IMG/VR virus record: IMGVR_UViG_2724679238_000012
Location: 1-27,285 of that record
Strand: one strand, 5' to 3'
Length of the DNA: 27,285 nucleotides
Origin: a virus
Taxonomy: Duplodnaviria > Heunggongvirae > Uroviricota > Caudoviricetes
The notes under the pieces were generated by a model. The model was not told the DNA's origin and made no database searches. It saw nothing but the letters and a program-made list of their open reading frames with translations. The number at the start of each line of letters is the position of its first letter. Within the stretch, counting starts at the first letter, position 1. The translations under genes were made by a program, and so were the position numbers. Shown one piece after another: positions 1 to 27,285 of this stretch.

Positions 1-9050: not shown

Positions 9051-12000
9051 CTATATTTTTCCGCCTACGCCTTTAAACTTCTCAATAAACGAGACGATTT
9101 TCTGGAAAACTGCCTGTTTTTTCGTTTTATATTGCGGATTTAACGGACTAAGTTTTGGTAATGTTTCGTTTAATTCTGTGCCATTTTCGGTGGCATATTC
9201 GCGTTTTAAAGACGTGCGAATATAGCGTTTTGCTGCCTCTTCATTGAGATTTTCTTCTTTTATCAATGCTTCTGCTTCACGTTGCTGTTCGCGTTGAGCA
9301 AACGTAAAGAATGCGTCAATGATGCTGGCTTTGTCCGGTAAATCATCCAGGTTCGTTTGCTGAATAAAATCGACCACCAGGCCCTCTTTAGCACGGTTCC
9401 CTAGGCTTGAACGAATTAAGCGTTTGACCTCTTCGATCATTTCGCCCTTGCCTTTATTTTGTCTGTTGTGTTCGAAAATCAGTCCAAGGATATAATCCAG
9501 GTTTATTTCCTGAGACTTCAGCAAATCGACCTCAAAAACTACGTCATCCCAGTCAGTGGTTGATTTCTCTTTTTTCTCAGCTTCTTTCTCACGGCGCTGC
9601 CAGTCGCGAATATCGTTATAGGCAGAACGATAATCCTGAATCTTGCGATCAGCAGGGAGACGAATTGTTTGCAATTCAGCGAACTTTTCATCATCCACAT
9701 AATGTTCTGCTTTGAATTTTTCTACCGCAACAGGATCGCTAAGATCGATTTGTTGCAGGGCTTTTAGCGTGGCAAATTCATCATAGTTTTGCAGGATGTT
9801 CTCGGCACGCAGGTATTCGCCAAACAGTTTAACGAAGTCTTTCTTCTCTTTTTCACTTTCAATACTGGTAGGGTCAGGGAACCGTTGTTCCAGTTCTGAA
9901 ACTACTGTCATGAAGCCGCGTTTAGCTTCACCAGTAGCAGCATCAGTAAAGCCTTCCATATACTCTGTATAACTCTTTTCTAACACCACATTTTTGGTGT
10001 TTTTGTCACCAAACAGCGTTATGGCATCAATAGTTGAGCGTTCCAGATCCCGAAAAGTGACGATATTACCGAAGGTTTTAGTTGCATCATAAATACGGTT
10101 GGTGCGGGAAAATGCCTGCATCAGGCCGTGAAAACGCAAGTTTTTATCGACGAATAGCGTGTTCAATGTTGGAGCGTCGAAGCCGGTTAAAAACATCCCA
10201 ACGACAATTAACAGATCGATATCCTGATTTTTAACCCGTTGGGCTAAATCACGATAGTAGTTCTGAAAACCGTTACTGTCGGTGCTAAAGTTAGTTTTAA
10301 AATGGCTGTTATATTCACGAATTGCAGCGTCCAGAAACTCTTTAGCACTGCTGTCCATTGCGCTGGTATCAAAAGTTTCATCGGAAATTTCACCAATGGC
10401 ATTTTGTTCTTCATTGGCGGCAAAGGAGAAGATTGTCGCAATACGCAGCGGTTTATAGGTAGCCGATTTATTAGCGGCTTCTTCTTGTAACCGTTTAAAC
10501 GTCGCATAATAGGCTTTCGCGGCATCCACGCTGCTCACTGCCAACATAGCATTAAAACCTTTTGAGCCAGGGAAGGTACGATGGGTTTTCTGGCGGAAAT
10601 TATTCAGAATATATTGCGTGATTTCCTGAATACGCATGGGATGAAGAAACGCCTGCTGATTTTCAGCCGCACTCAGTTTTTTCTCGTCAGTTTCTGTCTC
10701 TAAAGACTTAAACTGTGGCCGCACATCGTTGTAGTCCACCTTGAATTTGAGCACTTTTTCGTCACGAATCGCATCGGTAATTACATACGAATGCAATTCA
10801 CGACCAAATACGCTGGCGGTTGTTTCTGAGCCTAAGGCGTTTTCCGGGAAAATAGGGGTGCCGGTAAAACCAAACTGATAATAGCGTTTGAATTTCTTCT
10901 TCAGGTTTTTCTGAGCTTCTCCAAACTGGCTGCGGTGGCATTCATCAAATATAAACACCACTTGCTGATTATATACAGGCAGGTCGCTTTCTGCTTTCAT
11001 CAGGTTATTGAGTTTCTGAATAGTAGTGACGATAATTTTGTTATCGTCCTTATCCAGATTTCGTTTAAGGCCTGCGGTATTTTCCGAGCCGTTGACGCTG
11101 TCTGGCGAAAAACGCTGATATTCCTTCATGGTCTGGTAATCGAGGTCTTTCCTGTCGACCACAAAGAAAACTTTATCAATAAAGTCCAGTTCTGTTGCCA
11201 GACGCGCGGCTTTAAAGCTGGTCAGGGTTTTACCGGAACCCGTGGTGTGCCAGATATACCCACCGCTTTCCGGTTTTGACCAGTTCTTCGCTGTAAAGGA
11301 GCTCTTAATTTTCCACAGAATGCGCTCGGTGGCGGCAATCTGGTACGGTCGCATCACCAGTAGCGTCTGACTACTGTCAAAAACGCTGTAGTTCACCAGA
11401 ACATTCAGCAGAGTATGTTTCTGGAAAAAGGTAGCGGTAAAGTCTTTGAGGTCTTTAATCAGCGTGTTGTCTGATTTCGCCCAATTCATGGTGAAGTCAA
11501 AACTGTTTTTATCGCGCTTTGTCGTGTTGGCAAAATAACGGGTATCGGTGCCGTTAGAAATGACAAACAGTTGCAGATACTTAAACAGGGAATTTTCGCT
11601 GTTAAAACTCTCTTTACTGTAACGATGTATCTGGTTGAAAGCCTCACGAATCGCCACCCCGCGTTTTTTTAGTTCGATTTGCACCAGCGGTAAACCATTA
11701 ACCAGGATCGTGACGTCATAACGGTTAGCATGAGAACCCGTCTGTTCAAACTGCTGGATAATCTGCACCTTATTGCGCATGAGATTCTTTTTATCTATCA
11801 AATAGATGTTCTCAAGTCGCTCGTCATCAAAAATAAAGTCGCAAATATAGTCGATATGGATTTTACGGGTCTTATCCAGAATGCCATCGCTCGGGTTGTC
11901 CAGATACTGCTCCGTGAAACGCCGCCACTCGCTGTCATTAAACACCACACCATTGAGGCTCTGAAGCTGTTGTCGAACATTGGCCAGCATCGCCGACTGA

Positions 12001-12212
12001 GATTTTACGGATATAAATTCATAGCCCTGATTTCGCAGGTCCTGAATCAGTTCCTGTTCCAGGTCCGATTCGCTCTGGTAGCTGTCGCCTGTTGGCTCAG
12101 CTTTGATGTACTTATCAAGGACGATAAAGTTATTGGATTCAGCAATGGTGTGTGTTTGATGAGTCATAGCGCATCCTTTGTGCCGTCTGGCAAGGGCCGG
12201 AAGTTCCGGCAC
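9051..12212 (-). CDS. hsdR: Type I restriction enzyme R subunit (HsdR), helicase/endonuclease
   Basis: 1053-aa ORF with Walker A HTTGSGKT and DEAD/DECH box FIFDECH; size and position after hsdM-hsdS. Confidence 0.9.
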
Positions 12213-12273
12213 TTAAAAAATAGTCTATATACAGACCGGATGTTAAGGTGGCCCGGTCGGTAGCAATGGTCAA

Positions 12274-13509
12274 TTAATTACTGACAGTATCAGGTTTCGG
12301 GAAACTGAACAGTAAATCACGATAGTACTCGTATTGTTTCTGGCGCAACTCGATTTCACGCGGGAGCCCCTCGGTGATGGAGTTGGTCAGAGTATCGAAT
12401 TTGTCGAGTATTTCGACAATGCGAGCTTGCCAGGTGAGTGGCGGTACAGGGATTGGGTATTTTATTATATCCTCTTTACTGCCACGCGGCATTTTTGCTC
12501 CTTTAGCATGCTGCATGTTGTATTCAAAGAATTTGTCATCTGCCAAAATATGATATAGATATCTGGTATTTATTGAGCTATCTATACAACGAATAACCAA
12601 TACATCACCATTTGTTCCACCGATACAATCTGCTTGCCAAATTTTTTTCAAATATGGGCGGATATTCCCAATCAGTATATCGTTAGGTATAAACTCTGTT
12701 AATTTACCTGATGTCGGCACATGATTAGATAATGATTTTCCTGCTCTGTTTTGCAGCAGATTATCTACGCCAACATAATTCCTTTTATCAAGTAGTTCGA
12801 AACTAATTTTTGTTTTCGAGTATTGAGCTGCTTCTCCCAAAGTTTTCCACTCAACCTCGCCCTCTTTAAAACTCAACAACTGCTCGCGATAGTAGTTGTA
12901 CTGTTTTTTACGCATGTTAAGCTCTGCTGTCAGCTCTGCTGTCAGGGCGCTGAATGTGTCCAGAATCCGAACGATTTCAGACTGAATGGCAAGGGATTTT
13001 TCCGGATTTTCCGGACAGGGGATAGGGATAATAATTTTCGCCATATCCGATGCAGACACATCAATTACTTTAGTTCCCTTGGAGTATTTCCTTTTCTCAT
13101 TTGCAAAAGAATCCGTTTGCGTGAAATAGGCAAAGTATTTCCCAATAATAGTGCTATTTGGCTTGAAAATAGTTGCATGGCCACCAGTAACAGCTTGCTC
13201 TTTACCTAGATAAACAAGCGCCTTACCAACATCAGTAAAATTTTCGCTTGTGTTAGTAATAACAACATCACCAGAGTTAACCTTTTTAAGCTTCTTCGCC
13301 GTTTCATGGGAAACAAATGACTTTGTTGTTTCAGTAGATAATCCGTAAAAAGTATATATCTGACCATAGTGTATGGCAGGAACCCCTGATTCGGTAAAAT
13401 CAGACTTAGGCAATCCATTTCCACGAACTAATTCACCTAGTTTCCCCAATGGCAACCACTCAACCTCAACCCCATCCGGCAATTTTTCCAGATAACTCAA
13501 CTCGCTCAT
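12274..13509 (-). CDS. hsdS: Type I restriction-modification specificity subunit (HsdS), two target-recognition domains
   Basis: 411-aa ORF; conserved central and C-terminal repeats ([24 protein letters not shown] and [20 protein letters not shown]); ATGA overlap with hsdM. Confidence 0.85.
12921..12944. repeat. Two tandem copies of a 12-bp repeat (gctctgctgtca) encoding TAEL-TAEL in the HsdS central conserved region
   Basis: Seen directly in sequence and in the HsdS translation; the EcoR124I/II family is known to differ by copy number of this repeat. Confidence 0.8.
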
Positions 13510-15068
13510 TTCGGCACCTCGCAGCCTTCAATTTCAGCCACAATCGCATCAATATCTTTACGCAACTGGTCGATTTTGCTGACCGTGGTTTTCAGTTCTG
13601 CATTCAACTCAGCGATATCGATAATTTCGCGAGTATCTTTCGCTTCCACATAGCTGCTCACCGACAGGTTATAGTCATTAGCGACAACAGCCTCAAACGT
13701 GACAGATTTTGCCAGATGAGCAACATCTTCCTTGCTGGAAAATACCTGCATAATTTTTTCGATATGGGCATCGGTCAGGATGTTGTTGTTAGTCTCTTTT
13801 TTGAACAGTTCGCTGGCGTCAATAAACTGAACGTTGGTATCCGTTTTATGTTTAGACAGCACCAGAATATTTACGGCAATGGTGGTGCCAAAGAACAGGT
13901 TCGGTGCCAGTGAAATCACGGTTTCGACATAGTTATTGTCGACCAGATACTGACGGATTTTCTGCTCTGCGCCGCCACGGTAAAAAATACCCGGGAAGCA
14001 GACAATCGCAGCACGACCTTTGGCCGAAAGATAGTTCAGCGCATGTAATACAAACGCAAAGTCAGCTTTGGATTTGGGGGCCAGAACGCCAGCTGGGGCA
14101 AAACGCTCATCGTTAATCAGCGTCGGGTCATCGCTGCCAATCCATTTCACCGAATACGGCGGGTTAGAGACGATGGCATCAAACGGTTTTTCATCTCTGA
14201 AGTGCGGTTCAGTCAGCGTATTGCCCAGCTTGATATCAAACTTGTCGTAGTTGATGTTGTGCAAAAACATGTTCATACGTGCCAGGTTATAGGTCGTATG
14301 GTTGATTTCCTGTCCGAAAAAGCCTTCTTCAATGATATGGTTATCAAACTGCTTTTTAGCCTGCAACAACAGCGAACCGGAACCCGCGGCCGGGTCGTAG
14401 ATTTTGTTAACGTGGGTCTGCCCGTGCATAGCCAGTTGTGCAATCAGCTTGGAGACGTGCTGCGGTGTAAAGAACTCACCGCCTGACTTACCGGCATTTG
14501 CCGCATAGTTAGAAATCAGGAACTCATAGGCATCACCGAACAGGTCAATCTGATGTTCATTGAAGTCACCAAGGTTTAACCCTTCGACCCCTTTCAGAAC
14601 CGCAGCCAGGCGGGCATTTTTATCCTTAACGGTGTTACCCAGGCGGTTACTGGTTGTATCAAAATCAGCAAACAAACCTTTGATGTCAGCTTCTGAAGGG
14701 TAACCGTAAGCAGAGCTTTCGATAGCAACGAAGATACTATTTAAATCTGCATTCAGTCTGTCATTGGTATTTGCTTTCGCCGCTACGTTGCAGAAAAGCT
14801 GACTGGGGTAGATGAAGTAGCCTTTGGTTCTGATGGCATCGTCTTTAATGTCATCAGTAATAATGCCGTCATCAAGTGCCGCATAACAGATGCTGTCATC
14901 ACCATTTTCCATATAACTGGAAAAATTTTCGCTGATAAAACGGTAGAAAAGTGCGCCCAGAACGTATTGCTTAAAATCCCATCCATCGACCGAACCCCTG
15001 ACATCGTTAGCAATTTGCCAGATTTGACGATGAAGCTCTGCACGTTGTTGAATACTTGTCATTTTCAT
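13506..15068 (-). CDS. hsdM: Type I RM N6-adenine DNA methyltransferase subunit (HsdM)
   Basis: 520-aa ORF; motif [11 protein letters not shown] and motif IV NPPY (NPPYSVKW). Confidence 0.9.
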
Positions 15069-15199
15069 CCACTTATTTCAGGCTTATGTAATTGGCGGTG
15101 ATTCTACAGCAACTTGGATGCTTTAGCAGTTCGGACATTAGGCTACGAATGACCTGCCTAGAGGTTTGTTAAGCCGCAAAGTGCTGGTGCTTTATGCCT

Positions 15200-15240
15200 G
15201 TGAAGTTTATAATTGTGTACACATAACGAGTACACGAGGT
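15200..15240 (+). promoter_or_regulatory. phd-doc promoter/operator: TATAAT-like -10 overlapping palindromes TGTGTACACA and GAGTACAC
   Basis: aagtttataattgtgtacacataacgagtacacgagg directly upstream of phd; the Phd/Doc-autoregulated operator of P1 contains these palindromic sites (from memory). Confidence 0.65.
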
Positions 15241-15244
15241 ATTT

Positions 15245-15466
15245 ATGCAATCCATTAACTTCCGTACCGCGCGCGGCAACCTTTCTGAAGTGCTCAACAA
15301 TGTTGAGGCCGGGGAAGAGGTTGAAATCACCCGCAGAGGCCGTGAGCCAGCAGTAATTGTCAGCAAGGCTACTTTCGAAGCCTACAAAAAAGCGGCGCTG
15401 GATGCTGAATTTGCATCCCTGTTTGACACCCTGGACTCCACCAACAAGGAACTGGTTAACCGATAA
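15245..15466 (+). CDS. phd: Phd antitoxin (prevent host death)
   Basis: 73-aa product [41 protein letters not shown]... recognised as P1 Phd; stop overlaps doc start. Confidence 0.95.
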
Positions 15467-15846
15467 TGAGGCATATATCACCGGAAGAACTTATTGCGCT
15501 TCATGATGCGAATATAAACCGCTACGGCGGCCTGCCGGGAATGTCAGATCCGGGTAGGGCAGAGGCCATTATCGGGAGAGTTCAGGCCAGAGTTGCCTAC
15601 GAAGAGATCACCGACCTTTTCGAAGTCTCCGCCACCTACCTGGTGGCTACAGCGAGAGGGCATATATTCAATGATGCCAATAAGCGTACCGCGCTAAACA
15701 GTGCGCTGTTATTTCTACGCCGTAACGGGGTGCAGGTATTTGATTCACCTGAACTGGCAGACCTTACCGTAGGGGCTGCGACCGGAGAGATATCTGTATC
15801 TTCTGTCGCCGACACGTTACGTAGATTGTATGGTTCCGCGGAGTAG
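15466..15846 (+). CDS. doc: Doc toxin (death on curing; Fic-fold kinase)
   Basis: 126-aa product recognised as P1 Doc; immediately follows phd with overlapping stop/start. Confidence 0.95.
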
Positions 15847-15850
15847 ATTA

Positions 15851-16030
15851 ATGGCACGTAAATACAACAAATTGTCCTGTGAAGCGTTAAAGATGCTTCT
15901 TGATGGCGTGAGTCGCCGCGAGGTAAAGCAATACCTGGTTGGTAAGCAAATTGGTGCTAGGACCGCTATTGCTGTGTTATGCCGTCAGGAAATGGTTGTG
16001 CTTAAACAGAGAATGCCGGGCAGCAGATAA
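15851..16030 (+). CDS. Small post-doc protein (position of P1 pdcA; identity unverified)
   Basis: ORF track 15830..16030; I prefer ATG at 15851 with GGAG 8 nt upstream (MARKYNKLSCEALK...). Confidence 0.4.
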   Translation: MARKYNKLSCEALKMLLDGVSRREVKQYLVGKQIGARTAIAVLCRQEMVVLKQRMPGSR

Positions 16031-16057
16031 AGCCCAATCAGTGATGAAAGGTGTGAT

Positions 16058-17101
16058 GTGAAAGCCGTAATTACTCCCTTTGTACAAAAAGAGCTTGGCC
16101 TCGCCACGTTCAAAGTGGATCAGGAGGTCAGAAAGCTGGTGGAGGCTGGCCGTAAATTTATTATGGAGCCGGTGCCGCGTGAGTTAATCGAGCACATGGA
16201 AGACGGCCTCGTTATTACCGAGCAAACCATGGCAACAAATGAGGCGTTGCAGCCGTTTTTTAACAGCGATGAACTGTTTCGCCGTATTGGTGGAATTGAC
16301 GCGCTGGTGGCGTGGTTGCGTAGGAAAGAGGGTCAATGCCAGGCCGCAGATCGTAGTTGGTGTGACAACCATATTGTCCACGCTGAACGAGACAATAGCG
16401 CGGTGTTGTTGTGCTGGCATCACGATAACCATTACCGGATGCGTGGTTTTAATGAGCTGAAAGAAACGCTGCACAATAATCGCGTTAACTGGATACTGGA
16501 TGTCGCCCGTCAGGAAATGGGCCTTTCAAATAGCCATGATTTAAGTATTCAGGAGCTGTGCTGGTGGGCTTTCATGCGCAACATGATGCACCTGATGCCA
16601 GAAGAAGTCTGCCGCATATCAATAAATAAGATGAAGGCTACTCCGCAGGATAGCGGACCTCTGAAAGAGGCGGATATTCGCCCGTATGACGATCGCGCTA
16701 CAGCATATGTTCAGATGATGGAAGAACGCGCCGCGCCGATGCGTGCAAAAGTATGCCCTGTGGATGTTGACTCCGACCCAGGTATGGCGCATTTCAAAAT
16801 ACCAAAACTTCAATCGCTAAAATTGCCCGAGTACATGGACTTTGTGGCTTCCCGTCCATGCTGTGGGTGTGGAGCTGCGGGAGCTGGCGCTCACATTACG
16901 CCTTATATCGTTCGTCATAGTCGATTATGCGCGCATGACATTTATGCTATTCCTCTGTGCCAGTCATGCCAGCGTGATATTGAGCGTGACCGCGATAATT
17001 GGGAGAAGACGCACGGTAGGCTGGCGATGCATCAACGATTGTTCTTTGATTACGCGCTTGGAGTCGGCGCTATCACAAGTCACTCGTCGAGCGTTAGATA
17101 A
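16058..17101 (+). CDS. Cys-rich hypothetical protein (position of P1 pdcB; identity unverified)
   Basis: 347-aa ORF with GTG start; C-terminal CCGCG...LCAHD...CQSCQ cysteine cluster. Confidence 0.55.
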
Positions 17102-17189
17102 AATTGCCCTAATGTATTGCCATTTCTTTAATTGAGGGTATTATATTCCACGTTGATTAGTTGACATGGGCTAATCAGTAGGTGACAGG

Positions 17190-17657
17190 ATGTTACTTAA
17201 CTGGCAGGGACGCCACTTCATGGAAATAAATCACTCACGAATAACATCGTACGAGATTGCGGATTACATGATCCGCACTAAATCTCTTCTATCAGCGAAA
17301 GAACTCGCAGCAATTCTTGAAAAGGAATACCCGCATCTGGATGTCGATAAGCGCGATGTTTATCTGCGCTTAAAGGCTATCGCTGTGTCTAAGCATTCGT
17401 CTGTTTTGATTGATGACAGTACACGCCCACGTAGATTTCAGATCCACTCTCTGAATCCTGAATTCTTTCGCCGCAGCCGCGCTCCGCGCCGGTTTGATGA
17501 AAAACTCCAGAACGAACTCTATATGACGCAGGACGAAAAGGAACGCCGGGAGCACCAGCCTTGGGTGATGGCGCGTCAACTTTTCAATAAGGTGGTCCGT
17601 CAGCACCGTCATTACCCAGTGCGCCGTAAAGCCCCTTCCTTCCGGTCGGGGATATAA
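17190..17657 (+). CDS. lpa: Probable Lpa (late promoter activator) by position; start may be the Met at 17220
   Basis: 155-aa basic protein between the pdc genes and pacA as in the P1 gene order; a weak C1-operator-like site (aaattgccctaatgtattg) lies upstream at about 17103-17119. Sequence identity to Lpa not verifiable from memory. Confidence 0.45.
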   Translation: MLLNWQGRHFMEINHSRITSYEIADYMIRTKSLLSAKELAAILEKEYPHLDVDKRDVYLRLKAIAVSKHSSVLIDDSTRPRRFQIHSLNPEFFRRSRAPRRFDEKLQNELYMTQDEKERREHQPWVMARQLFNKVVRQHRHYPVRRKAPSFRSGI

Positions 17658-17659
17658 GG

Positions 17660-18960
17660 CGCGGTTTTCCACCTGGCTTTTTTTGTTTAAAATAGTGGGA
17701 TGAAACGACTACAAGCATTTAAATTCCAGTTAAGACCAGGTGGTCAACAGGAGCGTCAAATGAGGCGCTTTGCCGGAGCTTGTCGTTTCGTTTTCAATCG
17801 TGCCCTGGCACTTCAGAATGAGAATCATGAAGCCGGGAACAAATATATTCATTATGCAAAGATGACTTCCTGGCTGGTTGAATGGAAAAATGCTACTGAA
17901 ACGCAATGGCTTAAAGATTCGCCATCACAGCCATTGCAACAGTCACTGAAAGACCTTGAGCGGGCTTACAAAAACTTCTTCCAGAATCGGGCTGCTTTTC
18001 CCCGATTCAAAAAGCGGGGACAGAATGATGCATTCCGCTACCCGCAGGGCGTTAAGCTCGATCAGGAAAACAGCCGTATTTTTCTGCCGAAACTTGGCTG
18101 GATGCGCTACCGGAACAGCCGTCAAGTCACGGGCGTTGTGAAAAATGTCACGGTCAGCCAGTCCTGCGGTAAGTGGTACATCAGTATTCAGACAGAAAGT
18201 GAAGTATCAACTCCGGTTCACCCTTCAGCATCAATGGTCGGGCTGGATGCTGGCGTGGCTAAACTCGCCACGCTGTCAGATGGCACAGTCTTTGAGCCTG
18301 TAAACAGTTTTCAGAAAAACCAGAAGACGCTGGCGAGACTTCAGCGGCAGTTAAGCCGCAAGGTCAAATTCAGCAATAACTGGCAGAAGCAGAAACGCAA
18401 AATACAGCGACTGCATTTCCGTATCGCAAATATCCGCAGGGACTACCTTCACAAAGTCACAACGACCGTCAGCAAAAACCACGCAATGATTGTCATTGAG
18501 GATTTGAAGGTTAAAAACATGGCAAAGTCAGCAGCGGGTACGGTCAGCCAGCCGGGGCGCAATGTCCGGACAAAATCAGGTTTAAACCGTTCGATACTGG
18601 ATCAGGGCTGGTATGAAATGCGCCGCCAGCTTGAGTACAAGCAGCTCTGGCGTGGCGGTCAGGTACTGGCTGTTCCGCCAGCGTACACAAGCCAGCGTTG
18701 CGCGTGCTGTGGTCATACAGCGAAAGAAAATCGCCTGTCACAAAGTAAATTCAGATGCCAGGTATGTGGATATACAGCGAACGCCGATGTAAATGGCGCT
18801 CGTAACATTTTAGCGGCGGGGCACGCCGTACTTGCCTGTAGAGGGATGGTGCAGTCAGGCCGCCCGTTGAAGCAGGAACCAGACGCTGAGCAATCAGCCG
18901 TCACCCGCTAATGGGAATCCCCCTCCTGAGTCACGAAGTGCGACGGTGGGGGAGGATGTC
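17660..18960 (+). mobile_element. Probable IS200/IS605-family element remnant carrying tnpB only (no tnpA), with imperfect hairpin just 3' of tnpB
   Basis: No HuH/Y1 transposase ORF adjacent; imperfect inverted repeat atccccctcct...ggtgggggaggat at 18917-18957 immediately after the tnpB stop. Boundaries are approximate. Confidence 0.4.
17700..18911 (+). CDS. tnpB: IS200/IS605-family TnpB (OrfB) RNA-guided nuclease-like protein
   Basis: 403-aa ORF; Ruv[17 protein letters not shown], Ruv[14 protein letters not shown], zinc finger CACCGH...CQVCGY, Ruv[14 protein letters not shown]; resembles E. coli IS609-type InsQ. Confidence 0.85.
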
Positions 18961-18976
18961 AAGAAAGGAAGCATAA

Positions 18977-20170
18977 GTGACCTGGGACGATCACAAGAAG
19001 AATTTTGCTCGCCTGGCGCGAGATGGTGGTTACACCATCGCACAATATGCCGCCGAGTTTAATCTCAACCCAAACACCGCACGTCGTTATCTCCGTGCCT
19101 TCAAAGAAGACACCAGGACTGCGGACAGCCGCAAGCCAAATAAGCCAGTCAGGAAGCCACTAAAAAGCATGATCATTGATCACTCTAATGATCAACATGC
19201 AGGTGATCATATTGCGGCTGAAATAGCGGAAAAACAAAGAGTTAATGCCGTTGTCAGTGCCGCAGTCGAGAATGCGAAGCGCCAAAATAAGCGCATAAAT
19301 GATCGTTCAGATGATCATGACGTGATCACCCGCGCCCACCGGACCTTACGTGATCGCCTGGAACGCGACACCCTGGATGATGATGGTGAACGCTTTGAAT
19401 TCGAAGCTGGCGATTACCTGATAGATAACGTTGAAGCGCGGAAGGCCGCGCGCGCTATGTTGCGTCGGTCCGGGGCCGATGTTCTGGAAACCACTCTTCT
19501 TGAAAAGTCTCTTTCTCATCTCCTTATGCTGGAGAACGCCAGGGATACGTGTATTCGCCTGGTGCAGGAAATGCGCGATCAGCAAAAAGACGATGATGAA
19601 GGTACTCCGCCTGAATACCGTATCGCGAGCATGCTAAACAGCTGTTCCGCGCAGATAAGCAGCCTGATCAACACCATTTACAGCATCCGGAATAACTATC
19701 GAAAAGAAAGCCGGGAGGCGGAAAAGCACGCTTTGTCTATGGGGCAAGCTGGCATTGTTAAGCTGGCATACGAACGAAAGCGTGAAAATAACTGGTCAGT
19801 GCTGGAAGCAGCTGAATTCATCGAGGCGCATGGCGGGAAAGTGCCGCCCCTGATGCTGGAGCAAATCAAAGCCGATCTGCGTGCTCCTAAGACCAATACC
19901 GATGATGAGGAAAACCAAACAGCATCTGGCGCTCCATCACTTGAAGATCTGGATAAAATCGCGCGAGAACGGGCCGCCAGCCGCCGCGCTGATGCCGCAT
20001 TGTGGATTGAGCAACGTAGAGAAGAAATTGCCGATATCGTCGATACAGGTGGTTATGGTGATGTCGATGCGGAAGGCATATCAAACGAAGCATGGCTTGA
20101 ACAGGATCTGGACGAAGACGAGGAGGAAGACGAAGAAGTTACCCGCAAACTGTACGGGGATGATGATTAA
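18977..20170 (+). CDS. pacA: PacA, terminase small subunit (pac-recognition component)
   Basis: 397-aa product with GTG start; contains the pac site; size and sequence consistent with P1 PacA. Confidence 0.9.
19168..19330. other. pac packaging site: 4 + 3 clustered TGATCA-type hexamers (7 GATC Dam sites) flanking the cleavage region
   Basis: GATC at 19171, 19178, 19190, 19205 and at 19301, 19313, 19324, all in TGATCA/TGATCG context, inside pacA. Confidence 0.85.
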
Positions 20171-21654
20171 TGGCCAGAAGTTGCGTAACGGACCCACGTT
20201 GGCGCGAGCTGGTGGCGCTATATCGTTATGACTGGATTGCGGCCGCTGATGTGTTGTTTGGGAAGACACCAACCTGGCAGCAGGATGAGATCATTGAGTC
20301 CACGCAGCAGGACGGCAGTTGGACAAGTGTGACCTCCGGCCATGGTACTGGTAAGTCGGATATGACGAGTATCATTGCAATACTCTTCATCATGTTTTTC
20401 CCCGGCGCTCGCGTTATTCTGGTCGCTAACAAAAGACAGCAAGTCCTTGATGGTATTTTCAAATACATAAAGAGCAATTGGGCTACTGCTGTTAGCAGAT
20501 TCCCGTGGTTGTCGAAGTATTTCATTCTTACAGAAACGTCTTTTTTTGAGGTGACTGGCAAGGGTGTTTGGACAATATTGATAAAGTCCTGTCGCCCCGG
20601 AAATGAGGAGGCGTTGGCTGGTGAACACGCCGATCATCTCTTGTATATCATCGACGAAGCGTCGGGTGTGAGTGATAAAGCATTCAGTGTGATAACAGGT
20701 GCGCTGACCGGTAAGGATAACCGTATTCTGCTTCTTTCCCAGCCTACGCGACCTTCAGGCTATTTCTACGATTCACACCACAGACTAGCTATTCGCCCGG
20801 GAAATCCTGATGGATTGTTTACTGCGATAATACTGAATAGTGAAGAATCTCCGCTTGTAGATGCAAAATTTATACGAGCAAAACTTGCGGAGTATGGCGG
20901 TCGTGATAACCCCATGTACATGATCAAAGTACGTGGTGAATTTCCCAAATCTCAAGATGGCTTTCTTCTTGGTCGTGATGAGGTTGAGCGGGCGACGCGG
21001 CGAAAGGTCAAGATTGCCAAAGGATGGGGCTGGGTTGCATGTGTTGACGTTGCTGGTGGCACAGGACGAGATAAGTCCGTTATTAATATCATGATGGTGT
21101 CCGGCCAGCGAAATAAACGCCGTGTAATCAACTATCGTATGCTGGAATACACAGACGTTACAGAAACGCAGTTAGCCGCCAAGATTTTCGCAGAATGTAA
21201 CCCAGAACGGTTCCCGAACATAACCATAGCTATTGATGGCGATGGCTTAGGGAAATCGACGGCTGATCTGATGTACGAACGCTATGGTATTACCGTCCAG
21301 CGTATCCGCTGGGGGAAAAAGATGCACAGCCGTGAAGATAAAAGCCTTTATTTCGATATGCGCGCTTTCGCGAATATTCAGGCGGCAGAAGCTGTAAAAT
21401 CAGGGCGTATGCGGCTTGATAAGGGGGCTGCGACTATAGAGGAAGCATCAAAGATACCGGTAGGGATAAATTCCGCAGGTCAATGGAAGGTGATGTCAAA
21501 GGAAGATATGAAGAAAAAACTCAACCTGCACTCACCGGACCATTGGGATACATATTGTTTCGCTATGTTGGCGAACTATGTTCCCCAAGATGAAGTGCTT
21601 AGCGTCGAAGACGAAGCGCAGGTTGATGAAGCTCTGGCATGGCTTAATGAGTGA
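20170..21654 (+). CDS. pacB: PacB, terminase large subunit
   Basis: 494-aa ORF whose ATG overlaps the pacA stop (TAATG); size matches P1 PacB. Confidence 0.9.
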
Positions 21655-21657
21655 AAA

Positions 21658-21674
21658 CTTGCTCTAATAAATTG
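21658..21674 (+). promoter_or_regulatory. C1 operator (CTTGCTCTAATAAATTG, 15/17) just after pacB
   Basis: Seen 4 nt after the pacB stop, followed by TTGACT. Confidence 0.6.
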
Positions 21675-21806
21675 TGTTTTTTGACTACCGATGTTACATT
21701 GAACCTGACCTCTTGCGCCTTGAGGCATTTTCGGTTTATGCTTATCAGGCACCTCATTAAAACGGGTGCCGGGATTGAGACCCCGGATAATGTCAAAGGC
21801 GACACA

Positions 21807-21829
21807 GACGCCGAAAGCGTCTTTTTTTT
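21807..21829 (+). terminator. Rho-independent terminator (gacgc-cgaaa-gcgtc + T8)
   Basis: 5-bp GC stem, 5-nt loop, then tttttttt on the plus strand. Confidence 0.5.
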
Positions 21830-21869
21830 GTGTCATGCCATCGCACAGCCATACGTAGCGTTTAGCTCC

Positions 21870-21995
21870 GAGATCAATGGTAGTGCTGGCTGGGCTGCCG
21901 AAAGGCAGGCCGGTTCCCTTTGACGCCGGTAGTCTCAACCCAGTCAGTGCTACCGCCATTGAGATTGAGACCTCACGCGGTAGCTCCTTAACTTA
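21870..21995 (+). ncRNA. Candidate c4-like antisense RNA / structured regulatory leader upstream of the icd-like ORF
   Basis: GNRA-loop hairpin ctgcc-gaaa-ggcag; ctaccg can pair with upstream cggtag or downstream gcggtag; loop gtctcaacc is complementary to attgagac, which occurs in loops at about 21772 and 21965. Boundaries and strand are a guess. Confidence 0.3.
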
Positions 21996-22014
21996 GTCAA
22001 AGGAGGCTGCCATT

Positions 22015-22236
22015 ATGGCTACTATCCCTACCCCAACTCATCCTGAATTTATCTGGCGCTTTTACTCCTGCCAGAAACGTCACTATCACTTCGTTATCGC
22101 AACAACAGAAGATGAGGCTCGCTCTCAGCTTCCGGATGCTCCCTGCATTTTCTCTGCCCGTTTTTCCACTGATTTGTGCAATTCTCTCAGTTACTGGTGT
22201 CTCCCTGTTAACGCTTCTGCTCAGGAGGGACTATGA
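22015..22236 (+). CDS. 73-aa Icd-like small protein, translationally coupled to ant
   Basis: Strong RBS AAAGGAGG; stop overlaps ant ATG (ATGA); same length and arrangement as P1 icd, but sequence identity not verifiable from memory. Confidence 0.45.
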   Translation: MATIPTPTHPEFIWRFYSCQKRHYHFVIATTEDEARSQLPDAPCIFSARFSTDLCNSLSYWCLPVNASAQEGL

Positions 22237-23348
22237 GAACGTCATTAGTCACCCGTGAAGAGATGATCGAGGCAATTGAACAGCATACCGCCTGTATCAG
22301 TACCAGGGATATACCGGGCGTTATTGCCAACTATTTCATGATCACCAAACAACTTTACCGGAGAAAGGACAAGAACGCGGTTCACCGTATCCTGTTGTCT
22401 GATATCCGCGAATACCTGCTCGAACAGGGGCATCTGAATTACGCAACCATCGCAGCCGAAGCACGCAAGGAGGCACACAGAATGAAAGCAACTAACGTTA
22501 AATCAGAAAAAATTCATGCAACTTCAGTTCAGAAATCGGAGCTGGTGGTTGCTCAAAATCAGCCGGATGAAATTCCCGTTCTGGAGTGGCAGGGGGTGCG
22601 TGTAGTGACAACCGAGACTCTTGCTAAAGGGTATGGGACAGAAACAATCCGTATTCGCCAGAATCATCATGAGAACAAAGTGCGCTTTGTTGAAGGGAAG
22701 CACTTTTTCAAGGTTATTGGCGATGAGCTGAAAAATTTGCGGGTAGCTTTAAACTACTCACAAAATCCAGTCTCACCCAAAGCCCGCTCACTCACTCTCT
22801 GGACAGAACGCGGCGCTGCCCGTCACGCTAAAATGCTCGAAACCGATCAGGCATGGGCATTCTTTGAAAAACTGGAAGACAGCTACTTCCGACAAAAAGA
22901 ACAGCAACCGATCGCAATCCCCCAGACGCTTCCAGAAGCCCTGCGTCTGGCTGCCGAACTGGCTGAACAAAAGCAACTTCTGGAACAGAAAGCCCACCAG
23001 CTAAATCAGCAGCTGGTGGCCGCCGCTCCTAAAGTCGATTTTGCCGACCGGGTATCAGTAGCTAAAGGGATCCTGATTGGGAATTTTGCAAAGGTTGTTG
23101 GACTTAAGCAAAACGCGCTGTTTGCCTGGTTACGGGAGAACGGCATCCTGATAGCGTCCGGTGGACGTAAAAATGTGCCGTTCCAGCAGTACATCAATGC
23201 GGGGTATTTCACGGTGAAAGAAGTGGTGCTGGATGATGAAGATGGCTACCAGATACGGTTGACGCCTCAATTAACGGGTAAAGGCCAGCAGTGGTTGACG
23301 CGTAAACTGCTCGATGCTGGCTTGTTAAAACCGGTGGCGGCTGAATAA
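22233..23348 (+). CDS. ant: Phage antirepressor (Ant-like), ORF6N/Bro-N-type N-terminal region plus KilAC-type C-terminal domain
   Basis: 371-aa ORF; VLEWQGVRVVTTETLAKGYG...NKVRFVEGKHFFKV resembles ORF6N; C-terminal IASGGRKNVPFQQYINAGYFTVKEVVLDDEDGYQIRLTPQLTGKGQQWL typical of KilAC antirepressor domain. Confidence 0.75.
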   Translation: MRTSLVTREEMIEAIEQHTACISTRDIPGVIANYFMITKQLYRRKDKNAVHRILLSDIREYLLEQGHLNYATIAAEARKEAHRMKATNVKSEKIHATSVQKSELVVAQNQPDEIPVLEWQGVRVVTTETLAKGYGTETIRIRQNHHENKVRFVEGKHFFKVIGDELKNLRVALNYSQNPVSPKARSLTLWTERGAARHAKMLETDQAWAFFEKLEDSYFRQKEQQPIAIPQTLPEALRLAAELAEQKQLLEQKAHQLNQQLVAAAPKVDFADRVSVAKGILIGNFAKVVGLKQNALFAWLRENGILIASGGRKNVPFQQYINAGYFTVKEVVLDDEDGYQIRLTPQLTGKGQQWLTRKLLDAGLLKPVAAE

Positions 23349-23355
23349 TGGAAGA

Positions 23356-23377
23356 ATGCCCGGTTGATGCCGGGCAT
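23356..23377. terminator. Bidirectional terminator between convergent ant and c1 (atgcccgg-ttgatg-ccgggcat)
   Basis: 8-bp perfect stem lying between the ant stop (23346-23348) and the c1 stop (23381-23383). Confidence 0.55.
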
Positions 23378-23380
23378 AAT

Positions 23381-24232
23381 TTATTGCGCGCTTTCGGGGT
23401 TGTCGTTTACTGGCTGCCCCTTCTTGGTTTTACGGCTGCGCGTAACTGATGCGGCTGACTTAACCTTTTTCTCTTCGCGAGTGATGGCAATTTGTTTTTT
23501 TACATTTTCAATATCTGCCAGGCGATATATTTTTGCTTGCGGCCAGCGGTCGCAGATGATCGGTTCTATGGAGTCATAAAGGCTAAATTTTGCTTTTTCG
23601 AATTCACCGTTGATGATAATTCCATCACGGAGAGTTTCATCGCAGATAAACACGCCACACAGTGGCACATGGTAACTAACTGATTTACCATCATTGTAGT
23701 TAGGGCTACTGGAAATGTAGTGGACGCGCAGCATTGTTTCGCTAAAGCCGTGTACGCGCATACGGAATTTTTCATCCTCCGGGTACTGCTTCATTAGCTC
23801 TTTTGTTGCTTCCAGGTTCTCTATGTATTTCGCACTGTGCTCATTGATCCCCGCGCTTTTTTGGATGCGAATGTCCTTATCAATCAGATGAATAATGCGG
23901 CCAGCGGTCATGTTGACGCTGTTCACAGCTTCTGTCTGATAAGTTGTAACCTTACGCACACCGCGAAGGATGTTAGGCACTGGATATAAAATAGTCTTTG
24001 GGATATTGAGGTCTGGGTACTGTTCCAGTTCCCGCGCCATTAAAGTCCATTTATCAATTTCAGCCTGAATGCTGTCAGTTTCTTTGAACGGTAGAACGAC
24101 AACCGGGCGTACAGGACGACCGTCGCTGGCTGTATCAACGTGTTGGGCGCGTGCAACAGCTTTTTTTAGAAAGAGATCCCTGAAGCTGACGAACTCCTGG
24201 TACAGTTGTTCGCCGTAGACATAATTTATCAT
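23381..24232 (-). CDS. c1: C1 repressor (master repressor of lysogeny)
   Basis: 283-aa product MINYVYGEQLYQEFVSFRDLFLKKAVARAQHVD... recognised as P1 C1. Confidence 0.95.
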   Translation of the reverse strand: MINYVYGEQLYQEFVSFRDLFLKKAVARAQHVDTASDGRPVRPVVVLPFKETDSIQAEIDKWTLMARELEQYPDLNIPKTILYPVPNILRGVRKVTTYQTEAVNSVNMTAGRIIHLIDKDIRIQKSAGINEHSAKYIENLEATKELMKQYPEDEKFRMRVHGFSETMLRVHYISSSPNYNDGKSVSYHVPLCGVFICDETLRDGIIINGEFEKAKFSLYDSIEPIICDRWPQAKIYRLADIENVKKQIAITREEKKVKSAASVTRSRKTKKGQPVNDNPESAQ

Positions 24233-24326
24233 TGATCCTCCTCCAGAATTGACATGGTCAATAACGCCCGGCTGAGAAAACCGGTCATTACTGACCTATA
24301 TTATAGAGGGATCAAACAAAAATAAT

Positions 24327-24343
24327 AGATTTATTAGTGCATT
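24327..24343 (-). promoter_or_regulatory. C1-operator-like site between coi and c1 (Op99a/b position), 14/17
   Basis: agatttattagtgcatt compared to the reverse complement of the consensus; overlaps the coi stop. Confidence 0.4.
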
Positions 24344-24552
24344 TATTGTGAGTCTAACTGGTTAGTTGCCATGAGATATTCGATTGTGTCAGTGAGGTCA
24401 TCCAGGTCGTCTTGGGTGATGCGGTACTCCTGATTGGATATCTTTGAGTAGTGTTCAGCAATGGCGCGGGCAGCGTCGGTTTCGGCAGGGTCTACAGATA
24501 AAGCGTTAGAGCAATGTCTAACGTCGTCGATGGTTGGTTGAATGAAAGCCAT
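24343..24552 (-). CDS. coi: Coi (C1 inactivator)
   Basis: 69-aa ORF directly upstream of c1 on the same strand; size and position match P1 Coi. Confidence 0.85.
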   Translation of the reverse strand: MAFIQPTIDDVRHCSNALSVDPAETDAARAIAEHYSKISNQEYRITQDDLDDLTDTIEYLMATNQLDSQ

Positions 24553-24790
24553 AATTATGCCTCACTGTATTGACAACACAGAGCCTGAAGCTCTGACCTA
24601 CTGTTTCACCCATGATCCATGCTGGGGTAATCTAACAACATTGCGCTGTGTGTAAGATGAGCAATGCATAGCTGTAATGCCGTTGTATAAGGTTTCCCTG
24701 TTTGCTCATTTCCTTCTGAGCCGCTCTACAACGCTGAAGACACATTAAATAGTGAATCCAAAGTCGTATTACGTAACGGCGGCAAAACTA

Positions 24791-24807
24791 TAATTTATTA
24801 GAGCAAT
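24791..24807 (-). promoter_or_regulatory. C1 operator (reverse complement ATTGCTCTAATAAATTA, 16/17), Op99 cluster
   Basis: Seen in sequence upstream of coi. Confidence 0.7.
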
Positions 24808-24873
24808 TGTCAAACAACTATGAAAAACAATCCAGTTTTTGGCTGGTGGAGTGGGATTTTTCTCTCAAAATTT

Positions 24874-24890
24874 ATTGCTCTAATAATTCT
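24874..24890 (+). promoter_or_regulatory. C1 operator (ATTGCTCTAATAATTCT), Op99 cluster, 44 bp from loxP
   Basis: Seen in sequence; followed by the same TTGATTTTTA element as the operator at 8786. Confidence 0.6.
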
Positions 24891-24933
24891 TGATTTTTAT
24901 GCGCAGCTGGACGTAAACTCCTCTTCAGACCTA

Positions 24934-24967
24934 ATAACTTCGTATAGCATACATTATACGAAGTTAT
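24934..24967. other. loxP: loxP site (ATAACTTCGTATA-GCATACAT-TATACGAAGTTAT)
   Basis: Exact 34-bp canonical loxP: two 13-bp inverted repeats around the 8-bp asymmetric spacer. Confidence 0.98.
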
Positions 24968-24986
24968 CTTAAGGGTTATTGAACAT

Positions 24987-25059
24987 GATCAATTTACCTG
25001 TAAATCCATACAGTTCAATACCTTATCAGGTCAAATAGTGATCACTTGATCATTTGATC
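24987..25059. promoter_or_regulatory. Cluster of four GATC (Dam) sites in TGATCA context within the cre promoter region
   Basis: GATC at 24987, 25040, 25048, 25056; P1 cre promoters are reported to be Dam-methylation sensitive (from memory). Confidence 0.6.
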
Positions 25060-25385
25060 AAGGTTGCGCTACGTAAAATCTGCGAAATGTTGGCAGTGTT
25101 AGTGCTCCAGATTTCGCGTAGCGCACTTAGCACCACCAATCAATCAGAGGTGAAAAATGGGATATTCAACTGCTAAAGTGTCCACTCATCTTGAGCTTGA
25201 GAAAAACCGTGGTTACTGGCGGGCAAAAGGGTTTGATCGTGATAGTAGTCAACTGTCATTATCGCGCGGTGAAGAGAAAATAGAACGCACGCGCGGTCGC
25301 TGGCGTTTCTATGACGAGAACCATAAACAGGTAAAGGCAGAGCCGATCCTGTACACTTTACTTAAAACCATTATCTGAGTGTTAG

Positions 25386-26417
25386 ATGTCCAATTTACTG
25401 ACCGTACACCAAAATTTGCCTGCATTACCGGTCGATGCAACGAGTGATGAGGTTCGCAAGAACCTGATGGACATGTTCAGGGATCGCCAGGCGTTTTCTG
25501 AGCATACCTGGAAAATGCTTCTGTCCGTTTGCCGGTCATGGGCGGCATGGTGCAAGTTGAATAACCGGAAATGGTTTCCCGCAGAACCTGAAGATGTTCG
25601 CGATTATCTTCTATATCTTCAGGCGCGCGGTCTGGCAGTAAAAACTATCCAGCAACATTTGGGCCAGCTAAACATGCTTCATCGTCGGTCCGGGCTGCCG
25701 CGACCAAGTGACAGCAATGCTGTTTCACTGGTTATGCGGCGGATCCGAAAAGAAAACGTTGATGCCGGTGAACGTGCAAAACAGGCATTGGCGTTCGAAC
25801 GCACTGATTTCGACCAGGTTCGTTCACTCATGGAAAATAGCGATCGCTGCCAGGATATACGGAATCTGGCATTTCTGGGAATTGCTTATAACACCCTGTT
25901 ACGTATAGCCGAAATTGCCAGGATCAGGGTTAAAGATATCTCACGTACTGACGGTGGGAGAATGTTAATCCATATTGGCAGAACGAAAACGCTGGTTAGC
26001 ACCGCAGGTGTAGAGAAGGCACTTAGCCTGGGGGTAACTAAACTGGTCGAGCGATGGATTTCTGTCTCTGGTGTAGCTGATGATCCGAATAACTACCTGT
26101 TTTGCCGGGTCAGAAAAAATGGTGTTGCCGCGCCATCATCCACCAGCCAGCTATCAACTCGCGCCCTGGAAGGGATTTTTGAAGCAATTCACCGATTGAT
26201 TTACGGGGCTAAGGATGACTCTGGCCAGAGGTACCTGGCCTGGTCTGGACACAGTGCCCGTGTCGGAGCCGCGCGAGATATGGCCCGCGCCGGAGTTTCA
26301 ATACCGGAGATCATGCAAGCTGGTGGCTGGACCAACGTAAATATTGTCATGAACTATATCCGTAATCTGGATAGTGAAACGGGGGCAATGGTGCGCCTGC
26401 TGGAAGATGGTGATTAG
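25386..26417 (+). CDS. cre: Cre site-specific tyrosine recombinase
   Basis: 343-aa product MSNLLTVHQNLPALPVDATSDEVRKNLMDMFRDRQAFSEHTWKMLLSVCRSWAAWCKLNNRKWFPAEPEDVRDYLLYLQARGLAVKTIQQHLGQLNMLHRRSGLPRPSDSNAVSLVMRRIRKENVDAGERAKQALAFERTDFDQVRSLMENSDRCQDIRNLAFLGIAYNTLLRIAEIARIRVKDISRTDGGRMLIHIGRTKTLVSTAGVEKALSLGVTKLVERWISVSGVADDPNNYLFCRVRKNGVAAPSSTSQLSTRALEGIFEAIHRLIYGAKDDSGQRYLAWSGHSARVGAARDMARAGVSIPEIMQAGGWTNVNIVMNYIRNLDSETGAMVRLLEDGD recognised as Cre; starts 436 bp from the loxP centre. Confidence 0.97.
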   Translation: MSNLLTVHQNLPALPVDATSDEVRKNLMDMFRDRQAFSEHTWKMLLSVCRSWAAWCKLNNRKWFPAEPEDVRDYLLYLQARGLAVKTIQQHLGQLNMLHRRSGLPRPSDSNAVSLVMRRIRKENVDAGERAKQALAFERTDFDQVRSLMENSDRCQDIRNLAFLGIAYNTLLRIAEIARIRVKDISRTDGGRMLIHIGRTKTLVSTAGVEKALSLGVTKLVERWISVSGVADDPNNYLFCRVRKNGVAAPSSTSQLSTRALEGIFEAIHRLIYGAKDDSGQRYLAWSGHSARVGAARDMARAGVSIPEIMQAGGWTNVNIVMNYIRNLDSETGAMVRLLEDGD

Positions 26418-26434
26418 CCGTCAATGCATAGGAA

Positions 26435-26451
26435 ATTGCTCTAATTGTTTG
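26435..26451 (+). promoter_or_regulatory. C1-operator-like site downstream of cre (ATTGCTCTAATTGTTTG, 12/17; Op2 position)
   Basis: First 11 bp match the consensus; located 18 nt after the cre stop and upstream of the next ORF. Confidence 0.5.
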
Positions 26452-26467
26452 ATATTTATGGTGGCAT

Positions 26468-26779
26468 ATGAGAAAGGATTTCAACATCGACGGAAAATAT
26501 GTAGTGCTGTCTGTAAGCACTAATATTCAGTCGCCAGCCGTCATTGTCACTGTAAAGTTGAGCGATAGAATGCCTGATATTGACTCAATATCTGTTGCGT
26601 TCCCTGTCAAAAGTATGCGTAGTGCTGAACATTTCGTGATGAATGCCACCGAGGAAGAAGCACGGCGCGGTTTTGCTAAAGTGATGTCTGAGTTTGGCGA
26701 ACTCTTGGGTAAGGTTAACAATGTCCTTTCAATCAGTTCAGCAAGGTTCAAAGCGTTAACAGCTTCCATGATGAAATAA
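26468..26779 (+). CDS. Small hypothetical protein at the position of P1 cra (identity unverified)
   Basis: 103-aa ORF immediately downstream of cre and an operator-like site. Confidence 0.45.
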   Translation: MRKDFNIDGKYVVLSVSTNIQSPAVIVTVKLSDRMPDIDSISVAFPVKSMRSAEHFVMNATEEEARRGFAKVMSEFGELLGKVNNVLSISSARFKALTASMMK

Positions 26780-26996
26780 AAAAAAGCCTGGCAAGTAGCC
26801 AGGCTGCACAAAAAAGCGGGTTTGTATTCCGCATCCAATCAATCAAGAAGGAGTATAGCACACAGGTGCCGAAGTGAAAGAATGTGATTCTCGATAAAAA
26901 AATAAAAAATGCCATTGTTCTAATTTATTGTTATAATTAAGCGATGGCATTAGTCAACTACGAAGACATGGCCATTGCCTGCTTCTTGAAATCATT

Positions 26997-27020
26997 GGCG
27001 GCCTAAAGGCCGCCTTTTTT
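26997..27020 (+). terminator. Rho-independent terminator (ggcggcc-taaa-ggccgcc + T6)
   Basis: Perfect 7-bp GC stem, tetraloop, tttttt. Confidence 0.65.
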
Positions 27021-27022
27021 AA

Positions 27023-27285
27023 TCATTCAGCCGCCACCGGTTTTAACAAGCCAGCTTCGAGCAGTTTACGCGTCAACCACTGTTGGCCTTTCCCAGTTAG
27101 CTGGGGCGTCAGCCGTATCTGGTAGCCATCTTCATCATCCAGCACCACTTCTTTCACTGTGAAATATCCGGCGTTTATGTACTGCTGGAACGGCACATTT
27201 TTACGTCCACCGGACGCAATCAGGGGGTTCGCGCCCATTTCCTCTAAAAGTCTCACCTTGCTTAGGTAATTAATTGAATTTATTT
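27023..27285 (-). CDS. Second antirepressor-like gene, KilAC C-terminal domain only in window (5' part lies beyond the right edge)
   Basis: C-terminal 60 aa nearly identical to the C-terminus of the 22233..23348 Ant protein (one E/D difference); the reading frame stays open upstream of the track's start through to the window end. Confidence 0.6.
   Translation of the reverse strand, partial: INSINYLSKVRLLEEMGANPLIASGGRKNVPFQQYINAGYFTVKEVVLDDEDGYQIRLTPQLTGKGQQWLTRKLLEAGLLKPVAAE

Follow-up and report, generated by a model that had tools for sequence, protein, structure and literature searches.

The hsd region of the window (the whole 27,285-nucleotide stretch that was analysed) is very probably an intact and ordinary type IC restriction-modification cassette of the EcoR124 family, carried on a P1-like plasmid prophage. 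A blastn comparison with P1 (NC_005856) matched window positions 8001-8975 to P1 83508-84482 and positions 15169-16200 to P1 87970-89001, the latter with 98.3% identity and no gaps, and the pmgT-humD block of P1 was found to be replaced by the cassette (Table 1). The G+C content of the cassette (0.40-0.46) is slightly lower than that of its flanks (0.46-0.50). The three genes are arranged in the order hsdM-hsdS-hsdR on the minus strand, and all three open reading frames are intact; there is a 4-bp overlap between hsdM and hsdS, and 106 bp separate hsdS from hsdR. No prrC-like or other embedded gene was found among the ORFs of the window, and there is no room for one within the cassette. P1-like elements are known to vary at this position, between pap and phd-doc, and pmgT-humD has been named variable region 8 of P1-like phage-plasmids (PMC9603915). 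The breakpoints are those annotated in the P1 GenBank record as homologous to the hsd flanks of EcoDXXI and R124/3.

Table 1. Features of the hsd cassette and its flanks (window coordinates)
Feature	Position	Strand	Size or content	Basis
Retained P1 pmgT leader	8786..8975	+		P1 record annotation carried over by alignment
hsd cassette	8976..15168	-	6.2 kb	blastn vs P1 NC_005856
hsdR, restriction/translocase subunit	9051..12167	-	1038 aa	Pfam HSDR_N, SWI2_SNF2, T1R_D3-like, EcoR124_C
Promoter-like site upstream of hsdR	12217..12246	-	TTAACA-18-TATTTT	consensus scan only, 9/12 match
hsdS, specificity subunit	12274..13509	-	411 aa	two Methylase_S stretches; alignment to 7bst_A
hsdS C-conserved region	12438..12277	-		91% identical to EcoR124I HsdS 7bst_A
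hsdS TRD2	12831..12439	-		19% identity to EcoR124I HsdS 7bst_A
hsdS central conserved region	13029..12832	-		94% identical to EcoR124I HsdS 7bst_A
12-bp tandem repeat	12920..12945	-	2.2 copies; encodes (L)TAEL-TAEL	TRF score 52, 100% match
hsdS TRD1	13443..13030	-		19% identity to EcoR124I HsdS 7bst_A
hsdS N-conserved region	13509..13444	-		91% identical to EcoR124I HsdS 7bst_A
hsdM, N6-adenine methyltransferase subunit	13506..15068	-	520 aa	Pfam HsdM_N + N6_Mtase
Putative hsdM promoter	15101..15129	-	-35 CTGCTA, 17 bp, -10 TAGAAT	cross-context conservation
P1-type phd promoter and palindromic Phd/Doc operator	15185..15238	+		P1 Pphd annotation via 98.3% ungapped alignment
phd-doc toxin-antitoxin operon	15245..15846	+		Pfam PhdYeFM_antitox, Fic/DOC; 98% identical to P1

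The first-pass annotation had proposed that the type I system is complete and belongs to the type IC (EcoR124) family, and both parts of the proposal held. HsdM carries NPPY at residue 302 and DPAAGSG at residue 225, and differs from the EcoR124 M protein (7bst_D) at 13 of 520 residues (97.5% identity). The mechanical ORF of hsdR opens at GTG 12212; the start adopted, ATG 12167, is the one shared with EcoR124I HsdR and RefSeq. HsdR, which was also called REase_I by PADLOC, has GSGKT at 311, DECH at 409, QIHRY at 180 and a D..ExK nuclease motif at 152-168. Aligned with EcoR124I HsdR (2w00) it scored 2298 bits, against a self-score of 2313, and seven substitutions were listed within about 968 aligned residues, an identity of about 99%. 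The catalytic motifs of type IC enzymes (NPPY, the AdoMet motif, Walker A, DECH, PD..ExK and QxxxY) were thus all present at the expected positions, two TRDs were found in HsdS, and HsdR has the EcoR124_C domain. Type IC membership is judged by how close HsdR and HsdM are to the EcoR124I subunits and by whether they can replace one another; the closeness was evident at the sequence level.

HsdS has the type IC layout, in which short conserved regions surround the pair of variable TRDs and the central helix holds a TAEL repeat; the internal repeat of its N-terminal motif was detected as direct repeat D1. TRD1 covers residues 23-160 and TRD2 residues 227-357. Because both TRDs are unlike those of EcoR124I, the half-sites should differ from GAA and RTCG. 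No TRD of known specificity was close enough for the target to be predicted: the best matches to TRDs of solved structure reached 21-28 bits, and the solved or named relatives, EcoKI TRD1 (27.6 bits) and a Thermoanaerobacter S subunit (21 bits), are far too distant. Literature searches found no methylome for this hsdS allele. Among homologues, one TRD was 95-100% identical while paired with another at about 20%, suggesting that TRD shuffling is modular. The activity of the cassette enzymes is deduced from their sequences. As in other members of the family, HsdS and two HsdM subunits would form a methyltransferase that would modify one adenine (to m6A) per strand of a bipartite, asymmetric target, and the addition of two HsdR subunits would give an ATP-driven translocating endonuclease cutting unmodified incoming DNA at a distance from that target.

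The best-scoring tandem repeat of the window, as detected by TRF, encodes the TAEL repeat of HsdS, and it was absent from all shuffles (0/100). Its unit is AGCTCTGCTGTC, with two copies at 12920-12943 and a periodic tract that reaches 12945. Two 12-bp copies had been reported at 12921-12944, which is the same tract with its register off by one base. The TAELTAEL codons occupy exactly 12942..12919 (HsdS residues 190-197). In the alignment with EcoR124I HsdS, each of these residues is paired with its counterpart in the TAEL x2 of that protein, within the central conserved region, in agreement with the earlier placement of the repeat in the region that determines the spacer. The accompanying statement, that TAEL copy number determines the gap length and changes through unequal crossing-over, is also that of the literature (PMC3874165), and the role of the repeat is documented in PMC12707154 as well. 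With two TAEL repeats in its central coiled-coil helix, HsdS is predicted to impose the EcoR124I-type spacing of 7 nt between methylated adenines, in contrast to the 8 nt of three-repeat enzymes. If unequal crossing-over or slippage added or removed a single 12-bp unit, the gap would shift by 1 bp, and the specificity with it.

Related natural alleles vary in the copy number of the repeat, as a standing polymorphism. IMG/VR contained 22 two-copy and 13 perfect three-copy alleles, each kind found in P1 context, and several TRD pairs occurred with differing TAEL copy numbers. Since one-, two- and three-copy alleles sharing recognition domains occur in nature, gap-length change of the EcoR124I/II type is a recurrent natural polymorphism. 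In the lineage of the window's own allele, the repeat units of the two-copy chromosomal E. coli form have diverged (CTT ACT.. / CTG ACA..), whereas the two units in the window are identical, and the one-copy form looks like a recombinant of the diverged chromosomal units. Among the best 120 matches of a protein search there were six three-copy alleles, and the middle repeat was mutated in all six (TAKL, TAEP, TAAL, TAEI, TAEF and TTEL); a natural absence of perfect triplets was nevertheless rejected on the basis of the 13 perfect three-copy alleles in IMG/VR.

It had been implied that a type I system in place of the type III system of P1 was surprising; the surprise did not survive comparison with other elements. 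E. albertii plasmid pEA15_2, which is 99.9% identical across the region, also carries a type III res/mod where P1 normally has it, indicating that the type I system is an addition and not a replacement. In junction-specific queries of PLSDB, the hsdM|phd junction was present in 661 plasmids and the P1-type humD|phd junction in 478. A comparison of whole blocks (483 plasmids with the cassette versus 4 with the full P1-type pap-humD-phd) was rejected as misleading, because the low count of 4 results mainly from variation elsewhere in the pap-humD-phd block. P1-type phd-doc therefore adjoins the type IC cassette more often than humD in PLSDB, and it is laboratory P1 that is atypical here. The cassette region was also matched at a coverage of at least 80% in 518 of 5,426 complete E. 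coli genomes, and the P1 record itself already notes the EcoDXXI and R124/3 homology at these exact breakpoints. Given that the majority of natural P1-like plasmid prophages have this cassette beside phd-doc, the cassette is real yet already known, its enzyme family, the role of its repeat and its genomic arrangement all having been documented before. Its role would most likely be lysogen defence and plasmid stabilisation, beside the type III system of the element. Naive hosts survive the entry of type IC systems (PMC12707154), which fits carriage by a mobile element.

One could envisage that the TAEL repeat is more than an evolutionary polymorphism and serves as a frequent, population-level phase-variation switch. 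Its units are identical in DNA while those of the closest allele have diverged, which suggests recent turnover, and both the natural recurrence of one-, two- and three-copy alleles that share their TRDs and the precedent of EcoR124I/EcoR124II (PMC3874165) point in the same direction. However, two 12-bp units with 26 nt of periodicity fall far below typical contingency-locus tracts, the 99.9% identical pEA15_2 aligns in one piece with 100% coverage, and the HsdS protein, which is identical to RefSeq WP_059257202.1, is found unchanged on 6 contigs. Phase-variable type I systems have either a long SSR tract or several hsdS genes together with inverted repeats and a recombinase, and the sole repeat of this kind was the 2.2-copy 12-mer. 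A tblastn search revealed a single hsdS and no further copies, and no significant inverted repeats were present in or around hsdS; shufflon-type phase variation, which would draw on silent hsdS copies and inverted repeats for recombinase-driven shuffling, was rejected on these grounds. We consider a frequent switch unlikely, and an evolutionary polymorphism the more probable reading. A different objection would be that the cassette is carried passively, silent or in decay, with restriction, modification or both unexpressed. Decay is seen in relatives: phage phi456 contains an extra stretch of about 1.2 kb, with additional called ORFs, between hsdR and hsdM, IS903B or IS3 lies inside the cassette in some plasmid copies, several records have no annotated S gene, and in two samples hsdM of the one-copy allele is interrupted by a nonsense codon (W15*). 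That related copies are sometimes inactivated argues that selection for activity is not universal. Nevertheless, the three ORFs in the window are full-length with every catalytic motif, HsdR and HsdM are 97.5-99% identical to their biochemically active EcoR124I counterparts, and the promoter-like block upstream of hsdM is conserved, so that a silent cassette is, in our judgement, very unlikely.

The control of the cassette bears on two further proposals. The putative hsdM promoter (-35 at 15129..15124, -10 at 15106..15101) lies inside cassette DNA and is the only block upstream of hsdM that P1-like elements, E. coli chromosomes and Klebsiella have kept in common; in the consensus scan no hsdM promoter reached the threshold. 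The promoter-like site upstream of hsdR sits within the 106-bp hsdS-hsdR gap. These promoter assignments rest on weak consensus matches. The conserved promoter-like elements suggest that hsdM-hsdS and hsdR are probably each transcribed from a cassette promoter of their own; a separate transcript for hsdR would be in keeping with type IC systems. On the other side of the junction, a Phd/YefM antitoxin gene (phd, 15245-15466) is followed by a Fic/Doc toxin gene (doc, 15466-15846) behind the P1 promoter and operator, as expected of P1 Phd/Doc, with the -35 at 15185-15190, the -10 TATAAT at 15208-15213 and the palindromic operator at about 15214-15238. The first-pass annotation took hsdM and phd-doc to share one divergent control region, from which it might follow that Phd/Doc autoregulation also governs the restriction-modification genes. 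The operons are indeed divergent, with merely 176 bp between the start codons, and the hsdM|phd juxtaposition has been kept in 661 plasmids. In contrast to the proposal, the conserved hsdM element and the phd promoter/operator are separate: the recombination breakpoint (15168/15169) runs between them, the hsdM block is retained at loci without phd-doc on E. coli chromosomes and in Klebsiella, and the operator is at least 85 bp beyond the putative hsdM -35. The two promoters appear to stand back-to-back without overlap, their -35 boxes about 55 bp apart, and shared control is most improbable. The retained P1 leader downstream of hsdR contains the C1 operator Op88 (8786-8802), predicted PpmgT promoters (8787-8830), a hairpin (8835-8857) and a 28-aa ORF (8886-8972), and all of these elements face the 3' end of hsdR. 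The hairpin was picked out as terminator-like on the minus strand and is a candidate hsdR terminator, and the interval from the leader to hsdR showed no intrinsic terminator that would act on plus-strand transcripts. There is a slim chance that the leader couples restriction to the immunity state of the prophage; if it does, convergent or antisense transcription over hsdR upon loss of C1 repression could reduce restriction in lytic growth. According to the P1 record, the EcoDXXI and R124/3 loci have kept the same leader downstream of hsdR. That it has been kept may just as well be a side effect of recombination at a fixed breakpoint.

The closest known systems are EcoR124I and EcoR124II of plasmids R124 and R124/3, the prototype of type IC, which have the same gene order, hsdM-hsdS-hsdR, and the same P1-derived DNA downstream of hsdR (per the P1 record). 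EcoR124I also has TAEL x2 at the same HsdS position, and its conserved HsdS regions are 91-94% identical to those described here. In contrast, both TRDs are unrelated to those of EcoR124I (19% identity; half-sites GAA and RTCG in that enzyme), the codons of the repeat unit are ACA GCA GAG CTG, and, unlike that of EcoR124I/II, this cassette resides within an otherwise complete P1-like prophage. EcoDXXI (type IC, TCA N7 RTTC) has hsd flanks that the P1 record describes as 96-98% identical to P1 84263-84482 and 87969-88647; as these share the breakpoints found here, phd-doc lies upstream of EcoDXXI hsdM too. The TAEL repeat of EcoDXXI has three copies, and its methylation interval is 8 nt (PMC3874165). 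EcoprrI, with its embedded PrrC anticodon nuclease, belongs to the same type IC family (PMC3874165), but it has three TAEL repeats, and a prrC-like gene is absent here. EcoP1I, the type III res/mod system of P1, is likewise a restriction-modification system of P1-like elements, but of a different enzyme class and at a different locus, outside the window. The same cassette at the same pap/phd-doc site is found in Escherichia phages phi456 and vB_EcoM-673R5, in pEA15_2 and in hundreds of PLSDB plasmids; most P1-like relatives differ in the TRDs of hsdS, so their matches break into two pieces around that gene, and the cassettes of some have three TAEL copies. The classic plasmid-borne type IC prototypes bear the same P1-derived flanks as this cassette.

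Across the cassette region the window shares 99.9% identity with plasmid pEA15_2 of Escherichia albertii; it is a P1-like plasmid prophage and very probably carries an intact type IC cassette with a specificity of its own. All three genes are intact minus-strand ORFs, with hsdS and hsdM overlapping by 4 bp. A purely mechanical ORF call starts hsdR at a GTG (12212); the predicted start is the ATG at 12167, in agreement with EcoR124I HsdR and with the RefSeq annotation of the near-identical pEA15_2. Pfam assigned HsdM_N and N6_Mtase to HsdM, two Methylase_S stretches to HsdS, and HSDR_N, SWI2_SNF2, T1R_D3-like and EcoR124_C to HsdR, and the PADLOC labels (MTase_I, Specificity_I and REase_I) agree. 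The complete type I system described in the first-pass annotation was thus recovered, together with every motif named there; PD..ExK and QxxxY nuclease motifs were found in addition.

Features of the type IC cassette and its flanks (window coordinates)
Feature	Position	Strand	Remark
hsdM	15068..13506	-	intact ORF, 520 aa
hsdS	13509..12274	-	intact ORF, 411 aa
hsdR	12167..9051	-	intact ORF, 1038 aa from ATG
phd	15245-15466	+	divergent from hsdM; Pfam
doc	15466-15846	+	divergent from hsdM; Pfam
phd promoter	-35 15185-15190, -10 15208-15213	+	-10 TATAAT; P1 annotation transfer
phd palindromic operator	~15214-15238	+	P1 annotation transfer
Putative hsdM promoter	-35 15129..15124, -10 15106..15101	-	conserved block, inside cassette DNA
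Promoter-like site 5' of hsdR	12246..12217	-	TTAACA-18-TATTTT; promoter-like match
Candidate hsdR terminator	8857..8835	-	hairpin then T-run; terminator-like site
C1 operator Op88	8786-8802	+	ATTGCTCTAATAAATCT; retained from P1
28-aa hydrophobic ORF	8886-8972	+	MNTAFKIIMAAIYFWLFSITFGGIVAHG; good Shine-Dalgarno

Blastn aligned window 8001-8975 with P1 83508-84482 on the left and 15169-16200 with P1 87970-89001 on the right. These breakpoints put a 6193-bp cassette (8976-15168) in place of a 3487-bp P1 block, pmgT-pmgU-pmgV-upfM-N-O-hot-lxr-humD; pmgT-humD is one of eight highly variable regions in a survey of P1-like phage-plasmids (PMC9603915). At 80% coverage or more, the 7.1-kb region was matched in 483 PLSDB plasmids and, among 5,426 complete E. 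coli genomes, in 518. With a 600-bp query that has the hsdM-phd junction at its centre, the same coverage threshold gave 661 PLSDB plasmids, as against 478 for the equivalent humD-phd junction of P1. It had been implied that the type I system stands in for the type III system of P1; however, the near-identical pEA15_2 also encodes a type III endonuclease-methyltransferase pair at the usual P1 res/mod position (41769-46627 of its locus, L001, outside the window), so that the type I system is additional and the element has at least two restriction systems. A Dam-family methyltransferase gene of 3.3 kb (L001 731-4018) is present on that plasmid too.

The isolated phages phi456 and vB_EcoM-673R5 also carry the cassette. 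In phi456 (locus L003, 4987-7424) the stretch from hsdR to hsdM is about 1.2 kb longer than in the window, and three ORFs (356, 326 and 96 aa) are called in it, one of them annotated 'putative baseplate hub protein', which suggests that hsdS is interrupted there. On three Klebsiella pneumoniae contigs (L082-L084, 65-110 kb), a type IC cassette that has related TRDs (90% and 75%) and a triple repeat, TAEL-TAKL-TAEL, adjoins a GmrSD_N (type IV restriction) gene and not phd-doc, and a related cassette is found on E. coli chromosomes beside autotransporter and GTPase genes. From these neighbours, the cassette moves among at least three contexts.

The phd-doc genes lie 176 bp from the hsdM start, and the first-pass annotation had proposed that hsdM shares its promoter region with the phd-doc operator. 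The phd promoter and operator, placed by carrying the P1 annotation across an ungapped alignment, lie in DNA that comes from P1, on the right-hand side of the breakpoint. When the sequences upstream of hsdM in the window, phi456, two E. coli chromosomal loci and one Klebsiella locus were aligned, one conserved block was seen (CTGnnn-17 bp-TAGAAT or TAAAAT). The predicted promoters would therefore stand back to back, about 55 bp apart and without overlap, which does not bear out a common region. Because the block persists at loci lacking phd-doc, hsdM probably carries its own promoter; we call this promoter putative, since the block matches the consensus weakly and went unflagged in the consensus scan.

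On the left, the retained P1 leader (8786-8975) holds Op88, predicted PpmgT promoters and the 28-aa ORF, all facing the hsdR 3' end; the breakpoint directly follows the stop codon of this ORF, which is without annotation in P1. That the C1-controlled Op88/PpmgT leader could drive antisense transcription into hsdR upon induction seems to us very unlikely. A hairpin (9006-9035) with a perfect 10-bp stem (CTTGCGGGTT...AACCCGCAAG) stands between the left cassette end and the stop codon of hsdR; the A-run after it on the plus strand is a T-run before it on the minus strand, so that it fits a canonical terminator on neither.

Elsewhere in the window, a 403-aa TnpB-type ORF (17700-18911, plus strand) with OrfB_IS605, Cas12f1-like TNB and HTH_OrfB_IS605 domains, annotated in pEA15_2 as an RNA-guided endonuclease, sits between the late-promoter activator gene lpa (17190-17657) and an ORF (18977-20170) annotated in pEA15_2 as terminase, where pacA stands in P1. 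No TnpA ORF was seen near it. An Icd-like gene (about 21994-22215) and, after it, a KilAC antirepressor gene are annotated in pEA15_2; ANT and ORF6N domains were found in the window counterpart of the latter (22233-23348, plus strand). The pair (21994-23348, plus strand) directly adjoins the c1 repressor gene (23381-24232, minus strand), an arrangement that we take to be unlike that of P1; a further icd/ant pair is present in pEA15_2, beyond cre.

Two tandem copies of the 12-bp unit AGCTCTGCTGTC occupy 12920-12943, with the periodicity running on to 12945. This is the best-scoring tandem repeat of the window (TRF score 52), and none of 100 shuffles contained it. The coding strand reads CTG ACA GCA GAG CTG ACA GCA GAG CTT, L-TAEL-TAEL, HsdS residues 190-197; it is the tract reported previously, one base out of register. 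A review (PMC3874165) describes EcoR124I (GAA N6 RTCG) as having two copies of this 12-bp repeat and EcoR124II (GAA N7 RTCG) as having three.

Among the best 120 HsdS homologues, many pair a TRD1 of 98-100% identity with an unrelated TRD2 (~20%), or vice versa, which is classical domain shuffling. A second hsdS was not found in the window by tblastn, nor was any inverted-repeat architecture in or around hsdS. A pattern scan of IMG/VR gave 35 type IC hsdS central regions, 22 with two TAEL copies and 13 with three perfect copies; alleles of both kinds adjoin pap and/or phd-doc, and one TRD pair occurs in the P1 context with two copies (L007) and with three (L028). Several TRD pairs vary in this way, further pairs having 1/2/3, 2/3 or 1/2 copies, and copy-number change is therefore a recurrent natural event. 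The window's two units are mutually identical. Those of a two-copy chromosomal E. coli allele of its TRD pair (97% identical, beside the autotransporter and GTPase genes) have diverged to CTT ACT GCA GAG and CTG ACA GCA GAG, and the one-copy allele, CTT ACA GCA GAG, reads as expected if recombination had occurred between two such units. This allele (P0009; E. coli contigs L075, 2448-4004, and L077) is the only one-copy version of the pair, and the neighbouring hsdM carries a W15* nonsense mutation (TGG-to-TAG, codon 15) in two independent samples, suggesting a decayed system. All six three-repeat HsdS proteins among the best 120 homologues (P0016, P0031, P0069, P0096, P0097 and P0118) are altered by a point change, located in the middle unit or beyond it (TAKL, TAEP, TAAL, TAEI, TAEF, TTEL). 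The contrast with the 13 perfect triplets of IMG/VR may be a sampling effect, or such mutations may stabilise the triplet.

By near-identity to EcoR124I, we infer from sequence that an M2S methyltransferase would mark a bipartite target and that an R2M2S complex would translocate and cut unmodified DNA. Naive hosts survive entry of type IC systems (PMC12707154), and such non-lethal entry suits a phage-plasmid. Relatives with IS insertions or nonsense codons occur, so inactivation of such cassettes does happen. Earlier documentation or public annotation already covers the family, what the repeat does, the flanking DNA and the abundance, and an identical HsdS is in RefSeq (WP_059257202.1).

According to the P1 reference record, P1 84263-84482 shares 96% identity with DNA downstream of the EcoDXXI hsd locus, 84399-84482 shares 98% with DNA downstream of hsdR on R124/3, and 87969-88647 (phd promoter, phd and doc) matches DNA upstream of the EcoDXXI hsd locus at 98%. 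These limits coincide with the breakpoints of the window's cassette, indicating that the classical type IC loci share its P1-derived frame. HsdR scored 2298 bits against EcoR124I HsdR (2w00; self score 2313), with only 7 substitutions within the ~968 aligned residues displayed, and of the 520 residues of HsdM, 13 are not those of the EcoR124 M protein (7bst_D). The alignment of HsdS with EcoR124I HsdS (7bst_A) runs from end to end, with identities of 91%, 94% and 91% in the N-terminal, central and C-terminal conserved regions. Judged by these alignments, the cassette is a genuine type IC system, and its half-sites are uncharacterised. The two TAEL units fall within the central conserved region of HsdS and not outside its spacer-determining part, so the refuting condition named in the first-pass annotation does not hold; the predicted spacing is of the EcoR124I type, with methylated adenines 7 nt apart. 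The cassette thus resembles EcoR124I in carrying TAEL x2 at the exactly aligned position, but differs from it in both TRDs, which are only 19% identical.

Follow-up and report, generated by a model that had tools for sequence, protein, structure and literature searches.

A probable tnpB-only IS200/IS605 element of the IS609 group in place of the lpa end and the late promoter LPpac of P1

Positions 17616–18962 (+ strand) of the stretch of viral DNA analysed here (27,285 nt, hereafter the window) probably correspond to a non-autonomous, tnpB-only element of the IS200/IS605 family, IS609 group, which takes the place of the last part of lpa and of the P1 late promoter LPpac. The element is of an ordinary, known kind, and a solo tnpB is not in itself unusual; tnpB-only elements of the IS200/IS605 family have been well characterised, as have their guide RNAs, and the tnpA-less layout is common to many independent copies at other sites. 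The placement is unusual, and the context is what stands out in this case. The features of the region, all on the + strand, are as follows:

17190–17657, lpa (late promoter activator), 155 aa (Pfam BPP1_LPA, E value 4.5e-56)
17612–17615, TTAC, left cleavage/target tetranucleotide (C_L) and expected TAM; P1 sequence, outside the element
17616–18962, tnpA-less IS200/IS605 element (blastn breakpoints against P1, shared right end, repeat search)
17616–17699, left end (likeness to IS609, DNA fold, promoter scan)
17700–18911, tnpB, 403 aa (Pfam, NCBIfam, PDB match, residues, pN/pS)
18805–18962, predicted omega RNA scaffold (RNAalifold covariation)
18881–18950, 3' module (TnpB C-terminal tail and right-end hairpin), different from that of IS609 (alignment)
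18915–18962, right-end recognition set (sequence read, fold, IS608 geometry)
18963–18978, putative 16-nt omega RNA guide, GAAAGGAAGCATAAGT, the flank directly 3' of the right end
18977–20170, pacA, terminase gene
20170–21654, pacB, terminase gene

Homology to P1 stopped at 17615 and resumed at 18963 (blastn), delimiting an element of 1,347 bp, and the similarity to IS609 and to other copies began at about 17609–17616. These borders correct the interval 17660–18976 of the original prediction, in which a solo tnpB had been inserted between lpa and pacA; the left end in fact lies inside lpa, and 98 bp of P1 have been replaced. The gene is absent at this position from P1, P7 and the other P1 records, as had been anticipated. 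A repeat search over 17300–19300 yielded neither terminal inverted nor terminal direct repeats at 17616/18962, and comparison of the junctions with P1 gave no indication of a target duplication. No tnpA was identified anywhere in the window by tblastn with the IS609 TnpA (best E value 7.4), which bears out the lack of an adjacent tnpA noted originally; 25 bp stand in place of the divergent tnpA of IS609 (about 430 bp). The Y1 HUH transposase TnpA, which an autonomous form would encode, is thus missing, and the element is therefore classified as a non-autonomous tnpB-only derivative. The original prediction had set its solo tnpB against an ordinary complete IS, with a tnpA or clear ends; clear ends were found, but the element carries tnpB only and is not a complete IS.

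The comparison with IS609 that had been proposed for delimiting the element was combined with comparisons to P1 and to other copies, and the signals of both ends could be read against the model available for IS608. In IS608, guide tetranucleotides located 5' of the subterminal hairpins set the cleavage sites, with AAAG targeting TTAC, and the TCAA sequence is located 10 nt 3' of the foot of the right hairpin (PMC3201880). The element in the window follows the C_L sequence TTAC, which is also present in P1 (P1 coordinates throughout are those of L001; 813–816), and has a left guide (G_L) AAAG at 17628–17631 and a hairpin (IP_L) at 17632–17653 within a longer GCGCC/GGCGC stem. On the right, a guide (G_R) GAAT at 18915–18918 precedes a hairpin (IP_R) at 18919–18952, with a T-T mismatch, and the 10 nt after IP_R end in the cleavage site (C_R) TCAA (18959–18962). 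The hairpin at 18917–18957, previously put forward as a candidate right-end structure, is therefore real and corresponds to IP_R. Both subterminal hairpins, the guides and the cleavage tetranucleotides of the element agree with the IS608 model, and the left and right hairpins are alike (CCCCTTCC/GGTCGGGG and CCCCCTCC/GGTGGGGG, respectively). The two elements share all four signals (C_L TTAC, G_L AAAG, C_R TCAA 10 nt 3', and a right guide tetranucleotide) and the absence of inverted repeats and target duplication, but they have no sequence similarity beyond the signals themselves, C_L and the hairpin are 19 nt apart in IS608 (Helicobacter pylori) and 16 nt apart here, and IS608 has a tnpA.

The left end, about 90% identical to that of IS609 over 17609–17675, had a DNA fold of −13.2 kcal/mol (z −1.96). 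Two internal mismatches set its hairpin apart from that of IS609, and the element may be poorly mobile for this reason. A promoter scan identified a sigma-70-like promoter (TTTCCA-16-TAAAAT) at 17666–17693, just upstream of tnpB. The right end, ...GGAGGATGTCAA, is common to more than 20 independent copies with unrelated flanks; at over 10 separate sites, the copies start 3' of TTAT or TTAC and have GTCAA or GTCAC as their right terminus. Furthermore, G_L and C_L covary across copies, with AAAG/TTAC in the window and AAAA/TTAT in the IS609-type copies.

The tnpB DNA is about 96% identical to that of IS609 (Escherichia coli, insQ/tnpB with a divergent tnpA; NZ_CP007394.1, 1084631–1086385) over 17701–18880, and the last 10 nt (AGGATGTCAA) and the architecture of the ends are the same. 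However, IS609 has a tnpA and combines AAAA with TTAT, whereas the window element has AAAG with TTAC and a different 3' module from 18881. The similarity to both IS609 and the RCS47 element ends at 18880, where this module starts. The module is shared with the element of the filamentous phage If1 (ORF348; NC_001954, 6040–7137), which is 96% identical over 18234–18962 and has the same TCAA end, and with more distant relatives. The If1 element differs in its left end, in having its own tnpA (46% identical to the IS609 TnpA) and in the 5' half of tnpB, which is more divergent. Since the 3' module is not that of IS609 but resembles that of If1, we consider the element to be a mosaic; an If1 type for the element as a whole was abandoned, because the left end of the If1 type is unlike that of the window.

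It was already known that P1-like plasmids carry a tnpB-only element at another site. The solo insQ of the P1-like phages RCS47, SJ46 and vB_EcoM-813R1 (between ddrB and ddrA), also present in many other P1-like phages, is likewise a tnpA-less element of the IS609 type, with a tnpB 93–94% identical to that of the window and the same short spacer with a TAAAAT box between the left end and tnpB. In contrast to the element described here, it is a clean insertion (P1 empty site TTAT|GCTGCC) with nothing lost, has a right end of the IS609 type and touches no promoter annotated in P1.

Alignment with tnpB-free P1, another comparison suggested at the outset, did reveal the intact site, but not a clean insertion: 98 bp of P1 (817–914) are replaced, comprising the last lpa codons and the whole of LPpac, which the P1 annotation (NC_005856) places at 875–893 (blastn against P1). 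The lpa gene is P1-like up to 17615, and the left end of the element supplies its last 14 codons (PVRRKAPSFRSGI and the stop), in place of the GNATSARI of P1; the right end of the element abuts the pacA ribosome-binding site. The original suggestion that pac expression may have been rewired was right in direction but understated, as, judging from this alignment, the Lpa-dependent late promoter LPpac is deleted and not merely separated from pacA. A late-promoter motif (−22 box and −10) built from the three annotated P1 promoters LPlyz, LPdar and LPpac had no match in 17616–18976 at up to two mismatches, and a scan of the sequence between tnpB and pacA revealed neither a sigma-70-like promoter nor a terminator-like site. 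Given this lack of a late promoter, sigma-70-like site or terminator between the two genes, pacAB is probably transcribed by read-through from upstream; transcription would then come from the C1-controlled lpa promoter, the element's own promoter or both. The pN/pS of pacA was 0.00–0.13, and one contig had a nonsense codon in this gene. A short GC hairpin followed by TTTT in the 98 bp of P1 was considered as an lpa terminator; it failed the scan criteria and we make no claim for it.

The TnpB protein is complete, with the RuvC and zinc-finger motifs that had been recognised originally. It matched three Pfam domains above the cutoff (PF12323, PF01385 and PF07282, i.e. HTH_OrfB_IS605, OrfB_IS605 and Cas12f1-like_TNB), scored 386 bits against the NCBIfam model guided_TnpB NF040570 (cutoff 100) and aligned from end to end with the ISDra2 TnpB of Deinococcus radiodurans (8bf8, E value 4e-53). 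The D-E-D triad of RuvC is intact (D183 in GLDAG, E267 in VIEDL and D363 in NADVNG); these motifs aligned with GVDVG, GTEHL and DRDEN of ISDra2 TnpB, and the assignment followed the ISDra2 residue numbers. The zinc ribbon is also intact (C334-x2-C337/C353-x2-C356). The tnpB reading frame was open in all five plasmid copies despite a divergence of up to 2.9%, and its pN/pS across copies (0.19–0.29) was near that of the neighbouring phage genes; the lower value came from the comparison with the copy at this locus that had diverged furthest, with 21 differences synonymous and 14 non-synonymous. On the basis of these ratios, tnpB is under purifying selection. A patch of five mismatches at 18491–18522 suggests gene conversion, and the low pN/pS could in part be due to gene conversion by other genomic copies.

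ISDra2 (PDB 8bf8, 8exa and 8h1j) shares the triad and zinc ribbon over this full-length homology, and its RNA scaffold extends over the 3' end of the gene as far as the right end, an arrangement also predicted here; the two TnpB proteins are nevertheless clearly diverged. An alignment of 19 distinct relatives analysed with RNAalifold yielded 44 pairs, six of them with compensatory changes; 97.6% of the cells were paired, versus 35–49% with the partners slid, and the covariation score was reached in none of 500 shuffles. In the predicted structure, ACAUUU (18805–18810) pairs with GGAUGU (18954–18959) as a closing helix around inner stems at 18813–18829 and 18835–18876, a GNRA-capped stem at 18885–18898, found at the same place in both types of 3' module, and the right-end stem at 18918–18953. 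No Rfam family was detected in 16500–20000 at an E value of up to 1, and the single-sequence fold of 18800–18982 was not better than shuffled sequences (z −0.84). The conserved structure over the last ~160 nt, for which covariation is the evidence, is consistent with an omega RNA, as would be expected from the earlier proposal of a guide RNA derived from the 3' end of tnpB and the right end of the element.

We infer that the element makes an omega RNA with the first ~16 nt of the flank, GAAAGGAAGCATAAGT, as its guide. This region corresponds to the pacA Shine-Dalgarno region and the first two bases of the GTG start codon, and within the window it matched at 18963–18978 only. An identical sequence is present in P1 at 915–930, directly preceded by TTAC (911–914), with the 98 bp intact, and P1 carries TTAC with an exact match of 20 nt. 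The predicted TAM of this TnpB is TTAC or TTAT; that of ISDra2 is TTGAT. Since the closest relatives of the element sit after TTAT rather than TTAC, cutting of the TTAC-flanked site of P1 is at the level of a prediction. The literature on the activity or TAM of the IS609/InsQ TnpB and on TnpB in P1-like phages yielded nothing specific.

The same allele, with identical junctions, was found in five Escherichia albertii plasmids and three NCBI contigs, and this exact variant of the element was seen at the lpa–pacA locus only. Searches of 5,426 E. coli genomes, IMG/VR, metagenome contigs and GTDB contigs gave no match to the allele, and exact-pattern scans of the IMG/VR, metagenome and GTDB contigs detected neither the left junction nor the right junction. 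From these matches, and from the count of P1-like plasmids with the P1-type site given below, the allele is rare; its identical junctions point to a single origin. In the plasmid p06-3542, near-identity to the window was confined to 17484–19119, that is, the element with 132 and 157 bp on its sides, and the flanks best matched element-free plasmids. This short patch in a different backbone fits homing, as a single case among freely recombining phages.

In the reading that we favour, a TnpA provided in trans would have placed the element 3' of the TTAC in the last lpa codons. TnpB and its omega RNA would spare their own locus, where the TAM is replaced by the right end of the element, and would cut element-free P1-like genomes at TTAC with the identical sequence at the start of pacA; repair from an element-bearing copy would follow, leading to retention or homing. 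Both outcomes have been described for IS200/IS605 TnpB. The most far-reaching interpretation, which we put forward tentatively and regard as possible but doubtful, is that the element is an RNA-guided homing and exclusion device among P1-like phage-plasmids, with which a cell harbouring the plasmid cuts wild-type relatives, whether incoming or co-resident, in a packaging gene that is essential. A cut genome would be lost, or repair would turn it into the allele with tnpB and without LPpac, and the patch in p06-3542 (element and about 130–160 bp per side) would be the footprint of such a conversion.

Alternatively, the element could be a dead, immobile IS fragment with an idle tnpB and RNA, the deletion of the promoter being its sole biological effect. 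The absence of tnpA from the window, a left-end hairpin weaker than that of IS609, the presence of the exact variant at one locus only and the lack of an Rfam match would all be compatible with such an inert state, which we nevertheless consider unlikely: the frame has stayed open in the five diverged plasmid copies at the low pN/pS reported above, the catalytic and zinc residues are intact, the RNA pairs have been preserved through compensatory changes, and the left and right hairpins resemble each other, as expected of a working pair of ends.

It is also conceivable, and in our view decidedly improbable, that TnpB has been domesticated by the phage, as a TldR-like regulator of the pac operon or as a weapon against competing P1-like phages. 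The coincidence of the guide region with the pacA translation start, the replacement of the native promoter, as a result of which tnpB and pacAB are likely to be co-transcribed, and purifying selection on tnpB at a fixed locus are points in its favour, as is the intact predicted target in P1 and P7, within a stretch 95–100% identical to P1 in 556 plasmids. To our knowledge, all TldR repressors reported to date are nuclease-dead. The TnpB of the window, by contrast, is full length (403 aa), having neither lost the RuvC residues nor suffered truncation of the nuclease domain, and the match to the guide at its own locus is preceded by the right end GTCAA and no TAM, so binding to this site is unexpected. 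Moreover, the tnpB-only layout and the ends are those of a mobile element known at many sites, and an effect on competitors would follow from ordinary TnpB homing as a by-product, without any need for domestication.

For the tnpB-only element as identified here, the loss of the 98 bp has to be accounted for. Both P1 breakpoints are located just 3' of a TTAC. As this tetranucleotide has a frequency of 0.0034 per position, chance is unlikely to have put the second breakpoint exactly there. TnpA may have joined the right end (TCAA) to the DNA after the downstream TTAC, or two related elements at the two TTACs may have recombined, and recombination of this kind would also explain the mosaic 3' module. 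An intermediate allele with the element present and the 98 bp intact, the junctions of which would be AGAGTTTTTAC-CCAGTGCGCC and GGATGTCAA-GGTAATGCCAC, was not found in the collections searched, so we can only infer the origin of the deletion. The 291-bp P1 query containing the 98 bp was covered over at least 80% of its length, at 95–100% identity, by 556 of the 606 P1-like plasmids, a count made from query coverage and not from the individual lpa–pacA joints. Two F-type plasmids gave partial matches to the empty site, but these were IS26-truncated fragments and irrelevant. A simple insertion into an ancestor already without the 98 bp, whose lpa was immediately followed by GAAAGGAAGC (CGTCATTACGAAAGGAAGCATAAGTG) in a joint reading ...CAT TAC GAA AGG AAG CAT AAG TGA, would make for a plausible coupled arrangement in which the lpa stop overlaps the pacA GTG, but it is highly improbable, given the absence of any direct lpa–pacA joint from the IMG/VR, metagenome and GTDB contigs scanned, the coverage of the stretch in these 556 plasmids and its retention, at 99–100% identity to P1, in the E. 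albertii plasmids without the element (H113 and H124).

The window provides a naturally occurring allele of the P1 terminase region: by comparison with P1, its Lpa-dependent late promoter has been precisely removed, leaving pacAB downstream of the gene for a predicted RNA-guided nuclease. This allele has persisted and diversified in E. albertii despite the loss of LPpac and the altered C-terminus of Lpa, and it constitutes a natural test of the dependence of P1 packaging on LPpac. The TTAC-bounded breakpoints are a candidate footprint of an adjacent deletion made by TnpA or of recombination between two elements. As laboratory P1 contains the predicted target, E. coli and P1 would offer a tractable system for studying TnpB homing between phages.

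The window is a portion of a P1-like phage-plasmid, with the following gene order around the element:

9051-15068, minus strand, hsdR (1053 aa), hsdS (411 aa) and hsdM (520 aa)
15466-15846, doc
16058-17101, pdcB/DUF968
17190-17657, lpa, the late promoter activator gene
17700-18911, tnpB, a 403-aa ORF
18977-20170, pacA
20170-21654, pacB
beyond pacB, c1 and cre

The hsd genes form a complete type I restriction-modification system immediately upstream of phd/doc, in the region where P1 has the type III EcoP1I res/mod genes. An antirepressor gene with ORF6N and KilAC/ANT domains (22233-23348, plus strand), preceded by a small ORF, lies between pacB and c1, which are adjacent on the P1 map; related plasmids have an Icd-like gene ahead of the antirepressor gene.

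By blastn, homology to P1 (NC_005856) ended at position 17615 and picked up again at 18963, and 98 bp of P1 (90417-90514) were found to be replaced by 1,347 bp. The original prediction had placed an element at 17660-18976, inserted between lpa and pacA; this must be revised, since the comparison with P1 puts the element at 17616-18962, with lpa truncated. According to the P1 annotation, the missing 98 bp contain the final nine sense codons and stop codon of lpa and the complete Lpa-dependent late promoter of pacA, LPpac (-22 box and -10). As a result, the last 14 residues of Lpa in the window are encoded by the element and stand in place of the GNATSARI of P1. The Shine-Dalgarno sequence and GTG start of pacA are retained and now abut the right end of the element. 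In P1, each of the two breakpoints falls just 3' of a TTAC (813-816 and 911-914 in the P1 extract, L001), and, as TTAC has a frequency of 0.0034 per position on this strand, the second TTAC breakpoint is unlikely to be due to chance. Positions 851-872 of this extract, within the missing 98 bp and between the lpa stop and LPpac, contain a short GC hairpin followed by TTTT (GCCCGTTCCGGGCCTTTT), which could be a weak lpa terminator but fails the terminator criteria of our scan.

The element has every tested defining feature of the IS200/IS605 family except tnpA, and is therefore a non-autonomous derivative. Its left end is 90% identical to that of IS609, but where IS609 carries a divergent tnpA of ~430 bp, separating this end from tnpB, the window has only 25 bp, with a TAAAAT box. 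The tnpA-less layout recurs at many unrelated sites and, among 42 related IMG/VR loci, an adjacent tnpA is confined to distant relatives; the solo form is thus older than its arrival in the phage and must be moved in trans. More than 20 independent copies terminate in GGAGGATGTCAA (or ...TCAC), with unrelated flanks beyond, placing the right end at 18962. A repeat search revealed no terminal inverted repeats or target duplication at the element. The end signals conform to the IS608 model, in which guide tetranucleotides 5' of hairpins set the cleavage sites (PMC3201880). At the left end, the target TTAC is followed by 16 nt and the guide AAAG, directly 5' of a hairpin (17632-17653); at the right end, GAAT lies directly 5' of a hairpin (18919-18952), as anticipated for a right-end structure in the original prediction, and TCAA ends exactly 10 nt 3' of the hairpin foot. 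IS609-type copies have AAAA at the guide position and a site after TTAT, whereas the window element has AAAG and follows TTAC; guide and target thus covary, as they should if the former determines the latter. From 18881 onward, the 3' module is unlike that of IS609, the same module being carried by the element of filamentous phage If1 and by more distant relatives; by this comparison, the element is mosaic at its 3' end. The If1 element (NC_001954, about 5400-7137) is a related IS200/IS605 element consisting of a tnpA homologue and a tnpB ('ORF348'), both annotated as hypothetical proteins.

The 403-aa ORF contains all three TnpB Pfam domains above threshold, scores 386 bits with the NCBIfam guided_TnpB model (cutoff 100), and aligns over its full length with ISDra2 TnpB, for which a structure has been solved (E 4e-53). 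Residues D183, E267 and D363 align with the ISDra2 catalytic triad, and the zinc ribbon retains both of its CxxC pairs. A tblastn search of the whole 27 kb with IS609 TnpA gave no match. These domains and residues, together with the lack of tnpA in the window, confirm the earlier observation of a complete TnpB, with intact RuvC and zinc motifs, and no adjacent tnpA. A TldR-like identity was rejected because the nuclease triad is intact.

The terminal 220 nt of 19 distinct relatives were aligned and folded with RNAalifold, which predicted 44 pairs, six of them with compensatory double changes. In this alignment, 97.6% of cells were paired, versus 35-49% with partners slid by 1-3 columns, and the covariation score was reached by none of 500 shuffles. 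In the closing helix, ACAUUU (18805-18810) pairs with GGAUGU (18954-18959); the former lies inside the coding region and is invariant even in copies with a TnpB only 62% matching that of the window. A GNRA-capped stem occurs at the same place in both 3' module types, despite their differing sequences. No Rfam family matched the 3' end region and its single-sequence fold was not significant, so our claim is limited to structural conservation: the 3' end carries a conserved predicted omega RNA structure. Every TnpB/omega RNA feature tested is present in the element. By analogy with TnpB systems already characterised, the predicted guide would consist of ~16 nt at the start of the flank, GAAAGGAAGCATAAGT (18963-18978), which has a single match within the window and corresponds to the pacA ribosome-binding site and start.

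The late-promoter motif derived from LPlyz, LPdar and LPpac had no match in 17616-18976 with up to two mismatches, a sigma-70 scan gave no site from 17694 to pacA, and no terminator-like site was detected between tnpB and pacA. The simplest reading is that pacAB, the terminase genes, would be transcribed by read-through from two upstream promoters, the C1-controlled lpa promoter, retained in the window, and a promoter-like site of the element itself (17666-17693). If TnpB processes read-through transcripts into omega RNA, cleavage might, speculatively, occur at or close to the ribosome-binding site of pacA. The original prediction is partly supported; the rewiring of pac expression, with LPpac lost, goes further than was proposed initially. 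The single late-promoter motif match in the window, with one mismatch, is at 1273-1291 (minus strand; AAGTGACTG-N4-TAACCT); this site may be a late promoter, a single match also being the chance expectation (mean 1.0).

The 98-bp loss may have arisen by either of two routes. The element may have inserted first at the upstream TTAC, after which TnpA would have cut the right end (TCAA) and the downstream TTAC, the left-end guide recognising the latter as a target; TCAA would then be joined to GAAAGG and a 98-nt circle released, by the chemistry of normal excision and integration (PMC3201880). Alternatively, two related elements at the two TTACs may have recombined within a 96%-identical tnpB, which would also account for the mosaic 3' module. 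Plasmids, E. coli genomes and IMG/VR, metagenome and GTDB contigs yielded no intermediate allele. Simple insertion into an ancestor already without the 98 bp is unlikely, because no empty site lacking them was seen in IMG/VR or in PLSDB P1-like plasmids.

Five P1-like plasmids of Escherichia albertii, of bird and human origin (Poland and the USA), share the allele of the window and its exact junctions, and the allele is also present on three NCBI contigs encoding an identical TnpB. It was absent from the phage collection searched, from 5,426 complete E. coli genomes and from IMG/VR, metagenome and GTDB contigs. The lpa-LPpac-pacA site is intact (at least 80% cover of a 291-bp P1 query containing the 98 bp) in 556 of 606 PLSDB P1-like plasmids, some from E. 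albertii. Compared with pEA40_1, the most diverged copy, the tnpB of the window has 21 synonymous and 14 non-synonymous differences (pN/pS 0.19, similar to the 0.07-0.15 of pdcB, lpa and pacA), and the ORF remains open in each of the five plasmids. This speaks against tnpB being a relic in decay, although the low pN/pS could owe something to gene conversion from copies elsewhere in the genome. Five mismatches within 32 bp (18491-18522; TnpB K272 and A275), relative to the otherwise near-identical copies L006-L008, likely reflect a short tract of gene conversion from a different tnpB copy.

In the sibling plasmid p06-3542 (L008), near-identity to the window is limited to 17484-19119 (the element plus 132 bp to the left and 157 bp to the right), with diverged sequence beyond, and the flanks are nearest (98.4-98.7%) to element-free plasmids, such as NZ_CP100503.1, in which 387 bp separate the two flanks, the spacing expected of an empty site. 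This block resembles a short gene-conversion patch begun at the insertion site and would fit the known role of TnpB, whereby the empty site is cut and the element is restored by repair, but, as a single case in a freely recombining phage group, it is suggestive only.

The first ~800 bp of pacB (20200-21000, 5' half) differ by ~25-30% from three of four sibling plasmids (L003, L006 and L008), unlike pacA, which is 97-99% identical to theirs; the N-terminal part of PacB looks like an allelic replacement. In GCA_025720475.1, which has an identical TnpB, a nonsense change at the equivalent of position 20120 cuts PacA short at residue 381 of 397, so that the acidic tail is lost.

The element is most closely related to IS609 and to the solo insQ that existing annotations show in RCS47, SJ46 and many P1-like plasmids. 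That insQ is inserted cleanly at TTAT, between ddrB and ddrA, unlike the window element. It is a second tnpB-only element of IS609 type, independent of the first and common among P1-like phage-plasmids (RCS47, L002 2501-3760; L017-L027, L037, L039, L049 and L050). Its empty site in P1 is TTAT|GCTGCC, and its flank-derived guide would also match element-free P1. The window element is distinct by position, with lpa truncated, LPpac removed and pacAB behind tnpB. P1 carries a sequence identical to GAAAGGAAGCATAAGT, preceded by TTAC, and the predicted guide would thus match laboratory P1. The chief interest of the element is that both a homing/exclusion hypothesis and the role of LPpac are directly testable by P1 genetics.

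Follow-up and report, generated by a model that had tools for sequence, protein, structure and literature searches.

The 27,285-nt stretch of phage DNA analysed here (the window) leaves a gap of 360 nt between the pacB gene and an icd-like open reading frame, and the question raised by this locus is what the gap encodes. An earlier note, written from the letters alone, had read it as a leader on which an antisense RNA and its target sites are cotranscribed, as in the c4 system. Our analysis upholds that reading through an Rfam C4 match, a fold with compensatory changes, co-variation of the recognition segments with their targets, the Icd and Ant homologies and an operator-like site. The 360 nt hold two known RNA genes and their targets, which mostly settles the annotation. 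The region very probably provides the RNA control of an anti-repressor operon of the immI type in a P1-like phage-plasmid, with C4 RNA blocking icd and ant. Family membership, the fold, both complementarities with their co-variation, and the gene context are established here. The proposed order of elements is C1 operator, promoter, isrK/seqA-like short RNA, c4, leader, icd and ant, with the following features:

20170-21654: pacB; the RNA region starts beyond its 3' end
21658-21674, plus strand: C1-operator-like site CTTGCTCTAATAAATTG, four bases after the pacB stop
21713-21742, plus strand: candidate sigma-70 promoter (TTGCGC, 18-nt spacer, TATGCT), ending 7 nt before the isrK model
21749-21829, plus strand: isrK/seqA-type short RNA with two hairpins, a single-stranded stretch and an intrinsic terminator, carrying the upstream copies of both C4 targets
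21775-21781, plus strand: upstream junction target UUGAGAC, in the 8-nt loop of hairpin 21769-21786
21792-21799, plus strand: upstream loop target GUCAAAGG, complement of the C4 loop at 21917-24
21806-21829, plus strand: intrinsic terminator from a terminator scan, AGACGC-CGAAA-GCGUCU (stem 21806-21822) and then U8
21873-21960, plus strand: C4 antisense RNA gene (Rfam RF01695)
21914-21925, plus strand: loop of the second C4 hairpin, recognition segment CCUUUGAC(G), core 21917-24
21931-21938, plus strand: C4 junction, recognition segment GUCUCAA (21932-38)
21949-21984, plus strand: alternative hairpin, 21949-56 with GCGGUAGC at 21977-84, UUGAGAC in its loop
21965-21971, plus strand: downstream junction target UUGAGAC, just 3' of C4
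21996-22003, plus strand: downstream loop target GUCAAAGG, overlapping the icd Shine-Dalgarno GGAGG at 22002-06
22015-22236, plus strand: icd-like gene, 73 aa (NCBIfam NF033153 Icd-like, 49.9 bits; PHROG 1426)
22233-23348, plus strand: ant anti-repressor gene, 371 aa (Pfam ANT/KilAC and ORF6N; PHROG 63)
23381-24232, minus strand: c1, 283 codons, annotated as repressor C1 in RCS47 and in plasmid records

Taken as a whole, the 286-nt region has a folding z-score of -5.03, and none of 200 shuffles was equally stable. TTGAGAC occurs four times in the 27 kb when both strands are counted, with three occurrences clustered inside 200 nt here; GTCAAAGG is likewise found four times, three of them in the region, and a count of four was reached by just 1 of 100 shuffles. 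For both short motifs, three of each four copies are thus concentrated in ~230 nt, far above chance. ARAGORN detected no tRNA-like gene in the region.

The C4 gene was identified by a match to Rfam RF01695 at 75.4 bits (cut-off 45; E = 2.8e-13), covering the full-length model from 1 to 87. RNAs of this family, such as P1/P7 c4, are reported to be cut from the primary transcript by RNase P, yielding a stable RNA of ~77 nt that represses in trans. Based on the alignment with the annotated 77-nt c4 misc_RNA of P7, the mature RNA of the window is predicted to span ~21879-21957 (~79 nt). In the Rfam fold, a closing stem of 17 bp (21878-94 with 21939-55) encloses a GAAA hairpin at 21895-21908, already noticed as a GNRA hairpin at about 21893-21908, followed by a second hairpin at 21909-30 with a 12-nt loop and a single-stranded junction of 8 nt (21931-38). 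RNAalifold recovered the same three-helix fold of closing stem, tetraloop hairpin and large-loop hairpin. Folding and covariance across homologous regions, named in the earlier note as a way to check its reading, bear this structure out: across an alignment of 56 sequences, pairing within the fold reaches 99.2%, compensatory changes occur at 18 of its 27 pairs, and none of 500 shuffles equalled it. Its covariation score is 0.538, against at most 0.116 for slid controls.

Loop and junction, both predicted to be unpaired in isolated C4, make up a two-part address; they are named 'loop' and 'junction' here, corresponding to a' and b', respectively, in the APSE-7 record. The junction, with an unpaired probability of at least 0.99, is through GUCUCAA (21932-38) the exact complement of UUGAGAC at 21775-81 and at 21965-71. 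It had been described before as a hairpin loop, gtctcaacc (21932-40), complementary to the repeated motif; the complementarity is correct, but the segment is the single-stranded junction of a three-helix fold and not the loop of a hairpin. A second complementary pair, absent from the earlier note, is formed by the C4 loop CCUUUGAC and the two copies of GUCAAAGG (21792-99 and 21996-22003). This pair also corrects the view of which target overlaps the icd ribosome-binding site: an overlap exists, but it belongs to GUCAAAGG at 21996-22003, whereas UUGAGAC lies ~35 nt upstream of the Shine-Dalgarno, which itself stands 9 nt 5' of the icd ATG at 22015. As for the repeated motif, attgagattgagacc is present at 21958-72 as previously seen, but the apparent tandem attgagattgagac is partly coincidence; in this connection, most homologs have a conserved flank GAGATT 5' of the variable 7-mer.

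The upstream UUGAGAC at 21775-81 is predicted to be unpaired with a probability of about 1.0. Single-site duplexes between C4 and its targets reach -12 to -14 kcal/mol, and 2-5% of shuffled sites are equally good. Because these energies only modestly beat those of shuffled sites, the case for pairing rests on comparative evidence. In the free leader, the icd Shine-Dalgarno is predicted to be largely paired already (unpaired probability 0-0.1 at 22001-04), so that repression may involve more than the covering of an accessible site.

For the comparative evidence, 59 further loci were gathered via the conserved RBS/start motif GAGGCTGCCATYATGGCTAC, taking one genome per species; among the 63 loci found by the motif, 59 carry a C4 RNA at a fixed distance. 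Altogether 75 loci gave 47 distinct loops, 28 distinct junctions and 56 distinct address pairs, and in nearly every variant the complements of loop and junction occupy the same four positions. On the downstream side, 55 of 56 variants have the junction target at +4 to +7 relative to the 3' end of C4, and nearly all have the loop target at +35/+36 from the C4 end, where it runs into GGAGG. On the upstream side, 52 of 56 variants have a stem of 4 bp or more around the junction target, which places it in a hairpin loop, and the GUCAAAGG-type site co-varies with the C4 loop among homologs. When loops were compared with downstream sites, the mean complementary run was 9.96 nt for cognate and 5.37 nt for non-cognate combinations, while the junction 7-mer was matched at the downstream site (at least 7 nt) in 100% of cognate and 1.8% of non-cognate pairs. 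The loops of D6 and JL22 read UUUUGC where the window has UUUGAC, a difference of two bases, and both targets are changed to match. As judged from the sequences, the three-way co-variation is the strongest evidence that the pairings function.

The short RNA located upstream of C4 matched the Rfam isrK family (RF01394) across 21749-21827 at 60.2 bits (cut-off 50; E = 8.9e-11). Its score for the c4-a1b1 family (RF03163), at 21736-89, was 22.3 bits and below the cut-off of 46.7, and membership of that family was rejected; P1 and P7 score 51 and 55.5. The upstream elements of P1/P7 themselves score as c4-a1b1, with isrK sub-threshold only. The element of the window is equivalent in position to c4-a1b1, yet of the isrK-type branch. 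An isrK or c4-a1b1 element followed by C4 was the order found in all 15 phage loci examined, which include P1, P7, P4, D6, APSE-7, phiP27, a Salmonella phage, and Stx1 and Stx2 phages. Of the structures formerly proposed within this RNA, the hairpin ccggg/cccgg is present as CCGGG-AUUGAGAC-CCCGG, but at 21769-21786 and not at 21762-21781. The terminator, given before as 21807-21829, was confirmed by the terminator scan with its stem at 21806-21822 and the U-run reaching 21829; 50 of 56 variants have a U-run 3' of the upstream sites. The upstream site copies could be a decoy that titrates C4, by analogy with the trans-acting IsrK of Gifsy-1, or they could be a site of C4-enforced termination, by analogy with P4 seqA; the sequence of the window fits either a decoy or a seqA-like role. 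Hfq binding of IsrK, partial read-through and trans action on the read-through transcript are known for Gifsy-1 only (PMC4825925), and CI-dependent termination in P4 requires seqA (PMC4825925, PMC3632133).

The site CTTGCTCTAATAAATTG agrees with the C1 operator consensus ATTGCTCTAATAAATTT in 15 of 17 positions (2 mismatches), and the window contains nine C1-operator-like sites against 0.2 expected. Together with the flanking TTGT(A/G)TTTTT, positions 21658-74 can be aligned both to P1 and to the region annotated as Op(c4) in P7, making this operator-like site a putative C1 operator of the operon. A consensus promoter scan of 21300-22400 found nothing; we infer a promoter at 21713-21742 only from its alignment with TTGACC-17-TATAGT of P1/P7, and its match to the consensus is weak. 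The Icd-like product is 78% identical to P7 Icd across residues 11-73. The ant product shares 55% identity with P7 Ant1, its ends being P1-like and its middle different, and the ant ATG overlaps the icd stop in a 4-nt ATGA (22233-36), as in P7. Comparison with the c4 sequences of P1 and P7, suggested earlier, placed the RNAs in the same family and showed an alignable operator segment, but blastn matched P1/P7 inside icd only. The cassette can be seen as a mosaic, because it combines a P1-type operator and promoter, a D6/P4/lambdoid-type isrK-C4 part, and P1-type icd and ant ends.

In the mechanism that we propose, transcription would begin near 21749. Part of the transcripts would end at the terminator at 21806-29 to give an RNA of ~80 nt, while others would read through, and from the read-through RNA the ~79-nt C4 (~21879-21957) would be excised. 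The excised RNA would fold into its long closing stem, its GAAA-capped hairpin and its second hairpin with the 12-nt loop, leaving the junction GUCUCAA to bind UUGAGAC at 21965-71 and the loop CCUUUGAC to bind GUCAAAGG at 21996-22003 on the icd Shine-Dalgarno. Such pairing would block translation of icd, the block would extend to ant by translational coupling at the ATGA overlap, and the message would probably become exposed to premature termination, as reported for P1. Without Ant, the C1 repressor would remain active and lysogeny would be kept. Homology to P1/P7 suggests that C4 is processed, that translation is blocked and that Ant and C1 are affected in this way, all of which were reportedly worked out in those phages by Citron and Schuster in 1990 and 1992 and by Biere and colleagues in 1992. 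Repression of Ant by c4 (PMC8198154) and the P1/P7 c4 mechanism (PMC8546580) have also been summarised more recently. Because related elements carry a canonical immI as well, the module might be an additional copy that is silent.

Alternative pairings in the leader complicate this scheme. The helix 21949-56/21977-84 is 93.7% paired with compensatory changes in 6 of 8 pairs, and its covariation score is 0.417, slid controls reaching at most 0.112; the hairpin at 21949-21984 forms in the minimum-free-energy structure of the unprocessed RNA. Since this helix is conserved and uses the 3' strand of the C4 closing stem, it is a real alternative to the C4 fold in unprocessed RNA. Its core had been recognized before as a pairing of ctaccg (21950-55) with gcggtag (21977-83), which proved to be conserved and compensatory. 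The other pairing then proposed for ctaccg, with cggtag at 21927-32, exists in the window, but it is only 59% paired in 56 homologs and no better than shuffles; we rejected it as a conserved structure, the conserved partner being UGGUAG at 21878-83, on the 5' side of the closing stem. The idea of mutually exclusive pairings consequently holds for the C4 stem and the 21977-84 hairpin, although one of the pairings had been given the wrong partner. In addition, positions 21979-84 could pair with the conserved GCUGCC at 22006-11, between the Shine-Dalgarno and the AUG, with 87.8% of cells compatible; this pairing is without compensatory support because one strand is invariant, and we treat it as a possibility. 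The read-through RNA is predicted to have two nearly isoenergetic states, one (-113.3 kcal/mol) in which the upstream sites bind the C4 loop and junction in cis, and one (-112.3 kcal/mol) in which C4 is folded. These predicted states resemble the two conformers shown experimentally for Gifsy-1 isrK-orf45 (PMC4825925).

It is possible, if on the unlikely side, that the main effect of C4 follows P4, with C4 acting on the nascent upstream and downstream sites to cause premature termination, including at 21806-29, and thereby reducing read-through into icd-ant. The isrK and C4 cassette is nearer to P4 in sequence (blastn identity of 75.8% across C4, P1/P7 being matched inside icd only), its upstream sites lie directly 5' of a conserved intrinsic terminator, and P4 CI RNA is reported to terminate through seqA and seqC (PMC4825925, PMC3632133). 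The loop target, however, falls on the Shine-Dalgarno in nearly all variants, which is the placement needed for a translational block, and the genes downstream are icd-ant with P1-type coupling. The translational and termination modes are compatible with each other and not exclusive. A purely cis-acting leader switch appears quite improbable to us. Here, control of icd translation or termination would lie in alternation among three pairings (C4 5' with 3' strand; 3' strand with 21977-84; 21979-84 with GCUGCC at 22006-11), with no diffusible antisense RNA. Such a switch would leave unexplained why the addresses are duplicated on a separately terminated upstream RNA and why 56 address variants exist, these variants being the signature of trans-specificity (heteroimmunity); P1/P7 c4 and P4 CI act in trans according to literature and annotation, and the last of the three pairings shows no compensatory change. 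What it can draw on is the conserved and compensatory alternative hairpin, the two nearly isoenergetic states, the 87.8% compatibility of the pairing with GCUGCC and the cis structures demonstrated for Gifsy-1 isrK-orf45 (PMC4825925).

We also strongly doubt that the region encodes small proteins instead of, or besides, RNAs, be it a 39-aa 'Ash family' ORF at 21877-21996 or ORFs on either strand. The 39-aa ORF matches Pfam Phage_ASH (PF10554) at 28.3 bits (cut-off 26), PHROG matches were obtained for ORFs on both strands, and the PGAP annotation of this locus is an 'ash family protein'. Of 55 homologs, 80% keep the frame open over 35 codons or more, compared with 36% and 18% for the other frames, and translation of Gifsy-1 orf45, the positional counterpart, has been reported together with a requirement for it in coupling (PMC4825925). 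Yet the substitutions in the helices are compensatory and not synonymous, the frame is closed early in P1, no Shine-Dalgarno is evident 5' of 21877, and the conserved ATG belongs to the C4 closing stem. Genetically, P1 c4 is an RNA. The 127-aa ORF on the minus strand had no Pfam match. Given the compensatory helices and the closed frame in P1, we read the Ash and PHROG families as translations of the C4/CI RNA gene. A dual function as RNA and protein is possible, since the frame is unusually open in homologs and Gifsy-1 orf45 is reported to be translated. The Ash ORF and the downstream ATG share one reading frame in 37 of 55 homologs.

The preferred reading, an anti-repressor operon under a trans-acting C4 antisense RNA, may be extended, tentatively and with more doubt than belief, from a simple repressor to a three-RNA toggle made up of an isrK-like RNA that sponges C4, a bistable read-through RNA and stacked orthogonal modules. 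Up to three such modules are stacked in P1-like phage-plasmids, and their addresses appear to have arisen by independent recombination of loop and junction segments. The isrK-like RNA, with its exact and exposed copies of both C4-address targets, could be a sponge or anti-antisense for C4. If such a toggle exists, several independent RNA locks would gate the release of the anti-repressor.

Our results correct the annotation of this locus, where pipelines place an 'ash family protein' or hypothetical ORFs, to two RNA genes and their targets. The 'ant insertion' that is widespread between pacB and c1 in resistance and virulence plasmids of the P1-like type becomes recognizable as a complete cassette for antisense immunity, linked to C1 and having a specificity of its own. 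Up to three orthogonal C4 specificities may be present on one plasmid, which bears on superinfection immunity, prophage induction and the compatibility of co-resident phage-plasmids. Furthermore, the 56 co-varying address/target triplets represent a natural library of orthogonal RNA regulator-target pairs.

Among relatives, the same insertion position between pacB and c1 and the same gene order were found in RCS47, JL22, 673R5 and pTZ20_1P. RCS47 is 96.2% identical to the window over 601 nt with an identical C4, and its record annotates 'ant' alone in the insertion, leaving c4 and icd unannotated. DNA identity to the window is 94.5% for JL22, which bears the D6 loop allele UUUUGC with both targets changed accordingly, and 84% for 673R5. 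Phage D6 has a second c4-icd-ant region that is 93.9% identical over isrK, C4 and leader and shares the junction address; its loop address (CCCUUUUGC) differs by 2 nt, compensated in both targets, so that window and D6 form a heteroimmune pair like P1/P7. The D6 region is without the upstream C1-operator segment and lies in the context of ref and pmgF. RCS47, JL22, 673R5 and D6 each also have a P1-type c4 elsewhere. At least 80% of the 1.8-kb module is held by 322 PLSDB plasmids, and many IncY plasmids match. The closest plasmid, pNJS001-1 (99.7% identical), contains three C4 RNAs with three address pairs, predicted to be three orthogonal specificities, plus a degraded fourth copy. The pacB-c1 insertion was recorded as 'two short hypothetical orfs and an antirepressor' (PMC6906374), and a second c4-icd region was noted for D6-like plasmids (PMC6799933); we found no description in the literature of the insertion as a complete isrK-C4 cassette with its own address beside a canonical immI.

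The kind of system is already known from P1/P7 immI, P4 CI/seqA and Gifsy-1 IsrK, and the copy in the window is mostly unannotated. The name 'IsrK-C4 immunity system' is in use, with IsrK equated to P4 seqA and C4 to CI, and its relation to P1, P7 and N15 was stated (PMC3632133). With immI of P1/P7 (Op51/Op(c4), a1-b1, c4, a2-b2, icd, ant1/2), the window shares a homologous operator-like and promoter segment, the C4 family and two addresses, each having an upstream and a downstream complement and one lying on the icd RBS, in addition to the Icd and Ant identities and the ATGA overlap given above. In contrast to P1/P7, the RNA part is unlike at the DNA level (a megablast of the RNA region against P1/P7 gave no match), the address sequences differ, Ant has an ORF6N middle domain, and the module lies between pacB and c1 and not in the canonical immI locus, relatives carrying both. 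P4 immunity (seqA, CI RNA, seqC) likewise comprises an isrK-like and a C4-like RNA, each exceeding its Rfam cut-off, and shares the duplicated complements; however, 108 nt separate its two RNAs, it controls replication genes and not icd-ant, and its reported action is transcription termination (PMC4825925). The Gifsy-1 locus IsrK/STnc1160/orf45-anrP resembles the window in its isrK family member, its leaky terminator, a processed RNA and an anti-repressor downstream, and the alternative cis structures of near-equal energy reported there (PMC4825925) are predicted for the window. It differs in that its short RNA is reported to be a trans-activator of a silent message, the ORF over its C4-like region is translated, and it has no icd.

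The segment GAGGCTGCCATYATGGCTAC (window 22006-22020), which comprises the Shine-Dalgarno sequence, the spacer and the first codons (MAT...) of the icd-like gene, was found nearly unchanged at the equivalent position of homologous C4 modules from 59 genome loci (L016-L078), in hosts ranging from Aeromonas to Escherichia. This constancy persists despite differing downstream proteins, which are of the Icd, Rha or Ant types, and the segment appears to belong to the RNA module rather than to the protein. Folding predictions for the processed leader place most of the icd Shine-Dalgarno sequence in a helix with GCUCCUU (21983-21989). For the unprocessed read-through RNA (window 21749-22030), two states of nearly equal energy were predicted: one at -113.3 kcal/mol, in which the C4 loop and junction would be held in cis by the upstream target copies, and one at -112.3 kcal/mol, containing the folded C4.

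Open reading frames overlie the C4 gene and the upstream isrK-type gene, which encodes a short terminated RNA, on both strands:
21877-21996, plus strand, ORF with a protein-family match, named 'ash family protein' by PGAP
21576-21959, minus strand, ORF matching PHROG 16848

The plus-strand ORF scored 28.3 bits with Pfam Phage_ASH, whose cut-off is 26, and PHROG 6928 'transcriptional repressor' was matched as well. Phage_ASH, PHROG 6928 and PHROG 16848 are probably families derived from translated RNA genes. Nevertheless, 80% of 55 homologs keep the plus frame open over 35 codons or more, and in 37 of the 55 this frame continues in phase into the downstream ATG.

The plasmid nearest to the window, pNJS001-1 (NZ_CP114131.1), carries four C4 RNAs, located on its segments L079 to L081:
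L081 22260-22347, C4 copy
L080 22594-22679, C4 copy
L081 10534-10619, C4 copy
L079 536-621, C4 copy

Three of these have distinct loop/junction address pairs, each adjoined by its own icd-ant pair, and one of the three joins a P7-type loop to a P1-type junction. The remaining C4 RNA is a decayed copy of the window type, lying within a large duplicated segment.

Elsewhere in the window, eight more sites resembling the operator of the phage repressor C1 were detected at no more than three mismatches, with 0.2 expected in total:
3021-3037, C1-operator-like site
6645-6661, C1-operator-like site
6694-6710, C1-operator-like site
8786-8802, C1-operator-like site
20866-20882, C1-operator-like site, within pacB
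24327-24343, C1-operator-like site
24791-24807, C1-operator-like site
24874-24890, C1-operator-like site

Among the other regions, 9051-15068 (minus strand) is common to phages phi456 and 673R5. An IS605-family element at 17190-18911 (plus strand), directly upstream of pacA, contains a 155-aa ORF ahead of a 403-aa TnpB with OrfB_IS605 and Cas12f1-like TNB domains.

The Ant protein (22233-23348) is a mosaic. Its N-terminal part (~90 aa) closely resembles P7 Ant1, as does its C-terminal KilAC part (~140 aa); an ORF6N domain takes the place of the middle part.

Follow-up and report, generated by a model that had tools for sequence, protein, structure and literature searches.

Evidence that a Tn3-family transposon cut the second antirepressor gene downstream of c8 in a P1-like phage-plasmid

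Introduction

The antirepressors Ant1 and Ant2 of phage P1 are annotated as antagonising C1 by complex formation. Transposons of the Tn3 family carry terminal inverted repeats (IRs) of about 38 bp that begin with GGGG and generate 5-bp target duplications, and insertions that truncate genes are routine for this family. Among P1-like elements, an insertion of ant between pacB and c1 has been described for pTZ20_1P and RCS47, and the interval between c8 and mat is a variable, AT-rich hot-spot close to the site of Tn2 in phage P7 (PMC6906374).

Here we describe a locus at which these subjects meet. It lies at the right edge of a 27,285-nucleotide stretch of viral DNA (IMG/VR record IMGVR_UViG_2724679238_000012, positions 1 to 27,285), which we call the window. 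A minus-strand open reading frame (ORF) at this edge ends almost exactly like an antirepressor encoded about 4 kb away in the same window, and its upstream part diverges. The first-pass annotation, made from the sequence alone, took this pattern as a sign of domain shuffling or recombination between two antirepressor paralogs.

Results

The ORF layout and BLAST searches against annotated phages identify the window as a segment of a P1-like phage-plasmid. Its right part carries pacA (18977-20170), pacB (20170-21654), c1 (23381-24232, minus strand), coi (24343-24552, minus strand), cra (25157-25378), cre (25386-26417) and c8 (26468-26779, plus strand; 103 aa, putative lysogeny establishment). 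The edge ORF had been said to follow a "cre-cra block"; the gene between cre and the stump is in fact c8, and cra lies upstream of cre, as it also does in P1. E. albertii and E. coli have P1-like plasmids that are collinear with positions 18900-27222 (8.3 kb) at 95-97% identity, and among these collinear plasmids the records that name KilAC antirepressors in their annotation carry two in that stretch.

Two further elements lie to the left of this region. The minus strand of 9051-15068 encodes a complete type I restriction-modification system with hsdR (1053 aa, EcoR124-type C-terminus), hsdS (411 aa) and hsdM (520 aa). We know of no type I restriction-modification system at the corresponding position of P1, and the system is probably cargo. 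Just upstream of pacA, an IS200/IS605-type element (17190-18911) comprises a 155-aa ORF (17190-17657) followed by a 403-aa TnpB with OrfB_IS605 and Cas12f1-like TNB domains; it may correspond to IS609, which has been reported in other P1-like plasmids (PMC6906374).

At precisely the position of ref in P1, the window carries a second Ant-type locus, which is on the opposite strand. The expectation that ref belongs at this position in P1 and has been replaced here was borne out by the comparison, in which reference P1 has ref and the homology of the window stops before it. This homology runs through c8, Oref, the ref promoters and a hairpin and ends at P1 nucleotide 2069, that is, at the hairpin and 8 bp before the ref start codon (ATG at 2077); behind the Oref/Pref region, the ref coding sequence is absent from the window. 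The C1 operator Oref is retained at 26914-26930 (ATTGTTCTAATTTATTG), with one C-to-T change relative to P1 and E. albertii. It overlaps a retained P2ref-type promoter on the plus strand (26909..26937; promoter-like match 10/12, with TG), and the P1 annotation places the two at 1962-1978 (Oref) and 1957-1985 (P2ref). In place of ref, this promoter now reads towards the hairpin and, beyond it, the 3' terminus of the ant remnant.

The hairpin itself is GC-rich and followed by a T-run (GGCGGCC-TAAA-GGCCGCC-TTTTTT; 26997..27019, plus strand, with the hairpin at 26997-27014 and the T-run to 27019). In a three-way alignment of the window, P1 and E. albertii the structure is conserved, and in P1 it immediately precedes the ref ATG. 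In the window it forms the left boundary of the ref-to-ant replacement and lies 3 nt from the ant stop codon. It resembles a terminator only when read on the plus strand; on the minus strand the nearest site of this kind is that of c8 (26805-26785).

The intact paralog, Ant (22233..23348, plus strand; 371 aa), has a P1 Ant1-like N-terminus, an ORF6N domain (residues 116-201) and a KilAC domain (259-360; Pfam), and its gene closes a complete immI-type module inserted between pacB and c1. The plus strand of this module carries an isrK-like RNA (21749-21827; Rfam RF01394, 60.2 bits) and a C4 antisense RNA (21873-21960; RF01695, 75.4 bits), followed by an icd-like ORF of 73 aa (22015-22236) that overlaps the start of ant. 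C4, icd and ant are all complete, and the sequence type of C4 differs from that of P1 c4. The same module is found in phage RCS47.

At the right edge, the minus-strand frame with its TGA stop at 27023-27025 reads INSINYLSKVRLLEEMGANPLIASGGRKNVPFQQ...LLKPVAAE* and its translation ends ...LIASGGRKNVPFQQYINAGYFTVKEVVLDDEDGYQIRLTPQLTGKGQQWLTRKLLEAGLLKPVAAE*, the Ant-like part extending from LIASGG to the end. Alignment of the two Ant-like sequences upheld the reported similarity, matching the 66 residues coded by 27026-27223 to Ant residues 306-371 with 65 of 66 identical (BLASTP, E = 6e-46), and located the reported upstream divergence as an abrupt break at 27222-27224. This similarity is far beyond chance. 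In DNA, 184 of 198 nt are identical, and the 14 differences consist of 13 synonymous changes and one conservative Glu/Asp change, a synonymous excess that shows two old paralogs shaped by purifying selection and not a fresh duplication. A repeat search recovers the same relationship as a 236-nt inverted repeat (23147-23382 / 26989-27224; 88% complementary), the only long repeat within 21500-27285. Neither a recent duplication of the in-window Ant within the genome nor gene conversion by it explains the similarity, given the 14/198 nt that differ and the position-specific markers that match the positional ortholog described below.

We delimit the 3' remnant of the second, post-c8 ant as 27023..27222 on the minus strand, comprising 66 codons and the TGA and coding for the C-terminal ~60% of KilAC (Pfam ANT). 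The KilAC profile (PF03374) is matched in the stump at positions 41-107 of 108 only (50.8 bits), compared with positions 2-106 (111 bits) in the intact paralog, and the domain is therefore incomplete. The stump lacks a start codon of its own as well as the N-terminal and ORF6N parts; where an Ant1-like N-terminus and ORF6N would share one started ORF with it, a transposon IR lies upstream of codon ~305. An in-frame GTG (27256) and ATG (27238) inside this IR leave ORFs of 77 and 71 codons formally open, and it is because of these codons that the ORF listing reported a 77-aa ORF.

The last 63 bases of the window, from 27223 onward, are the terminal inverted repeat and inner end of a ~3.9-kb Tn3-family transposon with the order IR-tnpR-res-tnpA-IR. 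The outer repeat, IRL, occupies 27223..27256 (GGGGGTTCGCGCCCATTTCCTCTAAAAGTCTCAC) and has the form of a Tn3-family terminal IR (~35-40 bp, GGGG start). Inner transposon sequence continues to the window end (27257..27285, minus strand) and includes the TAA stop (27280-27282) and last codon (27283-27285) of tnpR; positions 27280-27285 are all that the window holds of the Tn3 transposase and resolvase genes. The tnpR gene, whose stop was placed by mapping the p2RM9973 tnpR CDS (5062-5643, minus) to window 27280 onward, is transcribed towards the ant remnant and ends in a different frame from it.

Searched alone, 27222/27223-27285 matches several unrelated plasmids (IncF, IncK, P1-like and others) at 100% over 63-64 nt. 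A total of 143 records cover at least 80% of this transposon-end query at 80-100% identity, and where annotation is available the match directly abuts a gene named "recombinase family protein" at its 3' end, with a "Tn3 family transposase" beyond it. In two reference copies, including that of E. albertii p2RM9973, a pair of 34-nt IRs stands 3.83 kb apart, and window 27223-27256 is identical to the IRL arm of this pair. The p2RM9973 copy has TATTA on both flanks, a 5-bp target duplication, and its genes encode a TnpR with a Resolvase domain (PF00239, 131 bits) and a TnpA with DDE_Tnp_Tn3 (PF01526, 391 bits) and DUF4158. In that plasmid the same 3.9-kb transposon occupies 5005-8904, between a pef-type fimbrial cluster and a head-processing protein gene. 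Its presence at another site of another E. albertii P1-like plasmid shows that the transposon circulates and is active in the plasmid population.

In a five-way alignment, the window follows full-length ant to ...GCAATCA(GG) and then the transposon IRL from GGGGGTTCGCGCC, with the switch at GGGGG. Since G27223 and G27224 match ant and IR alike, the break point is ambiguous by 1-2 nt. The homology break coincides with the terminus of the IR, and what diverges upstream in the edge ORF is therefore DNA of the transposon. In the ANT profile the break corresponds to position ~41/108, inside KilAC and not at a domain boundary. A search for the other end of the transposon within the window found none.

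Full-length counterparts of the stump occupy the same position in relatives. A full-length Ant gene in inverted orientation (370 aa, with ORF6N and KilAC) takes the place of ref in 56 plasmids of PLSDB, from E. albertii and E. coli, and in 32 complete E. coli genomes, where it is annotated as "phage antirepressor KilAC domain-containing protein" or "Ant". In all of these records the match to the window runs from c8 (or from the Pref region) into the 3' end of ant and stops at exactly window position 27224. The proposed replacement of ref by Ant is thus real in the window but not special to it, being already annotated in these plasmids and genomes. The P1-type arrangement with ref is about nine times commoner, with 509 PLSDB records.

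The membership of the post-c8 ant in a c4-icd-ant module was followed in detail in one relative, E. albertii p06-3542 (NZ_CP034163.1). Here a 370-aa KilAC antirepressor (WP_124866778.1) is encoded on the minus strand between c8 and mat and is ~89% identical along its whole length to the first Ant of the window. The stump agrees with this protein in 66/66 aa and shares with its gene the position-specific nucleotides, the Glu codon and the TGA stop, unlike the pacB-side copy; these markers together with the residue identity make the stump the positional ortholog of the full-length gene. The retained part also has high identity to the C-terminus of P1 Ant1. Upstream of the post-c8 ant of p06-3542, on the same strand, Rfam detects a C4 RNA (70.7 bits) and a c4-a1b1 element (56.8 bits), which make this ant part of a second immI-type module, in inverted orientation. 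In that module icd is split over two frames (short ORFs at 7733-7885 and 7758-7892) and, from its reading frames, looks frameshifted or internally deleted.

Viewed as a whole, p06-3542 carries two c4-(icd)-ant modules (1474-2949 and 6624-8146), inverted with respect to each other, on either side of c1-coi-lox-cra-cre-c8. The C4 RNA of the post-c8 module is P1-type and that of the pacB-side module is of another type. The cra homolog of this plasmid (4758-4979; window 25157-25378) is labelled 'creatininase' by PGAP, evidently an annotation error for the small P1 Cra protein.

The junction between ant and the IR was sought in several collections. Neither the 37-mer nor the 24-mer across it had an exact match in GTDB representative genomes, an IR 42-mer had none in IMG/VR, and BLAST returned no junction-spanning record from PLSDB or complete E. 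coli genomes. In JGI metagenomes the junction 24-mer occurred in one contig, an unrelated plasmid with rep and toxin-antitoxin genes, in which the same transposon happens to be flanked by ATCA.

Discussion

We conclude with high confidence that the stump is the end of a real second ant gene, cut by the insertion of a Tn3-family transposon, and that it represents an ordinary disrupted gene. In a lineage common in E. albertii and E. coli, ref after cre-c8 has been replaced by an Ant1-type gene reading towards c8, and in this particular element a ~3.9-kb Tn3-family transposon has landed inside the KilAC-coding part, at about codon 305. If the insertion was a simple one, the far end of the transposon, with an IRR ending ...GCGCAGAACCCC, should be followed by a 5-bp target duplication and the missing 5' portion of ant. 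The window ends 63 bases into the transposon; the transposase, the second IR, the target duplication, the 5' portion of ant and the C4/icd region of this copy would all lie beyond 27285. Relative to its ortholog the stump has no frameshift, stop or amino acid change, and the insertion is therefore probably recent. Following the P1 paradigm, the intact gene would encode an antirepressor that is checked by C4 RNA and antagonises C1; this second antirepressor would have been lost, while the first Ant module (21749-23348) is intact.

Judged by its sequence, the stump is a non-functional pseudogene without a promoter, a C4/icd region, a start, the N-terminal and ORF6N domains or the first ~40 KilAC positions, and at least the transposon stands between it and any c4-icd control region. 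The earlier interpretation of domain shuffling between paralogs does not survive this result: the edge ORF is in effect a pseudogene fragment, its divergence starts at the outermost base of the Tn3 IR, inside KilAC, and its positional orthologs are full-length.

Simple insertion is favoured over a transposon-associated rearrangement, in which deletion, inversion or recombination between two copies removed or relocated the 5' part of ant, c4-icd and possibly mat and beyond. Such an event is unlikely but deserves serious consideration. Only one transposon end lies in the window, both Tn3-family elements and the c8-mat interval have been linked to rearrangements in P1-like plasmids (PMC6906374), and copies of the same transposon at other sites of related P1-like plasmids are substrates for recombination. 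However, no direct evidence points to a rearrangement, simple insertion with a 5-bp duplication is usual for the element, as in p2RM9973, and the undecayed stump fits a recent single event.

An assembly chimera, joining a P1-like plasmid to a transposon from elsewhere in the sample, appears very improbable. The junction occurs in none of the collections searched (PLSDB, complete E. coli genomes, GTDB representatives), as a chimera would have it, and if the window end is the contig end, the sequence stops just inside a multi-copy repeat, where short-read assemblies break. Yet a break just inside a repeat is equally expected for a genuine insertion, and the join coincides to the nucleotide with the outer end of the IR, the hallmark of transposition, whereas a chimera would be expected to join at an arbitrary internal position.

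We also considered whether read-through from tnpR might express the stump as a 71-77-aa KilAC fragment acting as a truncated or dominant-negative antirepressor. The tnpR gene points at the stump, the in-frame GTG and ATG are available, and no minus-strand terminator-like site was found between these starts and the stump. Against this, neither start has a convincing ribosome-binding site (the GAGG preceding the ATG is separated from it by just 2 nt), the domain is without its first ~40 positions, and the start codons are an accidental property of the IR that is common to all copies of the transposon. A meaningful product from expression of the stump is unlikely, and a functional fragment of this kind is extremely so.

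A functional second antirepressor whose N-terminal part was exchanged by domain shuffling around a common C-terminal domain has almost nothing left to recommend it: the Ant family is mosaic, with P1 Ant1 and the window Ant sharing both ends but not their middles and with an ORF6N region that varies between copies, but the break lies inside KilAC at the first base of the transposon IR, the 63 diverging bases recur at 100% identity in several unrelated plasmids, where they form the transposon's non-coding end, and the tnpR stop of another frame stands at 27280-27282. The modularity of the Ant family is real in general and does not explain the edge ORF.

With disruption by the transposon as the preferred reading, the edge ORF is correctly annotated as a transposon-truncated fragment of an ant pseudogene, and the last 63 bases as a Tn3-family IR. 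The ORF should not be reported as a new chimeric antirepressor and has little importance beyond annotation. It adds one more insertion to the c8-mat hot-spot of P1-like phage-plasmids. With one of its two Ant-type antirepressors probably lost, this phage-plasmid could show modestly altered induction or heteroimmunity.

The gene that was disrupted is itself already known, since dozens of RefSeq plasmids have a post-c8 KilAC antirepressor in their annotation. Likewise, the two inverted immI-type modules that flank immC-lox-cre are annotated in dozens of public plasmids and have hardly been discussed. The two inverted copies of ant in relatives, each longer than 1 kb, could mediate inversion of c1-coi-lox-cra-cre-c8. 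More speculatively, the second antirepressor in relatives might be under direct, C1-dependent convergent or antisense control via Oref/P2ref, which would create a feedback between immC and immI that is absent from P1. Because the minus-strand terminator lies only past Pref (26805-26785), the ant and Pref transcripts would converge in intact relatives. We consider this control improbable; if it were real, the transposon would have broken a C1-linked circuit in the window.

Compared with described systems, the locus combines known parts. The resemblance of the intact paralog and the full-length post-c8 orthologs to P1 Ant1 (61% identity overall) lies in the first ~95 residues and in the KilAC C-terminus, with ~86% identity in DNA across the final 335 nt, whereas the middle segment differs and is ORF6N in this lineage. 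As in the immI region of P1 Ant1/Ant2, the intact copy of the window is located downstream of a C4 RNA and after an intact 73-aa icd-like ORF, and the full-length post-c8 orthologs likewise lie downstream of a C4 RNA. In contrast to P1 immI, which is situated between sim and kilA, the post-c8 locus follows c8 and is inverted. The C-terminus of P1 Ant1 aligns to the 66 residues of the stump with few changes, but the window retains only these last 66 codons. Relative to P1 ref, which encodes a Ref-like RecA-filament endonuclease, the window keeps the upstream Oref, P2ref and hairpin at ~90% identity without the ref coding sequence.

Like other Tn3-family transposons, the element at the window edge has a terminal sequence that starts GGGG(G). 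It differs in that the copies examined have no passenger gene and carry only the PGAP label 'Tn3 family transposase', and 63 of its bases lie in the window. Tn2 of phage P7, also a member of the Tn3 family, is inserted near the same region. The closest counterparts are the post-c8 KilAC antirepressor loci of E. albertii and E. coli, which have the same position, strand, hairpin boundary and TGA stop as the stump and flanks 94-98.5% identical to the window; their ant is intact at 370 aa, whereas the window copy is cut at about codon 305.
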